Below are positions 1-64,000 of a stretch of DNA of 64,000 nt, one piece after another. The stretch is from contig JAQURC010000004.1 of NCBI GenBank assembly GCA_028715785.1, forward strand, positions 21,885 to 85,884. Reading direction: 5' to 3'. Position 1 is the stretch's first letter. Each line of letters starts with the position of its first letter. The position numbers were made by a program, and so were the translations under genes. The stretch comes from Candidatus Omnitrophota bacterium (GTDB lineage Bacteria; Omnitrophota; Gorgyraeia; Gygaellales; Profunditerraquicolaceae). The notes under the pieces were generated by a model. That model was not told where the DNA came from and searched no databases. It saw only the letters and a list, made by a program, of their open reading frames with translations.

Positions 1-469
1 TGCGCAAAAAATGCAGGAAAGCCAGCGCGGTATATACTTCGAAAAATGAAAGCCCGCCGTATTTTGAATGGCGATTATATTTATTTATTACCGGTTTTAA
101 TTCTTTGACTAAACCGGTCAGCTCATTTTTAGAAATCATGCCTTCAAAGCTGCCTGCCTTTTGCTTACCGCCGCAGGGGCGCGGTTCTAAGATTCTAATC
201 CTCTCCCGGAAATCATTCAGGTGAGGAGAAGTATAGAGCCCGACGGAAAAACCCGCCTCCCTGAGAACGTAGGCCGCAAAAGCGCAAGTTGAGCCTTTGC
301 CTTTGGTCCCGGCAACATGAATAACGCGCAGGGAATTTTGGGGATTTCCGATTATCGACAAAAAATCCCGCATACGAACCAGCCTGATTGTTTCTTTATA
401 GGGATAGTTTATGTTTTTTTCGTAGTTAGCGAAGGAGTCCAGGTATCTTATTGCTTCCGGATAAATCAT
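1..469 (-). CDS. folC: Folylpolyglutamate synthase / dihydrofolate synthase FolC, N-terminal part. The gene continues beyond the left edge of the window.
   Basis: Minus-strand translation from the ATG at 469 reads [19 protein letters not shown]...[47 protein letters not shown], which is the Mur-ligase/FolC P-loop region. It is absent from the ORF track because no stop codon falls inside the window. Confidence 0.8.
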
Positions 470-482
470 CTTTTAAAATCAA

Positions 483-562
483 GGGGACGGTCCTGTTTTT
501 CTATACTTTGTAGCTGACGTTTAAACGTCAGCTACTCTGTGGATAAAAAACAGGGCCGCCCC
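483..562. repeat. Palindromic intergenic repeat family R1, copy a. It has 17-nt imperfect terminal inverted repeats, a central perfect 26-nt palindrome GTAGCTGACGTTTAAACGTCAGCTAC (510-535) and a DnaA-box consensus TGTGGATAA (538-546).
   Basis: A 64-nt stretch (484-547) is identical to 3007-3070. The ends GGGGACGGTCCTGTTTTT and AAAAACAGGGCCGCCCC are inverted complements. It lies between the purH stop (571) and the folC start (469). Confidence 0.85.
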
Positions 563-570
563 CTTTATTT

Positions 571-2124
571 TCAATGCTTGAAGTGCCTTATGCCGGTAGT
601 AACCATGGCAATCTTATATTTATCGCAGGAAGCGATAATTTCTTGATCGGCGATAGAGCCTCCGGGCTGGATTATCGCTTTGGCCCCGGCCTTATGCGCC
701 CAGGAGATGGCGTCTGCTTTGGGGAAAAAGGCGTCCGAAGCCAAACAGCAATTTTTACTTAAGCTTCCGGCTTTATTTTTGGCAATCATTACCGAATCTA
801 CGCGGGACATCTGCCCGGCGCCGATACCGACGGTCCGGGTCCCGGAAGCCAAAATAATCGCGTTTGATTTTACGTGCTTGGCCACCTTCCAGGCAAAAAT
901 TAAAGTTTCCAGTTCTTTTTTACCGGGTTTCTTTTTGGTTACGACTTTAAGCTTATTCAAATCCAGGGTTGCTAAATCTTTACTCTGTAAAAGCAGGCCG
1001 CCGCTGACGCGTTTGACCTGCGGCTCATCGACAACATCCAGATCCTTTAGCTCAATCAGGCGTAAATTTTTCTTCTCTTTAAATAAATTTATTGCTTCCT
1101 GATCAAAGCCGGGAGCGATAATACATTCCAGAAACCCGCTCTTGAGTATAATTTTGGCGGTGGCCAAATCCATTCTTCTGTTTAAAGCCACGATACCGCC
1201 GAAGGATGAAAGCTTGTCGGTTTTCCAGGCGTTTAAATATGCCCGCTCCAGTTTTTTATCTTCCGCAACTCCGCAGGGATTGTTGTGCTTGACGATTACC
1301 GCCGCCGGATTTTGAAACTCTTTGACTAATTCCAGGGCAGCGTCAAGATCCAGGATATTGTTAAAAGAAAGTTCTTTACCTTGCAGTTGTTTTAAATTAA
1401 TCAAGCCGGCGGACTTCCCCTTTTCCCTGTAGAAAGCCCCCTTTTGATGCGGATTTTCTCCGTAACGCAAATCTTGGATTTTTTCAAAAGCTAAAACAAG
1501 CTCTTGAGGGAAAGCTCCTGTTTCTTTTTTAGTTTTATAAAAATTGGATAAATAATTATGGATTGAGGCGTCATATTTACTGGTGTGCCCGTAAACTTCA
1601 ACGCCTAATTCAACCATTAAATCTTCGGATAAAGCGCCGTTATTCTTTTTTAGCTCGGAGATTACCTGAGGATAACGCTGCGGATTACAAATTACCGCTA
1701 CCGACTGACAGTTTTTAGCGGCTGAACGCAGCAGGGAAGACCCGCCGATATCGATATTTTCAATAACCTCTTCAATGCTTACTCCGGGCTTCTGCGCGGC
1801 CCTTTCAAAAGGGTATAGATTAACCACGACCATATCAATGGGAGAGATGTCATGTTCGGCTATTGTCCGCAGGTGTTCGGGGTTATTGCGCAGGGCAAGC
1901 AGCCCGGCGTGGATCTTAGGATGCAGGGTCTTCACCCTTCCGTCGAGTATCTCCGGGAATCCCGTGTAAGCGGAAACTTCGGTTACCGCGATATTATTCT
2001 GGCGCAAAAGTTTTGCCGTACCGCCGGTAGAAATGATCTCCACGCCAAAATTCTTTAATTCCCCGGCTAATTCGATAATGCCGGTTTTATCCGATAAACT
2101 GATCAGGGCCCTTTGAATTTTTAT
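571..2124 (-). CDS. purH: Bifunctional AICAR transformylase / IMP cyclohydrolase PurH.
   Basis: Full-length similarity to PurH: the MGS-like N-domain MIKIQRALISLSDKTGIIELA and the AICARFT domain. The track ORF extends to 2244, but its first 40 aa are Arg-rich and non-homologous, so the start is more likely the Met at 2124. Confidence 0.9.
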   Translation of the reverse strand: MKIQRALISLSDKTGIIELAGELKNFGVEIISTGGTAKLLRQNNIAVTEVSAYTGFPEILDGRVKTLHPKIHAGLLALRNNPEHLRTIAEHDISPIDMVVVNLYPFERAAQKPGVSIEEVIENIDIGGSSLLRSAAKNCQSVAVICNPQRYPQVISELKKNNGALSEDLMVELGVEVYGHTSKYDASIHNYLSNFYKTKKETGAFPQELVLAFEKIQDLRYGENPHQKGAFYREKGKSAGLINLKQLQGKELSFNNILDLDAALELVKEFQNPAAVIVKHNNPCGVAEDKKLERAYLNAWKTDKLSSFGGIVALNRRMDLATAKIILKSGFLECIIAPGFDQEAINLFKEKKNLRLIELKDLDVVDEPQVKRVSGGLLLQSKDLATLDLNKLKVVTKKKPGKKELETLIFAWKVAKHVKSNAIILASGTRTVGIGAGQMSRVDSVMIAKNKAGSLSKNCCLASDAFFPKADAISWAHKAGAKAIIQPGGSIADQEIIASCDKYKIAMVTTGIRHFKH

Positions 2125-2292
2125 CATTTGAAGAGTATAAGTTGTGTCATTGCCAGGAGCGCAGCGGTTGCGAGGCGAAGCCGAAGCAAACCAGCAGCCC
2201 CTCGCAACTGGATTCCTTCGCTTCGCTCGGAACAGGCTGCGCAATCTAAAAAAGGATTGCTTCGCCCCTTCGGGGCTCGCGATGACACAGGA
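2125..2292 (-). promoter_or_regulatory. Structured purH 5' leader. Candidate riboswitch, possibly the ZTP/pfl class that often precedes purH. It also contains the ychF-like terminator hairpin GCCCCTTCGGGGC (2264-2276).
   Basis: The 168-nt spacer is GC-rich with several interlocking inverted repeats: GAGGCGAAGCCGAAGC pairs with GCTTCGCTTCGCTC, and UGUGUCAU at the 5' end pairs with AUGACACA just before the start codon. Confidence 0.3.
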
Positions 2293-2994
2293 TTATTTGT
2301 TAAACCTAAAATTCACCAGATCCGCATCCTGCATTACATAATCTTTTTGCTCAAGCCGCATCTTGCCCGCCTGCTTGGCGCCGGTCTCTCCGCCGCAAGA
2401 AATAAAATCGCCAAAGCTTATGATCTCGGCGCGGATAAAACCCTGTTGGATATCGGAATGGATCGCTCCGGCTGCCTCCCAGGCAGTGGTCCCTTTCTTG
2501 ATCAACCAGGCGCGATTTTCTTTGTCTCCGACGGTAAGAAAACTTATAAAGCCGCTCTCCGCCAATACCCTGCCCAGCAAAACACCCATATTCTCCAGTT
2601 CCTCTTTATTTACTACAACCACCGGCTTAAGAGTAAAAAGGCCATACCCTGAGATGACTTCTTTTTCCTGACCGGTTAATCCGATTGCGGAAATAAAATC
2701 CTCCTTCTCCAGGGCCGCTTTCATTTTATCCAATATTATTTTTTCTTTTTCTTCCGGGGATTTACTCAGGCGGGTTTCCACAAAATCCAGGTCATGAAGG
2801 ATTAGATCCGTCTTGGCATCTTTGGGGATAATTATAGCATCTGCTTCGGCTGCCGCATCCTCACCGGCCAGCTCTACCTGAACGTAAGTTTTTTTCTTGG
2901 CGCAAACCAGTTTATCCGCCTGGTCGAGCTTGTCGTTTTTAACGTTATGTTTTCCCAAAACAGCTTCGGGTATGGCAAAAGCGCTTATTTTCAT
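2293..2994 (-). CDS. YchF/Obg-family GTPase homolog lacking the N-terminal P-loop G-domain. The 233-aa ORF covers only the helical insert and TGS/C-terminal domain, so it may be a pseudogene remnant.
   Basis: The C-terminus AWLIKKGTTAWEAAGAIHSDIQQGFIRAEIISFGDFI...DYVMQDADLVNFRFN matches the YchF C-terminal domain, and FTLKPVVVVNKEE matches the YchF helical domain. No G1-G3 motifs are present. The R1 repeat sits 12 nt upstream of its ATG. Confidence 0.6.
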   Translation of the reverse strand: MKISAFAIPEAVLGKHNVKNDKLDQADKLVCAKKKTYVQVELAGEDAAAEADAIIIPKDAKTDLILHDLDFVETRLSKSPEEKEKIILDKMKAALEKEDFISAIGLTGQEKEVISGYGLFTLKPVVVVNKEELENMGVLLGRVLAESGFISFLTVGDKENRAWLIKKGTTAWEAAGAIHSDIQQGFIRAEIISFGDFISCGGETGAKQAGKMRLEQKDYVMQDADLVNFRFNK

Positions 2995-3006
2995 AATAGG
3001 AATCTA

Positions 3007-3087
3007 GGGGACGGTCCTGTTTTTCTATACTTTGTAGCTGACGTTTAAACGTCAGCTACTCTGTGGATAACAAATAGAACCGTCCAC
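3007..3087. repeat. Palindromic intergenic repeat family R1, copy b. Central perfect palindrome at 3034-3059, DnaA-box consensus TGTGGATAA at 3062-3070.
   Basis: 64 nt identical to copy a. It lies between the kamA stop (3094) and the ychF-like start (2994). Confidence 0.85.
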
Positions 3088-3093
3088 TTTATT

Positions 3094-4281
3094 TTATTCC
3101 AGGTAGGTGTAAATCTTGCCCTTATAATTGCGCAGCACATATTTACCCTTGGCCTGGGAAAGGATATAATTTGGCCCCACAGGTATCTTTCCGCCGCCGC
3201 CGGGCCCGTCGATAACATAGGTCGGAACGGCGTAACCTGAAGTATGCCCGCGCAATTTCTCGATAATATTTATCCCCACGGCTACCGGGGTGCGGAAATG
3301 CTGTGTGCCCCTTACCGGGTCGCACTGATAAATATAATATGGCCTTACTCTCATTTGCAGAAGATCATGCATCAGGCGCTTCATAATAAACGGCCGGTCG
3401 TTGATGCCCTTAAGGAGCACCGACTGGCTGCCTAAAGGTATGCCGCTTTCAGAAAGCAAATCGCAGGCATTCTTGCAGCGCTTAGTAATCTCTTTGGGAT
3501 GATTAAAATGGATGCTCATCCAGATAGGAGAATATTTCTTGATCATATTTACCAGATTTTCGGTAACCCGCTGCGGTAAAGTTGCCGGGATACGCGTACC
3601 GATCCTCAACAATTCGACATGCGATATGTCGCGGATCTTGGCAATCAGGGATTCCAATGCCTCATCCTCTAAGGTAAGCGGATCCCCTCCGGAAATCAAT
3701 ACATCCCTGATCTTACGGTTAGCTTTAATATACTCTATGGCCGCATCGAATTTAGTTTCGGGGTTTGTTTCTTTTTCTTCATGATCACCCACGAGGCGCC
3801 GCCGGGTGCAATGCCGGCAATACATCGCGCAATGCTCCGTAGCCAATAAGAGGACCCTGTCCGGATAGCGGTGCACCAGATGCGGCGCCGGAGAATCCCG
3901 GTCTTCAGCGCAAGGATCGGCCATTTCGTGCGGGGAAATCGAGAATTCATCGCCGACCGGTACAGACTGCCTGCGGATGGGGCAATCCGGATCTTCGGTA
4001 TCAATCAGGCTTGCCCAATAAGGAGTAACGGCCATGGCCAACCTTCCCTTGGCTTTATCAATTCCTTTTTCCTCCTGGGGAGTAAGTTTAATGATCTGGG
4101 TCAATTCTTCCTTGGTGCGTATCCTGTGTTTAAGCTGCCAATGCCAATCCTCCCAATCCAACGGGTTGACATCCTTAAAGAGCGGGATCTGCTGATAATC
4201 GCGCCAACGCCTCGGAGGCCGCGGCATAACCGGCGTTTCAATTTGTGTTTTTTGGTTTTCTGAACCTTCGGGGTTACTCAA
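3094..4281 (-). CDS. kamA: Lysine 2,3-aminomutase family radical-SAM enzyme (KamA/EpmB-like).
   Basis: Radical SAM cluster motif CAMYCRHCTRRR, then ISGGDPL and the KamA-family C-terminal region. The ORF carries a roughly 50-aa N-terminal extension. Its start overlaps the stop of the upstream ATP-grasp gene by 4 nt. Confidence 0.85.
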   Translation of the reverse strand: MSNPEGSENQKTQIETPVMPRPPRRWRDYQQIPLFKDVNPLDWEDWHWQLKHRIRTKEELTQIIKLTPQEEKGIDKAKGRLAMAVTPYWASLIDTEDPDCPIRRQSVPVGDEFSISPHEMADPCAEDRDSPAPHLVHRYPDRVLLLATEHCAMYCRHCTRRRLVGDHEEKETNPETKFDAAIEYIKANRKIRDVLISGGDPLTLEDEALESLIAKIRDISHVELLRIGTRIPATLPQRVTENLVNMIKKYSPIWMSIHFNHPKEITKRCKNACDLLSESGIPLGSQSVLLKGINDRPFIMKRLMHDLLQMRVRPYYIYQCDPVRGTQHFRTPVAVGINIIEKLRGHTSGYAVPTYVIDGPGGGGKIPVGPNYILSQAKGKYVLRNYKGKIYTYLE

Positions 4282-5279
4282 TTCAGCCTTTTCCTTTCCG
4301 AGGCACTCATCAGTATTGCCTCAATAAGATCCTCATACCTCATCCCTGCGGCATATGCCATTATAGGAAAATTGGATTCTTTGGGGTCTAATCCCGGTAA
4401 AGGGTTGATCTCCAGGACATACGGCACATTAAATTTATCCAAACGGATGTCGGTCCGGGAAATATCCAAACAGCCTACGGCACGGTGCGTACGTAAAGCC
4501 ACGTCCTTTACCCTTGCTTCTATATCTTTATCCAGCCTTGCCGGGCAATGGAATTCAGGGACCAGCCCCAATTCGCTGTTACCCTGGAACTCTTTCATCT
4601 TCCAGGAATAAAAATACTCCCCGCTTTTTTTACAATTGGAAAAATCGATCTCTAAAATCGGAAGCACGCGGGTTTTTCCATTTTCCAAGATCCCCACGGT
4701 CAACTCTTTGCCTACGATAAATTCCTCAACCAGGGCCTCCTGCCGGTACACGTCTATAGACTCCCTGACCTTCTTGAAAAGGTCTTCTTTATTTTCAACG
4801 ACGTTGGTCTTGTTTATCCCCTTTGCCGATCCTTCGCAATTAGGCTTGACAATCAACGGGAACCGCAGCTGCGCATCCAAAGGTTCATCCCCTTTGACAA
4901 AAAGCTGAAAATTGGGGGTGGGGATATTTTCCGCCTGTAATATTTTCTTGGTCAGCCCCTTATTCAATGCCAGGGCCAAAGAGAAGGTGTCTGAACCGGT
5001 ATAAGGTATATTTAAATAATCCAGCACTGCCGGCACTTCGGATTCGCGGAACCTGCCTTGTTTGCCTTCGGCGATATTAAATACCATATCTACGCGATTT
5101 TTCCTGAAATATGAAAATAAGGCCGGATACTCCACATCGATTGCCTCGACGGAATGGCCTTTGTTTTTAAGGGCCGAAACAACGCAATTGATCGTTTCCT
5201 CCGAATCGCATTCGGAGAAATAATCCGCCGGCTTTTGCGGGTCTTTCTTTTTTAAATTGTAGGTCAGGGTAACTTTCAT
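4278..5279 (-). CDS. D-alanine--D-alanine ligase-family ATP-grasp ligase, paralog 1.
   Basis: Ddl-family hallmarks: FNIAEGKQGRFRESEVPAVLDYLNIPYTGSD, PLIVKPNCEGSAKGI, EALVEEFIVGKELTV and VLEINPLPGL. It is 333 aa long and directly abuts paralog 2. Confidence 0.8.
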   Translation of the reverse strand: MKVTLTYNLKKKDPQKPADYFSECDSEETINCVVSALKNKGHSVEAIDVEYPALFSYFRKNRVDMVFNIAEGKQGRFRESEVPAVLDYLNIPYTGSDTFSLALALNKGLTKKILQAENIPTPNFQLFVKGDEPLDAQLRFPLIVKPNCEGSAKGINKTNVVENKEDLFKKVRESIDVYRQEALVEEFIVGKELTVGILENGKTRVLPILEIDFSNCKKSGEYFYSWKMKEFQGNSELGLVPEFHCPARLDKDIEARVKDVALRTHRAVGCLDISRTDIRLDKFNVPYVLEINPLPGLDPKESNFPIMAYAAGMRYEDLIEAILMSASERKRLN

Positions 5280-6293
5280 CTAATTTAATCCGTTGCGCGC
5301 AATAGCGCTGCTTAGGATCTTGCCGACCATCTGGTCGTAAGTAATGCCGATATTTTTGGCAACAAGCATAAAAACATCTTCGGTAGATAGGGAAGGCAGC
5401 GGATTTATCTCCAGCACATAAGGGTTGCCGTCATTATCGACCCTGAAATCCACCCTGCCAAAATCCCGGCACTCGACGCTGCGATAAACCTTTAAAGCCA
5501 GCTCATCCAGCTTTTTCTTTAAATCATTGGTTATCTTTGCCGGGCAGATATATTCTAACCTGTCGGAAGTAATTCGCGCAAAGGTATAAAATTTGTCGTT
5601 TAATTTTAATTTTCCGTCTATCTTTATCTGCACTACCGGCATAACTTCGGGGTCCTGATTACCGACCAGCGCCACGGTGAACTCCTGCCCGGAGATAAAT
5701 TCCTCGACTAAAGCCGGCTGTTTGTAGGTTTTAGTGATAAAATCCACTTGTTTCTTAAGTTCATCGGCGCTTTCCACGCGCGAGTTTTCACTGAGGCCTT
5801 TGGATGAGCCTTCGAAGCGCGGCTTGACAATCAACGGGAACCGGCAATGGTCCTGGTCAATCAAAGCCTCCGCGGAACTTACTTCGAAAAACTTAGGGGT
5901 GGGGATTTTTTCGGCGATAAAAATTTTTTTGGCCATCACCTTATCCAGGGTGAGCCCCAAAGTCAAGGCGTCTGCTCCGACAAAAGGAACTCCGGCCATT
6001 TCCAGCAAAATCGGCACCTGGGATTCGCGGTTCCTGCCGGTTAAACCCTCGGAGATATTAAAAACAATATCTACCCCCAAATTATCGATTTTTTCCAGCA
6101 AGTTATTGGCATTGCCTATCTTCTTTACTTTAAAACCGTTGGCGGCAATGGCTTCGGCGATAACATTGATCGTCGAAAGGGCGTCAAACTCCGCGTTGGC
6201 ATCAAGCGGATCCCCTTCCTTGAATTTATAATCTGTTTTTAAATCGTAGGTTAATCCCACAGTTTTCATGATTTTATCTCTTTTTACCGCCAT
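5280..6293 (-). CDS. D-alanine--D-alanine ligase-family ATP-grasp ligase, paralog 2.
   Basis: Same motif set as paralog 1: FNISEGLTGRNRESQVPILLEMAGVPFVGAD, PLIVKPRFEGSSKGL, PALVEEFISGQEFTV and VLEINPLPSL. It is 337 aa long and is the first gene of the tightly packed three-gene cassette. Confidence 0.8.
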   Translation of the reverse strand: MAVKRDKIMKTVGLTYDLKTDYKFKEGDPLDANAEFDALSTINVIAEAIAANGFKVKKIGNANNLLEKIDNLGVDIVFNISEGLTGRNRESQVPILLEMAGVPFVGADALTLGLTLDKVMAKKIFIAEKIPTPKFFEVSSAEALIDQDHCRFPLIVKPRFEGSSKGLSENSRVESADELKKQVDFITKTYKQPALVEEFISGQEFTVALVGNQDPEVMPVVQIKIDGKLKLNDKFYTFARITSDRLEYICPAKITNDLKKKLDELALKVYRSVECRDFGRVDFRVDNDGNPYVLEINPLPSLSTEDVFMLVAKNIGITYDQMVGKILSSAIARNGLN

Positions 6294-6564
6294 TAATCCG
6301 GGAAGTTGGCTCCAAGCCTTGCTTTTTTAATGAAATCCTTGATAATTTAACCCCCATGGTATAAAAAAAGGGCCCGGTTTAAATTACTTTTGCCGCAAGC
6401 CCATTATGAATCTATCCAATTTTTTCCAACTTAGTTTATCAACCTCCAAAATTTTATGCAAAATATTGTATCTATGTTATTTTTTTACCACAATATATTG
6501 TCATTGTCAAGCATTTTTTGCTCAAAAAGAATCTGGCGCCGGTTATTGTTACCGTCGGGAAATG

Positions 6565-7191
6565 TTATTTTTGAAAAGTTATTCCCGCCTGATTGATATC
6601 GTTTACCAACTGCTCAAAATCAGTGAATACGCAGCCTCTTATGCCCAGGGATTTGGCGCTCTCCACCAATTCCGCCCGGTCATCGGTATAAAATATCTCC
6701 TGCGGGCCAACCTGCAGCCGGCCGATAACCTGTTCGTAGATTCTTTTGTCCGGTTTAATTGCCCCCAGTTCAAAAGAAAGGAAAATTTGATCGAACACGC
6801 TGAATACCGGAAAGTTCTTCTTCACATATTCATAGTGCAGAACATTAATATTGGAAAGCAGGGCCGTTTTGTAATAAGCGCGCAGGGAATTGGCTAACCG
6901 GAAAACCGAGCGGTTCTTGGGGCTTAAGAAAAAAATGTCATTCCAGATCGGCACAAACGATGCATAGCTGAGTTTTAAATCCAGCATATTTTTAACTTCC
7001 AGGTAAAAATTTTCCGGGGTTATTTTTCCCGCTTCAAAATCCACCGTTACCCGGGATTCAAAAAAAAGATTGTAGATCTCAAGAGCGGTCTTGGGGCAAA
7101 AAGCCGAAATTCTTTCTGCCGCCCGCTTATGGTCAAAATCCACCAAGACCCTTCCTAAATCAAACAGGATAACTTTAATCTCACCGTCCAT
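6565..7191 (-). CDS. HAD-superfamily phosphatase (subfamily IA-like).
   Basis: Motif I region IKVILFDLGRVLVDFD and a C-terminal FTDD motif. The probable start is the Met at 7191. The track ORF extends to 7263 and would overlap the upstream gene. Confidence 0.65.
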   Translation of the reverse strand: MDGEIKVILFDLGRVLVDFDHKRAAERISAFCPKTALEIYNLFFESRVTVDFEAGKITPENFYLEVKNMLDLKLSYASFVPIWNDIFFLSPKNRSVFRLANSLRAYYKTALLSNINVLHYEYVKKNFPVFSVFDQIFLSFELGAIKPDKRIYEQVIGRLQVGPQEIFYTDDRAELVESAKSLGIRGCVFTDFEQLVNDINQAGITFQK

Positions 7192-7195
7192 AAAT

Positions 7196-8212
7196 TCAGT
7201 TCCCCTTATCATTATTCTTCCTGAAAAGATCCAGGAACTTATCTTCATATTCCTTATAAACATTCCACTTATCCAGCTCGGCTTTTAATTCATTTGCCTT
7301 GGCAATATTCAGGCGGCTTTCTGTAAAAAGCTTTTCGATCTTTTCTTTTACCGAAGCAGGCAGTTTAGTGAGCTGGCTTAAAGTTTTTTTAATCAACTCC
7401 ACCTCTTCTTCGCCGATAGGGGCGGATTGGCCGGATGCGCCTAAATTCAAATAATCAAGAAGTTTATTAATTTCATTCTCCATGTTCTGCGCTTGTTCTT
7501 TTAGCGGCTGCACATTTATCTGTATATCCAATATTTTTCCCAGCCCCTGAAGCACCGCAGCCGAAGCCTTGGGATTTTCAATCTGGATAGTATAAAGGGG
7601 GATGTCTCCGAGCAGGCAAAAGCCGGCTAACCCGGCCTTCTTGGCTATCCCTAAAAATAAACCGTTCATTCCGCTGATCTGGCCGTCGGTTAGCTCGTTA
7701 AAATCATATTTCTTTAAGCCCTCTTTGGTTTTTTGGTCCGTAGCCGCAAACCACAGATGCGAATCCTGCGTGTGGTCGGTTGCCTGGGGCATCGAGGCAA
7801 AACTGACGACTGACTCTACGCCCAGGCTTTTTGCCAGGCCGATAATTATCCTGGCATAACTGTCTGCTTTGGATAGATCCGGCTGGGCATTGCTTAGGAA
7901 AATAACCAGGTCATTTTTTCCGGAGCCGCCGCGTTTGGCGGCGGGATTTTTCCAATAATAAAATTTACCCTGCGGCAGCGGCGGGACCTCTAATACCCCT
8001 TGAGAAATTACGCTGCCGGTTAAATAAAAAAACTCCTCCGGGGCAATACTGGCGAATTCAACCGCTTTTAATTCCTGGACCAGGTAATTGGCGGCCTTAA
8101 ACGCCACCTCCCCCATGCCCGGCCAGGCGGCAATAAGGTAAGGTTTTTTAAGCCGGGGTTTTTTAGAAATTATCAAAGGCTCCATATCATAGCTCCTTCG
8201 GTTAGGTATCAA
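7196..8212 (-). CDS. PAC2-family protein (proteasome-assembly-chaperone-like fold).
   Basis: N-terminal LIAAWPGMGEVAFKAANYL resembles the PAC2 family signature. The C-terminal 90 aa are predicted coiled coil. The family assignment is from memory and is not verified. Confidence 0.4.
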   Translation of the reverse strand: MIPNRRSYDMEPLIISKKPRLKKPYLIAAWPGMGEVAFKAANYLVQELKAVEFASIAPEEFFYLTGSVISQGVLEVPPLPQGKFYYWKNPAAKRGGSGKNDLVIFLSNAQPDLSKADSYARIIIGLAKSLGVESVVSFASMPQATDHTQDSHLWFAATDQKTKEGLKKYDFNELTDGQISGMNGLFLGIAKKAGLAGFCLLGDIPLYTIQIENPKASAAVLQGLGKILDIQINVQPLKEQAQNMENEINKLLDYLNLGASGQSAPIGEEEVELIKKTLSQLTKLPASVKEKIEKLFTESRLNIAKANELKAELDKWNVYKEYEDKFLDLFRKNNDKGN

Positions 8213-9332
8213 ACTTATATTTTTTCAAAAATTCCACCAGCACTCTTGCGCCGTTATAAAGATTACCCAAATAGGCATACTCATCGGCAATATGCGCGCA
8301 GCCTTCTGTGCCAAAACCGGTGGCAATCGCCGGAATATTTCTTTCTTTAAAAAAACTTATTACGGTTGCCCCTTCCGAGCCGCTGATGCGCGGCTTGACC
8401 TTTAAACTTTTCATCGCCGAAACTAAACTGCTAACCAGAGGATGGCGCGGATCGATATAATAAGGTTTTTGAATCCCCTGGATTTCAATTTTAAAATTCT
8501 TAGTGTATTTGGCAATTGTTTTTCTTAAAGAGCTTAGGAGCGCTTTGGCAGAGGAGCCGGGGAGAAACCTGAAATCAAGCTCGAATTCGCACCAGTCGCT
8601 GACTACGTTAACCTTATCTCCGCCTTTAATTGTCCCGGTATTTATGGTCGGCTGATGCAGGTATTTATTTTTAGGAAAAATTTTGTTTTGTTTTTTAAGA
8701 TCGACGATTACCTTAGCCGCGATCTCGATGGCATTTACCCCTAACCAGGGATAGGCGCCGTGCGCTTTTTTACCGTAAATGCGCACCTTAAGATGCATCA
8801 GACCCTTCTGGGTAATTACGATTTCAAAGTTATCAGCATCTAAGACAACCGCGGCGTCGGCTTTTAAAATCCTGCGCTTAAGCAAGGGGACCAAACCTAA
8901 CCCTGAACCGCTCTCTTCATCGGCGGTGGCGGCAAAAATTAAATTATAATCAAGCCCGGCCTCATCTTCAACCAGCGCGTTAATTGCTTCCAGTAAACTG
9001 GCTAAATTCCCTTTGCAATCCGTTGCCCCTAAACCGTAAATTCTATTTCCGATAATTTTAGCACAAAACGGGGATTTCTTCCAGCTCTTGCCTGCCGGAA
9101 CAGTATCAAGATGCGGAGTAAGCAAAAGCGACTTGGCGCGATTTTTGCCTTCAAGGATAGCCAGGACATTCGCTCTTTTGCGGCCAAAGGCATAGGTTTT
9201 GACTTTTAAGCCCAGGGCCTTTAAATACCCGCCGACAAAACCGGCAACCCTGCTTTCATCCCCGGGCGGATTCTGGGAATCCAGGGAAATTAATTTTTGA
9301 ACGGTTTTTATCAAGCGTTTTTTATTGACCAT
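8202..9332 (-). CDS. M20-family metallohydrolase (ArgE/DapE-like peptidase or deacylase).
   Basis: LLTPHLDTVPAG matches the M20 zinc-binding motif, and GATDCKGN and the dimerisation domain are present. 376 aa. Confidence 0.75.
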   Translation of the reverse strand: MVNKKRLIKTVQKLISLDSQNPPGDESRVAGFVGGYLKALGLKVKTYAFGRKRANVLAILEGKNRAKSLLLTPHLDTVPAGKSWKKSPFCAKIIGNRIYGLGATDCKGNLASLLEAINALVEDEAGLDYNLIFAATADEESGSGLGLVPLLKRRILKADAAVVLDADNFEIVITQKGLMHLKVRIYGKKAHGAYPWLGVNAIEIAAKVIVDLKKQNKIFPKNKYLHQPTINTGTIKGGDKVNVVSDWCEFELDFRFLPGSSAKALLSSLRKTIAKYTKNFKIEIQGIQKPYYIDPRHPLVSSLVSAMKSLKVKPRISGSEGATVISFFKERNIPAIATGFGTEGCAHIADEYAYLGNLYNGARVLVEFLKKYKFDT

Positions 9333-9960
9333 GGAGCGGGCAAATTCCGCATTTAGGATCCTGCTTGCGGCAGTAATCCTTGGCTAATTTCACTAAAAGA
9401 GCGTGATACTCATTAAACAGTTTCGCATCCTTCTTAAGGTTAGACATAAAAATATCCTGCACTTGAGAATAATCGGCTGCTTCTTTGATTAATCCGTGCC
9501 GTAAAAATATCCTTTTGGTATAGGCATCGACGACAAATATGGGTTTATTTAAAGCGTAAAGCAATATGGAATCGGCGGTCTCCGGGCCGATGCCGTTTAC
9601 CGCCAGCAATTGCCTGCGCAGGCGCGTTAAATCCTGGGCAGCCATGGATTTAATTTTTGCCGCATAGTTATCCAAGAAAAATTTTAGGAAGCTTTTAAGC
9701 CGGGCCGCTTTAACATTATAATACCCGGCGCTCCTAATCAAACCGGCAAGCTTTTTTGGCTTAAGCCGATAAAGTTTCCGGGGGTTTAATAATTTCTTTT
9801 CTTTAAGGGCTGTAACTGCCTTTTCAACATTGGACCAATTGGTATTCTGGGTAAGGATTGCCCCCACCATCACTTCAAAAGCAGTATCGGCAGGCCACCA
9901 ATGCTGCGCTCCAAAGGCAGAATAAAGCCGCCTGAATATGCGGTTTAACTTATGCTTCAT
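9322..9960 (-). CDS. Endonuclease III-like HhH-GPD base-excision repair protein with a C-terminal 4Fe-4S Cys cluster.
   Basis: VMVGAILTQNTNWSNVEKA, the HhH motif LLAVNGIGPETADSIL, the catalytic-region VVDAYTKRIF and the C-terminal C-X6-C-X2-C-X5-C. Confidence 0.75.
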   Translation of the reverse strand: MKHKLNRIFRRLYSAFGAQHWWPADTAFEVMVGAILTQNTNWSNVEKAVTALKEKKLLNPRKLYRLKPKKLAGLIRSAGYYNVKAARLKSFLKFFLDNYAAKIKSMAAQDLTRLRRQLLAVNGIGPETADSILLYALNKPIFVVDAYTKRIFLRHGLIKEAADYSQVQDIFMSNLKKDAKLFNEYHALLVKLAKDYCRKQDPKCGICPLHGQ

Positions 9961-11897
9961 TCTTTAAGCTCTAAAGGATTAAAACCGTAATAGGCAAAAA
10001 GAGTATATGCCGTGCCGGAAACTGATCCGGTATGGCTGCCTTTAGGAGTCATCCAGCCGTGCCCGGTATCAACATGCTCTTGAGTAGCATAAGGCAGGCA
10101 GCCTTCTCCCTGCCCGGAGGGAGAAGAGCTGGAAATAACCATGTTCCCTAATTCACTCAGGTACATCTGCGCTTTTTTCCCATAATCAACCGCTTTAGGC
10201 ATATCCGCGCCGCCTTTAGAATAAAAATCTTCCATGATTTTATAAGACACGACCATCTGGGCAGTCCACTCCGAAGAAACCACGCCGCCGCGGGCTGTAT
10301 GCAGCTGCGGAGCAAAATCAAACCCTTTTATCTTTACGCTCTGGCCGTTTAAGCGCAGGAAATCCGCCTCAACCCCGCAATTCTCTTCGACAAACCCCAT
10401 AATTTTATCCGGATCCATCCCCAGCTCTTTGAGTTTCCGCGGGCCGATCGCGGCGATCGACCAGGCATAAGTATCCGTGGCAATAGTCGAATCCCCTTTA
10501 CCGCGCTTAACCGGCAGATCCGGCCGGTCATAGGTATGCTCAAGAAGCCAGGTGATCGTCTTTTGGCCGGCTTGCGCGTATTTTTTCTTCCCCGTAACCT
10601 TAGCCAGCATATTAAAAAACGCATAAGCATCGAGATTATGTTCCGTAGAATACCAATCTATTTCCGGGCCGCCGCGAAGGCCGCCGTCTGCATCCGCGTT
10701 CTGCAGGTCAATAATCGTTTGGGCGATACTTTCAGCTAACCCCAGATAACTCTTATCCTTACTACCCTGCATATACTGCATAATAGCCAGGCCTACCCAG
10801 AGATTGGGCCCGCTGTGCATGATAAATTCCGCCGGGGCTCCGTCATTGACATAATAGGCATTAAGGAACCAGCCATTTTCTCTTTTGGCCTTATGAGCAA
10901 AAAATTCCAGGATTTTTTTTGCGCGGTCAAAATCCCCAAAATAAGTATAGACCTGGATAAGCAAGGCCAGATCGTAAGTAAATGACCAGTTGGCAATATC
11001 TTGATCCCCTTCAAAACTCGATACCAGACCGGTGCGGTTATTCTGATGCACCTTAAGCCATTGGTACATCTTGTCAAAATTAGCTTTTTCAAGGACTACT
11101 TTCTTTTCATCTAACCGGGATAATTCTTTAACCGCGACATTTTCAGTGCGCAAGGCATCGGTTAATTTACTTTCTAAAACAAGTCTCTCCGCGGTTAAGG
11201 CGGCGATCGATTCGTTAAGCTGCTTGATCTGATTCAGATTACTTGCTTCGGTTTGGGCTTTTTGCGACTCAACAGATTTAATCCTCTCTTCTAAATCTTT
11301 CAGCCGCACCTGAAGGTCCTGCCGCTGCGCAACGATTTCCCCTATTTTTTGTTCGGCCAGGCGGGAATCTTTTAATACGCCGGCCAGCCTTTCAACCAGC
11401 AGCTTATTACTGCGGGTTAAGTTAAAATTCAGATAACTATTGATACCTAAAATTAAGGTGACGAATACAATCGCCGATAAAGCCACCGGAATAAAAAGCT
11501 TTTTTAACCAGGCATAGCGCATCAATTCATTATTCTGCTTGGCTGATATACGGTCATAATTTAATCCTACCTGGCATTTGCGCTTGCCTTCGGAGGTTTC
11601 TTTGAACCAGACAATACTGGCTTGGGCGGGAATCGATTTTTTACTAACGGGGATGTCGATCTCCAGTGATAATTTGCATTTCTTCTCTTTGATCAGCTTA
11701 AGCATCTCCGGGCCGATATTATTGATGAAAAGGCAGATGCCGCCGCGGCCGATATTATTCGTAAAGCCCTGCAGCCAGCTGGAAAGAAAAGTCTTACCAT
11801 CCAGGTCCTCCAGGCGAAACTGCACCGGAAACACCGTATCCAAACGCAGGTATTTACGCTGCTCTACTGCCGGCTTTATTTTATTTTTAAATGACAT
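9957..11897 (-). CDS. Multidomain protein: N-terminal PilZ domain, one TM helix, a long coiled coil, and a C-terminal (alpha/alpha)-toroid glycoside-hydrolase-like domain.
   Basis: PilZ motifs RKYLRLDTVFPVQF and NIGRGGICL. Hydrophobic segment LFIPVALSAIVFVTLILGI. Heptad-rich region 170-290. The C-terminal 350 aa are Trp/Tyr-rich, which suggests a six-hairpin glycosidase-like fold. Confidence 0.55.
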   Translation of the reverse strand: MSFKNKIKPAVEQRKYLRLDTVFPVQFRLEDLDGKTFLSSWLQGFTNNIGRGGICLFINNIGPEMLKLIKEKKCKLSLEIDIPVSKKSIPAQASIVWFKETSEGKRKCQVGLNYDRISAKQNNELMRYAWLKKLFIPVALSAIVFVTLILGINSYLNFNLTRSNKLLVERLAGVLKDSRLAEQKIGEIVAQRQDLQVRLKDLEERIKSVESQKAQTEASNLNQIKQLNESIAALTAERLVLESKLTDALRTENVAVKELSRLDEKKVVLEKANFDKMYQWLKVHQNNRTGLVSSFEGDQDIANWSFTYDLALLIQVYTYFGDFDRAKKILEFFAHKAKRENGWFLNAYYVNDGAPAEFIMHSGPNLWVGLAIMQYMQGSKDKSYLGLAESIAQTIIDLQNADADGGLRGGPEIDWYSTEHNLDAYAFFNMLAKVTGKKKYAQAGQKTITWLLEHTYDRPDLPVKRGKGDSTIATDTYAWSIAAIGPRKLKELGMDPDKIMGFVEENCGVEADFLRLNGQSVKIKGFDFAPQLHTARGGVVSSEWTAQMVVSYKIMEDFYSKGGADMPKAVDYGKKAQMYLSELGNMVISSSSPSGQGEGCLPYATQEHVDTGHGWMTPKGSHTGSVSGTAYTLFAYYGFNPLELKE

Positions 11898-11983
11898 TGG
11901 CTCTCCTAAACCGAGAAAATCATTCTTTAAAAAACTCGCGAATTATATTTTATAACAAATGGCGGTTAATGCAATGTGAATTG

Positions 11984-12571
11984 TTAGGCGGGCTTAAAAG
12001 CAAAAAGGCTGGAGAAGCTGGTAAAACCGGTAATACCTTTTTGCGCGCAGATGATTTTAAGCCTGGTAAAAACCTCCCAGGTCATCTCCACGTCGGAAAG
12101 GGCCCGGTGCTCTTGTTTTGCCTCCACTCCCAGCTTCTGCGCTACAAACCAAAGCGCGTAGCGGGGCAGATCCGGCATGAGCCTTTTGGCCATGGCCAAC
12201 ACGTCAAAAACAGCGATATTATCAATTGCAGGGAAGTCGATCAACTTAAGTTCACTATTCAAAAAACTTAAATCAAATCCCGCGTTGTAGGAGCAAAGGC
12301 AGCTGCCGGCAATAAAATCTAAAAACTTGGGCATTACTGTCTCTGTGGCCGGGGCGTCTTTTAACATCTCCGGAGTGATTTTATTTACGGCAAAAGCCTC
12401 GGGAGAAACCGGCCGGCCAGGATTGACTAAAGCATCAAATACAGCTAACCTCTGTTTGCCCTTGACCCGCAAGGCCGCCAGCTCAACAATACGGTCTCCG
12501 GCATCAGGATACAAACCGGTGGTCTCGGTATCAAATATGCTAAATTCTACTTCATCGATATCTTCAGGCAT
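11984..12571 (-). CDS. DnaQ-like 3'-5' exonuclease (DEDDh family).
   Basis: Exo I motif FSIFDTETTGL and Exo III region with HRALSDV. 195 aa. Confidence 0.8.
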   Translation of the reverse strand: MPEDIDEVEFSIFDTETTGLYPDAGDRIVELAALRVKGKQRLAVFDALVNPGRPVSPEAFAVNKITPEMLKDAPATETVMPKFLDFIAGSCLCSYNAGFDLSFLNSELKLIDFPAIDNIAVFDVLAMAKRLMPDLPRYALWFVAQKLGVEAKQEHRALSDVEMTWEVFTRLKIICAQKGITGFTSFSSLFAFKPA

Positions 12572-13460
12572 CGCCTGTTACGATATAGGCCGGAATTAAA
12601 CGCCTGGGCTTATAAGACAGCTTCACTTGGCGTAAATTCTCTAAACCTGAATCGTCCATAATATTAATATACTTATAATCTTCTAATTCCCGGCAAAACC
12701 GGCGAAAAATAAATTGCGCCAACCCTTTAACCGAAAGATCGGTTATTTCATAAAGGATGCAAAATGTATCGCTATTTAACCGGTACCCAAAACTAAAGGC
12801 TTTGATTTTTTTATCGCTCCTGACGACAATACCTTCTAAGCCCAGCTGTTTATAATTATCAAGCGCCTCTTTAATTACCTTGCGGTTGTCCTCAAGCATG
12901 CCGCGATAAAGATCGTCGCTGGATTGTGTTTTGCGCAGCGCCGCCCAGGAATTAAACAAACTTAAGCAACTGTCTTTATCCGCCAACTTCAACTTGCGCC
13001 AGTCAAAATCATAGTGTTTGATGAAATAATTACAGGAGGCGCGCTGGGATTTAAATTTATTCCCCCGTAGAAGCGCCAAATCGTCCTTTAAACAAAGGTA
13101 GTCGGGGTATTTCTCGCGGCCAAGATATCCTAAAGCACGATAATACTCCAAATCCCCCTCTTCAATATTTTCAATACGGCTGATATCTTTATTTTTATTA
13201 ATACTATCCATGACCGCAAAGGCCTGTTTTACAACTTGCGGCCTCTTTTCTTTTGCCAGCGGCCCCAGATACATAAAACAGCCGGTCTGATCGCGAAAAA
13301 ATACACAGAGGCTATTTTCAATAACAACCCAGCCGATATCATAGAGGGAGCGCCAGATGTAGATATTGGCAAAAGAGTAGGCTGCCAGCTCATGCGGGGC
13401 TAAAGCGAGATACCGGTTAAACAGCCTATGGTCTTTTAAAATTAATCTATTTAGTTTCAT
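12564..13460 (-). CDS. Stand-alone DUF2156-like protein. This is the MprF C-terminal domain type, a GNAT-fold putative aminoacyl-tRNA-dependent transferase.
   Basis: FANIYIW and LRGNKFKSQRASCNYFIKHY resemble the conserved segments of the phosphatidylglycerol lysyltransferase C-terminal domain. The start is taken as MKLNRL at 13460. The family assignment is unverified. Confidence 0.45.
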   Translation of the reverse strand: MKLNRLILKDHRLFNRYLALAPHELAAYSFANIYIWRSLYDIGWVVIENSLCVFFRDQTGCFMYLGPLAKEKRPQVVKQAFAVMDSINKNKDISRIENIEEGDLEYYRALGYLGREKYPDYLCLKDDLALLRGNKFKSQRASCNYFIKHYDFDWRKLKLADKDSCLSLFNSWAALRKTQSSDDLYRGMLEDNRKVIKEALDNYKQLGLEGIVVRSDKKIKAFSFGYRLNSDTFCILYEITDLSVKGLAQFIFRRFCRELEDYKYINIMDDSGLENLRQVKLSYKPRRLIPAYIVTGDA

Positions 13461-13471
13461 GATGATGAAAC

Positions 13472-13535
13472 GGGACGTCCTCAAAAGGGACACCCTGCTA
13501 TATGTTACAAGGGTGTCCCCGCGGAGGACGTCCCC
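13472..13535 (-). other. Large nested perfect hairpin. It spans the stop codon of the YkgJ-like gene and ends 12 nt before the DUF2156 start.
   Basis: The outer stem GGGACGTCCTC / GAGGACGTCCC is 11 bp. The inner stem GGGACACCC / GGGTGTCCC is 9 bp. The 15-nt loop contains the TAA stop at 13505-13507. Confidence 0.7.
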
Positions 13536-14032
13536 TTCTTCAGGTTCAACTCAGCGACCTCGCGTACCTCTTCATAGGCCTGGATGACCTGGGGGTTATC
13601 TTTGAGCATTTTTAGCACTTGCGGAGAATTAAGATAATTAGTCAGATAAATAATATAATCTTTGGCCTCCTGGCTGTTTATTTTTTCAGAGACGTAAGGG
13701 CAATTCAAATCAACGGTTAAGAGCACTTTTCCTTTGCGTAAATTAATCAAAAAGGGATAAAGCTGGCATTCAAACGGCCGGATATCGTAGATTTTGCATT
13801 TATTGTCTGTGCTGCCTAAAAACGGGCAGATAAAATCCGCGCCATCGGGATTAGGGATAAGGTGCAGGCGCCGGTTAATAGAAATAGAGGCGGCCGGGAT
13901 ACCTTTTTTATCCAATAACTCCTGGATCTCCTCGTCCAGAAGGCAGGGGCTCCATACGGAATCTGCTTCTTTAAACCTGCAGCAGCCGCGGCATTTGATG
14001 CAAAACTCCTGCGGGACGAATTGTTTGATCAT
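13505..14032 (-). CDS. YkgJ-family Cys-cluster protein (putative Fe-S or zinc-binding, CxxCxxCC).
   Basis: N-terminal CIKCRGCCRF with additional conserved Cys residues. 175 aa. Confidence 0.6.
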   Translation of the reverse strand: MIKQFVPQEFCIKCRGCCRFKEADSVWSPCLLDEEIQELLDKKGIPAASISINRRLHLIPNPDGADFICPFLGSTDNKCKIYDIRPFECQLYPFLINLRKGKVLLTVDLNCPYVSEKINSQEAKDYIIYLTNYLNSPQVLKMLKDNPQVIQAYEEVREVAELNLKKGTSSAGTPL

Positions 14033-14370
14033 TTTACAATGCTCCCCGGCTTTAATTTTTTATCCGGGCTGACTACTGCCAGCGTGTTTTCATCCGAACC
14101 GGCCAGAATCATACCCTGGCTTTCTACCCCGCGCAAAACTACCGGATCTAAATTATCGACCAAGACTACCTGCTTGCCGATTAATTCTTCTTTTGAATAG
14201 AAAGCCTTGATCCCGGCAACTACCTGCTTTTGCCTGCCGCCTAAATCCAGGGTTAAAATTAATAATTTGTCCGCGTTGGGATGGTCATTAACTTCTTTTA
14301 TTTCCGCTATCCTTAATTCTAACTTTCTAAAATCATCGATGGTTGCCATTTTCTCCTCCGTTCCAGGCAA
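14029..14370 (-). CDS. tRNA-binding domain protein (CsaA / Trbp111 / MetRS C-terminal-like).
   Basis: DFRKLELRIAEIKEVNDHPNADKLLILTLDLGGRQKQVVAGI...GMILAG matches the OB-fold tRNA-binding domain. Confidence 0.75.
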   Translation of the reverse strand: MPGTEEKMATIDDFRKLELRIAEIKEVNDHPNADKLLILTLDLGGRQKQVVAGIKAFYSKEELIGKQVVLVDNLDPVVLRGVESQGMILAGSDENTLAVVSPDKKLKPGSIVK

Positions 14371-14431
14371 GAAATAAAACTTGAGGCTATGATATCACTA
14401 CCGGCAGGAAAACTCAAGATAAAGTACTGAA

Positions 14432-14674
14432 TCAGGCGGTTGCCCGTACAAAAATACACCCCGCCAACTCCTTATCCGCCGCAAATTGCGATTGCCCGAT
14501 TTGAAAAACATAGGAAGGAAATTTCTGGATCAACACTATTGACATTCCGGCTAAAACCCCCATCGCCGCAAGTTTTTGGAGTTTCTTATGGTCCTTGGTA
14601 TGGATATAAGCAACTTTGGCTTTTTGGTTTACCTGCAAATTGACAAGAGAAGAAGTAACATCACTTATTTTCAT
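14432..14674 (-). CDS. feoA: Ferrous iron transport protein FeoA.
   Basis: Small SH3-like protein: LQVNQKAKVAYI...KLAAMGVLAGMSIVLIQK. The probable start is the Met at 14674. Confidence 0.7.
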   Translation of the reverse strand: MKISDVTSSLVNLQVNQKAKVAYIHTKDHKKLQKLAAMGVLAGMSIVLIQKFPSYVFQIGQSQFAADKELAGCIFVRATA

Positions 14675-14843
14675 CGGGTTTGCTTCCTTTCTTAAAATAC
14701 TCCGGCCATTTTGGCTTTGGCGGCGTCTCAAAACCGCAATTCGGGCATCTAATAAGCTTGCAACCTTTCATAACAGGGCAACTTTTGCAGGCTTCTTCTG
14801 CCTTTTTCTCGTTAAATTCATATCCGCATAAACTACATTTCAT
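14661..14843 (-). CDS. Small Cys-rich zinc-ribbon protein (60 aa) inside the feo operon. It may be FeoC-like or a FeoB-associated Cys-rich protein.
   Basis: MKCSLCGYEFNEKKAEEACKSCPVMKGCKLIRCPNCGF carries CxxC, CxxC and CxxC pairs. Its ATG overlaps the feoB stop in an ATGA arrangement. It falls below the ORF-track length cutoff as an independent start. Confidence 0.5.
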   Translation of the reverse strand: MKCSLCGYEFNEKKAEEACKSCPVMKGCKLIRCPNCGFETPPKPKWPEYFKKGSKPDENK

Positions 14844-16288
14844 AGGCTGATTCCCAAAATATTTAATATAAGATTCATTATAAATCCTGCGGTAAACGAG
14901 AAAAGCAGGATAAAGACTGAAATCCCCACACCGGTTTTCCAGCCCCTTTCTTTCACATTCATCAAAAATTGCGCGATACAAGGCAAAAACAATGTCAAAG
15001 TTACGCAGGCCACGACCAGCTGATTGCCGGTAAATAACCCCGCCTTTTTAATATCATACAGCCCGCCGGCGCCATAATCTCTCCTAAAGAATCCGAATAA
15101 GAAGGCAACCGCGGTTTTATCCGGCAAGCCAATCCAGCGGATAGGGTATTCTAAAATTTTGGTAAGCAAGCTAAACAGGCCCGTGATCTGGCCGATCCAG
15201 ATCATCATACTTGCCAATATAAACATGGGGAATATCTCCATAAAATACCATTTGACTCTCGTATAGGTTTTGATAAACACATTGGATAATTTAGGCAGCC
15301 GCAGAGGCGGGATTTCCATATAAAACGACGGCGAATCTCCCGGCAACACCTTGGAAGAAAGGAACCCTATTAAAACAAAAACCAATCCTACCACCCCTGC
15401 CCAGATCCACAATCCCTTGCTATTTCCTTCTAGCAAAGAAAGAATTACCCCCAACTGCGCTGCGCAAGGAATGGCTAAAGCGAGCAAAATAGTAGCAATA
15501 ATTCTTTCCCTTTTTGTAGGAAGTGTCCGGGTAACCATTGTCGCCATCGTATCGCACCCCAAGCCAAGGACCATGGGTATTACCGCCCTTCCGGTTAAGC
15601 CAATTTTTTTAAAAATCCTGTCTATCAATAAGGCCAGGCGCGGCAGATAACCCGTATCCTCGATAATTGCAAAGGCGATAAAGAACGTTGTGACGATAGG
15701 TAATATCAAAGCTACGGCATAACGCAGGCCTAAAGTGATCATCCCGTATTCACCCACAAATAATTCACGGAACAAATGCCGGGGGATAATTGAGCTGACT
15801 ACTTGCGTTATCCAGGGATTGATATGATTTTCAAAGATATCTGTCTCAATGAAATCAACCACTGTGCCTGCGCCAAATTCACCCACAAATTTATAGATAC
15901 CACAATAAAGTATTACCAGCAAAATAGGTATGCCCGTAACAGGATTTATCATTACCCTGCTAAGTTTTTCCTTAAACGGCAATCCGGGCTTCGGCAAGTG
16001 CTCTATGGCTCCACTTACAATACTACTTGCTTCCTCCTGCCTGCGTTGAGAAATTATATAAGAAAGCGGCTCCTGAAAATGCGTTTTGGCATGATTTACG
16101 ATTTCCATAATCTGGGCAAAGCTTTCCGCTTCGCTGGATTTCACCAGCGACATAATCTCCTCATCCTCCTGAAGCAACAATAGGCCGATAGAACGCTTAG
16201 AGATGCCGTGGTCCGCTCCTAGTAAATTTTCTATCTTCTCCAAAGAGTTTTCTAAGATATCGCCGGGGTATTTACATGTTTCTGACAT
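14840..16288 (-). CDS. feoB: FeoB C-terminal part (helical GDI-like domain plus polytopic membrane permease), encoded as a separate gene.
   Basis: Gate-motif membrane core with multiple TM segments. It has its own SD GGGAGG 8 nt upstream of the ATG at 16288, and it overlaps the end of the G-domain gene by 17 nt in a different frame. Confidence 0.8.
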   Translation of the reverse strand: MSETCKYPGDILENSLEKIENLLGADHGISKRSIGLLLLQEDEEIMSLVKSSEAESFAQIMEIVNHAKTHFQEPLSYIISQRRQEEASSIVSGAIEHLPKPGLPFKEKLSRVMINPVTGIPILLVILYCGIYKFVGEFGAGTVVDFIETDIFENHINPWITQVVSSIIPRHLFRELFVGEYGMITLGLRYAVALILPIVTTFFIAFAIIEDTGYLPRLALLIDRIFKKIGLTGRAVIPMVLGLGCDTMATMVTRTLPTKRERIIATILLALAIPCAAQLGVILSLLEGNSKGLWIWAGVVGLVFVLIGFLSSKVLPGDSPSFYMEIPPLRLPKLSNVFIKTYTRVKWYFMEIFPMFILASMMIWIGQITGLFSLLTKILEYPIRWIGLPDKTAVAFLFGFFRRDYGAGGLYDIKKAGLFTGNQLVVACVTLTLFLPCIAQFLMNVKERGWKTGVGISVFILLFSFTAGFIMNLILNILGISL

Positions 16289-16850
16289 ATTCTTCAATCC
16301 TCCCTTTCAAGATATCTATGCCTCTGCCTGTGGTCGAGACGGTGGAAACAACAGGAACTTTTAAATCTTTTTCTAAATGCTGCGAGTTTATTTTCATGCC
16401 GATTTTTTCCGCCTCATCGATAATATTCAAAACCAGCACGACCTTAAGTTTGGCCTCGATTAACTGTAATGTAAGGGGCAGCATTCTCTCTAAGTTTTTG
16501 GCATCAACGATATGGATGATGATATCGGGTTTTTCTTCAATCAATATATTCCTGGCCACCCGCTCCTCTTCGGTAATCGGCAGCAATGAATACATGCCCG
16601 GTGTATCGATAACCTCAAGTTCCCTGTCGCCTATTCTGGTTTTTCCTCTGGCTACTTCAACTGTAGTCCCCGGATAATTGGATACCGTAACATATGCCCC
16701 TGTCAGGCGGTTAAACATAACAGATTTACCGACGTTAGGGCTGCCCACAATCGCAATTTTACTCAAATTACCCCTAATCTCTCCCCCTTTCTTGCCGCAA
16801 CAAGAACCTGTTGGCTTAAATCCTTTAAATAATTTGTTAACAAAATCCAT
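16272..16850 (-). CDS. feoB: FeoB N-terminal GTPase (G) domain, encoded as a separate gene.
   Basis: G1 GSPNVGKS, G2 PGTT, G3 DTPG and G4 NIID. An SD GGAG precedes the Met at 16850. The ORF ends exactly at the G-domain / helical-domain boundary. Confidence 0.8.
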   Translation of the reverse strand: MDFVNKLFKGFKPTGSCCGKKGGEIRGNLSKIAIVGSPNVGKSVMFNRLTGAYVTVSNYPGTTVEVARGKTRIGDRELEVIDTPGMYSLLPITEEERVARNILIEEKPDIIIHIVDAKNLERMLPLTLQLIEAKLKVVLVLNIIDEAEKIGMKINSQHLEKDLKVPVVSTVSTTGRGIDILKGRIEEYVRNM

Positions 16851-16887
16851 TGGGGTCTCCTCTCTCTTTTTCGTTCTAAAATAAGCC

Positions 16888-17868
16888 CTAAAATGTATAA
16901 ACAAAAGTAAAAACTACTGAATCGTTTGCATCAGCGTTAGTCCCTGTCACCACACGCTGATACGCTATTAAGGTTTGAATCTTATCATTTGACCAACCAA
17001 ACCCCGGAGCAATGGTCAAATAATTTATATTTGAATCAAGAGTTCTTGCTCCATTTTGTCTTTTATCTCCCTGCAGAAACCCGTTTGCCTCAAACATAAG
17101 ATTGAACCCTTTTGACAGAAAATATTCTACTCCGAAATCATAATTAAGGTAGTTTGCATAACGGGTCTTGACACCGTCAACGTGCGCTTGCTGCGGGAAA
17201 TTGTAGACGGCATCAGCATGAAAAATAAACGGTTTTAATTTCTTGCTAAGATTTATCCCAAACCCCTGATCCCAGGAACCGCCTCCTGATCCGGCACCCA
17301 TCAAATCCGCCCCTAACTTATCAGGATCCGCATTCTCATATTTTCCTGTGGGCATTTTAAGCTGAAACAATCCTGTTATATGAGGCATCCAGCCCTTTTC
17401 TTCAAGGGCACAGTAACGCATAAAAAGATAACTATCGCCAAGGCCTTCTGAATGAGCGCTGGAACCATCCTGTTTGACATAATTTTGCTGATAAACCATC
17501 TGGGCATCAAGCTCAAGCCTATTCGTAAGGCCATATTGGGCAAAAAGCTGTTGCTGAAACTGGTACTTCTTATCACCACCGGGTAAAGAATCATAGTGGC
17601 CATCCGCGTTGAAGGTGCCTCTGGTGCGGTTATAAAAGAAAAATGGCTGGATCACAAACTTGCCTTTGCCGCAAAGCGGCGCTGTCCAAGTAGTAAGCGG
17701 GCCTGCGGAAACCGGCTCCCATTCATCATGCGCTTCGTGGCTTTGCTCAGAGGAAAGCAAACCACCGCCCTCCGGCTTGTGACTTTCACTGTGAGCGAAA
17801 CTATAATCCGCTTGATTCAACAATATAAAACTTACAATCGCCGGAATTAACAATACCCCCTTAAACAT
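16888..17868 (-). CDS. Outer-membrane beta-barrel protein (putative porin) with a His-rich N-terminal segment.
   Basis: Signal peptide MFKGVLLIPAIVSFILLNQADYSFA. A mature His/Glu-rich stretch HSESHKPEGG..HEAHDEW. Alternating amphipathic strands and a C-terminal Phe (TFVYTF). Confidence 0.6.
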   Translation of the reverse strand: MFKGVLLIPAIVSFILLNQADYSFAHSESHKPEGGGLLSSEQSHEAHDEWEPVSAGPLTTWTAPLCGKGKFVIQPFFFYNRTRGTFNADGHYDSLPGGDKKYQFQQQLFAQYGLTNRLELDAQMVYQQNYVKQDGSSAHSEGLGDSYLFMRYCALEEKGWMPHITGLFQLKMPTGKYENADPDKLGADLMGAGSGGGSWDQGFGINLSKKLKPFIFHADAVYNFPQQAHVDGVKTRYANYLNYDFGVEYFLSKGFNLMFEANGFLQGDKRQNGARTLDSNINYLTIAPGFGWSNDKIQTLIAYQRVVTGTNADANDSVVFTFVYTF

Positions 17869-17900
17869 AAATTTCTCTCCCTTATCCACAACCCTGTCCT

Positions 17901-18620
17901 TTAGAAAAGCACTCCTACAATCATCCTGGTCTGTAAATCATCCGCCCTTTCATTCAGCCCAAATACAGCCCCTGCCGCTATAAACGCTTTTTTAAAAGCA
18001 TATGAAACCGTCGGCCCAAGAGCATATTTCTCTTTCGGATAATTCCCTTTGGATTCGAAGCCGGCCTTAAACCGGGGCGTAAACGCGTAGTTAATACCCG
18101 CCGCATACTCATGGTCGGTTTTTCCTTCCCTTTCAAGGTTACGCTTAATAATCTGGTTATAGCTAAGGTTAAAACCGCCGATGTCTTTAGCCAATACGAG
18201 TTTTGCCTCTCCGACGTTGGGCTTAGAAAAATCATCATCACGAATGTATTCAAAATAAAGGAGCGGGTCAACAAAGAATTTACCCTTTTCTCCGATCCGA
18301 TAACGCGTCCTCAATTTAAACCCCTCGTATTCGCTGTCATTTTCGTATTTCTTATTTTTAAATTTCCACGCCTGGTACATTGCAACATCCCAGCGGCTGG
18401 TTATGCCGTACTCCAGTTCAACCTGCGGCTTGACAACATTAATGTTGGACTTATGCAAATTTGGCACTTCGCTTGTTACATATGTTTCAAGTTCCCACAT
18501 CCCTTTTGGCATAATCATATACTCATAGGTCCAGACATAACTTCTTCTATCCGCATAACTAGAGGAGGTAAATCCAAACAGTATCGCTAAACTAAATATC
18601 GCCAATAAACATTTTTTCAT
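17901..18620 (-). CDS. Outer-membrane beta-barrel protein (small OMP).
   Basis: Signal peptide MKKCLLAIFSLAILFGFTSSSYA. Aromatic-rich alternating strands and a C-terminal VLF. Confidence 0.55.
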   Translation of the reverse strand: MKKCLLAIFSLAILFGFTSSSYADRRSYVWTYEYMIMPKGMWELETYVTSEVPNLHKSNINVVKPQVELEYGITSRWDVAMYQAWKFKNKKYENDSEYEGFKLRTRYRIGEKGKFFVDPLLYFEYIRDDDFSKPNVGEAKLVLAKDIGGFNLSYNQIIKRNLEREGKTDHEYAAGINYAFTPRFKAGFESKGNYPKEKYALGPTVSYAFKKAFIAAGAVFGLNERADDLQTRMIVGVLF

Positions 18621-18640
18621 TTTATCTGCCTCCTTAACAT

Positions 18641-18669
18641 TGATTTTGAGTTTCATTATCATTACTATC
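18641..18669 (-). promoter_or_regulatory. Candidate Fur box upstream of the small OMP gene.
   Basis: The reverse complement GATAGTAATGATAATGAAACTCAAAATCA resembles the GATAATGATAATCATTATC consensus. It is near-identical to the motif at 19608-19632. Confidence 0.45.
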
Positions 18670-18691
18670 CCAAAAAAAAAGGCCCTCCTTT

Positions 18692-19591
18692 CTAAATAAA
18701 AGTAAATAGATATCCCAGCGCCAGGCCCATAACGGAGACCAGGCTTAAATATATTATCAACACCTTCGCCCCGAATTCTTTCCTGAGCACTAATATCGTC
18801 CCGTAACTTGTTATGGGGCCGACTGATAGAAGGACAAAACCCGCTCCTCTATCCAATCCCTGCTTGATAAGAGCATCAACCAAGGGCACGCCCATGGTTG
18901 CGCACATATAGGTAACCAAACCAAAAATTAAAGCAAACAAATAGCCTGTGCCTCCTTTTAAATAATGTTTCACCAGGTGGCCAACCGGCATTATTGAATC
19001 CACGGAAGCTGCCATGGCCAAGCCAAGAAGCGTTTCTTTGCCGATATCTTTGGGCATCTGAATATAGGCAAACCTAAAGACGGATACCAGCCGAGAACCA
19101 AAAGGCTTTTTTGTTGTTTTAGGTTCAAGGTGGCCAAGATTCGATTCGCCGCAATTACAACCATCGTTGCTCTTTAGGATCTTTTTTAACCTAATCCTGT
19201 TGCCAATCAAACCGGCAGTTATTCCCATCAGGATTACCGAAAAGAAAAGATAAACGGCAAATTTAAGCCCCAGTAATTTAGCTGTGACAATAAGGGCATT
19301 TATAGAGGTGGCAGGAGTGGCAACAAGCATTGCCAGTATAGGACCTAAAGAAGCGCCTTTCTTACGAAAACTAACGGCAATAGGTAAACACCCCCAGCAG
19401 CAGACGGGGATAAGCGTTCCAACCAGCGTGGACCATAAAACCCCTTTAAGGCCCTTGCCTCCCAAATGCTTGTTTATCCAGGCATCCGGGATGAACTCAT
19501 GAATGATCCCGCTTAGAAGAAAACCAATCGCCAAAGCAGGGGCCATTTCGATAAAATAATGCTTAAATGAATTAATAAAATTAACCGCCAT
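18692..19591 (-). CDS. DUF318-family permease (YraQ/ArsP-like) with a Cys-rich CCWGC motif.
   Basis: Eight or more TM helices in a two-repeat topology and a VCCWGCLP motif, positioned where the ArsP family has TPFCSCS. It is the first structural gene downstream of fur. Confidence 0.5.
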   Translation of the reverse strand: MAVNFINSFKHYFIEMAPALAIGFLLSGIIHEFIPDAWINKHLGGKGLKGVLWSTLVGTLIPVCCWGCLPIAVSFRKKGASLGPILAMLVATPATSINALIVTAKLLGLKFAVYLFFSVILMGITAGLIGNRIRLKKILKSNDGCNCGESNLGHLEPKTTKKPFGSRLVSVFRFAYIQMPKDIGKETLLGLAMAASVDSIMPVGHLVKHYLKGGTGYLFALIFGLVTYMCATMGVPLVDALIKQGLDRGAGFVLLSVGPITSYGTILVLRKEFGAKVLIIYLSLVSVMGLALGYLFTFI

Positions 19592-19607
19592 AGCAATCTG
19601 CCTTTGT

Positions 19608-19632
19608 GATTTTGAGTTTCATTCTCAATATA
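19608..19632 (-). promoter_or_regulatory. Candidate Fur box upstream of the permease gene.
   Basis: TGATTTTGAGTTTCATTCTCAATAT shares 20 nt with the motif at 18641-18660. It is made of hexamer repeats of the NATWAT type. Confidence 0.45.
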
Positions 19633-19648
19633 TTATTAAAAAATATAT

Positions 19649-20083
19649 TTACCTCTTACACCTCTTGCATACGCCGTAAAGTTCCATGCGGTGCCTTTGG
19701 GGATAAAACCCGTGCTGTTTAGCCAGCTTTTCCTGCAGACTTTCGATCTGGGGATCCACTACCTCCACGAACCTGCCGCACTTGGTACAGATAAGATGAT
19801 CGTGGTGCTGATGCCCATAGAGATGCTCGTATCTGGTTGTGCCGTCCTCAAAGCTCAGCTCGCGGCAAAGGCCGCATTCGCAAAGCAATTTAAGCGTCCG
19901 GTAGATCGTGGCATATCCTATCGCCGGATATTTCTTCTGGACGGACATATAGAGTTCGTTCGCGGTCAAGTGCTTATCAATGCCTAAAAAAATATGCAGT
20001 ATCTCTTTTCTTTGCTGGCTATGCTTGAGATCTTTAGTCGCAAGGTAATCTTCGAACATCTTTGTTTCTTTTTCCGAGACCAT
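19649..20083 (-). CDS. fur: Ferric uptake regulator family transcription factor.
   Basis: A winged-helix N-domain, HHDHLICTKCG and a C-terminal CKRCKR metal site. 144 aa. Confidence 0.85.
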   Translation of the reverse strand: MVSEKETKMFEDYLATKDLKHSQQRKEILHIFLGIDKHLTANELYMSVQKKYPAIGYATIYRTLKLLCECGLCRELSFEDGTTRYEHLYGHQHHDHLICTKCGRFVEVVDPQIESLQEKLAKQHGFYPQRHRMELYGVCKRCKR

Positions 20084-20104
20084 AATAAGCCGTCCTTAGG
20101 TTAT

Positions 20105-20130
20105 GATATTGAAAATCGATATCAATATTA
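20105..20130 (-). promoter_or_regulatory. Candidate Fur box (autoregulatory) upstream of fur.
   Basis: GATATTGAAAATCGATATCAATATTA contains four NATWAT hexamers with dyad symmetry. Confidence 0.4.
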
Positions 20131-20195
20131 ACACAAATAAAAATACCTGTCAAGAAAATAATTTATAGTTTTACATTGTTCAGGCATTGCAAGCT

Positions 20196-20273
20196 GGCGG
20201 GGCCGACGAGATTCGGACTCGCGATCTCCTCCGTGACAGGGAGGCGCTTTAAGCCAGGCTAAGCTACGACCCC
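20196..20273 (-). tRNA. tRNA-Asp (anticodon GTC), with encoded CCA.
   Basis: Reverse complement: GGGGTCGTAGCTTAGCCTGG...CCTCC-CTGTCAC-GGAGG...GCGAG-TCCGAAT-CTCGT-CGGCCCC-G-CCA. The cloverleaf folds, and the anticodon loop is CUGUCAC. Confidence 0.8.
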
Positions 20274-20337
20274 TAAAGATTTGAGGCTAAATTCTAACCT
20301 AAACTGCTGCACTTTGCAACAGATTTTTAACTAAAAT

Positions 20338-20413
20338 GGTGGGCGATAGAGGACTTGAACCCCTGACCCTCTGCGTGTAAAGCAGATGCTCTAACCAACT
20401 GAGCTAATCGCCC
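20338..20413 (-). tRNA. tRNA-Val (anticodon TAC), with encoded CCA.
   Basis: Reverse complement: GGGCGATTAGCTCAGTTGGTTAGAGCATCTGCTTTACACGCAGAGGGTCAGGGGTTCAAGTCCTCTATCGCCCACCA. The anticodon loop is UUUACAC. Confidence 0.85.
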
Positions 20414-20427
20414 GTAAAATTTTGGCT

Positions 20428-20880
20428 TTAGGCAACTATGCCCAAAAGCATCAAGGTAAACGCCATGACCAGCAAGGCCACGGTTTCAGTCATCCCCAGG
20501 ACAACCAGATAGTTGCCAAAACCTTTGTCGGTCTCGCCCATGGCATCGCAGGCGCAGGCCGCGCATTTACCCTGCCATAAAGCGGAAAGCCCGATGGCCA
20601 AACCGGCAAATGCTCCGATGCTCCAGAGATATTGCCCTTTGTTGGCAATTGCCATTAATTGGCGCATAACAATCATCCCGTAAACCGTCTGGGTAAGCGG
20701 AGCGGCCACAAAAACCACCAGCATAAACGAAGCGGCTTTATTCTGCGCGAAGTTCTTTTTCCAGGCGCCGATAGCCGCCATTCCGGCAATCCCTGCCCCA
20801 CATCCGGAACCTACCGCCGCAAGCGCAAGCACTAAAATCGCGCCTAGATCCTTGAACTGCATTAACATATTATTCTCCAT
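20428..20880 (-). CDS. atpK: V/A-type ATPase proteolipid subunit K (c).
   Basis: Four TM helices with GAGIAGMAAIG and GLAIGLSALWQG. The essential Glu context (ETVAL) is present. Confidence 0.8.
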   Translation of the reverse strand: MENNMLMQFKDLGAILVLALAAVGSGCGAGIAGMAAIGAWKKNFAQNKAASFMLVVFVAAPLTQTVYGMIVMRQLMAIANKGQYLWSIGAFAGLAIGLSALWQGKCAACACDAMGETDKGFGNYLVVLGMTETVALLVMAFTLMLLGIVA

Positions 20881-20894
20881 AAATACGCTCCCCT

Positions 20895-22661
20895 CTATTC
20901 TTTTAAAGGTTTATAATTTCGGCCGCTCCAGGAAACATTGGCATGCCCTGAGAACTCCAGCACATTCAACCTGACCCCGTGCACTAAAACTCCTACCGGG
21001 CCCAGTATAATACCAAGGCTATGGCCCACCAAAACAATAAAGGCCGCCAAAATTAAAGAAACCGCGCTTGCGTTTCCCACAGAAGAAGCCATGGCGTTAA
21101 AAGCATCGGCAATAGCTACCCCGGCCAAACCTACCGCAAAAAGACGGATATATGAAACCACGTCGGTAAAATTATTCATTAGGCTTAAAGCCAACGTGCC
21201 TAAGCCTGAGCCGATGCCTTTTAAAATATTTTTTTGCGGGTTGGTAAAAATTACAACCAGCGTAATCCCGGCGATCAGCAGCCAATTGCCAAAAAACGGA
21301 AAATTATCCCCCAGGATAAGCAGTTTGGCGATAAAAAAACAACTCCACAAAATACAGGCCCAGCCAAGATCCGCTATTAAGCTTAAAGCCGGGGCCTTCA
21401 GTATTGCCCGCCAGATGTGGGCAATGGACAGGTGCGTTGCCCCGAGAAAAAAACAGAACCTCTGCAGCGTCTTTTCATCGTTAAGCGAAGGGACCAAAGG
21501 TTTATACCCCGCTTTTAAAACCCACTCCTGGCCAAAGAAGGTGCCTGTGCAAGCCCCCCATATGATAGCGCAAAAACTTAAGATGTAAAATAGAAAAAAA
21601 CTGCCGGTATTTTTCTTATTTTTCCCGGCCTGCCGGTGCAAAAAAAAGGTAATCAGGAAATAGACCAGGCCATATCCGGCATCGCCAATTAACATGCCAA
21701 AGAAAATACTGAAAAAAATGAGGAAGCACAAACTGATATCCAGCTCGCGATAACCGGGCAATATTTCAAGGAACTTAAATACCGGGCTGATTATGGCAAT
21801 CCAAGCCGGATTACGCAGCAGAACAGGGACATTATCTTGCTCTGCCGGCGCCTCAACAAGCAAAGCCCATTGCTCTTGTTTTGCCTGGTAAGTTATTCTT
21901 TCCAGGCTGTCAAAAGGAATATAACCGCTGACATAAGTCAACTCCTCCGCCTGGCCCATCCCGGCAAGGGCCTCCTGAAACTCTAATTTTTTCTGCAAGC
22001 TGCTGCGGATTTTATTTAAACTCACCCGGCAGCCAAGCTGTTGAACCAGTTGCTCTTCAATATGCTGGATTGCCTGAAGATCGTGCGCCCTGCGCGCATA
22101 CATCTGCGATAAGCTGGACGCCGGCAGGGGAATTTCTTTAAAGCCGATATCTATTTTTTTGTCCGCAATAATCAGGCAATTGGCGATTTGGCCTTTAACC
22201 GATACCTTATTGACAACAACATCTTTTGGTATCTGCCTTAACTGCTTAGTTGGTATCTGATAAATACCGGCGAAGATATTATTTTTGGCTAAATCCGCAA
22301 AATCCCGCGGGTCAAAATCACCCCATTCTTCATACTGTTTTATGTGTATGGAAAGAGACCTTAAATATTCGGTTAACTGGTCTTTGCGTTTATACAAATC
22401 GATGATGTGCCGGACGGTAAACTGCGCGTCGGCTACCTCTTGATCCTTGGGAGCATCTTGCGGCTGGATTTTTACTCCGGACAAGATGCTCAAGGCCTGA
22501 TCAATTAAGGAGATCTCCTCGATCAAAACAAGAATGTCCTTGCCCTTAGGAACTTGCGCATGTTCAACATGCAAAACTCCCAAAGAACGTAATTTGTTTA
22601 AGGCGCTCAAGCCGTCTTTAGCCTGGGTGACCACGGTTACTTTTTTCATCGGGACAATCAT
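20895..22661 (-). CDS. atpI: V/A-type ATPase subunit I (a).
   Basis: 588 aa with a hydrophilic N-terminal half and a C-terminal polytopic membrane half. The conserved Arg-containing helix is in VSYIRLFAVGLA. Confidence 0.8.
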   Translation of the reverse strand: MIVPMKKVTVVTQAKDGLSALNKLRSLGVLHVEHAQVPKGKDILVLIEEISLIDQALSILSGVKIQPQDAPKDQEVADAQFTVRHIIDLYKRKDQLTEYLRSLSIHIKQYEEWGDFDPRDFADLAKNNIFAGIYQIPTKQLRQIPKDVVVNKVSVKGQIANCLIIADKKIDIGFKEIPLPASSLSQMYARRAHDLQAIQHIEEQLVQQLGCRVSLNKIRSSLQKKLEFQEALAGMGQAEELTYVSGYIPFDSLERITYQAKQEQWALLVEAPAEQDNVPVLLRNPAWIAIISPVFKFLEILPGYRELDISLCFLIFFSIFFGMLIGDAGYGLVYFLITFFLHRQAGKNKKNTGSFFLFYILSFCAIIWGACTGTFFGQEWVLKAGYKPLVPSLNDEKTLQRFCFFLGATHLSIAHIWRAILKAPALSLIADLGWACILWSCFFIAKLLILGDNFPFFGNWLLIAGITLVVIFTNPQKNILKGIGSGLGTLALSLMNNFTDVVSYIRLFAVGLAGVAIADAFNAMASSVGNASAVSLILAAFIVLVGHSLGIILGPVGVLVHGVRLNVLEFSGHANVSWSGRNYKPLKE

Positions 22662-23275
22662 ACCGCTCCTCCCGCAAAAACAGCCTCTTCGATCTTTCGC
22701 TTGGCGATTTTACTGCGGCCTACGGCGTTAGCCATCTGGTCACCGATATAGATCTTAATCAGACGGATATTTTCTTCGGCAAGCGGGATCTTGACTTTCT
22801 CAAAAAGGTTGACTCTTTGCGTAGTGATACGCAGCTCATGCCTTAAGATAGCAATGCCTTCTTCGGCCAGCGCTACCTCTTTATTCAAAATAAAAATTTC
22901 CCTGAAGGCCTCAACCGCAAAATCAAGCCACAGGGGCATAAGGAATAAATCGTAATCCGGCGCGGCAAACTCTACCTTGTCCAATACCGGAATATCCACT
23001 CCGGCAATATTTTTAGGGTGGGTAATAATTTTTACCGGCTTTAAATATGTTTTCAAATCCACCAACGGGTCCGCAAGCAAGCCGGCCCAAAAAATAACTG
23101 CCTGCTTTTTTTTGGCTTGTGCCTGTTTTTTTATTTCAAGGAGGGAGTTCTGCTGCAGGATCTCCAGCTGTAACTGCTGTTTCTTTAGCTGCAAAGTAGG
23201 CAGATAGCGTTGAAATTGTTTTAAGGCATCGCGCTGCCTTTTTAATTCGCCTTTGGTAAATTTTATTTTTGCCAT
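22658..23275 (-). CDS. atpD: V/A-type ATPase subunit D.
   Basis: [36 protein letters not shown] matches subunit D. The start is chosen at 23275, and the ATG overlaps the atpB stop by 1 nt. Confidence 0.8.
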   Translation of the reverse strand: MAKIKFTKGELKRQRDALKQFQRYLPTLQLKKQQLQLEILQQNSLLEIKKQAQAKKKQAVIFWAGLLADPLVDLKTYLKPVKIITHPKNIAGVDIPVLDKVEFAAPDYDLFLMPLWLDFAVEAFREIFILNKEVALAEEGIAILRHELRITTQRVNLFEKVKIPLAEENIRLIKIYIGDQMANAVGRSKIAKRKIEEAVFAGGAV

Positions 23276-24570
23276 TAGTCTCTCGGCCAGAACTGCTCGA
23301 TAATCGAAAGTTTTATCCCGGTTTCTTCGGGAGAAAAACAATCCGCCAAGATTTGCCAGCCCAAATCCAGGGCTTTTTCCAGGGGGATATTTACCTTAAG
23401 CGACATCATCTTCTCTTCAAAAAACAAGCCGTATTTAAGCAATTTCTTGTCCCAGGCGCTCATCTGAAACCCCATTGACTGCTTCTCCAGGGTTTGGCGG
23501 TAATCGGCAAAAAGCTGGATCATGGTATCCATAATTGTGCGGTGGTCAGGGCGGGTTTTGCCATTTACCTGCTGTTTTAAGCGGCTCAATGACCCAAACG
23601 GCTCGATAACCGCGGATTTCAAGTAAAATTGGCCTTCGGTGATATAACCCGTATTATCCGGGACCGGATGGGTAACATCGTCTCCGGGCATGGTCGTAGC
23701 CGCAAGAATGGTAATTGAGCCTGCCCCTTCAAAATCAACCGCTTTTTCATACCGTGCAGCCAGTTGGCTGTAAAGATCCCCGGGGTAGCCGCGGTTAGAA
23801 GGGACCTGCTCCATGGTAATCGAAATTTCTTTCAAGGAATCGGCAAAATTAGTCATATCGGTTAACAAAACCAACACCCTTTTGCCTTTTAAAGCGAAAT
23901 CCTCGGCCACGGCTAAGCTAATATCCGGCACAAGTAAACACTCAACGGTGGGGTCAGACGCAGTGTGGATAAAAAATACGCAGCGGGAAAGGGCTCCGTG
24001 GGCGTTTAATGTTTCCCGAAAGAAAAGAAAGTCGTCGTATTTTAAGCCCATGCCGCCTAAAATAATAATATCCACCTCCGCCTGGATGGCAATGCGCGCC
24101 AAAAGTTCATTATAGGGCTCTCCGGCGATTGAAAAAACAGGGAGTTTTTGCGATTCTACCAGCGAATTAAAAACATCAATCATCGGAATACCGGTGCGGA
24201 TAATTTTATTGGGAATAATCCTCTTGACCGGATTTACGGAAGGAGCGCCGATAGCCGTTAGGTTCTCAGAAAGTATTGGCCCGCGGTCCAGGGGCAGGCC
24301 GCTGCCGTTAAATATGCGGCCCAATAGATTTTCTCCGGTTGCCACGCGCATCGGATGGCCCAAGAACCTTACCTTGTCTTGCGTTGATATCCCGCGGCTG
24401 CCGGCAAAAACCTGTAAAGATACTTTTGTCGAATCGATGCGGATAACCTGGGCTAAAGAAACGCTCCGGCCGCAGGTAATCTGGGCGATATCCAGGTACC
24501 CCACCCCCTGGGCCTCCACGGTAATCACATCCCCGGCGATTTGAATAATATTAGTGTAGGCTTTTTGCAT
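23275..24570 (-). CDS. atpB: V/A-type ATPase subunit B (non-catalytic).
   Basis: A/B-family alpha-beta fold without an intact P-loop: [18 protein letters not shown]. 431 aa. Confidence 0.85.
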
Positions 24571-24572
24571 AT

Positions 24573-26315
24573 TTACCCGGCTTTCACGATTTTTTTCTCT
24601 TCCAAAAATATTGTTATTTTTTCCTCTATCTCTTCAAATTCCTTACTGTTATATTCGGCGGAGTTCCAGCCGCGAAAAAGCTGGCGCAAGGCTTGAAAAA
24701 AATGCAGGGCGCTTTCTTTATTTTCCAATTTATACTCTGAATCCAATATATCGCAAATAAAGGCGAACAAATAAACCTGACGTTCCTGGGAGGTGGCCTC
24801 ATCAACCGGATCAAAGGCATTCTGCTGCAGATAAATAAAATCAAAAAACTCTCCCTTTAAATACTCGATGTAATCGTTTAATGAAGTGCCTTCTTCGCCG
24901 ATGACTTTCATCATCTGCGCGATTTCGTGGCTGCGCTGTAAAATCAAGCGGCCTTTTTCCTGGTGTTTGGGGTCAACGATGCTCTTATATTTACTCCAGC
25001 TGATTAGCGGGTCGATGGCCGGATATTTCCTGGCATCGGAACGTTCGCGCGAAAGCCCGTGAAAAGCGCCGACTACTTTTAGCGTTGCCTGGGTAACCGG
25101 CTCCTCAAAATTTCCTCCGGCAGGGCTGACCGTGCCGCCTATAGTTACCGAGCCGGTGGCGCCCCCATAAAGCCTGACTACCCCGGCGCGTTCATAAAAA
25201 GAGGCAATCCGCGACTCCAGGTATGCCGGAAACGCTTCTTCTCCCGGGATCTCCTCGAGGCGGCCGCTCATCTCGCGCATCGCCTGGGCCCAGCGGGAAG
25301 TAGAATCGGCCAGCAACAAAATATTCAGGCCCATCTGGCGGTAGTATTCCGCGATGGTCACTGCGGTATAGACGCTGGATTCACGGGCGGCAACCGGCAT
25401 CGAGCTGGTATTGCAGATAATTACCGTGCGGTCAATCAGCGGTTTATCCGTGCGCGGATCAATCAACTCGGGAAAAGTCTTTAATGTTTCCACAACTTCT
25501 CCGGCGCGCTCTCCGCAGGCGGCGATAATGACGATATCCACTTCCGCGTGGCGGCTGGTCAACTGCTGTAAAACGGTTTTTCCCGCGCCAAATGGGCCGG
25601 GGATACAATATGTGCCTCCGCGGGCCACCGGAAAAAGCGAATCGATCAGGCGCATTTTTGTGACCAGCGGTTCATGCGGCCTTATTTTTTCCGCATAAGC
25701 ACGAATCGGTATTTTTACCGGCCAGCTCTGTTGTAAAAAAACATCGTGGGTATGCCCGGCAAAATCCCTAAGCTGGGCAATCGGCTGTTTTAAATTATAC
25801 TTGCCGGCCGGGGCAATGCTTACTACCTCAAGAGAGCCGGTAAGCATAAAAGGAGCCATAATATAATGTTTAAAAAATTTCTCAGGGACAAAACCCAGCC
25901 AGCTGCCGGCTAAAACCTTATCTTTTGTTTTTACCAAAGGAGTAAAATCCCACTGCGCCTGGTTGCTTAAGGCTTCAAGATAGACGCCGCGTTTTAAGAA
26001 AAACCCGCATTTTTGAGCCAGCGCCGGCAGGGGGTTCTGCAGGCCGTCAAAGATTTGACCCAACAGGCCCGGGCCAAGCTCTACGGAAAGAAGTTGATTG
26101 CTAAACTCAACCGGCTCCCCGACTTTTAAGCCTTGCGTACTTTCATAAACCTGCATCTCTGCCTGGTTGGCGCGCACGCGGATAACTTCCGCTTTTAAGC
26201 GCTCCTGGCCGGCAATGATATAGGCAACCTCATTTTGGATGATATTGCCCTCAACCTGGGCGGTAACCATGTTGGCATTAACTTTAATCACACTCCCGGT
26301 TCTCTTTTTTTCCAT
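24573..26315 (-). CDS. atpA: V/A-type ATPase catalytic subunit A.
   Basis: P-loop GPFGAGKT and the non-homologous insert typical of the A subunit. 580 aa. Confidence 0.9.
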
Positions 26316-26317
26316 AA

Positions 26318-26851
26318 TTAATTTAAAAATACCGCGTCAAATAAATGTTCTTTATCCGCCTTCTCCGCCTCATACCAGCGTTCCAGGATTTTAAGCTTTA
26401 ACGCGTAAATCAATAAAAAATCAAAATCAAAATAATGCCCAAAAGACAGCCGCTCTAAAAAATCCCACCTCTCCTGGTCCAGGATCTTTTCCGCTTCCAA
26501 CACATTGGCGCTGTGCCGATGCGCAGCCAAAGCCATATGGCCGATATGGAGTTCCTGGCGGTCAGGAAGCCGGATAAATTTCGCGGGGTCTATCTTTTTG
26601 CCCCTGGCCCTAACGCGGGCCAGTTCATTTCTCAAGGTTACTTCAAAGTTCACCCATTTCCTCAGGCATCCGGTTGCGCTGGAATTCAAAAAATCAATGT
26701 CTTGATAACAGGCGTTACGTAGAATCTCAATCTCTGTTCCCGGAATAAAACTATTGCACTTAGCAAAAAAAACCTCCAGACCAAACGGCGGCTTGGCGGA
26801 AAAATTAAGCATCGGCAGGCTGGAGATCAAATATGTATAATAAGAGGCCAT
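26318..26851 (-). CDS. Hypothetical protein conserved in V-ATPase operons (DUF2764-like; family assignment uncertain).
   Basis: 177 aa, positioned between the E and A subunit genes as in the Chlamydia/Spirochaete-type ntp operons. No recognisable catalytic motif. Confidence 0.4.
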   Translation of the reverse strand: MASYYTYLISSLPMLNFSAKPPFGLEVFFAKCNSFIPGTEIEILRNACYQDIDFLNSSATGCLRKWVNFEVTLRNELARVRARGKKIDPAKFIRLPDRQELHIGHMALAAHRHSANVLEAEKILDQERWDFLERLSFGHYFDFDFLLIYALKLKILERWYEAEKADKEHLFDAVFLN

Positions 26852-27454
26852 TTATCCGGGTTTTAAAATTTTATCTAATTCGGGTTTTAGCGAGCCGGTT
26901 ATATACTCGATCAGTGCAGTATCGCTAAAATCAAAGATGGATTTGCCCGCGTCAAAACTGATTATAAATCCGCGATCAATGCCGTCGCTAGACTTTAAAA
27001 TTATTTGTTTCTTGGTTTCCTGCGCCAAATGTTTGAGAAACCCCTTCTCTAATTTTTCTTTATCTTTTTCATTTAAGGAAACAATGATTTCAGAGCCCAA
27101 AGAAAGCGGCGCGCTTTTAATCAAGGCCCCGATAATTTCGGCCAGTTCTTCTGCGGCTAAAGCCCGGCCAAGTTCGGCCCTGGTCAAATTACCCAGCATT
27201 GCATTGACCTCTTTCCTTAAACTGATTAACAAATCCCGGCCGGCCTGTTTTAAAGAAGCGTTTGTAGACTCACCCAGTTTTTCTGCCTGGGTATTTGCAT
27301 TTTCAATAATTCGCTTGGCTTCTGATTTTGCCGCGCTAATTATTTCCTTGGCCTGCGAATCCGCTGCGGCTTTTATTTGGGCTGCCTGCTCCTGGGCGGC
27401 CTTTACCCCTTCCCGCTGGATCTTTGCGATCAAATCTTTAATTTCCTGCGCCAT
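26852..27454 (-). CDS. atpE: V/A-type ATPase subunit E.
   Basis: An Ala/Glu/Lys-rich N-terminal helix MAQEIKDLIAKIQREGVKAAQEQAAQIKAAAD and a globular C-terminus. 200 aa. Confidence 0.75.
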   Translation of the reverse strand: MAQEIKDLIAKIQREGVKAAQEQAAQIKAAADSQAKEIISAAKSEAKRIIENANTQAEKLGESTNASLKQAGRDLLISLRKEVNAMLGNLTRAELGRALAAEELAEIIGALIKSAPLSLGSEIIVSLNEKDKEKLEKGFLKHLAQETKKQIILKSSDGIDRGFIISFDAGKSIFDFSDTALIEYITGSLKPELDKILKPG

Positions 27455-28133
27455 ATAAATCTCCCAAAAGTTCTTCTGCCTTTTTAAGCGGATCCGCTGC
27501 TTTTAAAATCGGCCGGCCGATAACTAAAAAATTACTCCCGGCGCCTACCGCTTCTTTTACCGTAGCTGTCCGCTTCTGGTCGTCACCAACGGAATTATTC
27601 GTTCTTATCCCCGGAGTAACCATTAAAAAACTCTTTTTTATTTTTTTCCGTAAAGCCGCTGCCTCGCGCGCAGAGCAGACAACTCCATCTAAACCGGAGG
27701 CTAACCCCTGTCGCGCTAATTTTAAAACTTCTCCTGAACTGGCTTTTTGGCTGGTTAAAACCGTAACTCCGATTAACAGCGGCCTTTTTAACCCGGATAC
27801 TTTCGCCAGATGCCTGGCGGATGCTGCGGCCGCCTCGATCATTTCTTTGCCGCCGGAAATATGCAAGGTAAGCATTTTTACCTTCAGGCGCACAGCTTCT
27901 GCCACGGCGCTTGAAACAGTATTAGGGATATCCAAATATTTAAGGTCTAAAAAAACTTCCGCGCCTTTCTGATGTATTAACTCAACAACCTTTGGCCCAT
28001 AAGCAGTAAAAAGCTGGCTTCCGACCTTAAAGATTTTTATTTTGGGATAAAGCTTGTTCACAAAATCCGCGGCACTTTCCAGAGTATCTACGTCTAAGGC
28101 AAGTATGATTTGAGGTTTATTTAATCTTGGCAC
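27438..28133 (-). CDS. pyrF: Orotidine 5'-phosphate decarboxylase.
   Basis: IILALDV and the active-site region KVGSQLFTAYGPKVV...FLDLKYLDIPNTV. Confidence 0.85.
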   Translation of the reverse strand: MPRLNKPQIILALDVDTLESAADFVNKLYPKIKIFKVGSQLFTAYGPKVVELIHQKGAEVFLDLKYLDIPNTVSSAVAEAVRLKVKMLTLHISGGKEMIEAAAASARHLAKVSGLKRPLLIGVTVLTSQKASSGEVLKLARQGLASGLDGVVCSAREAAALRKKIKKSFLMVTPGIRTNNSVGDDQKRTATVKEAVGAGSNFLVIGRPILKAADPLKKAEELLGDLYGAGN

Positions 28134-29056
28134 GCTCTTAATTTTCCCGTAAGCTGGCTTAAATCCGGAATATTATTGCCCGCCATATATTTCTCTAATC
28201 CGGAGATAATTTCCAGGCTTACTCCGGGATTAATAAAGTTTGCCGTCCCGATACTGATCGCGCTGGCGCCGGCAAGCAAAAACTCCAAAGCGCTTTCCGT
28301 GTCTATTATACCACCCATGCCGATAATGGGAATCTTAATCTTATTATAAGCCTCCCAGACCATCTTAACGGCTACGGGCCGGATTGCCGGCCCGCTTAAA
28401 CCGCCCACCCAAGAACCTAGTTTAGGAATACGTTTATTTACATCTATACTCATACCGCCAAGGGTGTTGATTAAGGCCAGCGCATCGCTGCCGGCATCCT
28501 GGGCCGCCTGGGCAATTTCACTGATTGAAGTTACATTGGGAGAAAGTTTGGTGATTAAGCATTTTTGTGTGAATTTACGTACCGAGCCGATCACTTCAAA
28601 GGTATCTTTGGTATCCTGAGAGATAAGTTTATTTTTCTGCAGATTGGGGCAGGATATATTTAATTCGATTGCGGACACTTCATTTATTTTATCCAGCTGC
28701 TCAATCAGAACAAGAAATTCATCCGGGCTTTCTTCGGCGGCAATACTTACAATAAGCGGAACAGCCAGTTTCTTCAGGAAAGGAAGTTTCTCTCTGATAA
28801 ATTTATCGATGCCGGGATTTTCCAGGCCGATAGAATTAAGCATGCCGGCAGGGGTTTCACATGTCCGGGGAGGAAGATTCCCGTAGCGGGGCTTGACAGT
28901 AATGGTCTTGGTAACAATGGCTCCCAATTTTTTCAGGTCGATAAAATCCTTGAACTCTTCGGCATAACCGAATGTGCCGCTGGCCGCCATTACGGGATTC
29001 TTCAGCTTAAGCTTGCCTATGCTCAAGCTTAAATCGGGCTTGATCCGTTTTACCAT
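28121..29056 (-). CDS. pyrD: Dihydroorotate dehydrogenase (class 1B catalytic subunit).
   Basis: NPVMAASGTFGY, GAIVTKTIT, NISCPN and GGI..GMGGI motifs. Confidence 0.85.
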   Translation of the reverse strand: MVKRIKPDLSLSIGKLKLKNPVMAASGTFGYAEEFKDFIDLKKLGAIVTKTITVKPRYGNLPPRTCETPAGMLNSIGLENPGIDKFIREKLPFLKKLAVPLIVSIAAEESPDEFLVLIEQLDKINEVSAIELNISCPNLQKNKLISQDTKDTFEVIGSVRKFTQKCLITKLSPNVTSISEIAQAAQDAGSDALALINTLGGMSIDVNKRIPKLGSWVGGLSGPAIRPVAVKMVWEAYNKIKIPIIGMGGIIDTESALEFLLAGASAISIGTANFINPGVSLEIISGLEKYMAGNNIPDLSQLTGKLRACQD

Positions 29057-29847
29057 ATCAACTCCTGGCTTAAAAAAACCGGGCCGTCCTTACAAACTCT
29101 TTGGTAACCGTCTTTAGTAGAGACAACGCAGCCTAAACAAGCCCCGATCCCGCAGGCCATATGCTCCTCTAAAGAAAGCTGCGCATTAATTTTATTTTCC
29201 CGGGCAATTTCACTTACCGCCTTTAACATCGCGCGCGGCCCGCAGGTATAGATGACCGATGACCGGTGACCGGTGACCGATAGCTGCTGTTTTAACAAAT
29301 CTGTAACTTTGCCTCTAAACCCAACTGAGCCGTCGTCGGTAGCCAACCTCACGGTGCATCCCAAAGCCTTAAACTCTTGCGCGCAAAGAACCTGCTTTTT
29401 TGTCTTGGCTCCAATTAATATAATGGTGTCATTGCCAGCCCCGGAGGGGCGAAGCAATCTTTGCGCAAGAAAAACCAGCGGGGCAACCCCCATGCCGCCG
29501 GCAACTAAGATATTTTTTCCTGCTTTTGCTTTAATTGCCCCCCTGTAATCAAACCCATTACCCAGCGGGCCGATAATATCCAGAAGCTCACCGGGTTTTC
29601 TTTGGGACAAAACCTGCGTGCCTGCTCCGACAACTTCATAAAAAAGCTTAACTTTTCTGCCCTTTACCCTATGGACGCTGATCGGCCTTCTTAATAACGG
29701 CTCAAGCCCATTGTTAACTTTAATATTCACGAATTGTCCCGGTAAGGCATTTTTGGCAATTACGCCTGATTCAAATTCTAAATGCCAATAATTACCACTG
29801 AATCTTTTATTGGAGATTATCTTGGTTTTTATCTGCGCTATTTTCAT
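29050..29847 (-). CDS. pyrK: Dihydroorotate dehydrogenase electron-transfer subunit (FAD / 2Fe-2S).
   Basis: Ferredoxin-reductase-like fold, C-terminal Cys cluster ACGIGACLGCVV. Confidence 0.8.
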   Translation of the reverse strand: MKIAQIKTKIISNKRFSGNYWHLEFESGVIAKNALPGQFVNIKVNNGLEPLLRRPISVHRVKGRKVKLFYEVVGAGTQVLSQRKPGELLDIIGPLGNGFDYRGAIKAKAGKNILVAGGMGVAPLVFLAQRLLRPSGAGNDTIILIGAKTKKQVLCAQEFKALGCTVRLATDDGSVGFRGKVTDLLKQQLSVTGHRSSVIYTCGPRAMLKAVSEIARENKINAQLSLEEHMACGIGACLGCVVSTKDGYQRVCKDGPVFLSQELIW

Positions 29848-30529
29848 TATTTTGCCTGGTCCATTTACTAAGTAAAATTACCAAGATTACAAATAAAATA
29901 AAAGTTAAGAAAAGCCACAGGGATTGTTGAAGATAAACCCTAAATCCTTCCACCCTGATATCCTCCCAAGATTCTACCAGTAAAACAAGCAAAAGAAGCG
30001 TTATAATCGAGCCGACCTCCTTCTTAAACCAGCTTAACTTTACGGGAAGATAGCTGCTGATATCTAATTTTATCATGCTCGATAATGCAGGAAAAATGCG
30101 CGGGACCTTCCTGCAGTATTCTTCGTATGCCCCCGGAAATATCTTCAAAAGCTTTTTTTCTTCTTTATAGATCAGCAGTAAATAGCGGATAATAAAAACT
30201 GTAATAAAAATTGCTGCCGCCCACCATTGAAATACCGCCAGGACCACCCCTAAACCGATTAGAAATATCCCCAGATACATCGGGTTGCGCACAATTTGAT
30301 ACGGCCCGCCCTGGATTAATGCCTGGCTTTGCTCGGAATACTCTGCTTTATACCCGCGGGCGGAAACCCTGATGATTTGCCCCAAAAGAATAAGCGCAAA
30401 GCCTAAAAGCTCTATTATTTCTTCCCCAGGGTCATTTGAATAGTTACGGATAAAAACTTTGGGGAAAAACGCGACTACAATGACGGCGCAGACCATAATT
30501 ATCCCGTTAATCTTAAGGCGTTTTTTCAT
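29807..30529 (-). CDS. Isoprenylcysteine carboxyl methyltransferase (ICMT/PEMT)-family membrane methyltransferase.
   Basis: LIQGGPYQIVRNPMYLGIFLIGLG matches the family core. It has three additional C-terminal TM helices. Confidence 0.6.
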   Translation of the reverse strand: MKKRLKINGIIMVCAVIVVAFFPKVFIRNYSNDPGEEIIELLGFALILLGQIIRVSARGYKAEYSEQSQALIQGGPYQIVRNPMYLGIFLIGLGVVLAVFQWWAAAIFITVFIIRYLLLIYKEEKKLLKIFPGAYEEYCRKVPRIFPALSSMIKLDISSYLPVKLSWFKKEVGSIITLLLLVLLVESWEDIRVEGFRVYLQQSLWLFLTFILFVILVILLSKWTRQNNENSADKNQDNLQ

Positions 30530-30532
30530 GGA

Positions 30533-31333
30533 TTATTTTTGGCACTTACTACAAAAATAAGTGCCTCTTCCTCCCTGCGTAATTCTTTTTATCGGGCTGC
30601 GGCAGACAAAACACGGCTTGCCCTGCCGGCCGTAAACCTGATGAAAACGCGCGTAATCCCCGGGTTTGCCCGAAAGGCGCACATAATCATCTACCGAAGA
30701 GCCGCCATGTTTAATTGCGCTGTTTAATACATCTTTTATTTCTTTATATAAAGCTTGTTTTTCTTTCTCGGTTAAACTCGATGCGGCCCGGCGCGGCTCA
30801 ATCCTGGACCGGAATAAGATTTCCGCCGCGTAAAGATTGCCGATCCCGGAAATAAAAGACTGGTCCATAAGCAGAGGCTTGATCTTGGTTTTCTTTTTAG
30901 AAAGCATATCCTTAAAATCGGCGAAAGTCAAATCAAATGGCTCAGGCCCCAGCCCCTGGACAAATTTTAATTTTTTCCAGTCGCTAACCAGGCGCAGTTC
31001 TCCAAACAGGCGCTGGTCATTAAAATCTAAAGTTGTGCCGTCGAAAAAATGGATTGCCAGCCTGCTTGCGCTGCTGCCTCCGGGATAGACTAATTGCCCG
31101 GTCATCTTTAAGTGCACGGCCAAATACCGGCCATTGGATAATTCAAAAATTAACAGTTTTGCCCGGCGGAAAATATTTTTTATCGTCTGCCCTTCCAAAG
31201 ATCGCTTAAATTCTGCTGGCGCCGGAAAACGCACAACCTTAGGATTATGCAGGCAAACCTCGGTAATTTTTTTACCCGGGATTACCTGCTGCAGCTCGCG
31301 CTTAATTGTCTCTACTTCCGGCAGTTCCGGCAT
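30533..31333 (-). CDS. mutM: Formamidopyrimidine-DNA glycosylase.
   Basis: N-terminal MPELPEVE and C-terminal zinc finger CFVCRSPIKRITQGGRGTYFCSKCQ. Confidence 0.9.
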   Translation of the reverse strand: MPELPEVETIKRELQQVIPGKKITEVCLHNPKVVRFPAPAEFKRSLEGQTIKNIFRRAKLLIFELSNGRYLAVHLKMTGQLVYPGGSSASRLAIHFFDGTTLDFNDQRLFGELRLVSDWKKLKFVQGLGPEPFDLTFADFKDMLSKKKTKIKPLLMDQSFISGIGNLYAAEILFRSRIEPRRAASSLTEKEKQALYKEIKDVLNSAIKHGGSSVDDYVRLSGKPGDYARFHQVYGRQGKPCFVCRSPIKRITQGGRGTYFCSKCQK

Positions 31334-31334
31334 A

Positions 31335-32903
31335 TTAATTTATTTTCCTGCCTTTTATCTTGTAATATTCCTGCAACGGTTTCACTTTGAGTTTTTTCTT
31401 TAACAATACTTCTATGCCGCTGACCGTGGCCTGGGCCCCAAAGATGGTCGTGGTGTAAGGGATACCGTGCAAAATAACCTGTGAGCGTATTTTTACCTCA
31501 TCAAGCCGCGGGATCCTTCCCGAAGGGGTATTGATTACCAGTTGGATCTTAGCCTCCTTCATTAAATCCAGAACATTGGGATTTCCCTCTGAAATTTTTG
31601 GTAAAACTTTTGAGGCAATCTTGCTTTTGACTAGCGCCGCAGCTGTTCCGCTGGAAGCATAGATCTTAAACCCCAAATCTTTAAGTTTTTTGGCGATTAA
31701 AATAATATTCCTTTTGTCGCGGTCATTAACGGAAATAAAGACGTTGCCTTTTTTAGGTAGTTTTTGCCCGGCAGCCAGCTGACTCTTGATATAGGCCTGG
31801 CCAAAATCCGCGTCAATCCCCATCACCTCTCCGGTAGATTTCATCTCCGGCCCCAGAATTATATCTACCCCCGGAAAACGGTTAAAAGGAAAAACCGATT
31901 CCTTGATTGCCACGTGCCGGGGAATAATTTCTTTGGTAAAACCTAATTCTTTTAATTTTTTCCCTAACATTACCTTGGTTGCCAATTTTGCCAGGGGCAC
32001 TCCGATTACCTTGGAAACAAATGGCACAGTACGTGAAGCGCGGGGATTAACCTCTAAAACGTAAACTTTTCCATCCTTTACCGCGTACTGCACATTCATC
32101 AGGCCGACTACATGCAATTCACTGGCCATATGTACCGTCGCCAGGCGGATTTGTTTTAATATTTCTGCCGATAGCGTATAGGTAGGAAGGGACATTGCCG
32201 CGTCCCCGGAATGCACACCGGCCTGCTCGATATGCTCCATAATCCCGCCGATTATAAAATCCCTGCCGTCGCCGACTAAATCCACATCGACCTCTATGGC
32301 ATCTTCCAAAAATTTATCAACCAGAATCGGATGCTCTCCGGAAACCGCTGCCGCCGCTTTAATAAACTTTTCTAAAACCTGTTCATCATAAGCAATTTCC
32401 ATCGCCCTGCCGCCTAATACATAGGAAGGCCGCACCAATACCGGATAACCGATCCTGTTAGCGACCTCTTTTGCCTCCTCAAAAGTAAACGCCGTCCCAT
32501 TAACCGGCTGTAAAAGGCCGAGTTTATCGAGCATTTGCTTAAAACGTTTGCGGTCTTCGGCAATATCAATGCTGTCGGCGCTTGTCCCTAAAAGCTTAAT
32601 TCCCGCTTTAAGCAAAGGAACCGCCAGATTAAGCGGGGTCTGCCCCCCAAACTGCACAATTACTCCAAGCGGTTTTTCTCTTTCAATGATGTTCATAATG
32701 TCTTCGAAAGTAAGCGGCTCAAAATAAAGCCGGTCAGAGGTATCATAATCAGTTGAGACTGTTTCAGGGTTGCAGTTAACCATAATACTTTCTATGCCTT
32801 CTTCTTTTAAAGCGTACGCCGCGTGGCAGCAGCAATAATCGAATTCAATCCCCTGACCAATACGATTGGGCCCACCGCCCAAAATAATTACTTTTTTTCT
32901 CAT
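31335..32903 (-). CDS. carB: Carbamoyl-phosphate synthase large subunit, C-terminal half only (second ATP-grasp module plus MGS-like domain), present as a stand-alone gene.
   Basis: MRKKVIILGGGPNRIGQGIEFDYCCCHA matches the start of the second CarB repeat. The MGS-like domain is at the C-terminus. No N-terminal half and no carA are adjacent. Confidence 0.8.
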   Translation of the reverse strand: MRKKVIILGGGPNRIGQGIEFDYCCCHAAYALKEEGIESIMVNCNPETVSTDYDTSDRLYFEPLTFEDIMNIIEREKPLGVIVQFGGQTPLNLAVPLLKAGIKLLGTSADSIDIAEDRKRFKQMLDKLGLLQPVNGTAFTFEEAKEVANRIGYPVLVRPSYVLGGRAMEIAYDEQVLEKFIKAAAAVSGEHPILVDKFLEDAIEVDVDLVGDGRDFIIGGIMEHIEQAGVHSGDAAMSLPTYTLSAEILKQIRLATVHMASELHVVGLMNVQYAVKDGKVYVLEVNPRASRTVPFVSKVIGVPLAKLATKVMLGKKLKELGFTKEIIPRHVAIKESVFPFNRFPGVDIILGPEMKSTGEVMGIDADFGQAYIKSQLAAGQKLPKKGNVFISVNDRDKRNIILIAKKLKDLGFKIYASSGTAAALVKSKIASKVLPKISEGNPNVLDLMKEAKIQLVINTPSGRIPRLDEVKIRSQVILHGIPYTTTIFGAQATVSGIEVLLKKKLKVKPLQEYYKIKGRKIN

Positions 32904-32974
32904 TTTACTCCACTTCCTTTAGTTTTTTACCTAATTTATGGGATAATTACTCCACTTCTAAATTATAGGTTATT

Positions 32975-33047
32975 TGCGCCTGGCAGGAATTGAACCTGCA
33001 CCACTAGCTTCGGAGGCTAGTGCGCTATCCGTTGCGCTACAGGCGCG
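32975..33047 (-). tRNA. tRNA-Arg (anticodon CCG), CCA not encoded.
   Basis: Reverse complement: GCGCCTGTAGCGCAACGGATAGCGCACTAGCCTCCGAAGCTAGTGGTGCAGGTTCAATTCCTGCCAGGCGCA. The anticodon loop is CUCCGAA. Confidence 0.8.
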
Positions 33048-34289
33048 TTAAAACAAACTTAATTGCTCTTCGCTCTTCTCCTGCTGCCCATGGTCATCAA
33101 ATATGGAGATGATGCCATATTCGCCGTCAAAACCTGCCTTGATATTAACTTTGCCGGCGCGCACGCGTAAAATGCCTTCCACAACTTTAGGAGGCAGGCT
33201 TTTGAGCAACTCCTCTTTTGAAGCTTCGAGTAAAATATTAAATTCAGTGCCAAATTTAGCTAAATAACCGCGATAGTCTCTTTCAACATTTATCGAAGCC
33301 TTGCCTATACCTTTGGCTTCAGCAATGATTTCGGCAAAAGGAATTAAATTTTTAAAAGGAATGGCGTTTTCAGGCTTAAATCCTTCCGGTCGGTCGGCTA
33401 ATTTCTCAACGCGGTTAACCACCCCAACGGTAACCGGCTTGCCGCACTTAGGGCATTTCCCATTATGCTCTCTGGTTTCCTGGGGTGACATGCGCATACC
33501 GCAGAGGCGGTGCCCGTCAAAATGGTATTTACCCTCCTCGGGGAAAAATTCAATGGTGTATAAAAATCTGGTCTTGTCTTTGGTTTTTAAAACCTCGCGG
33601 ATAGTTTTGTAATCTAACTGGCAATTAAAAACATTGGCCTCCCGGCCGATCTTCTGCGGCGAATGCGAATCGCTGTTGGAAATCAACGTAAACCTGTCCA
33701 GGGCGCTGAGGCGCCAATTCATCGCCGGATCGCTGGATAAACCAGTTTCCAGGGCAAATATTTTGGGAGTTTCTTTTTCAAAACAATCTTCGATCTTATC
33801 GAAGCCGGACATCGAACCAAACACGCTAAACCAGGGGGTCCAGATATGGCCCGGGATTACCATGCAATTTTCATCAATATCAAAAACAATGCGCGCAAGT
33901 TCGTCGGCGGCAATCCCGACAATCGGCCGGCCGTCAGAAGATAAATTCGCCCCGCGGCGGCTAAGCGCGTTATTAATTTTATCAACCACCGCAAAAGACG
34001 GAGCGAAAATAAGGTTATGGATCCGGTACCCTCTGCCTCCCTTAGAATAGATACTGCTGATTTCCGCGGTCAGCATAAAATACACGCCGGCATATTTGAA
34101 TAACCCATTTCCGCAATCTTCCAATGTGTGCTTTAATTCCTCCAGCCATAGATGATGAGTAAAATCACCCGTACCCATTAAAGTAATCCCTTTTAATTTG
34201 GCCCACTCCGCTAGATGCTTAATATCCATATCGCGGCTGGTTGCCCGGGAGTATTTAGAGTGGATGTGAAAATCGGCGATAAACTCCAT
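33048..34289 (-). CDS. PHP-domain nuclease resembling endonuclease Q (EndoQ), with a C4 zinc finger.
   Basis: PHP motif FIADFHIHSKYSRATS, further His/Asp metal ligands, a CPKCGK...C zinc ribbon and a C-terminal helical domain. 413 aa. Confidence 0.55.
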   Translation of the reverse strand: MEFIADFHIHSKYSRATSRDMDIKHLAEWAKLKGITLMGTGDFTHHLWLEELKHTLEDCGNGLFKYAGVYFMLTAEISSIYSKGGRGYRIHNLIFAPSFAVVDKINNALSRRGANLSSDGRPIVGIAADELARIVFDIDENCMVIPGHIWTPWFSVFGSMSGFDKIEDCFEKETPKIFALETGLSSDPAMNWRLSALDRFTLISNSDSHSPQKIGREANVFNCQLDYKTIREVLKTKDKTRFLYTIEFFPEEGKYHFDGHRLCGMRMSPQETREHNGKCPKCGKPVTVGVVNRVEKLADRPEGFKPENAIPFKNLIPFAEIIAEAKGIGKASINVERDYRGYLAKFGTEFNILLEASKEELLKSLPPKVVEGILRVRAGKVNIKAGFDGEYGIISIFDDHGQQEKSEEQLSLF

Positions 34290-34291
34290 AT

Positions 34292-35566
34292 TTACCTTTT
34301 ATAAACTACCTGTCCTTTGCAGATCGTATAATCTACCGCGCCTTTTAGAGAGTAACCAAGAAACGCGGAATTCTTGGATTTAGAAACTAAATTTTGTTTA
34401 TCAACTACCCAGGGCTCTTGATCAGAAACGATAATTATATCCGCAGGCGTCCCTTTAGCTAACCTGCCTGCCTCTAAACCCAGGATTTTAGCGGGGTTTA
34501 AACAGTATTTTTCAACCAGCCCCGGCCAATCCAAAACCCCTTTGGCTAATAATTCATTTATGCCGGCGGAAAGCTCGGTCTCCAGCCCCACTACCCCGAA
34601 TTCGGCGCGCTCAAACTCAATATCTTTTTCATTCTCAGTGTGCGGGGCATGGTCGGAGGCAATCACATCGATTGTGCCGTCTTTTAACCCCTGCTTTATC
34701 GCCATAAGATCTTTCTTGCTTCTTAAGGGCGGATTCATTTTCATATTCGTATCATATCCTAAAAGGGCGTCTTCGGTAAGGGTAAAATAGTGCGGGGCTG
34801 TTTCACAGGTTACCTTAATGCCTGTTTTTTTCGCCTGAGCAATTATCTCCACCGACTCCCGGCAGCTCACATGGGCAATATGCACCGCGGAGGCAGCCTT
34901 CTTGGCCAATTCGATATCCCTGCGAACCCGTTTATACTCTGATTCGTTAGAAATGCCGCGCAAACCCAGGCGCGTAGAATTAAAACCCAAATTGATTACC
35001 CCTTTTCCCGAAAGTTTTTTATCCTCAGAATGGCAGATCGTTAAAAGCCCGGCTTGTTTTGCTTTTTTGAGCGCCTCCAACATCAACTCATCGCTATCCA
35101 CCGAACATCCATCATCGGAGATAGCATAAACGCCGCTTTTCTTTAGCGCGGCGATATCACTTAACTCTTCACCTAAACGTCCTTTGGTAATTGTTCCGCA
35201 AATAAGCACATTCACCTTCGCGTCTTTCTTGATTATTTCTTGCAACAACCTGACGCCCTCCGGGCAATCCATCGCCGGCTGGGTGTTGGGCATGGCTAAA
35301 ACCGTGGTTACTCCGCCTTTGGCAGCAGCCAGCGTGGCAGTAGCTACTGTTTCCTTGTCTTCCCTGCCGGGCTGGCGTAAATGCACATGCATATCGATAA
35401 TGCCCGGGGCGACAATCTTATTATCGGCATCGATTATGGTTGCCTCCTGAGCTTGAATATTTTTGGCAACTTTGGATATTTTATTTCCTTCAACCAGGAT
35501 ATCCAGCTTTGCGTCAATTTTATTTTCCGGGTCAATTACCCTGCCGCCTTTAATCAATATGCTCAT
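34292..35566 (-). CDS. pyrC: Dihydroorotase.
   Basis: DMHVHLRQPG, a carboxylated-Lys region and DHAPH. 424 aa. Confidence 0.85.
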   Translation of the reverse strand: MSILIKGGRVIDPENKIDAKLDILVEGNKISKVAKNIQAQEATIIDADNKIVAPGIIDMHVHLRQPGREDKETVATATLAAAKGGVTTVLAMPNTQPAMDCPEGVRLLQEIIKKDAKVNVLICGTITKGRLGEELSDIAALKKSGVYAISDDGCSVDSDELMLEALKKAKQAGLLTICHSEDKKLSGKGVINLGFNSTRLGLRGISNESEYKRVRRDIELAKKAASAVHIAHVSCRESVEIIAQAKKTGIKVTCETAPHYFTLTEDALLGYDTNMKMNPPLRSKKDLMAIKQGLKDGTIDVIASDHAPHTENEKDIEFERAEFGVVGLETELSAGINELLAKGVLDWPGLVEKYCLNPAKILGLEAGRLAKGTPADIIIVSDQEPWVVDKQNLVSKSKNSAFLGYSLKGAVDYTICKGQVVYKR

Positions 35567-36494
35567 TTTTTGCTTCCCTTGCCTGGCTGACTAAAAATAA
35601 AACCGCCATTCTTACGGCAATGCCGTTAGTTACCTGCTCCAGGATTACTGAATTTTTCCCGTCGGCTACTTCGCTGGACATCTCAATTCCGCGGTTAATC
35701 GGTCCGGGGTGCATCACCACAACATCTTTTTTGGCTTTAGCCAGTCTTTCTTCGGTAATTCCAAACTTTTTGAAATAGTCCAGCTGCTCGGGAAAAGCTG
35801 TGCCTTCATCACGCTCAAACTGCATTCTTAAAACATTCACCGCGTCGGCTTTTTTTAAAACCTCGTCGATATTGCTGGAGGTTTTTGCTCCGGTTAGTTC
35901 GATTCCCACGGGAAGCAGCATCTCCGGCGCGCAAAGCGTAACGTTGGCCCCTAATTTGGTCAGGCCCCAGATATTTGAACGGGCAACCCGGGAATGGGCG
36001 ATGTCGCCGACAATGGCGACATTTAAACCTTTTATTTTCCCTAATTTTTCTTTTAAGGTAAAGATATCCAGCAACGCCTGGGTAGGATGTTCATGCCAAC
36101 CGTCTCCGGCATTGACCACGCTGATATCCAGGGCCCGGGCGAGCATATTGGCCGCGCCGGAATAATTATGCCGCATAATAATTATGTCGGCTTTCAGCGC
36201 CTGGATGTTTTTGCCCGTATCGATTAAAGTTTCGCCTTTGCGCACGCTGGATGTTTCGGTGGCGATATTAATCACATCGGCAGAAAGCCTTTTGGCGGCC
36301 ACCTCAAAAGATACGCGGGTGCGCGTCGATGGTTCGTAAAAAAGATTCACCGCGGTTTTGCCGCGTAAGGCGGGGACTTTTTTGATCTCGCGGGTGGAAA
36401 CTTCTTTAAAAGATTCGGCGGTATCTAAGATAAGTTCAATCTCTTCCGGCGATAAATATTCCAGACCCAAAAGATCCTTCTTGGTCCAAGCCAT
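35550..36494 (-). CDS. pyrB: Aspartate carbamoyltransferase catalytic subunit.
   Basis: STRTR, HPTQ and HPGP motifs. The start is chosen at MAWTKKD (36494), overlapping the pyrR stop by 1 nt. Confidence 0.85.
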   Translation of the reverse strand: MAWTKKDLLGLEYLSPEEIELILDTAESFKEVSTREIKKVPALRGKTAVNLFYEPSTRTRVSFEVAAKRLSADVINIATETSSVRKGETLIDTGKNIQALKADIIIMRHNYSGAANMLARALDISVVNAGDGWHEHPTQALLDIFTLKEKLGKIKGLNVAIVGDIAHSRVARSNIWGLTKLGANVTLCAPEMLLPVGIELTGAKTSSNIDEVLKKADAVNVLRMQFERDEGTAFPEQLDYFKKFGITEERLAKAKKDVVVMHPGPINRGIEMSSEVADGKNSVILEQVTNGIAVRMAVLFLVSQAREAKNEHID

Positions 36495-37033
36495 TATTGC
36501 CTCTCCGCGATTAATACCTCTTCGCTGCCATCGGATTCTTGCAGGCACACTTCCACGGATTCTTTATTGGAAGTCGGGATATTTTTACCCACAAAATCCG
36601 CCCGGATGGGCAGTTCCCGGTGCCCGCGGTCAACCAAAACTGCCAGCTGGATTGATCTGGGCCGGCCCAAATCAATTAAGGCGTCCAATGCCGCCCGGAT
36701 GGTGCGGCCGGTGTAGAGCACATCATCAACTAAGACTAAATTCTTTTCGTTAATATCAAAATCTATTTCGGTTTTTCGCACCCTGGGCTGGCCGGAAGCC
36801 AAAGCCAAATCGTCGCGGTAAAGCGTAATATCCAAAGCGCCGGTTTCAATCTCTTTGCCCTCAATCTTTTTGATACATTCGGCAATGCGCTGGGCGATAT
36901 AAACCCCGCGGTTCCTAATGCCAATTACACATAGCCCCGCGGTGCCCTTGTTTTTTTCGATAATTTCATGGGCAATGCGGGTAATCGCCCGGCTAATTCC
37001 TTCCTGGTCTAGTATTTTAGCTTTTTCTTTCAT
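36494..37033 (-). CDS. pyrR: Bifunctional pyrimidine operon regulatory protein / uracil phosphoribosyltransferase PyrR.
   Basis: PRTase motif [16 protein letters not shown]. 179 aa, first gene of the pyr array. Confidence 0.85.
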
Positions 37034-37039
37034 CTATTT

Positions 37040-37140
37040 TCCTTCTATGCAAAAAAATACCCCTGGCTGTGTTTGCCAAGGGTTCATATTTTTTCCCGCT
37101 ATCTTACTCATCTTATTTGCCTTGCCAGCTTCTCTGAGCC
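37040..37140 (-). promoter_or_regulatory. Candidate PyrR-dependent transcription attenuator in the pyrR leader. It comprises a PyrR-binding-loop-like sequence and an intrinsic terminator.
   Basis: On the minus-strand RNA, GCUCAGAGAAGCUGGCAAGG (37121-37140) resembles the PyrR binding loop. It is followed by the hairpin CCCUUGGC-AAACACA-GCCAGGGG and UAUUUUUUU (37051-37082), directly before the pyrR RBS. Confidence 0.5.
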
Positions 37141-37167
37141 GGGCTTAAAGGTCCATTGATTGTCTTA

Positions 37168-37195
37168 AGTATACCACCGGCCATCTCTTTGTCAA
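37168..37195 (-). promoter_or_regulatory. Sigma-70-type promoter for the pyr operon.
   Basis: Minus strand: TTGACA, a 17-nt spacer, then TATACT. It overlaps the 3' end of rsmI. Confidence 0.5.
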
Positions 37196-37197
37196 GA

Positions 37198-37851
37198 CTA
37201 AATTACGATTACGAACTCGCCGCGGGGCTTGCTTTGGGCAAGCTTTTCTTGAATATTTTTGGAACTGGCGCGCAAGACTTCTTCGAATTTCTTGGTTAAT
37301 TCCCGGGCAACCGTAATTTCCTTGTCCCCAAAAACCGTATTTATATCTTCAAGGCTGGCCAAGATCCTGTGGCAGGATTCATAAAAAACCAGGGTGCACC
37401 CAAGTTGCTTTAATTTCTCCAGTTGATTTTTGCGCGCACCGGTCCGGTTAGGCAGAAAACCGGCAAAATAAAATTCATGGCAGGGCTTTCCGGAAAGCAC
37501 CAGGGCATTGACAAAAGCCGCCGGGCCGGGGATAAAAGTCATTTCCAGGCCATTTTTAATCGCCAGGTTAATTAAATTATATCCGGGGTCAAGAATTCCC
37601 GGGGTGCCGGCATCGGAAACCAGGGCGATATCTTTTCCTTCTTTCAGCAACCCGACTAAATAGTCGCCCTTGGTAAACCGGTTGTGCTGAAAAAAACTAG
37701 TAGTGGGAGTTTTAATCCCGTAATGCGCAAGTAAAATTTTAGTGTGCCGCGTGTCTTCACAGGCAATTAAATCTACGCTTTTTAAAACCTCGATTGCCCT
37801 CTGCGTGCAGTCTCCTAAATTGCCGATTGGAGTAGCGACGATATAAAACAT
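37198..37851 (-). CDS. rsmI: 16S rRNA (cytidine1402-2'-O)-methyltransferase RsmI (tetrapyrrole-methylase fold).
   Basis: MFYIVATPIGNLGDCTQRAIEVLKSVDLIACEDTRHT. 217 aa. Confidence 0.8.
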   Translation of the reverse strand: MFYIVATPIGNLGDCTQRAIEVLKSVDLIACEDTRHTKILLAHYGIKTPTTSFFQHNRFTKGDYLVGLLKEGKDIALVSDAGTPGILDPGYNLINLAIKNGLEMTFIPGPAAFVNALVLSGKPCHEFYFAGFLPNRTGARKNQLEKLKQLGCTLVFYESCHRILASLEDINTVFGDKEITVARELTKKFEEVLRASSKNIQEKLAQSKPRGEFVIVI

Positions 37852-39689
37852 TATTCCACGGTTACGGACTTGGCTAAATTACGCGGTTGATCCACGTCGC
37901 AGCCGCGCTTGACGGCAATATGATACGCCAACAACTGCAGCGGCAGGACTACTAAAAGCGGAGAAAATATTTCATCGATCTTGGGGACATAAATTACTTC
38001 ACGGGTTAATTCTTTAATCTCTTTGTCCCCTTCGGTGGCAATAGCAATAATTCTTCCTTTTCGAGAGCGGATCTCCTGAATATTGGAAACCATCTTTTCA
38101 TAAACCTTGGAGCTGGGCGCGATACAAACCACCGCCCGATATTCATCGATTAAGGCAATCGGCCCGTGCTTCATCTCTCCGGCCGCGTATCCTTCTGCCG
38201 GGATATAGGAAATCTCTTTTAATTTCAATGCCCCTTCCAGGGCCGAAGGATAATTTACGTTCCTGCCTAAATATAAAAATGACCCTAAATGCGAATGCCT
38301 GCGGGCAAGGGTAGCAATACTTTTCTGCAATTTTAAAATCTCAACCTGGTATTTGGGAACCTTGCGCAGTTCATCCAGCAATTTTTTAATTTTAGCGGCA
38401 GGCAAAACATCCCTTATTTGCGCCAAATAAAAAGCAAACAAATAAAGCGCGGCCAACTGCGCGGTATAGGCCTTGGTCGAGGCAACTCCGATCTCCGGGC
38501 CCGCGTGGGTGTAAATTATACCGTCGGATTCCCGGGTCAAGGTTGAACCCAAAACATTGCAGATGGAGATTACGCTTGAGCCGCGCCGCTTTGCCTCTCT
38601 TACCCCGGCCAAAGTATCCGCGGTCTCTCCGGACTGGCTTATCGCGATAACCAGCGTCTGCGGCCCGATCAAAAGATCGCGGTACCGGAACTCGCTGGAA
38701 ACATCGATTTGCGTGGAAATTCCGCAGACCGACTCCAGCGCGTATTTGGCGACCAGGCCGGCATGATAGGCTGTGCCGCAAGCAACGATAAAAATATTTT
38801 TTACATCCTTAAACCTGGTTTCCGGGATATTCTGCTCTTTGAAAAATATCTTGCCGGTTTCTTTATCGATGCGGGAATTAATTAAACTTTCCAGGATCCG
38901 GGGCTGCTCATTAATTTCCTTGAGCATAAAATGATCAAACCCGGATTTTTCCGCCTGATCGATATCCCAATTAATACGCGTAGTTTCTTTAAAAATAGTT
39001 TTACCCTCAAGATTACTCACTTTAAAATTATCTTTATCTAAAACTACGATCTCGTTTTCATCAAGAAAAACCACCTCTTTGGTAAAACCTAAAACTGCCG
39101 GGACATCCGAGGCCAGAAAATTCTCCCCCTTACCTACCCCGACGATTAAAGGGCTGCCCAAGCGGGCCCCCACTAATTTATCCGGCTCTCTTGCCGCAAC
39201 TACTCCGATCGCAAAAGAACCTGTCAATAATTTAAGCGCCTTAGCTACCGCCTCTTCAAGCGGAATATTTTTATAAAACTTTTCGATTAAGTGCGCGATT
39301 ACTTCGGTATCTGTCTGGCCGGCAAAAGCATGGCCTTCTTCGATCAGCTGGGCTTTAAGGGATTCATAATTTTCAATGATTCCGTTATGCACAATGGCGA
39401 TCTGGCCGGAACAGTCATGGTGCGGATGGGCGTTAACCTGCGTAGGGGCGCCGTGGGTGGCCCAGCGCGTGTGGGCAATGCCAACTGTGCCGCCAAGCGG
39501 TTTATTTTTAACTAATTTTTCTAATACGCTGATTTTTCCGGGGGATTTTCTTATGCCGATATTATTTTTTTTGGGAAGGATTACGGCTATGCCGCTGGAA
39601 TCGTAGCCGCGGTACTCTAGACGTTTTAACCCGGCTAAAAGAATAGGCTGTACCTCTTTATCACCGATATATCCGACTATGCCACACAT
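37851..39689 (-). CDS. glmS: Glutamine--fructose-6-phosphate aminotransferase.
   Basis: N-terminal MCGIVGY with the catalytic Cys, two SIS domains and the C-terminal KSVTVE. Confidence 0.9.
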   Translation of the reverse strand: MCGIVGYIGDKEVQPILLAGLKRLEYRGYDSSGIAVILPKKNNIGIRKSPGKISVLEKLVKNKPLGGTVGIAHTRWATHGAPTQVNAHPHHDCSGQIAIVHNGIIENYESLKAQLIEEGHAFAGQTDTEVIAHLIEKFYKNIPLEEAVAKALKLLTGSFAIGVVAAREPDKLVGARLGSPLIVGVGKGENFLASDVPAVLGFTKEVVFLDENEIVVLDKDNFKVSNLEGKTIFKETTRINWDIDQAEKSGFDHFMLKEINEQPRILESLINSRIDKETGKIFFKEQNIPETRFKDVKNIFIVACGTAYHAGLVAKYALESVCGISTQIDVSSEFRYRDLLIGPQTLVIAISQSGETADTLAGVREAKRRGSSVISICNVLGSTLTRESDGIIYTHAGPEIGVASTKAYTAQLAALYLFAFYLAQIRDVLPAAKIKKLLDELRKVPKYQVEILKLQKSIATLARRHSHLGSFLYLGRNVNYPSALEGALKLKEISYIPAEGYAAGEMKHGPIALIDEYRAVVCIAPSSKVYEKMVSNIQEIRSRKGRIIAIATEGDKEIKELTREVIYVPKIDEIFSPLLVVLPLQLLAYHIAVKRGCDVDQPRNLAKSVTVE

Positions 39690-39713
39690 CGAACACTCTC
39701 CTGGCCTATTTAA

Positions 39714-39788
39714 TGACCCTGACGGGATTTGAACCCGTGTCGAGAGCTTGAAAAGCTCTTGTCCTGGACCAGGCTAGACGACAGGGTC
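39714..39788 (-). tRNA. tRNA-Glu (anticodon TTC), CCA not encoded.
   Basis: Reverse complement: GACCCTGTCGTCTAGCCTGGTCCAGGACAAGAGCTTTTCAAGCTCTCGACACGGGTTCAAATCCCGTCAGGGTCA. The anticodon loop is UUUUCAA. Confidence 0.8.
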
Positions 39789-39795
39789 TTTAGCC

Positions 39796-42228
39796 TTATT
39801 CGTTTTCTTCGGCAATGACCGGGGCAACGCAGGAAACCCGGTCTTTGTCCTGCAACTTAATCAAGCGCACGCCTTGGGATGAACGGCCGGTTTCACGGAT
39901 ATCTTTGATCGCGCAGCGTAAAAATATCCCGTTCTGGGTAATAACCATGAGTTCATCTTTATCATTTACGGTTTTTAAATTTACCGCATGGCCATTCTTA
40001 TCCGTAACCTTGATATTAATCACCCCTTTGCCGCCGCGGCTGGTTAACCGGTATTCATCGATGGTCGTGCGTTTTGCAAACCCTAACTCCGTAACCGTTA
40101 AGATCGTTGAAGCCTTTTGCGGGACCACCATATCGATAACTTCATCTTTTTTGGACAGAGATATCGCCCGCACCCCATGGGCGCCCCGGCCCATTTCGCG
40201 CACCTTATCCTCGGAAAACCTGATTGCCTTGCCCTGTTTGGTCCCGATAAGCAATTCCTGTTTTCCGTCGGTCATCTCCACGCCGATTAACACATCGTCC
40301 TTGTCTAAAGTAATCCCGATAATCCCGCCTTTGCGCGGGTTACCGTAAGCTTCAAGTTTAGTTTTTTTGATTTGGCCTAATTTAGTGACCATGACTAAAT
40401 ATTTATCCGCGGAAAATTCTTTTACCGGAATAGTCGAGCTGACCTTGGCCGACTGCTCCATTTGCACAAGATTAATAATCGCCTTGCCTTTAGATATGCG
40501 GCTGGCCTGAGGAATTTCATAAACCTTCAGCCAGTGCACCTGCCCTTTATCGGTAAAAATCAACAAGTAATCTTTGGTGGAAGCGACAAAAAGATGCTCG
40601 CTAAAATCCTCTTCTTTTAATTCCGCTCCGGTTGCCCCGGTGCCGCCGCGTTTTTGCTTACGGTAGGCGCTTACCGGCAGGCGCTTAATATAACCGCTAT
40701 GGCTGATAGTTACAACCACGTCCTCTTCGGCAATTAAATCCTCGACCTCCAGATCTTCGGCTTCCCCGACAATATCCGTGCGGCGGCTGTCGCCATATTT
40801 CTTCTTTAATTCTTCCAGTTCTTCTTTAATGATCGCTTCGATCTTTTTTAGTGAGCCGAGGATCGCCCGGCATTCTTCGATTTTCTTTAAAAGTTCCGCG
40901 TACTCGGCGTCAATTTTATCGCGCTCAAGAGCGGTCAGGCGCTGCAGCTGCATTTCTAGAATTGCCTGGGATTGAATCTCAGAGAGCTCAAACTCTTTCA
41001 TTAAATTTAATTTGGCGCTCTCTACGCTTTTGGAGGTCTTGATAACCCTGATAATCCGGTCGATAAATTTAAGCGCGATTTTCAAGCCTTCTAAAATATG
41101 CGCGCGTTTTAAAGCTTTGTCTAACTCAAACTGCGTGCGCCTGCGGATAACTACTTTGCGGTGCTCGATATAACAATCCAACACCTGGCGCAAACTTAAA
41201 ACCTTGGGACGGTTATCAACTAAGGCTAACATAATAATACCAAAGGTGTTTTCCAGCTGAGTATGCTTAAAAAGCTGGTTTAAAACAATCTGAGACTCGG
41301 TGTCGCGCTTAAGCTCAACGACAATGCGCATGCCTTCTTTATCCGATTCATCGCGAATATCGGAAATGCCTTCGATCTTTTTCTCATCAACTAAACCGGC
41401 GATTGACTCGATCAGGGCTGACTTTTGCACCTGATAGGGAATCTCGGTAAAAATAATCAAGTCTTTGCCGTTCTTCTGGTGCTCCACAGTGGCCTTGGCC
41501 CGCACTACAAGCCTGCCTCTTCCTGTAGTATACGCATCCTTAATTCCACCCTTGCCGCAAATTAAACCGCCGGTGGGGAAATCCGGCCCCTTAATATAGT
41601 GCATCAAATCTTTAATTTCCGCTTCGGGATGGTCAAGGATATGAATAATCGCGTCGCAAACTTCGTTTAAATTATGCGGCGGAATATTGGTGGCCATGCC
41701 TACGGCAATGCCGCTTGAACCGTTAACCAAAAGGTTGGGCAGGGTCGCCGGTAACAACAACGGCTCCTTTAAGGAAGAATCGAAGTTGGGCCCAAAATTT
41801 ACGGTTTCTTTTTCAATATCATCCAACATTTCATCGCTGACTGCTGCCAGGCGGGCCTCGGTATAACGCATCGCCGCGGCGGCGTCACCGTCCACTGATC
41901 CAAAGTTTCCCTGGCCGTCAACTAAAGGGTAACGCAAAGAAAAATCCTGCGCCATCCTGACCAGCGTGTCGTAAATCGCCACGTCTCCGTGCGGATGGTA
42001 CTTACCCATGGTTTCACCGACGATACGGGCGCATTTTTTGTAGGGCTTGGAATGTTCCAGGTTAAGTTCGCGCATGGCGTAAAGGATGCGCCGGTGCACG
42101 GGCTTTAAGCCATCGCGGACATCCGGCAGGGCCCGGCCGACAATTACGCTCATGGCGTAATTTAAATAGGAGTCCTTGACCTCATCCTCGATATAAACCT
42201 GAATTATTTTGTCGTTGCGCGTATACAT
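39796..42228 (-). CDS. gyrA: DNA gyrase subunit A.
   Basis: Active-site Tyr region AAMRYTE, the QRDR-like segment and C-terminal beta-pinwheel repeats. 810 aa. Confidence 0.9.
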
Positions 42229-42230
42229 AA

Positions 42231-44672
<2,442 letters not shown>

Positions 44673-44957
44673 TTAAATTTCTCCGATACGGAAAATTATA
44701 TTTTTTAATCCCGGGTTTTCTTTTTTTAACTTACCCAGCAGCTCTTCTTTCTTTAAACTTAAAATATACAGCCAAGAGGAAGAATCCACGCTTAAACCCA
44801 AAACACCCTTGCTGAAATATTTAACTTTTATATGCCCCAACTCTTTCTTTGTCAAGGCTTTTTTTAACCACTGCTGCGGCTGGGCATCCGCCAAAACACC
44901 TTTTTTGGCGCTTAAGCCCCGCATAAGTTCATCCAGCGTATTTTTTAAAAGTTCCAT
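44673..44957 (-). CDS. DUF721 (DciA-like) protein.
   Basis: 94 aa. SSSWLYILSLKKEELLGKL matches the DUF721 C-terminal pattern. It sits between dnaN and gyrB, in the usual recF position. Confidence 0.55.
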   Translation of the reverse strand: MELLKNTLDELMRGLSAKKGVLADAQPQQWLKKALTKKELGHIKVKYFSKGVLGLSVDSSSWLYILSLKKEELLGKLKKENPGLKNIIFRIGEI

Positions 44958-44961
44958 ATTA

Positions 44962-46056
44962 CTAGTTAAGGCGCATGGGTAAAACTATGTAAACATAACC
45001 GCTGATCCGGATAACCCCGGGTTTTTCTGTATCCGTTAACTCTAAACCAATTACTTCTTCGTTCAAATTCTTCAAAACATCCATTAAATATACCGGGTTA
45101 AAACCAATCACCAGCTCCCTGCCCTGATATTCTACCGCCAATTCTTCATGAAACTCGCCGACATCGGGAGTAGACTTGGAAATTACCAGTTTATTCTTAA
45201 AAACCTCGAATTTTACCGCCTGATAATCCGGCGTTGCCAAAAGCGCGGCTCTTTTTATCGCCAATAAAAACTGGTTACGCTGCACCTTCATTTTATTTTC
45301 AGATACCGCGGGAACAACTTGTTTGTAATCGGGAAATTCCCCTTCGATTAAACGAGATACAACCGCCACGCCGCCTAAATCGAACAAGGCCTGATTACTG
45401 CTAATCACCAAAGATAATTCTCCCTCATCTTTCAGGTTACGGTTTAATTCCTGTATTGTTTTAATCGGGACAACCATGCTTACTTCAGCTTCGGGCTCGG
45501 CTGTGGTTAGTTTTCTCTCCGCAACCGCCAATCTCTTGCCATCGGTAGCCACCAAGGTTAACACCCCTTTACTAATCTTAAAAAGAATACCGTTTAAAAC
45601 ATAGCGGGTTTCATCAAAAGACACCGCAAATGCGGTTAACGATAATATTTCTTTTAAAACCCCTTGATTAATTTTAATAGCTTTCTTGTCTTTGAACTCA
45701 GGTAGTTTTGGAAACTCTTCTTTGGCCAATCCCATAATCTTAAATTGGCACATATCCGAATCAACGAGAACCTGATTGTTTTTTTTGGTGCCAACATTAA
45801 TAATATCCGAAGGGAACTCTTTAATTATATCGCTAAACCTCTTAGCCGGAATCGTGATTGCTCCCGGTTCCTGCATATCCACAGGGATTACACAGGTTAT
45901 CCCGATATCTAAATCCGTTGCTGTTAATTTTACCATCCCTAACTGGACATCAATTAAGATATTAGAAAGGATGGGTAATGCGGATTTGGTGGTAATTATG
46001 TTTTGTACGGCTTGAATTGCGTTAACCAGGTTTGTTTTTTCGACTTTAAATTTCAT
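44962..46056 (-). CDS. dnaN: DNA polymerase III beta sliding clamp.
   Basis: MKFKVEKTNLVNAIQAVQNIITTKSALPILSNILI, three-domain beta clamp. 364 aa. Confidence 0.9.
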   Translation of the reverse strand: MKFKVEKTNLVNAIQAVQNIITTKSALPILSNILIDVQLGMVKLTATDLDIGITCVIPVDMQEPGAITIPAKRFSDIIKEFPSDIINVGTKKNNQVLVDSDMCQFKIMGLAKEEFPKLPEFKDKKAIKINQGVLKEILSLTAFAVSFDETRYVLNGILFKISKGVLTLVATDGKRLAVAERKLTTAEPEAEVSMVVPIKTIQELNRNLKDEGELSLVISSNQALFDLGGVAVVSRLIEGEFPDYKQVVPAVSENKMKVQRNQFLLAIKRAALLATPDYQAVKFEVFKNKLVISKSTPDVGEFHEELAVEYQGRELVIGFNPVYLMDVLKNLNEEVIGLELTDTEKPGVIRISGYVYIVLPMRLN

Positions 46057-46197
46057 TTTAGGCTCCCCTTTTATTTATATATATTTAAAAACTTAAAATA
46101 ACAGTAGTCATAAAGGGCCCGCATGTTTGTTTACAAAGACTTAACTTGTTGCAATATGTCTAATTATAACAAATATTGTAATCTAATAACCTGGGGA

Positions 46198-47535
46198 TCA
46201 CTGTTTAATAACTTGAATAATTTTTTCCACCCGGGTCTTTAATTCCGGGTTACGGTGTATGTCTTCCTTGAGTTTATTATAAGAATGTAAAACTGTTGTG
46301 TGGTCCTTGCCGCCAAAAAGCTCTCCAATCTCCGGCAGAGACAGATCAGTCAACTCCCTGCTTAGATACATCGCGATTTGTCTTGGGAACACGACTTGTT
46401 TATTGCGCCGCTTGGTTTTAAGGTCTTGCAGGGAAATCCCGAATTCTTCAACCACGCAGCGCTGGATAAAATCCACCGTGATTAATTTTGTCGGCTCCTT
46501 GAGCAGGTCTTTTAAAACATCTTTAGTTAATTGCAGGGTAATCGGGGCCTCCTCCAGTAAAGAATAAGCAATGGTCCTGACCAAAGCCCCTTCTAGTTCG
46601 CGGATGTTAGTCTTGATTAATTGGGCGATAAAAAAAATTACTTCATCGGGGACATTAACCGGTTCGCGCTCAATTTTTTTCTTAAGGATGGCCACGCGGG
46701 TTTCTAAATCCGGAGGCTGGATATCGGTGGCCAGCCCCCAGCCGAACCGTGAAACCAGCCTTTCCTGTAAATTGGTAATTTCTTTGGGGGGCCGGTCCGA
46801 AGAAAACACGATCTGTTTGTGCGCATCATATAAAGTATTAAAAGTGTGAAAAAATTCTTCCTGGGTCGATTCCTTTCCGGCGATAAAGTGGATATCGTCG
46901 ATAACCAAAACATCGAGATTGCGGTATTTTTGGCGGAAGGCCGCGGTGGAACGGTGGACGATAGCGTCGATCAGTTCGTTGGTAAATTTTTCACTTGAGA
47001 CATAGCATATTTTTACGCCCGCTGGATTACTGTTTTTTATTTGATGGCAGATCGCCTGGATCAGGTGGGTTTTGCCCAGCCCCACCCCGCCGTAAATAAA
47101 TAGCGGGTTATATGTTTTGGCCGGTGAATTGGCCACTGCCAGCGAATAAGCGTGCGCATGCCGGTTGGACGGACCCACCACAAAATTTTCAAATGTATAA
47201 CGCGAATTAAGATTGATAAATCCGGCAGCCGGAGCGGTTTTAATATTTGCTTCGGGATAAGAATGAACAGCGCTTAAATCTTCCTGCACACTGCTAACAA
47301 CCAGCCTTACTAACAGATTATCCAGTCCTTTATGTTTTAAGGTTTCCAGAATAAGGTTGAGATAATGTTTTTCTACCCAATCTTTGAAAAACTGATCCGG
47401 CGCCTCCAGGTTGATACTTTGGTTATCCTGGATAGAAAGCCTCAATGGCGCTATCCAGGTAGCGTAGATAGTTTCTCCTAAGCTGGCCTTTAAATCTCTT
47501 TGCGTTTCTTCCCAATTTTTAGTAAGCTCGAACAT
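46198..47535 (-). CDS. dnaA: Chromosomal replication initiator DnaA.
   Basis: AAA+ Walker A GGVGLGKTHL, sensor motifs and the C-terminal DnaA-box-binding domain with RDHTTV. Confidence 0.9.
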   Translation of the reverse strand: MFELTKNWEETQRDLKASLGETIYATWIAPLRLSIQDNQSINLEAPDQFFKDWVEKHYLNLILETLKHKGLDNLLVRLVVSSVQEDLSAVHSYPEANIKTAPAAGFINLNSRYTFENFVVGPSNRHAHAYSLAVANSPAKTYNPLFIYGGVGLGKTHLIQAICHQIKNSNPAGVKICYVSSEKFTNELIDAIVHRSTAAFRQKYRNLDVLVIDDIHFIAGKESTQEEFFHTFNTLYDAHKQIVFSSDRPPKEITNLQERLVSRFGWGLATDIQPPDLETRVAILKKKIEREPVNVPDEVIFFIAQLIKTNIRELEGALVRTIAYSLLEEAPITLQLTKDVLKDLLKEPTKLITVDFIQRCVVEEFGISLQDLKTKRRNKQVVFPRQIAMYLSRELTDLSLPEIGELFGGKDHTTVLHSYNKLKEDIHRNPELKTRVEKIIQVIKQ

Positions 47536-47842
47536 GATTTTCTGACGGGGATCTACAGAGTTAACAGTTTATGCACAACTTGCATAAATCTGTGGATAAA
47601 ACAGGCGACCCGATTTTCTCTAAACAGAGTTATTATAACAGAGAGCAAACTCCTTGCAAGAAAAAAAGATAAACGTGAGTTATTATACAACAATATGTTG
47701 AAGCGTCAATAAAAAACTTGACCTCCAAATAAATCTATGTTACAATTCACAAAAATCAAGAAGATCGCTTTCATAAATTGCGGCTGATTTTCCAAGCCCC
47801 GTGTTTTCCATGAAAACAGGGGGCAAAAAAAGGAGATCCTGA
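47536..47842. other. Putative oriC in the dnaA-rpmH intergenic spacer, which also holds the divergent promoters. A consensus DnaA box TGTGGATAA lies at 47591-47599 and a 1-mismatch box TTATGCACA at 47569-47577. AT-rich stretches flank them.
   Basis: Gene orientation flips exactly here. A perfect 9-mer DnaA box is present, and the spacer lies between dnaA and rpmH as in many bacteria. Confidence 0.55.
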
Positions 47843-47980
47843 ATGAAAAAAAATTTAAAGACACCCACAAATATTGTCGGTAAAAAACGCCACGGGTTCC
47901 GCAGTAAAATGGCTTCTAAATCCGGACGTAAACTTTTGGCCCGTCGACGGAGCAAGGGCAGAAAACGACTTTGCATTTAA
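47843..47980 (+). CDS. rpmH: 50S ribosomal protein L34.
   Basis: [45 protein letters not shown], with SD AGGAG 7 nt upstream. 45 aa, below the ORF-track cutoff. Confidence 0.9.
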
Positions 47981-48195
47981 AAGTAAACCGCCCGGTGCTT
48001 GCGTTAATAGCGCTATACCAGGGATATGTAAGGCCGGCTATTCCGGCATGTTGCCGTTTTGAACCCAGCTGTTCCGAGTACGCAAAACAGGCAATTTTAA
48101 AATACGGATTAACTAAAGGAGTATTTAAGGGGCTAATCAGGATATTGCGCTGCCATCCTTTTTCCGGGCGGTCGGGTTATGACCCCTTAATATAA
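47971..48195 (+). CDS. yidD: Membrane protein insertion efficiency factor YidD.
   Basis: [57 protein letters not shown]. The ORF as drawn begins at TTG and overlaps the rpmH end; the true start may be the downstream GTG. Confidence 0.8.
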
Positions 48196-48199
48196 AACT

Positions 48200-49729
48200 A
48201 TGGAAAAACGCTTAGTTTTAGCTATTGGTTTGTCGCTTTTAGTATTATTGAGTTGGTCAGCCTTGATGCCTAAACCGCAACCAATTGATAATAAAGGAGT
48301 TACCGCGCCAGGTTCGCAGTTACAAACATTGCCGCCGGGCAGCTCTCCTGTTCTTCAGCCCACAATTGCCACTTCACCTCTTACGGATGTTATAAAAGAG
48401 ACGGTAAAATTTACCCAAGATAAACGCGAAATCATTTTTAACCCGGAGAGAGGTGCTATTTTAGAAGTGATTTTTAAGAATAATCTCGAGCACCGCCTGC
48501 CGCTTAAAATCGGTTTTCTGAGCGATAATAACCTTGTCTTTAAACAACAAAGCATGACGGGGGAGAGCATTACCTTTGTCCATGAAGATCAAAATAGGCG
48601 GATTATCAAGAAATTTATTATTCCTAACAATAGTTACGCCATAGAGTTAACAATTAAGGTTCAAAATTTATCCTCCTCTCCTTTAGTGCTAAATCCGCAA
48701 TTAGTTTTGGGCCGCCTGGATTTATCCGCCAAAAATCCGCAAGCGCGCTATCAAGACGTGCTTATCGGTGGAAAGGAAAAGACGGTTCATCTTTCGGCAG
48801 GAAAAGATTCCAGCAGTCAGAATGTCCAATTTGTGGGCTTGCGCGATCAGTATTTTTGCGCCATTGTTGAACCTGTTGATGTAGCAGCTGGTGCGTATGT
48901 TAAAAAAATTAACCCACAAGAATCCGAAATTGGATTAGTGACAAATGAACTAACCTTAAAACCTGGAACTCAGATTGGACATTCATATCGTGTTTACTTG
49001 GGGCCTCAAGATTTAAATATATTAAATAGTATTAATCCAGAATGGACAGCAATTATTTATTTTGGTACATTTGATTTTATTGCGCAGTTGCTATTACAAC
49101 TGCTTGGATTCTTCTATGGCTTGGTTCACAATTGGGGCTGGGCGATAATTATTTTAAGCATCGCGGTTTATCTCCTGTTATTTCCTCTATCACTTAAGCA
49201 AATGCGTTCGATGAAAGAGATGCAGGTTTTGCAGCCTAAAATCGAGGCTATGCGCAAGGAGTTTAAAGACAATCCGCAAAGATTAAATAAGGAAATAATG
49301 CAACTTTATAAGGAACATAAAGTTAACCCTCTTAGCGGTTGCCTGCCGCTTTTATTGCAAATGCCCATATTTTTTGCCCTTTATCAGGCATTGATCCGTT
49401 CAGTAGCTTTAAGAGGGGCGCATTTTTGGTGGATTACGGACCTATCTTCACCGGATAAGCTTTTTGTTTTCAAAAATTCGATACCTTTTTTAGGCAATCA
49501 GTTAAATATCCTTCCAATTCTAATGGCTATTGGGATGTATGTGCAACAGAAGATATCTATGGGAAAGGCGGTTGGAGAAGCTGCTCAGCAACAGAAGATA
49601 ATGTCCATTATTATGCCGATCATGTTTGGAGTGATTTTCTATCAAATGCCATCGGGGTTAGTGCTTTATTGGTTTGTAAATAGCATATTGATGTTGGGCT
49701 ACCAATTTCGTATTAATAGTCAAAAATGA
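48200..49729 (+). CDS. yidC: Membrane protein insertase YidC.
   Basis: N-terminal TM, a large periplasmic domain and the C-terminal 60-kDa IMP core with 5 TMs. 509 aa. Confidence 0.9.
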   Translation: MEKRLVLAIGLSLLVLLSWSALMPKPQPIDNKGVTAPGSQLQTLPPGSSPVLQPTIATSPLTDVIKETVKFTQDKREIIFNPERGAILEVIFKNNLEHRLPLKIGFLSDNNLVFKQQSMTGESITFVHEDQNRRIIKKFIIPNNSYAIELTIKVQNLSSSPLVLNPQLVLGRLDLSAKNPQARYQDVLIGGKEKTVHLSAGKDSSSQNVQFVGLRDQYFCAIVEPVDVAAGAYVKKINPQESEIGLVTNELTLKPGTQIGHSYRVYLGPQDLNILNSINPEWTAIIYFGTFDFIAQLLLQLLGFFYGLVHNWGWAIIILSIAVYLLLFPLSLKQMRSMKEMQVLQPKIEAMRKEFKDNPQRLNKEIMQLYKEHKVNPLSGCLPLLLQMPIFFALYQALIRSVALRGAHFWWITDLSSPDKLFVFKNSIPFLGNQLNILPILMAIGMYVQQKISMGKAVGEAAQQQKIMSIIMPIMFGVIFYQMPSGLVLYWFVNSILMLGYQFRINSQK

Positions 49730-49926
49730 AAAAAGCAAAATACGTGGAATCTGAAGGTAAAACCATGGAAGAGGCGATTGAAAAGGCCCTAAAAGCATTA
49801 AAATTGCCTCGCAGCCAGGTTAAAATCGAGAGTCTGTCCGAAGAGAAAAAAGGCCTTTTTGGTATGCCCGGAGCTAAGCCGGCAAAAGTACGCGTAAGTG
49901 TGATTTCGAGCAAAGAAAACACTTGA
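49726..49926 (+). CDS. Jag/KhpB N-terminal-domain-only protein.
   Basis: EGKTMEEAIEKALKALKLPRSQVKIESLSEEKKGLFGMPGAKPAKVRV matches the Jag_N domain. No KH or R3H domains follow. Confidence 0.6.
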   Translation: MKKAKYVESEGKTMEEAIEKALKALKLPRSQVKIESLSEEKKGLFGMPGAKPAKVRVSVISSKENT

Positions 49927-50006
49927 CAACTGTTTTTGTTCTGAGATAATTGATTTAGTTGAAAGATATGTTCCGTGTGGAACATATTATAACTATAATA
50001 ATATCA

Positions 50007-50798
50007 ATGGGTAAGATAATTACAATCTGCAACCAGAAAGGCGGGGTAGGAAAAACTACCACTTCGATTAACCTCGCGGCATATCTGGCGATGGCCGGAA
50101 AGAAGGTTATGCTCATTGATTTAGATCCTCAGGCCAATGCTACCAGCGGTATAGGAATAAACAAGCACGACATTCAAAAAAGCACTTATCATATTTTACT
50201 TGAAGAAGCAAAACTCGCCGATATTTTACAAAAAACCGCAATTGATAATTTAGTATTAGCTCCTTCTAATTTAGATTTGACCGGCGCAGAAGTAGAACTG
50301 GTCGGGGCATTGGGACGGGAATATAGGTTAAAGAGGGCGCTGCAAATTGAAAAAAATAATTATGATTTTATGATTATCGATTCCCCGCCTTCTTTAGGAC
50401 TGCTGACGATTAATGGATTATGCGCCGCTGACTCCGTAATCATTCCTGTCCAATGTGAATATTATGCCTTAGAAGGATTAACGCAACTACATAATACTAT
50501 TAGGCTTGTGAAAGAAAACCTTAATCCTTCTCTAAGTGTGGAAGGGGTGCTTTTAACCATGGCAGATTTTCGCACTAACCTGACCAAGGAAGTTATTCAG
50601 GAAGCGCGCGCTCATTTTAAAGATAAAGTTTATAGCACGGTTATCCCCAGGAATATTCGGCTTACCGAGGCTCCGAGTTTTGGCAAACCCATTATTTTAT
50701 ATGATAGCAATTCTCTGGGGGCGCAGAAGTACGAAGAGCTGAGTAAAGAAATTTTGGGTTCACCAGTAAATTCACCAATTCCAACACCCCGCGCTTAG
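50007..50798 (+). CDS. parA: Chromosome partitioning ATPase ParA (Soj).
   Basis: Deviant Walker A KGGVGKTT. The start is chosen at MGKIITI (50007). The track ORF begins earlier, at 49959. Confidence 0.85.
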   Translation: MGKIITICNQKGGVGKTTTSINLAAYLAMAGKKVMLIDLDPQANATSGIGINKHDIQKSTYHILLEEAKLADILQKTAIDNLVLAPSNLDLTGAEVELVGALGREYRLKRALQIEKNNYDFMIIDSPPSLGLLTINGLCAADSVIIPVQCEYYALEGLTQLHNTIRLVKENLNPSLSVEGVLLTMADFRTNLTKEVIQEARAHFKDKVYSTVIPRNIRLTEAPSFGKPIILYDSNSLGAQKYEELSKEILGSPVNSPIPTPRA

Positions 50799-50828
50799 AA
50801 GGTGTTGCGCGGGTGTGCCCTTGTGGGC
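50783..50828. repeat. GC-rich hairpin repeat family R2, copy a. It overlaps the last codons and stop of parA and ends 8 nt before the parB SD.
   Basis: AACACCCCGCGCTTAGAAGGTGTTGCGCGGGTGTGCCCTTGTGGGC is 44/46 identical to 57908-57953. A 10-bp GC stem with one bulge is followed by a GCCC-TTGT-GGGC minihairpin. Confidence 0.8.
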
Positions 50829-50844
50829 AAAAAGGAGCGGTTTA

Positions 50845-51702
50845 ATGGAGAGAAGAGCTTTAGGAAAAGGCCTGGCAGCGTTAATTCCCGAAAAAGCAGC
50901 TGATACCACGATACATAAAGAAGAAATTATTTATGTCCAGTTTGGACAAATAAAACCAAATCCATTTCAACCGCGGGAAGATTTTGATCCGCAAAGCATT
51001 GAAGAGCTGGCCCAGTCGATTAAAGAGAAAGGCGTTATTCAGCCGCTTTTAGTCAGGCAAAGAGGGGATAATTATGAATTAATTGCCGGAGAAAGAAGGT
51101 TACGTGCAGCTAACTCCTTGGGGCTCAAAGAGATACCAGTTATTGTACGCGATGTAAGCGACCAGGACTCTCTGGAATTAGCCTTGATTGAAAATATCCA
51201 AAGAGAAGGATTAAACCCCATTGAAGAAGCGCATGCCTATCAACACCTGATCGATAAATTCCAGGTCAGCCAGGAGAAGATCAGCGAGGCTTTAGGCAAG
51301 GCCAGGGTTTCGATTACCAATACCCTGCGTTTGCTTAAGCTCCCGCATGAAATTCAGGAGGAGATGAAAAAAGGCCGCATTAGTTTTGCCCATGGCCGCG
51401 CCCTGCTTGAGGTTGAAGACGCAAACGATCAGCGCAGGCTCACCCAGGATATTATTTCTAAAGGGCTTTCAGTGCGCGAACTGGAGAACCTGATTAAAAG
51501 CAAACGGCCCAAATCAATCAAAAGAAGCATCGGGCCAGGCCAGCGTGAACCGATAGTGGCGGTTTTGGAAGAACAACTGCAGCATGCCTTGGCCACCAAA
51601 GTCAGGATCAGCAAGAGAAAGAAACGCGGGCATATCAATATCGAGTTTTATTCACAGGAAGATTTGGAGCGCATAGTCAATGTCATTAAAGGAGGAAAAT
51701 AG
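50845..51702 (+). CDS. parB: Chromosome partitioning protein ParB (Spo0J).
   Basis: ParB box GERRLRA and an HTH. The start is chosen at MERRALGKG (50845), preceded by AAAAGGAG. The track ORF starts inside the R2 repeat, at 50815. Confidence 0.85.
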   Translation: MERRALGKGLAALIPEKAADTTIHKEEIIYVQFGQIKPNPFQPREDFDPQSIEELAQSIKEKGVIQPLLVRQRGDNYELIAGERRLRAANSLGLKEIPVIVRDVSDQDSLELALIENIQREGLNPIEEAHAYQHLIDKFQVSQEKISEALGKARVSITNTLRLLKLPHEIQEEMKKGRISFAHGRALLEVEDANDQRRLTQDIISKGLSVRELENLIKSKRPKSIKRSIGPGQREPIVAVLEEQLQHALATKVRISKRKKRGHINIEFYSQEDLERIVNVIKGGK

Positions 51703-51705
51703 ATA

Positions 51706-52209
51706 ATGGACCAGGCAGTCTTAATTTTAATTAAGCCCGACGGGCTAAAGAAATCCCTGACGGGCAATATCCTTACGCGCCTGTCTGAGACCAAGCTTGA
51801 AATTGTTGCCGCAAAAATGGTGCGTGTATCCAAAGAGCTGGCCGAAGACCATTACAGGCATTTAAAAGACAAGCCTTTCTTTGACGAAATCATTAAATAT
51901 TTACGGGGAGAGCTGCATGACCGCAAAAAAGTTATGGCCCTGGTTTATTGGGGCAATGATGCGATAAAGAAATGCCGGGATTTAGCCGGCTCGACCAATC
52001 CCGAAGAAGCAGAGTCAACTTCTATCCGCGGTTCTTACGGCAGGATTACTACCGGCGGAGTTTATGAAAACGTAATCCATGTCTCATCCAATGATTCCGA
52101 AGCCGAAAGAGAGATCAAGCTTTGGTTTAGCCCCGATGAAATTATCGTGGACCTCTATGCGACAAAAAATATCGTGCAGAAGGAATTTAAGAATAGGGTT
52201 TGGGCTTAA
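51706..52209 (+). CDS. ndk: Nucleoside diphosphate kinase.
   Basis: LILIKPDG and NVIHVSSNDSEAEREIKLWF, with the active-site His in NVIH. 167 aa. Confidence 0.8.
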   Translation: MDQAVLILIKPDGLKKSLTGNILTRLSETKLEIVAAKMVRVSKELAEDHYRHLKDKPFFDEIIKYLRGELHDRKKVMALVYWGNDAIKKCRDLAGSTNPEEAESTSIRGSYGRITTGGVYENVIHVSSNDSEAEREIKLWFSPDEIIVDLYATKNIVQKEFKNRVWA

Positions 52210-53048
52210 GAATGGGAAAAACGATCAGCAGTATGACCGGTTTTGGCAGCCACGAGGTAGAAATTGATTCTGTGGGCAGAATCAGCGTGGAATTAAGATG
52301 CACTAACCATAAATTTTTGGAGGCAGTTTTTAATTTACCCGAAGGATGGATCTCTCTGGAGGATAAATTCAAAAAAGAAATCGAAGGTAAAATCAGCCGG
52401 GGCAGGATTTATTGCGCCATCAACATACGGGAGCAGGTGGCGCAGGGGATATTTGTAAACCGCAAGCTGCTCAAAAATTATTTGCACCAGCTAAATAGCA
52501 TCAAGAAAGAATTCAGGATTAACGATGGCCTGACCCTCGATTCATTGATCCGGCTGCCGGGGATTTTATCGCTTAAAGAAAATAAACCCACAGGCGGACA
52601 CGTCTGGGAACAACTGAAACCCATCTTTTTGCAAGCGCTTACGGGATTGTTGAGCGCCCGTCATAAGGAGGGCAGCGCCTTGGCCTGTTTGCTAAAAAAC
52701 AGAAGCCAGCAGTTGAAGAAAGACCTAACTTTTATTAAACAGCGTTTTACAGTGGCGATAAAAAACAGGCTTGATAAGATCCCGGCTCAAGAAGAACGCT
52801 CGGCTTTTTTAAAAGGGGCGGATATTGCCGAAGAGATCGACCGCCTGCATTTTCACATAAACAATTTTCAGCAAAAGATTGTCAAAGGCGGCGTGGTTGG
52901 CAAAGAGCTGGATTTTATCACCCAGGAGATGCAGCGGGAGGCCAACACCTTGGCGGCAAAATCATTTGATCTGGCTATTTCGGGCCGGGCAGTGCAGATG
53001 AAAAGCCAAATTGAGAAGATCCGCGAACAGGTGCAAAATATAGAGTAG
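52200..53048 (+). CDS. yicC: YicC-family stress-induced protein.
   Basis: MTGFGSHEVEIDSVGRISVELRCTNHKFLE, the YicC N-domain, and the DUF1732 C-terminal region. 282 aa. Confidence 0.8.
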   Translation: MGLRMGKTISSMTGFGSHEVEIDSVGRISVELRCTNHKFLEAVFNLPEGWISLEDKFKKEIEGKISRGRIYCAINIREQVAQGIFVNRKLLKNYLHQLNSIKKEFRINDGLTLDSLIRLPGILSLKENKPTGGHVWEQLKPIFLQALTGLLSARHKEGSALACLLKNRSQQLKKDLTFIKQRFTVAIKNRLDKIPAQEERSAFLKGADIAEEIDRLHFHINNFQQKIVKGGVVGKELDFITQEMQREANTLAAKSFDLAISGRAVQMKSQIEKIREQVQNIE

Positions 53049-53647
53049 TGAAAGCCGACAAAAGACAAAACAAGCCGGGCAAAATTTTTGTTATCTGCGG
53101 GCCGTCAGGCTCCGGCAAAACCACCCTTCTGACCAGCTTAATCCAAGATAAAAAAATAGGCAAGTTGCTTGCAAAGTCACGCTCTCTTACCACCCGCCCA
53201 AAGCGCTCGGGAGAAAAGCAGGGCAGGGACTATTTTTTTGTTACCGCTCCGGAGTTCCGGCGGCTGTTAAAAGCAAAAAAAATTCTTGAATGGACCAGGT
53301 ATTTGGGCTATTATTACGGAACGCCCAGGGAGCCGCTGGAGAGCCAAATTAAAGGCGGCAGAAACCTCGGTTTATGTTTGGATCTTAAGGGCGCCCGGAT
53401 CCTTAAAAAAATATATCCTAAAAACACGGTAACGGTTTTTGTTTTACCGCCTTCGCTTAATGTGCTTAAAGCCAGGATCGAAAACCGCTGCAGCAAGACC
53501 AATAAAAAAGAGGTAGCCCGGCGCATACGCCTTGCGCGCAGGGAGCTATTGGCAGCTTCCGGTTTTGACTACTGCATCCTGAATCAAAACCTGCAAATCG
53601 CACTCAAAGAGTTAAAAGATATATTTTTACAAGAGATCGGCGCTTAA
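53048..53647 (+). CDS. gmk: Guanylate kinase.
   Basis: P-loop GPSGSGKTT and SLTTRPKRSGEKQGRDYFFV. Confidence 0.85.
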   Translation: MKADKRQNKPGKIFVICGPSGSGKTTLLTSLIQDKKIGKLLAKSRSLTTRPKRSGEKQGRDYFFVTAPEFRRLLKAKKILEWTRYLGYYYGTPREPLESQIKGGRNLGLCLDLKGARILKKIYPKNTVTVFVLPPSLNVLKARIENRCSKTNKKEVARRIRLARRELLAASGFDYCILNQNLQIALKELKDIFLQEIGA

Positions 53648-53671
53648 CATTTTACTTTTGGGGGGGTAAAG

Positions 53672-53881
53672 ATGGGTTATCAGGGCAGGGAGAAGATGTT
53701 AGACAAGAGCATGGGGTCAATTTATAAACTGGTAATTTTGGCTTCTAAAAGGGCTTTGGAGATCGCCGAAGGCCAGCCAAAATTAGTGGCAGATGATGCT
53801 TCGGTAAAGCCTTCTACCGTGGCTTTACATGAAATTACCGAAGGTAAGATCGAGGCCAGAAAAACAAAGGCAAAAGAATAA
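53672..53881 (+). CDS. rpoZ: DNA-directed RNA polymerase omega subunit.
   Basis: SIYKLVILASKRALEI matches the RpoZ core, in the conserved gmk-rpoZ context. 69 aa. Confidence 0.75.
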   Translation: MGYQGREKMLDKSMGSIYKLVILASKRALEIAEGQPKLVADDASVKPSTVALHEITEGKIEARKTKAKE

Positions 53882-54426
53882 TGGCCAAAACAGAGAAGAA
53901 TATCATTTTGGGAGTAACTGCCAGTATTGCTATTTATAAAGCCTGCGAGCTGGTCCGGATGCTCAAAAAATGCGGCTTTACCGTCAATGTGGTGATGACC
54001 AAAGAAGCTCAGGAGTTGATTAAGCCGGTTGTTTTTCAAGCCTTGAGCGGCAACCGGGTCTATCGGGGCGGAATATTTGACGAGCAGGATACCTGGGAAA
54101 TTGAGCACATATCCTTGGCGGAAAAAGCGGACCTGATTTTGATTGCTCCGGCAACCGCCAATATCATCGCCAAACTTGCCTGCGGTATCTGCGATGATCT
54201 TTTAAGCTGCACGGTCTGCGCAAGCAGGGCCAGGGTTTTGATCGCTCCGGCGATGAATGAGAATATGTACAAAAATAAGATCACCCAAAGCAATATCGCG
54301 AAATTAAAATCCCGCGGTTATAAATTTATCGGCCCGGTTAGCGGAATGCTTGCTTGCGGGGCGGCGGGGGTGGGTTGTTTGGCGGAGACTGAAGAGATTG
54401 TCAAGCAGGTGAAAAAAATATTATAA
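53881..54426 (+). CDS. coaC: Phosphopantothenoylcysteine decarboxylase flavoprotein (CoaC domain only, not fused to CoaB).
   Basis: IILGVTASIAIYKACELVRMLKK, PAMNENMY and a substrate-recognition clamp with ACG. 181 aa. Confidence 0.75.
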   Translation: MAKTEKNIILGVTASIAIYKACELVRMLKKCGFTVNVVMTKEAQELIKPVVFQALSGNRVYRGGIFDEQDTWEIEHISLAEKADLILIAPATANIIAKLACGICDDLLSCTVCASRARVLIAPAMNENMYKNKITQSNIAKLKSRGYKFIGPVSGMLACGAAGVGCLAETEEIVKQVKKIL

Positions 54427-54430
54427 TTTT

Positions 54431-54505
54431 GGCGACGTAGCCAAGTGGTAAGGCAGTTGTCTGCAAAACAACTATTCAGCGGTCCGATTCCGCTCGTCGC
54501 CTCCA
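54431..54505 (+). tRNA. tRNA-Cys (anticodon GCA), with encoded CCA.
   Basis: GGCGACGTAGCCAAGTGGTAAGGCAGTTGTCTGCAAAACAACTATTCAGCGGTCCGATTCCGCTCGTCGCCTCCA. The anticodon loop is CUGCAAA. Confidence 0.85.
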
Positions 54506-54520
54506 AATTTTTGTTGAAAA

Positions 54521-55195
54521 ATGCCGCAAAAAAGAAAAGAATTAAAAATTGAAGGGGCTAATCTTTGGTATCTGGTAGGGTTGATTACCAGCGACGGATG
54601 TTTATCGAAAGATGGTAGGCATGTAGATATTACATCTAGCGACCATGACTTTCTTAGCAAAATAAAAAACAAATTTAGCTTAACAAATAGAATAGGCATT
54701 AAGAATAAAGAAAAGATCAACTTAGCGTATTATATACAGATATCCAATAAGAATTTTTATGATTTTTTATTATCAATTGGTTTGATTCCAAATAAGTCCT
54801 TAACTTTAGGCAGACTTGATGTTCCCAAAGAATTTTTTAATGATTTTTTAAGGGGTTTAATAGGCGGGGATGGTTCATTGCGTAGTTGGCGACATGCAAC
54901 AAATTTACACATGCAGTGGTCTTTGAGTGTATTTTCAGCATCTGAAGTATTTATCAAATGGCTGCAAACCGTAATAGAAGCATATTTGAGTTGCAGAGGA
55001 AAGATACATTCTGTATTAAGGCCCGATCGTATCAACCCTATTTATACACTAAAATATGGTAAAATGGCTGCGAAAGAGATTACGAAACACTGTTATTATG
55101 AAAATTGTTTTGGTTTAGACAGAAAAATAAAATTAGCACAAGAGTGCCTTGGCTCATATGGGGGTTGGACTCAAAGTAAAACAGTTCTTAATTAA
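54521..55195 (+). CDS. Free-standing double-motif LAGLIDADG homing endonuclease.
   Basis: Motif 1 LVGLITSDGCL and motif 2 FLRGLIGGDGSL are about 95 aa apart. 224 aa. The region is visibly AT-rich relative to its flanks. Confidence 0.8.
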   Translation: MPQKRKELKIEGANLWYLVGLITSDGCLSKDGRHVDITSSDHDFLSKIKNKFSLTNRIGIKNKEKINLAYYIQISNKNFYDFLLSIGLIPNKSLTLGRLDVPKEFFNDFLRGLIGGDGSLRSWRHATNLHMQWSLSVFSASEVFIKWLQTVIEAYLSCRGKIHSVLRPDRINPIYTLKYGKMAAKEITKHCYYENCFGLDRKIKLAQECLGSYGGWTQSKTVLN

Positions 55196-55206
55196 AATTT
55201 AATATT

Positions 55207-55289
55207 GGGCAGGTGTTGGAATGGCAGACAATGGAGACTTAAAATCTCCCGTTCGCAAGAGCATGAGGGTTCGACTCCCTCCCTGCCCA
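55207..55289 (+). tRNA. tRNA-Leu (anticodon TAA), type II with a long variable arm, CCA not encoded.
   Basis: GGGCAGGTGTTGGAATGGCAGACAATGGAGACTTAAAATCTCC-CGTTCGCAAGAGCAT-GAGGGTTCGACTCCCTCCCTGCCCA. The anticodon loop is CUUAAAA. The gene is continuous, with no intron. Confidence 0.8.
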
Positions 55290-55298
55290 CTAAAATCA

Positions 55299-55372
55299 GG
55301 GCTCATAGCTCAGTTGGTTAGAGCGTTGCGTTGACATCGCAAAGGTCAGTGGTTCAAGTCCACTTGGGCCCA
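55299..55372 (+). tRNA. tRNA-Val (anticodon GAC), CCA not encoded.
   Basis: GGGCTCATAGCTCAGTTGGTTAGAGCGTTGCGTTGACATCGCAAAGGTCAGTGGTTCAAGTCCACTTGGGCCCA. The anticodon loop is UUGACAU. Confidence 0.85.
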
Positions 55373-55399
55373 ATTAAACTTTTTTATTAAGTATAAAAT

Positions 55400-57160
55400 A
55401 TGGATCTATCTACTTTAAGGCATTCATGTTCCCATGTTCTGGCTCAGGCGGTAAAAGAGCTGTGGCCAGAGGTAAAATTAGCCATTGGCCCGGCAATCGA
55501 AGACGGATTTTACTATGATTTTGATAAAGAGGGGCCTTTTAGCGACGAGGATCTGTTGGCGATTGAAGAGAAGATGCGCCAGATTATCGCAAAAAATGAG
55601 CCTTTTTTACGCGAAGAATTAGATAAGGCCCAGGCAATCAAATTATTTAAGCAGCTAAAAGAAGATTATAAGGTCCAGCTTATCCAGGATTTAGCGGGCC
55701 AGGCGATTTCTATTTATAAAACCGGCCAGGCTTTTTTGGATCTTTGCCGCGGGCCGCATATAAAATCTACCGGAGAAATCAAGGTTTTTAAGCTGTTGTC
55801 GGTTGCCGGGGCTTATTGGCACGGGATTGAAACTAACCCCATGCTGCAGAGGATTTACGGCACCTGTTTTAATTCGCAAAAAGAGCTGGATGAGTATTTA
55901 AAAAATTTAGAGGAAGCGAAATCGCGCGACCACCGAAAATTGGGTCCGCAATTAGGGTTCTTTGATATTTATCATGAGCAGGCAGGTGCAGGGCTGGTGT
56001 TTTATCATCCCAAGGGAGCGCTCCTGCGCACGATCATCGAGGATTACGAGAGAAAAGAGCATTTAAAACGCGGATACCAGATTGTAATTACCCCGCATAT
56101 CATGGATGCTGCCCTCTGGAAAACCAGCGGCCATTATGATTATTACAAAGAAAACATGTACACCTTTGCTACCGAAGGCAAGGAGTTTGTTTTGAAGCCG
56201 ATGAATTGCCCGGGGCATATTTTGATCTATAAATCAAAAACCAGAAGTTATAAAGACCTGCCCATACGTTTATTTGAACTGGGTACGGTTTACCGCCGGG
56301 AAAAAGCGGGGGTTTTACACGGGCTGTTGCGCGTGCGCGGGTTTACCCAAGATGACGCCCACGTTTTCTGTTTACCCGAACAATTACCGGATGAAATTAA
56401 AAAAATCATCGATTTTGTTTTTGAAACAATGAAGGTATTTGGTTTTAATCAGTGGGGAGTGGAATTAAGCACCCGCCCTGAAAAATATATCGGCTCGGAG
56501 GAAGATTGGCAGAAGGCGACCGAGGCATTAGAAAATGCCTTAAAAGATAAAGGCATCCCTTATGAAATCAACCAGGGGGACGGCGCGTTTTACGGCCCGA
56601 AAATCGATATCAAGTTAAAAGACGCGCTGAAGAGGACCTGGCAATGCGCGACTATTCAATGCGACTTCGCGCTGCCTAAAAGATTTGATCTGGTTTATAT
56701 TGATACCGACGGAAAAGAAAAACAGCCGATCATGCTGCACCGTGTTCTATTGGGCAGCTTAGAGCGTTTTATCGGGGCTTTGATTGAGCATTATAAAGGA
56801 GAGCTGCCCTTATGGCTTAGCCCTTGCCAGGTTTTATTAATTCCGCTTAAAGAAACAGTTATTTCTTATGCTCAGACAGTAAAGAGCAAGTTGGAAGACA
56901 ATAATATACGCGTTGAACTGGATACGCGCAATGAAACCCTGAATAAAAAAATCCGTGAAGCCGAGCTGAATAAAATTCCCTACTGTTTAATTATCGGTGA
57001 GCGTGAAGCAAAACAGGAGCAGGTAAGCGTGCGTAAAAAAGGAAGCGGCCAGCGGCTTTGGCAAGAGGAAGCCAAACCACGGCCTGCCGGCCAGCAGGGC
57101 GCGGTTGCTTTAGATAAATTTATCGAGGAATTAACTAACCGGATTAAGGAGCATAAATAG
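55400..57160 (+). CDS. thrS: Threonine--tRNA ligase lacking the N-terminal TGS domain.
   Basis: Editing domain with HSCSHVLAQAV, class II catalytic core and a C-terminal anticodon-binding domain. At 586 aa it starts at the N2 domain. Confidence 0.85.
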   Translation: MDLSTLRHSCSHVLAQAVKELWPEVKLAIGPAIEDGFYYDFDKEGPFSDEDLLAIEEKMRQIIAKNEPFLREELDKAQAIKLFKQLKEDYKVQLIQDLAGQAISIYKTGQAFLDLCRGPHIKSTGEIKVFKLLSVAGAYWHGIETNPMLQRIYGTCFNSQKELDEYLKNLEEAKSRDHRKLGPQLGFFDIYHEQAGAGLVFYHPKGALLRTIIEDYERKEHLKRGYQIVITPHIMDAALWKTSGHYDYYKENMYTFATEGKEFVLKPMNCPGHILIYKSKTRSYKDLPIRLFELGTVYRREKAGVLHGLLRVRGFTQDDAHVFCLPEQLPDEIKKIIDFVFETMKVFGFNQWGVELSTRPEKYIGSEEDWQKATEALENALKDKGIPYEINQGDGAFYGPKIDIKLKDALKRTWQCATIQCDFALPKRFDLVYIDTDGKEKQPIMLHRVLLGSLERFIGALIEHYKGELPLWLSPCQVLLIPLKETVISYAQTVKSKLEDNNIRVELDTRNETLNKKIREAELNKIPYCLIIGEREAKQEQVSVRKKGSGQRLWQEEAKPRPAGQQGAVALDKFIEELTNRIKEHK

Positions 57161-57174
57161 AAAGGGAGGCTGCT

Positions 57175-57681
57175 ATAAAAAAGTTTATTCGGATTAACGA
57201 CAGGATCAGTTCCCCGCAGGTCAGGGTCATCGGCCATGACGGGGGCCAATTAGGAGTGATGTCTGTGCAAAGGGCAATAGAGATTGCCAATCAACACGAT
57301 CTGGATTTAGTCGAGGTCGCCCCGGCGGCTACCCCGCCGGTTTGCCGGATCATTGAATTCAGTAAATTTAAATATGACCTTGAGAAGAAGGAACGTGAAT
57401 CAAAGAAGCATCAAAAACAGGGGCGTTTAAAAGAAATCCGGCTTAAGCCCAATATCGATGAGCATGATTTCGAAACCAAGGTTAAGCAGGTGGTAAGTTT
57501 TTTGAAGAAAAAAGATAAAGTCAGGGTCAACCTTTTTTTCCGCGGCAGGCAGATGGAGCATGTGGATCTGGGAAGAAAGGTTTTAGATAAATTTATCGCC
57601 GTAACACAGAGCGATGGGCAGGTAGAGAAGGCGCCGTCATTAGAAGGCAGAATTATGTCTTTTGTGATTGCCCCGAAATAA
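57175..57681 (+). CDS. infC: Translation initiation factor IF-3, probably initiated at a non-AUG codon (ATA/ATT-type).
   Basis: The in-frame upstream translation IKKFIRINDRISSPQVRVIGHDGGQLGVMS is conserved IF-3 N-domain, so the real start lies upstream of the first ATG at 57256. SD GGGAGG is at 57164-57169 and ATA at 57175. The exact start codon is uncertain. Confidence 0.75.
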   Translation: MKKFIRINDRISSPQVRVIGHDGGQLGVMSVQRAIEIANQHDLDLVEVAPAATPPVCRIIEFSKFKYDLEKKERESKKHQKQGRLKEIRLKPNIDEHDFETKVKQVVSFLKKKDKVRVNLFFRGRQMEHVDLGRKVLDKFIAVTQSDGQVEKAPSLEGRIMSFVIAPK

Positions 57682-57701
57682 GGTATAATAAGGAGATCAA
57701 T

Positions 57702-57902
57702 ATGGGTAAATTAAAAACAAAAAGAGGGGTGGCTAAACGCTTTAAACTTAGCAAGAGAGGCAAGGTTAGATATTCAGCCGGTGGTAAAAGCCACCTGGCT
57801 TCATCTAAAAAAACAAAGAAGATAAGGAACTTAAAGAGGCGCAGGACGCTTAGCGGTAAAAAAGAGGTAAGGTTTATTAAGTCCATGTTACCTTATGGAT
57901 AG
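57702..57902 (+). CDS. rpmI: 50S ribosomal protein L35.
   Basis: MGKLKTKRGVAKRFKLSKRGKVRYSAGGKSHL. 66 aa. Confidence 0.9.
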   Translation: MGKLKTKRGVAKRFKLSKRGKVRYSAGGKSHLASSKKTKKIRNLKRRRTLSGKKEVRFIKSMLPYG

Positions 57903-57907
57903 ATTCT

Positions 57908-57953
57908 AACACCCCGCGCTTATAAGGAGTTGCGCGGGTGTGCCCTTGTGGGC
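57908..57953. repeat. GC-rich hairpin repeat family R2, copy b, between rpmI and the rplT SD.
   Basis: AACACCCCGCGCTTATAAGGAGTTGCGCGGGTGTGCCCTTGTGGGC. It ends 2 nt before the AGGAGA SD of rplT. Confidence 0.8.
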
Positions 57954-57965
57954 TAGGAGAAAATA

Positions 57966-58313
57966 ATGGCAAAGGCTAAACATAGTGTAGCAACGCGTAA
58001 AAGGAAAAAGAGAGTTTTAAAGCAGGCTAAAGGATTCTGGGGGGACCGCAGCAAGCAATATCAACAGGCAGAAAGAGTCCTGATGCATGCGCTTAAATAT
58101 GCTTATCGGGACCGCCGGAATAAAAAACGGGAAATCCGCAGCCTCTGGATTGTACGGATTAACGCGGCTTGCCGGGAGGCAGGGATTACTTACAGCGCAT
58201 TTATGAGCGGGCTAAAGAAATCCAAAATCAACCTGGATCGCAAGATCCTGGCGGATTTAGCGGTAAGGGACAACCATGCTTTTAAAAAGCTGGTGGATAT
58301 AGTTAAGAAATAA
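57966..58313 (+). CDS. rplT: 50S ribosomal protein L20.
   Basis: [26 protein letters not shown]. 115 aa. Confidence 0.9.
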
Positions 58314-58318
58314 AGATA

Positions 58319-58357
58319 CCCGGCGCTAATGTAGAATTGCGCCGGTGCGTGTTTGTA
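58319..58357 (+). terminator. Rho-independent terminator after rplT.
   Basis: CCCGGCGC-UAAUGUAGAAUU-GCGCCGG(UG) followed by the U-rich CGUGUUUGU. Confidence 0.55.
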
Positions 58358-58371
58358 CACGAGAGGTTATT

Positions 58372-59025
58372 ATGCATGTAATTATTGTGGGTTGCGGCAG
58401 GGTAGGCTCAGAGCTGGCTAAGCTTTTGTCCGGGGAAGGCCACGATGTAGTGGTTATCGATAAATCCCGCGAATCCTTTAACCGCCTCGGAGATACTTTT
58501 AACGGTCTGACCATGGTCGGCAACGGTTTTGACCTGGCCCTTTTAAGGCAGGTGGGAATTGAGAAGGCGGATGCTTTTTGCGCGGTAGCCAACGGAGATA
58601 ATACTAATTTAATCAGCGCCCAGGTGGCTAAAAAGATCTTCCGCGTGCCCAAGGTTTTTGCCCGTATTTATGACCCGCAGCGCGCGCATATTTACGCGGC
58701 GCTCGGTTTGGATATTATCAGCGGAACGATGCTTTTTTCCGCCATGCTTCGGGACAAGATCATTGAAAGCAGGTTTTCCAGTTATTTAATCGAATCCAAG
58801 GATTTAGGGGTCATTGAAATCGAGGTAAAGGACAGCTTGGTGGGTAAAACTATCCAAGATATAAATATTCCGGGGGATTTTATTGTGGTTGCCCTGCGCA
58901 GGATGCAGGGGGTTATTATCCCTGAACCAAAAACCGTCTTAAAAGATAAGGATATCTTAATGGGGGTAGTCAAGGTCGCCAGCCTTAAAGAAGTCCGGGA
59001 AAAGTTTCAACTAAAGGGAAAATAG
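58372..59025 (+). CDS. trkA: K+ transport system NAD-binding subunit (TrkA/KtrA-like), copy 1.
   Basis: Rossmann GCGRVGSELAKLL and a C-terminal TrkA-C domain. The start is chosen at MHVIIVG (58372), downstream of the terminator. Confidence 0.8.
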   Translation: MHVIIVGCGRVGSELAKLLSGEGHDVVVIDKSRESFNRLGDTFNGLTMVGNGFDLALLRQVGIEKADAFCAVANGDNTNLISAQVAKKIFRVPKVFARIYDPQRAHIYAALGLDIISGTMLFSAMLRDKIIESRFSSYLIESKDLGVIEIEVKDSLVGKTIQDINIPGDFIVVALRRMQGVIIPEPKTVLKDKDILMGVVKVASLKEVREKFQLKGK

Positions 59026-59027
59026 CC

Positions 59028-59690
59028 ATGTATATTTTGATCGTCGGGGCAGGTAAAGTGGGTTATTTTTTGGCAAAGCGGCTATATCAGAGCAAACACA
59101 CGGTCAGCATTATCGACAAAGACCGCCAGATCTGCGAAGAGATCGCCAAAGAGCTTGAGATCCTGGTGGTTAACGGCGACGGATGCGATCCAAAAATACT
59201 CGAAGAAGCAGGCGTGCAACGCGCCGATGTGGTGGCCGCGGTGACCGGTGACGATGAGGACAATCTGGTTATCTGCCAGTTAGCCAAAGAAAAGTTTAAC
59301 CTGCAGCGCACAGTCGGCCGGGTGAATAATCCCGATAATGAACATACTTTTAGCGAGTTAGGCATTGATGTGCCGGTTGACTCAACCAAAATTATTGCCA
59401 AGATTATCGAAGAAGAAGTTTCCTTCTCTGATTTTGTAAATTTGATGAGTTTTAAACGCGGCAAGCTGGCGATTGTGCGCGTTGATCTTCCCAGCGACGC
59501 CCCGGTTATTAATAAGCAGCTAAAAGATATTAATTTACCCAAGGATGCGGTATTGGTTTCTATTGTCAGGGGGGAAGAGGTGATCCTGCCAAAAGGAGAC
59601 ACCGTGCTTAAAGCCGGGGATGATGTTATCGCTCTTACTTTAATCGGCAATGAGCCGCAGCTTTTGAGCCTTTTAGCCGGGAAGCTTTAA
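59028..59690 (+). CDS. trkA: K+ transport system NAD-binding subunit (TrkA/KtrA-like), copy 2.
   Basis: GAGKVGYFLAKRL and a TrkA-C domain. 220 aa. Confidence 0.8.
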   Translation: MYILIVGAGKVGYFLAKRLYQSKHTVSIIDKDRQICEEIAKELEILVVNGDGCDPKILEEAGVQRADVVAAVTGDDEDNLVICQLAKEKFNLQRTVGRVNNPDNEHTFSELGIDVPVDSTKIIAKIIEEEVSFSDFVNLMSFKRGKLAIVRVDLPSDAPVINKQLKDINLPKDAVLVSIVRGEEVILPKGDTVLKAGDDVIALTLIGNEPQLLSLLAGKL

Positions 59691-59807
59691 AATAATGAGA
59701 TTTAAACCCGCCTTAAATATTATATTCGGCATCACCACGGAAATTTTATACTCCCTGCTTATAATCCTAACCGCCTTTTTATTTTGTTGGATATCTCTTA
59801 TTAAGCT

Positions 59808-61310
59808 ATGATTCTTAAACCCCGTCTGGAAGATTTAAAGATTATCGGTTTTTATCTGGGCAAAATCATTTTAGGCCTGGCCCTAACCATGTTTATTCCG
59901 ATTTTTATCGGATTATCTTTTGGGGAGATAAACCCGATTTTAGATTTTGCCGTTGCTCTTGAGATTGCCGTTATCATCGGCCTGCTGTTTAGCAAGTTCT
60001 GCCGCACGGATAAGGATTTGAATTGGATGCAGGGGATGATTGTGGTCAGCCTTTCCTGGATTGCCGCTATGGTTTTAAGCGCGGTCCCCCTCTATCTCAG
60101 CGGACATTATAAATCATTTCTGGACGCCTGCTTTGAGACCATGTCCGGTTTTACTACGACCGGCCTAAGCTTGGTCCAAGACCTAGACCACCTTTCTTAC
60201 GCGCACAATCTTTGGAGGCACCTGGGGCCGTTTATCGGAGGCCAGGGGATTGCCATTATTGCCCTTTCGTTTTTACTTAAAGGCACCAGCGGCGCCTTTA
60301 AAATGTATGTAGGCGAAGGCCGGGATGAGCGGTTACTCCCCAATGTTGTGCATACTGCTCAGTTTATCTGGTTAATCAGCATAATCTATTTGATTATTGG
60401 CACCCTTGCCCTGGGTATAGCCGGCATCAGCATCGGGCTAAAACCGGTAAATTCATTTTTCCACGGCGCCTGTATTTTTATGGCGGGTTTTGATACCGCC
60501 GGTTTTGCCCCGCAATCCCAGAATATACTTTATTACCACAGTTTAATCTTTGAGATAATCACTATCGTCATAATGATTATCGGTTCGCTAAACTTCAATT
60601 TCCATTATCAATTGTGGATGGGCAATCGTAAAGAAACATTCAAGAATATCGAAAGCCGGACATTTTTTATCAGCAGTATGTTGACATTTCTTATTGTGGC
60701 CATTGGTTTGAATCAGCTGGGAGTATACCCTCAGGCAATCGTTTTATTCCGTAAAGGATTTTTTCAGCTGATTTCCGCCCATACCACCACCGGCTATATG
60801 ACGGTCTACGCCCAGCAGTTTATTACCGATTGGGGGAACCTGGCTTTATTCGGTTTGATCTGCGCCATGGCTTTGGGAGGCTGTATTTGTTCTACTGCCG
60901 GCGGTATAAAAATGTTACGCGTAGGAGTTATCTGTAAAGCCCTGAAAGAAGACTTAAAAAGGATTATTATGCCCGAGAAAGCAATTATTATTGAAAAGTT
61001 TCATCATATAAAAGAGATATTTTTGGAGGACAAAATTGTCAGGAGCGCCTTGACCATCACTTTGGCTTATATCGTTTTGTATGGTTTAGGAGCGTTGGTG
61101 GGGATGTTTTATGGCCACCCTTTTTTAGAATCGCTTTTTGAGTCTACGTCGGCGGCTGCCAACGTTGGATTATCCTGCGGCATTACCAGCGCCGCTATGC
61201 CCGCGGCGCTAAAAATTACTTATATCATCCAAATGTGGGCAGGCCGTTTGGAATTTATGTCGGTGTTTGCCATAATCGGATTTCTCATGGCGGCAATTAA
61301 GGGAAAATGA
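59808..61310 (+). CDS. trkH: K+ transporter membrane subunit TrkH/KtrB family.
   Basis: Four MPM repeats with selectivity-filter-like glycines (TTTG, TTGY). 500 aa. Confidence 0.8.
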   Translation: MILKPRLEDLKIIGFYLGKIILGLALTMFIPIFIGLSFGEINPILDFAVALEIAVIIGLLFSKFCRTDKDLNWMQGMIVVSLSWIAAMVLSAVPLYLSGHYKSFLDACFETMSGFTTTGLSLVQDLDHLSYAHNLWRHLGPFIGGQGIAIIALSFLLKGTSGAFKMYVGEGRDERLLPNVVHTAQFIWLISIIYLIIGTLALGIAGISIGLKPVNSFFHGACIFMAGFDTAGFAPQSQNILYYHSLIFEIITIVIMIIGSLNFNFHYQLWMGNRKETFKNIESRTFFISSMLTFLIVAIGLNQLGVYPQAIVLFRKGFFQLISAHTTTGYMTVYAQQFITDWGNLALFGLICAMALGGCICSTAGGIKMLRVGVICKALKEDLKRIIMPEKAIIIEKFHHIKEIFLEDKIVRSALTITLAYIVLYGLGALVGMFYGHPFLESLFESTSAAANVGLSCGITSAAMPAALKITYIIQMWAGRLEFMSVFAIIGFLMAAIKGK

Positions 61311-61795
61311 AGAACAACTTCCGGCTATTTTTAATAATCTCGTTTTTTGTTTTACTTCTTGGCCCGCGGGCCGCTTTTTCCCATGGTTTAAGCAGTAATG
61401 AGCTGCTTAAAAATGCCAAGCAGTATGATGGAAAGCCAATTACCTATTCCGGGGAAGCAATCGGGGATGTAATGTCCCGCGGCGAATTTGCCTGGGTAAA
61501 TCTAAATGACGGCGAGAATGCCATTGGCGCCTGGGTAAACGGGATTTTAGCCAAAGAAATAAATTTTACGGGAACCTACAGGTCCCGAGGGGATATTTTG
61601 GAGATAACCGGCATATTCCACCGCGCCTGCCTGGAGCACGGCGGAGACCTGGATATTCACGTCCAAACATTACGCAAGATTTCCAGCGGTAATATTATTA
61701 ACCATAAATTGGATTTTCTTAAAGTGAAATTAGCCCTTATTTTATTCGGGGCGCTATTTTTAATATGGATATTAACCTTATTCAAACGCAAATAG
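61307..61795 (+). CDS. Hypothetical exported protein with a C-terminal membrane anchor.
   Basis: Signal peptide MKNNFRLFLIISFFVLLLGPRAAFS and a C-terminal TM LALILFGALFLIWILTLF. 162 aa. It overlaps the pheS start by 31 nt. Confidence 0.45.
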   Translation: MKNNFRLFLIISFFVLLLGPRAAFSHGLSSNELLKNAKQYDGKPITYSGEAIGDVMSRGEFAWVNLNDGENAIGAWVNGILAKEINFTGTYRSRGDILEITGIFHRACLEHGGDLDIHVQTLRKISSGNIINHKLDFLKVKLALILFGALFLIWILTLFKRK

Positions 61796-62778
61796 AAAGC
61801 GATTTATCCGCCGTTACTACCGCAGTTGCCTTAGAAGAGGTGCGGGTCAAATATTTAGGCAGGAAGGGTTTGTTGGCCGAGTTGACCGGCGCGATACCTG
61901 GACTTCCCGTTGAGCAACGCGGGGCCTTTGGCAAAGAAGTCAACGCTTTAAAAAACAAACTCCTAAACCTGATCGCAGAAAAGGAAAAGGTTTTAAAAAA
62001 TAGCGGCAGTGTTTTAAAAAAAGAAAATTTAGACCTGGGGATGCCCGGGATTGCCCAGGAGCTGGGCAGTATCCACCCGATTACCCAGATTATCGATGAA
62101 ATTTGCGCTATATTTACCCGTATGGGTTTTTCGATTGTCCGGGGGCCGGAAATTGAAACCGAATATAATAATTTTACCGGCTTAAACATCCCGCTGGAGC
62201 ATCCTTCGCGCGACGCCTTTGATACTTTTTATCTGAAAAATTATTCCAAGTTCCTCCTGCGCAGCCACACCTCTCCGGTGCAGGTGCGCGCGATGAAGGC
62301 GCATAAACCGCCGTTAGCCATCGTTGTCCCCGGAAGGGTATACCGGCCGGACGCGGTGGACGCCAGCCACCTTTTTATGTTCCATCAGATCGAAGGGTTT
62401 CTGGTCGATGAAAATATAAAGTTCTCCGATTTAAAAGGGATTTTGGAACTTTTTGCAAAGAGCGTTTTTGGGCAGGAGATCAAAATGCGCTTTCGGCCCC
62501 ACTTTTTCCCTTTTACCGAGCCTTCGGCGGAAGTGGATATCTCCTGTATTATCTGTAAGGGCAAGGGGTGCTCTGTCTGCGGCAGAAAAGGGTGGCTGGA
62601 GATCCTGGGAGCCGGTATGATCCATCCGAATGTATTTAAACAGGTGGGCTATAACCCGGAAAAATATACGGGATTTGCTTTTGGCATGGGGGTGGAAAGA
62701 ATCGCCATGTTAAAATACGGCATCAATGATATACGATTATTTTTTGAGAACGATTTAAGATTCTTAAAACAATTTTAA
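61765..62778 (+). CDS. pheS: Phenylalanine--tRNA ligase alpha subunit.
   Basis: Class II motifs, FRPHFFPFTEPSAEVDI and GAGMIHPNV. Confidence 0.9.
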   Translation: MDINLIQTQIESDLSAVTTAVALEEVRVKYLGRKGLLAELTGAIPGLPVEQRGAFGKEVNALKNKLLNLIAEKEKVLKNSGSVLKKENLDLGMPGIAQELGSIHPITQIIDEICAIFTRMGFSIVRGPEIETEYNNFTGLNIPLEHPSRDAFDTFYLKNYSKFLLRSHTSPVQVRAMKAHKPPLAIVVPGRVYRPDAVDASHLFMFHQIEGFLVDENIKFSDLKGILELFAKSVFGQEIKMRFRPHFFPFTEPSAEVDISCIICKGKGCSVCGRKGWLEILGAGMIHPNVFKQVGYNPEKYTGFAFGMGVERIAMLKYGINDIRLFFENDLRFLKQF

Positions 62779-62781
62779 AAG

Positions 62782-64000
62782 ATGAAAGTTACTTACAGCT
62801 GGTTAAAAGATTTTGTGGATTTAAAAATCGCGCCTGTTCAGTTGGCGGAAAAGCTGACTATGGCGGGCTTAGAGGTAGTTTCCCTGGAAGAGGCGGGCAA
62901 AGATTATATCTTTGAAATTGAAATCACCTCAAACCGGCCGGACTGGCTCAGCGTTTTAGGAATTGCCCGTGAGGTTGGGGCGATTTGCGGCTTAAAACTC
63001 AAGACAGTTAATCTTAAAGAGACAAAGATCAAGGTTAAAGACCGCCTGCCGGTAAAAATCTCGGTCAGCGATAAAAAGGACTGCCCGTTTTACAGCGCCA
63101 GAGTAATTTGCGACGTTAAGGTCGGGCCGTCTCCTGACTGGCTTAAGCAAAGATTGGAATCTCTTGGCTGCCGCAGCGTCAATAATATTGTGGATATTAC
63201 CAATTATATTTTATTTGAGACCGGCCAGCCCCTGCATGCCTTTGACCTGGATACCCTCAACCAAAAAGAAATTAATGTGCGCCGGGGGAGAGCCGATGAA
63301 AAAATTATTACTATCGACGGGCAACAAAAAATATTGGATCCGGAAATTTTGGTGATTGCCGATAAAGATAAGCCGGTAGCCATTGCCGGGATTATGGGGG
63401 GTAAAGAAAGCGAAGTAACTTTTAAGACGCGCAATATTTTACTTGAATCCGCGGTATTTAACCCCATCCTGGTGCGCCGGGGTAAACAAAAATTGGGTTT
63501 GCAGTCTGAATCCGCTTATCGCTTTGAAAGAGGGGTGGATTTAGAAACCGCCAAAACCGCTTCTTTGGCCGCGCAGGAACTAATCCTTAAACTAGCATCC
63601 GGAAAGCCCTGCGCCTACAAAAGCGCAGGGGCGCTTAAGCCGTCTAACCGCGTAATTAATCTGGATCTGGTTTATGTAAATAAAATATTGGGCCTGGCTA
63701 TTCCCGCGGTTAAGATCAAACAGATTTTAAGCCGGTTAGGTCTGGGAGTAAAAGCCAAAACAAAAAATATTCTGGCGGTAAAAATCCCCGGTTTTCGCCA
63801 GGACATTAAGTTGCCGATAGACTTGGTTGAGGAGCTGGCCCGGATTTATGGATATGCTAAAATTCCCCAGAGCGTTCCGGCGATAAGGCCCAGCCGGAAT
63901 ATTTCCGATAAAAGCGATTTTACCGGCCTCATAAAAAATATATTAAGCGGTTTGGGGTTGCGCGAAGTAATTACTTACAGCCTGGTTGACCGGGCCCTGC
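62782..64000 (+). CDS. pheT: Phenylalanine--tRNA ligase beta subunit, N-terminal part. The gene continues beyond the right edge of the window.
   Basis: MKVTYSWLKDFVDLKIAPVQLAEKLTMAGLEV is the canonical PheT start and tRNA-binding domain, followed by the B3/B4 domain. It is absent from the ORF track because no stop codon falls inside the window. Confidence 0.85.
   Translation, partial: MKVTYSWLKDFVDLKIAPVQLAEKLTMAGLEVVSLEEAGKDYIFEIEITSNRPDWLSVLGIAREVGAICGLKLKTVNLKETKIKVKDRLPVKISVSDKKDCPFYSARVICDVKVGPSPDWLKQRLESLGCRSVNNIVDITNYILFETGQPLHAFDLDTLNQKEINVRRGRADEKIITIDGQQKILDPEILVIADKDKPVAIAGIMGGKESEVTFKTRNILLESAVFNPILVRRGKQKLGLQSESAYRFERGVDLETAKTASLAAQELILKLASGKPCAYKSAGALKPSNRVINLDLVYVNKILGLAIPAVKIKQILSRLGLGVKAKTKNILAVKIPGFRQDIKLPIDLVEELARIYGYAKIPQSVPAIRPSRNISDKSDFTGLIKNILSGLGLREVITYSLVDRAL

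What the first reader, a model, noticed from the sequence alone, without database searches (positions are those of the whole stretch)
54521..55195. Free-standing double-motif LAGLIDADG homing endonuclease gene in a tRNA-Cys / tRNA-Leu / tRNA-Val cluster.
Seen in sequence: a 224-aa ORF with two LAGLIDADG motifs, LVGLITSDG and LRGLIGGDGSL, at canonical spacing. It is markedly AT-rich relative to its flanks and begins 16 nt after tRNA-Cys and ends 12 nt before tRNA-Leu(UAA). Established knowledge: bacterial LAGLIDADG enzymes are almost always encoded inside group I introns or inteins, and tRNA-Leu(UAA) is the classic host of an ancient group I intron. Here tRNA-Leu is uninterrupted, so the endonuclease gene is intergenic. 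Inference: this is a recently acquired selfish element, a remnant of an intron-encoded HEG that relocated, or a domesticated nuclease.
Basis: partly seen in the sequence, partly recalled or inferred. Interest (0 to 1): 0.65.

Follow-up and report, generated by a model that had tools for sequence, protein, structure and literature searches.

The report
Homing endonuclease that replaces tRNA-Leu
This is a real, intact selfish nuclease gene that moves between Omnitrophota genomes, appears to insert into the tRNA-Leu(UAA) gene, and brings along a recoded replacement tRNA-Leu; related nucleases lie next to tRNA genes in at least two other phyla.

Summary
Window 54521-55195 (+) is an intact 224-aa double-motif LAGLIDADG gene between tRNA-Cys and tRNA-Leu(UAA). 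It is AT-rich, lies in no intron or intein, and keeps both catalytic Asp.

It is a mobile selfish element, not a domesticated gene. I sampled 63 informative Omnitrophota species genomes through the neighbouring yicC gene. Only 11 carry the gene, always at this site. 31 have tRNA-Cys followed directly by tRNA-Leu, and others hold decayed copies. Endonuclease (HEG) divergence does not track host divergence, and the window's copy is far closer to L011's than the flanking genes are.

The new point is that the target seems to be tRNA-Leu(UAA) itself.
- HEG-free genomes share one near-invariant tRNA-Leu.
- All 16 occupied loci of the first set carry a different, structurally compensated allele (neighbour-sampled loci: Fisher p = 5e-8).
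- In about 15 occupied loci a 5' fragment of a resident tRNA-Leu lies at the ORF start, and in some its D-loop ATG is the start codon.
- All 76 metagenome copies not cut by a contig end sit 0-30 nt upstream of tRNA-Leu(UAA), whatever lies upstream.

A 29%-identical lineage sits 5' of tRNA-Cys. A 38%-identical family in Patescibacteria and Chloroflexi sits 5' of tRNA-Leu(CAG). Cleavage specificity is inferred, not shown.

The parts
54398..54427 (+). Promoter-like site (TTGTCA, 18 nt, TATAAT) just upstream of tRNA-Cys. It is a candidate promoter of the tRNA-Cys / endonuclease / tRNA-Leu / tRNA-Val unit.
   Evidence: 11 of 12 consensus positions. The number of promoter-like sites in the region equals the chance expectation, so this is only a lead. 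No + strand terminator-like site lies between tRNA-Cys and thrS.
54431..54505 (+). tRNA-Cys(GCA), the upstream neighbour. Its sequence matches the allele common in endonuclease-free relatives, apart from a T-to-C change in the T-loop (GGTCCGATTCC against GGTTCAATTCC or GGTTCGAATCC).
   Evidence: The upstream neighbour is not part of the constant unit: 13 of 76 metagenome copies have tRNA-Val, tRNA-Thr or tRNA-Gly there instead.
54506..54520 (+). 15-nt A/T-rich leader (AATTTTTGTTGAAAA) with no Shine-Dalgarno-like motif. It may be a decayed remnant of the resident tRNA-Leu 5' end.
   Evidence: In L085, L005, L092, L110, L122 and L158 the same position holds GGGCAAGTGGTGGA or a related tRNA-Leu 5' end directly before the ATG. 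That the window's leader is a remnant is inference.
54521..55195 (+). Free-standing single-chain LAGLIDADG homing endonuclease gene, 224 aa.
   Evidence: dN/dS is 0.17-0.28 against the closest copies. The product is 100% identical to a GenBank protein annotated 'LAGLIDADG family homing endonuclease [Candidatus Omnitrophica bacterium]'.
54572..54598 (+). LAGLIDADG motif 1, LVGLITSDG. The catalytic Asp25 codon is 54593-54595.
   Evidence: D25 is invariant in 120/120 homologues and aligns with the DG of I-Tsp061I motif 1.
54848..54874 (+). LAGLIDADG motif 2, LRGLIGGDG. The catalytic Asp117 codon is 54869-54871. Gly115 (54863-54865) is Asp in 119/120 homologues.
55196..55206 (+). 11-nt spacer between the stop codon and tRNA-Leu. 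This tight linkage is the constant feature of the family.
   Evidence: the median distance is 9 nt, with a range of -3 to 27 nt over 76 metagenome copies.
55207..55290 (+). tRNA-Leu(UAA), endonuclease-linked replacement allele (GGGCAGGTGTTGGAATGGCAGACAATGGAGA...). Against the native allele of related genomes it differs at the acceptor pair 6-67, D-stem pair 10-25, a D-loop base, position 26 and the anticodon stem. The changes are compensated, so the cloverleaf is kept.
   Evidence: (Rfam tRNA, 50.5 bits).
55299..55372 (+). tRNA-Val(GAC), the downstream neighbour. It shows no allele split between occupied and empty loci.

Best explanation
The ORF is an active or recently active free-standing LAGLIDADG homing endonuclease gene (HEG) that spreads horizontally among Omnitrophota. 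Its homing site is the tRNA-Leu(UAA) gene. The proposed steps are as follows.

(1) The enzyme recognises about 20 bp of the native tRNA-Leu(UAA) gene, around the D-stem 3' strand and anticodon-stem 5' strand (about tRNA nt 20-32), and cuts it.

(2) The break is repaired from a HEG-bearing copy. This copies in the HEG together with the complete tRNA-Leu(UAA) allele that lies 6-12 nt downstream of it.

(3) That allele carries compensated substitutions across the presumed site. It still makes a working tRNA but is not cut, so the invaded genome keeps an essential tRNA and becomes immune.

(4) The displaced 5' piece of the native gene is left upstream, where its D-loop ATG can serve as the start codon, and later decays. 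In the window it is gone or unrecognisable.

(5) The HEG has no evident ribosome-binding site or terminator. It is probably transcribed with the tRNA operon, and its message is released by tRNA processing.

(6) After fixation the HEG decays and is deleted, leaving the immune tRNA-Leu behind.

Shown here: identity and fold, patchy site-specific presence, horizontal movement, purifying selection, linkage to a non-native tRNA-Leu allele, tRNA-Leu 5' fragments at the ORF start, and decayed copies. Inferred: the exact cleavage site, resistance of the linked allele, and the route of expression.
For: Identity. Pfam LAGLIDADG_3 E = 3.8e-10. A profile hits I-Tsp061I at 6e-11 and an I-DmoI chimera at 6e-4. 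The model has pLDDT 88 and its top fold matches are I-Tsp061I, I-AniI, I-OnuI and I-DmoI. D25 and D117 are invariant in 120/120 homologues.

Patchy presence at one site. Eighty Omnitrophota species genomes were fetched through the neighbour YicC, not through the HEG. Of 63 that cover the site, 11 are occupied, 31 have tRNA-Cys followed by tRNA-Leu after 7-47 nt, and 21 have gaps of 61-2220 nt.

Horizontal movement.
- HEG identity against mean host-protein identity gives Spearman 0.10 (p = 0.29). Host genes among themselves give 0.41-0.80.
- The L011 and L012 hosts are 92% identical but their HEGs only 68%. The window and L008 hosts are 84% identical, their HEGs 61%. L003's host proteins are only 32% identical to the window's, yet its HEG is 60%.
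- dS between the window and L011 is 0.25 for the HEG against 0.93-2.47 for flanking genes.
- Window against L011, nucleotide identity is 92-98% over the first ~420 nt of the HEG and 67-88% in the flanks.
- HEG GC3 stays at 0.26-0.36 while host GC3 ranges from 0.29 to 0.61.

Selection for function. dN/dS is 0.09-0.28.

tRNA-Leu as target.
- The 24-mer GGGCAAGTGGTGGAATGGCATACA starts tRNA-Leu in 41 HEG-free loci.
- All 16 occupied loci of the first set have another allele. For the neighbour-sampled loci, Fisher p = 5e-8.
- The core TAC[AT]CGA is present in 44/52 HEG-free alleles, 0/16 HEG-linked alleles of the first set and 4/76 of the metagenome set.
- tRNA-Cys and tRNA-Val show no such split.
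- In L085 the native 24-mer lies at 4740-4763 and its ATG at 4754 starts the HEG. Similar fragments occur in L005, L054, L092, L103, L110, L122/L123, L127, L129, L130, L132, L133, L145, L158 and L166. They end at tRNA nt ~15-31.
- 76/76 metagenome copies not cut by a contig end sit 0-30 nt 5' of tRNA-Leu(UAA). The upstream neighbour varies: Cys 59, Val 10, Thr 2, Gly 1.

Decay and loss.
- L074 has an internal deletion and a frameshift.
- The 32-nt spacer of L034 keeps AGCGACGGATGT...AAAGATGG, the coding sequence of motif 1, next to a non-native tRNA-Leu.
- L014 lacks the HEG but shares L012's variant tRNA-Leu at 97%.

Generality.
- A 29%-identical LAGLIDADG lineage sits directly 5' of tRNA-Cys in L070, L121, L145 and L152.
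- A 38%-identical family (1374 proteins at E <= 1e-20; named members are Patescibacteria and Chloroflexi) sits directly 5' of tRNA-Leu(CAG) in 3 of 3 loci with mostly different flanking genes.
Against: - No cleavage assay exists. The target, the cut position and the resistance of the linked allele are all inferred from comparative anatomy.
- Four of 76 metagenome copies are linked to a tRNA-Leu that keeps the TAC[AT]CGA core (L133, L148, L152, L156). L156 has a premature stop near its N-terminus. The other three need different specificities or some other explanation.
- Some upstream fragments (L129, L166) resemble alleles that are HEG-linked elsewhere. A single target sequence therefore cannot explain everything, and several specificities must be assumed.
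- The metagenome set is not matched for host, so part of the allele diversity there may be ordinary between-clade tRNA variation.
- The window's copy has Gly at position 115 where 119/120 relatives have Asp, and it has no recognisable tRNA-Leu fragment upstream. This particular copy could be inactive.
- I could not check whether HEG-bearing genomes keep another tRNA-Leu(UAA) elsewhere.
- No vector for transfer between cells was found: no close relative in viral contigs, phages or plasmids.
Confidence: 0.72

Rival explanations
1. It is a mobile homing endonuclease gene, but tRNA-Leu is not its target. The enzyme cuts somewhere else nearby, such as the spacer or another gene. The non-native tRNA-Leu merely hitch-hikes in the co-conversion tract, as flanking markers do with phage T4 seg and mob genes.
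For: - Free-standing endonucleases of T4 often cut hundreds of bp from their own gene and drag flanking DNA along (PMC2988022).
- HEG clades and tRNA-Leu allele types are only partly congruent. The window, L011 and L016 have 85-88% identical HEGs but three different tRNA-Leu types.
- Four HEG-linked alleles keep the native core.
Against: - The only constant neighbour is tRNA-Leu(UAA), 0-30 nt downstream in 76/76 copies, while the upstream gene varies.
- About 15 loci hold a truncated resident tRNA-Leu ending at nt ~15-31 right at the HEG start, which places the insertion inside that gene.
- tRNA-Cys and tRNA-Val, which are equally close, show no allele split.
- Spacers in empty sites are short and variable, so they make poor targets.
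- Two sister lineages repeat the same layout at tRNA-Cys and tRNA-Leu(CAG).
Confidence: 0.15
2. It is a domesticated LAGLIDADG protein with a host function, for example a DNA- or RNA-binding factor of the tRNA operon. It would be inherited vertically since the origin of the phylum and lost repeatedly.
For: - The first six homologue loci examined all showed the same synteny: parA-parB-ndk-yicC-gmk-rpoZ-(flavoprotein)-tRNA-Cys-ORF-tRNA-Leu.
- Purifying selection is strong and many residues are invariant, including the N-terminal R5, K6, L8 and I10.
Against: - Unbiased sampling through the neighbour gene gives 11 occupied of 63 informative genomes. Empty sites occur in the closest relatives of the window's organism.
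- HEG and host divergence are uncorrelated, and the HEG is younger than its flanks.
- Both catalytic Asp are invariant. To my knowledge the known domesticated member WhiA has lost them.
- Decayed copies exist.
- Composition is independent of the host.
Confidence: 0.05
3. It is the remnant of an intron-encoded endonuclease. A group I or archaeal-type intron once split tRNA-Leu, the ribozyme or splice structure was lost, and a second tRNA-Leu took over.
For: - The 5' tRNA-Leu fragment followed by an ORF looks like a 5' exon with an intron ORF fused to it.
- The nearest solved relatives, I-Tsp061I and I-DmoI, are encoded in archaeal introns.
- tRNA genes of bacteria do host group I introns, a few of which carry endonuclease genes (PMC13011429).
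Against: - No group I or group II intron model matches the window at E <= 10, or six related loci at gathering threshold.
- The downstream tRNA-Leu is complete. In L085, for example, its acceptor 3' strand could not pair with the upstream fragment (GGGCAAG against ...CCCCGGC).
- Most copies have no fragment at all.
- Fragment ends lie at nt ~15-31, in the D-arm and anticodon stem, not at the anticodon-loop positions used by bacterial tRNA group I introns.
Confidence: 0.03

Closest known systems
Phage T4 SegB, a free-standing homing endonuclease in the T4 tRNA gene cluster (PMC2330249)
   Same: It is free-standing and sits between tRNA genes. Its recognition site includes a conserved tRNA motif, and it spreads its own gene together with neighbouring tRNA genes into relatives that lack it (abstract read).
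   Different: SegB is a GIY-YIG enzyme of a phage. It recognises the T-psi-C stem-loop motif and cuts in a tRNA intergenic region (Table 1). The element here is a LAGLIDADG enzyme in bacterial chromosomes. It appears to insert inside the target tRNA gene and to supply one complete substitute copy of that same tRNA.
Intronless homing by the T4 seg and mob genes SegF, SegG and MobE (review PMC2988022)
   Same: An endonuclease gene lies outside any intron or intein, in a gap between conserved genes. It is often a promoter-less cassette read from a host promoter, it is inherited by double-strand-break repair, and flanking DNA is co-converted.
   Different: The T4 enzymes cut hundreds to thousands of bp from their own gene. 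Here the fragments place the insertion within about 30 nt of the start of the target gene, as for intron-encoded enzymes, and the target gene is duplicated and replaced rather than only marked by polymorphisms.
I-Tsp061I (PDB 2dch) and I-DmoI, monomeric LAGLIDADG endonucleases encoded in archaeal rRNA introns
   Same: These are the closest solved relatives by sequence profile (6e-11, 6e-4) and by fold (E = 5e-12; TM 0.64-0.69). They are single-chain, two-motif enzymes of about 200 aa with an acidic residue at the end of each motif.
   Different: Identity is only about 20%. They are intron-encoded in archaeal rRNA genes, whereas the gene here is bacterial, free-standing and linked to a tRNA gene.
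Group I intron of cyanobacterial and plastid tRNA-Leu(UAA)
   Same: The host gene is the same, tRNA-Leu(UAA).
   Different: That intron sits at position 34/35 of the anticodon loop, and most bacterial tRNA introns carry no endonuclease gene (PMC13011429). Here there is no ribozyme, and the insertion maps to the D-arm and anticodon stem.
Mobile endonuclease ORF in the Allomyces macrogynus mitochondrial atp6 gene (Paquin, Laforest and Lang 1994; recalled from memory, not checked here)
   Same: As I recall it, the mobile unit is an endonuclease ORF plus a foreign copy of part of the target gene. That copy replaces the resident part, and a displaced fragment of the resident gene is left beside the insertion.
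   Different: That case concerns a eukaryotic organelle and a protein-coding target. The carried part is the 3' end of the gene rather than a whole tRNA gene.
WhiA (DUF199), a domesticated LAGLIDADG-fold regulator
   Same: It has the LAGLIDADG fold. There is a weak Pfam LAGLIDADG_WhiA hit (E = 0.007, below cut-off), and PDB 3hyi is among the fold matches.
   Different: To my knowledge WhiA lacks the catalytic acidic residues, carries a C-terminal HTH domain and is inherited vertically as a conserved gene. The gene here keeps both Asp, has no HTH domain and is patchily distributed.

Membership tests
LAGLIDADG homing endonucleases (single-chain, two-motif) | Two LAGLIDADG motifs, each ending in an acidic residue followed by Gly, about 90-110 residues apart | tested here: met
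   LVGLITSD25G and LRGLIGGD117G. Pfam LAGLIDADG_3 scores 40.3 bits against a cut-off of 22.5. Both DG pairs align with those of I-Tsp061I. D25 and D117 are invariant in 120/120 homologues.
LAGLIDADG homing endonucleases (single-chain, two-motif) | Two alpha-beta-beta-alpha-beta-beta-alpha domains packed through the motif helices | tested here: met
   The AlphaFold2 model has pLDDT 88 and pTM 0.87, with helix and strand order H-E-E-H-E-E-H twice. Foldseek against the PDB gives 97 matches at E <= 0.001, led by I-Tsp061I, I-AniI, I-OnuI and I-DmoI. This is a prediction, not a solved structure.
LAGLIDADG homing endonucleases (single-chain, two-motif) | Site-specific cleavage of a long (about 20 bp) DNA target, leaving 4-nt 3' overhangs | not testable with these tools
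   This needs purified protein and DNA substrates.
Homing (mobile) endonuclease genes in general | Presence/absence polymorphism at one fixed site among related genomes, with horizontal spread | tested here: met
   11 occupied, 31 empty and 21 intermediate among 63 neighbour-sampled species genomes. HEG and host distances are uncorrelated. HEG dS is 0.25 against 0.93-2.47 for the flanks. The identity profiles are mosaic.
Homing (mobile) endonuclease genes in general | Invasion, decay and loss cycle, seen as degenerate copies and scars | tested here: met
   L074 is deleted and frameshifted. L156 has a premature stop. L034 keeps a 32-nt scar with motif-1 coding sequence. L014 has lost the HEG but kept the linked tRNA-Leu allele.
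Free-standing endonuclease genes (intronless homing) | Not inside a self-splicing intron or an intein | tested here: met
   No intron family in the window at E <= 10 or in six related loci. The ORF has its own start and stop, and Pfam reports no intein splicing domain at E <= 1.
Free-standing endonuclease genes (intronless homing) | Target in a conserved neighbouring gene, with the carrier genome protected by sequence differences in that target | tested here: inconclusive
   The comparative data are strongly suggestive. The native tRNA-Leu core is present in 44/52 HEG-free alleles against 0/16 and 4/76 HEG-linked alleles. Native 5' fragments lie at the ORF start. Cleavage and resistance were not measured.
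Group I intron-encoded endonucleases | ORF embedded in a P1-P9 ribozyme that interrupts the host gene | tested here: not met
   Searches found no Intron_gpI match. tRNA-Leu is complete in one piece.
Domesticated LAGLIDADG proteins (WhiA-like) | Vertical inheritance in (nearly) all members of the lineage, usually with loss of catalytic residues | tested here: not met
   Occupancy is 11/63. The catalytic Asp residues are invariant. The phylogeny is incongruent with the host's.

The most novel reading that the evidence does not exclude
A large, undescribed clade of free-standing LAGLIDADG endonuclease genes, spanning Omnitrophota, Patescibacteria and Chloroflexi, specialises in homing into tRNA genes: tRNA-Leu(UAA), tRNA-Leu(CAG) and tRNA-Cys(GCA). 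Each member would destroy the resident tRNA gene and install a recoded, cleavage-immune copy carried just downstream. On this reading the elements drive horizontal replacement and rapid compensatory evolution of tRNA genes: 65 distinct 5' alleles among 92 endonuclease-linked tRNA-Leu genes, against 18 among 52 endonuclease-free ones. This would be an arms race between nuclease specificity and tRNA gene sequence, and in some copies the start codon is taken from the D-loop of the broken tRNA gene.
Probability: 0.5. Interest if true: 0.72.

Novelty: new variant of a known kind. Interest (0 to 1): 0.6.

Why it matters
Free-standing homing endonucleases are known mainly from phages, and LAGLIDADG enzymes mainly from introns and inteins. 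Here a chromosomal bacterial LAGLIDADG gene uses an essential tRNA gene as its landing site. It avoids killing its host by bringing a substitute tRNA gene, not by relying on splicing.

If cleavage tests confirm this, three things follow.
- It would give a third way, besides introns and inteins, for a homing endonuclease to invade an essential gene harmlessly.
- It would show that selfish nucleases can drive replacement and compensated sequence change in tRNA genes across species. This matters for anyone using tRNA genes as vertical markers or interpreting odd tRNA alleles in metagenome-assembled genomes.
- It would supply hundreds of natural enzyme variants paired with candidate target and immune sequences, which is useful raw material for studying and engineering meganuclease specificity.

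The practical point for annotation is that the gene is already labelled 'LAGLIDADG family homing endonuclease' in GenBank. The gene call is not new; the biology of the locus is.

Tried and rejected
1. Domestication. The first six homologue loci all showed the same synteny and about 60% identity, which looked like a phylum-wide vertical gene. I rejected this after sampling genomes through the neighbouring yicC gene instead of the endonuclease, which showed mostly empty sites.

2. Intron origin. Rfam at E <= 10 over the window region and at gathering threshold on six related loci gave only tRNAs. Rfam did not list the tRNA-Leu(CAG) genes of L170 and L172 that ARAGORN calls. Their sequences form a normal class II cloverleaf by eye, so I accept ARAGORN.

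3. Integrase-type element at a tRNA gene. No recombinase ORF lies in or beside the ~0.7-kb insert.

4. Phage or plasmid vector. Viral contigs gave one 27% hit. Phage genomes gave only <= 27% identity, mostly Staphylococcus phages. Plasmids gave nothing.

5. NCBIfam gave no meaningful hit.

6. Literature. I found no paper linking LAGLIDADG genes with Omnitrophota, or free-standing LAGLIDADG genes with tRNA-Leu. The one paper holding both 'LAGLIDADG' and 'Omnitrophota' was not opened. The library is not exhaustive.

7. tRNA origin of the conserved 5' coding region. In L085, ATGGCATACA-GAAGGA...TTAAAA follows the native tRNA from the D-loop towards the anticodon loop with two small indels. The sequence is A/T-rich and I ran no statistical test, so I leave this as an untested idea.

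8. One yicC comparison (L008 against L012, dN 2.6) comes from a poor alignment segment and was ignored.

9. I did not examine the other intermediate gaps (61-540 nt) beside native-type tRNA-Leu beyond an HMM search, which found no endonuclease remnant.
Full report
**1. The observation**

Window 54521-55195 (+) is an ATG-initiated ORF of 224 codons. tRNA-Cys(GCA) ends at 54505 and tRNA-Leu(UAA) starts at 55207, with tRNA-Val(GAC) following at 55299. The protein has LVGLITSDG (residues 18-26) and LRGLIGGDG (110-118).

The identification rests on these results:
- Pfam LAGLIDADG_3 matches at E = 3.8e-10, above its curated cut-off.
- A profile of 62 family members hits the archaeal intron endonuclease I-Tsp061I at 6e-11 and an I-DmoI chimera at 6e-4, with both DG motifs aligned.
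- The AlphaFold model (pLDDT 88, pTM 0.87) has the duplicated alpha-beta-beta-alpha-beta-beta-alpha layout, and its best PDB matches are LAGLIDADG enzymes.
- The ORF has 33.5% GC (GC3 0.29) against 45.8% (GC3 0.54) in the neighbouring genes.
- An Rfam scan at E <= 10 finds only the three tRNAs.

The product is identical to a GenBank protein already named 'LAGLIDADG family homing endonuclease [Candidatus Omnitrophica bacterium]', so the organism is an Omnitrophota member.

**2. First impression and why it was wrong**

A protein search returned 337 relatives. The best 120 are all 57-100% identical, 218-291 aa (most 219-226 aa), and those that carry a source's name are labelled Omnitrophota or Omnitrophica. 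Six of their loci showed the same gene order as the window: parA-parB-ndk-yicC-gmk-rpoZ-(flavoprotein)-tRNA-Cys-ORF-tRNA-Leu(UAA)-tRNA-Val.

That pattern suggests a conserved, vertically inherited and possibly domesticated gene. However, loci found through the gene itself cannot show where it is absent. I therefore fetched 80 species genomes through the neighbouring YicC protein and scored the site in each.

**3. Patchy presence at one site**

Of 63 neighbour-sampled genomes that cover both tRNAs:
- 11 carry the ORF.
- 31 have tRNA-Cys followed by tRNA-Leu after only 7-47 nt.
- 21 have gaps of 61-2220 nt.

Empty sites occur in the closest relatives of the window's organism (L009, L010, L014, L015; YicC 78-83% identical).

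Decayed copies exist:
- L074 lacks residues 17-101 and is frameshifted.
- L156 has a stop after eight codons.
- The 32-nt 'empty' spacer of L034 still reads AGCGACGGATGT...AAAGATGG, the coding sequence of motif 1 (compare window 54590-54613).

**4. Horizontal movement under selection**

Endonuclease identity does not follow host identity. Spearman correlation is 0.10 (p = 0.29), against 0.41-0.80 between pairs of host genes.

| Pair | Host proteins | Endonuclease |
|---|---|---|
| L011 / L012 | 92% | 68% |
| window / L008 | 84% | 61% |
| window / L003 | 32% | 60% |

Further evidence points the same way:
- Synonymous divergence between the window and L011 copies is 0.25, against 0.93-2.47 for the flanking genes.
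- Their nucleotide identity is 92-98% over the first ~420 nt of the ORF but 67-88% in the flanks.
- GC3 of the ORF stays at 0.26-0.36 while host GC3 ranges from 0.29 to 0.61.
- dN/dS is 0.09-0.28, and D25 and D117 are invariant in 120/120 sequences.

Selection therefore maintains a working nuclease. Together this is the signature of a homing endonuclease gene that keeps moving. It is not what a domesticated gene would show.

**5. The tRNA-Leu gene is part of the element**

Alignment of the adjacent tRNA-Leu(UAA) genes shows a sharp split.

Endonuclease-free genomes share one allele. Its first 27 nt, GGGCAAGTGGTGGAATGGCATACACGA, are nearly invariant even between hosts whose YicC proteins are only about 50-83% identical to the window's. 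The exact 24-mer starts tRNA-Leu in 41 such loci.

All 16 occupied loci of the first set carry a different allele. For the neighbour-sampled loci, Fisher p = 5e-8.

| tRNA-Leu alleles | With core TAC[AT]CGA |
|---|---|
| Endonuclease-free | 44/52 |
| Endonuclease-linked, first set | 0/16 |
| Endonuclease-linked, metagenome set | 4/76 |

These counts are. tRNA-Cys and tRNA-Val show no such split.

The window's allele differs from the native one in five places: acceptor pair 6-67 (A-T to G-C), D-stem pair 10-25 (G-C to T-A), a D-loop base, position 26, and the anticodon stem (ACAGA/TCTGT to GGAGA/TCTCC). The changes are compensated, so the cloverleaf is kept. Rfam scores it as a tRNA at 50.5 bits.

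Seven of the eight endonuclease-free loci without the native core are explained or flagged:
- L014, L034, L044 and L070 are short sites. L034 holds an endonuclease scar and L014 shares L012's linked allele at 97%. For L044 and L070, past occupancy is only inferred from the allele.
- L074 holds the decayed copy.
- L063 and L075 hold other inserted genes.

The eighth, L086, has a minor variant of the native allele.

**6. The insertion lies inside a tRNA-Leu gene**

In L085 the order is tRNA-Cys, a 10-nt spacer like those of empty sites, then GGGCAAGTGGTGGAATGGCATACA. These are the first 24 nt of the native tRNA-Leu, and they run straight into the ORF. The D-loop ATG is the start codon.

The same fusion occurs in L005, L092, L110, L122/L123 and L158, and in L166 with a TTG start. 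In L054, L103, L127, L129, L130, L132, L133 and L145 a longer fragment, reaching tRNA nt ~22-31, is followed by a short A/T linker and the ATG.

In all these loci a complete, different tRNA-Leu(UAA) follows the ORF. The element is therefore best described as [endonuclease gene + whole replacement tRNA-Leu] inserted into the resident tRNA-Leu. The break maps to the D-stem 3' strand and anticodon-stem 5' strand.

In 80 further copies fetched from metagenomes, all 76 not cut by a contig end sit 0-30 nt upstream of tRNA-Leu(UAA). The upstream neighbour is tRNA-Cys in 59, tRNA-Val in 10, tRNA-Thr in 2 and tRNA-Gly in 1. The constant partner is tRNA-Leu.

**7. Proposed mechanism**

Shown: sections 1-6.

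Inferred:
- The enzyme cuts the native tRNA-Leu(UAA) gene near nt 20-32.
- Repair from a carrier copies in the endonuclease gene and its linked allele.
- That allele is immune because of its compensated substitutions.
- The left-over 5' fragment decays. In the window only 15 A/T-rich nt remain.

Expression is probably from the tRNA operon. A promoter-like site with 11/12 consensus matches lies at 54398-54427, and no + strand terminator-like site lies between tRNA-Cys and thrS. The promoter count in the region equals the chance expectation. The leader has no Shine-Dalgarno-like motif.

The window's copy is intact, but it has Gly115 where 119/120 relatives have Asp. Its activity is therefore an open question.

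**8. Points that do not fit neatly**

- Three intact copies (L133, L148, L152) are linked to alleles that keep the native core.
- Some upstream fragments (L129, L166) are of types that are endonuclease-linked elsewhere.
- Endonuclease clades and linked tRNA-Leu types are only partly congruent.

These facts can be explained by several specificities and repeated replacement. The 65 distinct 5' alleles among 92 linked genes, against 18 among 52 free ones, are consistent with this. That explanation is an inference, and the metagenome set is not matched for host clade.

**9. The same layout elsewhere**

A second LAGLIDADG lineage, 29% identical and also Pfam LAGLIDADG_3, lies directly 5' of tRNA-Cys(GCA) in L070, L121, L145 and L152. 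It runs into the tRNA gene in two of these. In L145 a 10-nt tRNA-Cys 5' fragment precedes it.

A sister family, represented by P0165, is 38% identical to the window protein. It has 1374 proteins at E <= 1e-20, and its named members come from Patescibacteria and Chloroflexi. It lies directly 5' of tRNA-Leu(CAG) in all three loci examined, with mostly different flanking genes.

The exhaustive representative search counts 5194 related clusters at E <= 1e-3 and 44 at E <= 1e-30. Several distant representatives have N-termini that read like translated tRNA sequence. I did not follow this up.

**10. Comparison with what is known**

By mechanism the element is a free-standing homing endonuclease gene, spreading by what has been called intronless homing (PMC2988022).

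The nearest described case is T4 SegB. SegB is a GIY-YIG enzyme that sits in a tRNA cluster, recognises a tRNA-derived motif and spreads neighbouring tRNA genes (PMC2330249). The element here differs in four ways:
- the enzyme family;
- its place in bacterial chromosomes;
- insertion inside the target gene;
- carriage of one whole substitute copy of that gene.

By descent it belongs with the monomeric I-DmoI and I-Tsp061I type.

A recent survey of bacterial tRNA introns lists intron-borne endonucleases, and the passages I read do not describe this arrangement; the term 'free-standing' does not occur in that paper (PMC13011429). My other literature searches found nothing on it either.

**11. 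Verdict**

The 'selfish element' reading is supported, and the 'domesticated' and 'intron remnant' readings are not. The unexpected result is that tRNA-Leu is both the target and the cargo.

This is a new variant of a known kind. Interest is 0.6. The central step, cleavage of the native allele and immunity of the linked one, can be tested directly with synthetic substrates.

Noticed in passing
L070 8196-8966; L121 1649-2425; L145 973-1692; L152 1291-2010: A second LAGLIDADG lineage (256 aa in L070, 29% identical to the window protein, Pfam LAGLIDADG_3) lies directly 5' of tRNA-Cys(GCA). In L070 and L121 the reading frame runs into the tRNA gene. In L145 a 10-nt tRNA-Cys 5' fragment (GGCGCGGTAG) precedes the ATG. 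L145 and L152 carry both the tRNA-Cys-linked and the tRNA-Leu-linked endonuclease genes.
   Followed up: partly
L170 2501-3154, L171 2501-3133, L172 2501-3133 (tRNA-Leu(CAG) at 3145, 3150 and 3135): A sister family (P0165, 38% identical; 1374 proteins at E <= 1e-20; named members from Patescibacteria and Chloroflexi) lies directly 5' of tRNA-Leu(CAG) in 3 of 3 loci with mostly different flanking genes. Rfam at gathering threshold did not list the tRNA-Leu genes of L170 and L172, although ARAGORN did.
   Followed up: partly
L063 4242-5026; L075 8989-11191: In two genomes the gap between tRNA-Cys and a non-native tRNA-Leu holds other cargo instead of the endonuclease gene. Both have a 72-73-aa ORF followed by a DUF6036/DUF2204 nucleotidyltransferase-like ORF, which looks like a toxin-antitoxin pair. 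L075 also has an AAA_14/DUF4143 ATPase. The site may be a general insertion hotspot.
   Followed up: partly
L003 4001-4711 (tRNA-Leu at 4675-4761): In this distant host the endonuclease ORF has lost its usual stop and reads 37 nt into tRNA-Leu. It ends at the TAA that is the tRNA's anticodon.
   Followed up: no
window 54863-54865 (Gly115): The sixth residue of motif 2 is Gly in the window's protein but Asp in 119 of 120 homologues (LRGLIDGDG). This may mark the window's copy as weakened or inactive.
   Followed up: no
L071 8307-9128: This endonuclease copy has an in-frame insertion of about 53 codons between profile positions 185 and 186. What the insertion is was not examined.
   Followed up: no
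L005 3762-4000; L001 3843-4000: Inserts of 158-239 nt lie between tRNA-Cys and the endonuclease gene. The one in L005 contains inverted repeats (CCACAACTTACG ... CGTAAGTTGTTGG), as a small mobile repeat element would.
   Followed up: no
L085 4754-4790, compared with the native tRNA-Leu (for example L010 8339-8365): The first ~30 nt of the L085 ORF (ATGGCATACA-GAAGGA....TTAAAA) follow the native tRNA-Leu from the D-loop towards the anticodon loop with two small indels. The conserved N-terminal coding region (M-x-x-x-R-K-E-L-K) might therefore descend from tRNA sequence. The sequence is A/T-rich and no statistical test was done.
   Followed up: no
P0145, P0148, P0195, P0256: Several distant family representatives have N-terminal extensions that read like translated tRNA sequence (for example GSIPARAS and MAKLADAS). 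This suggests that their genes also abut tRNA genes.
   Followed up: no
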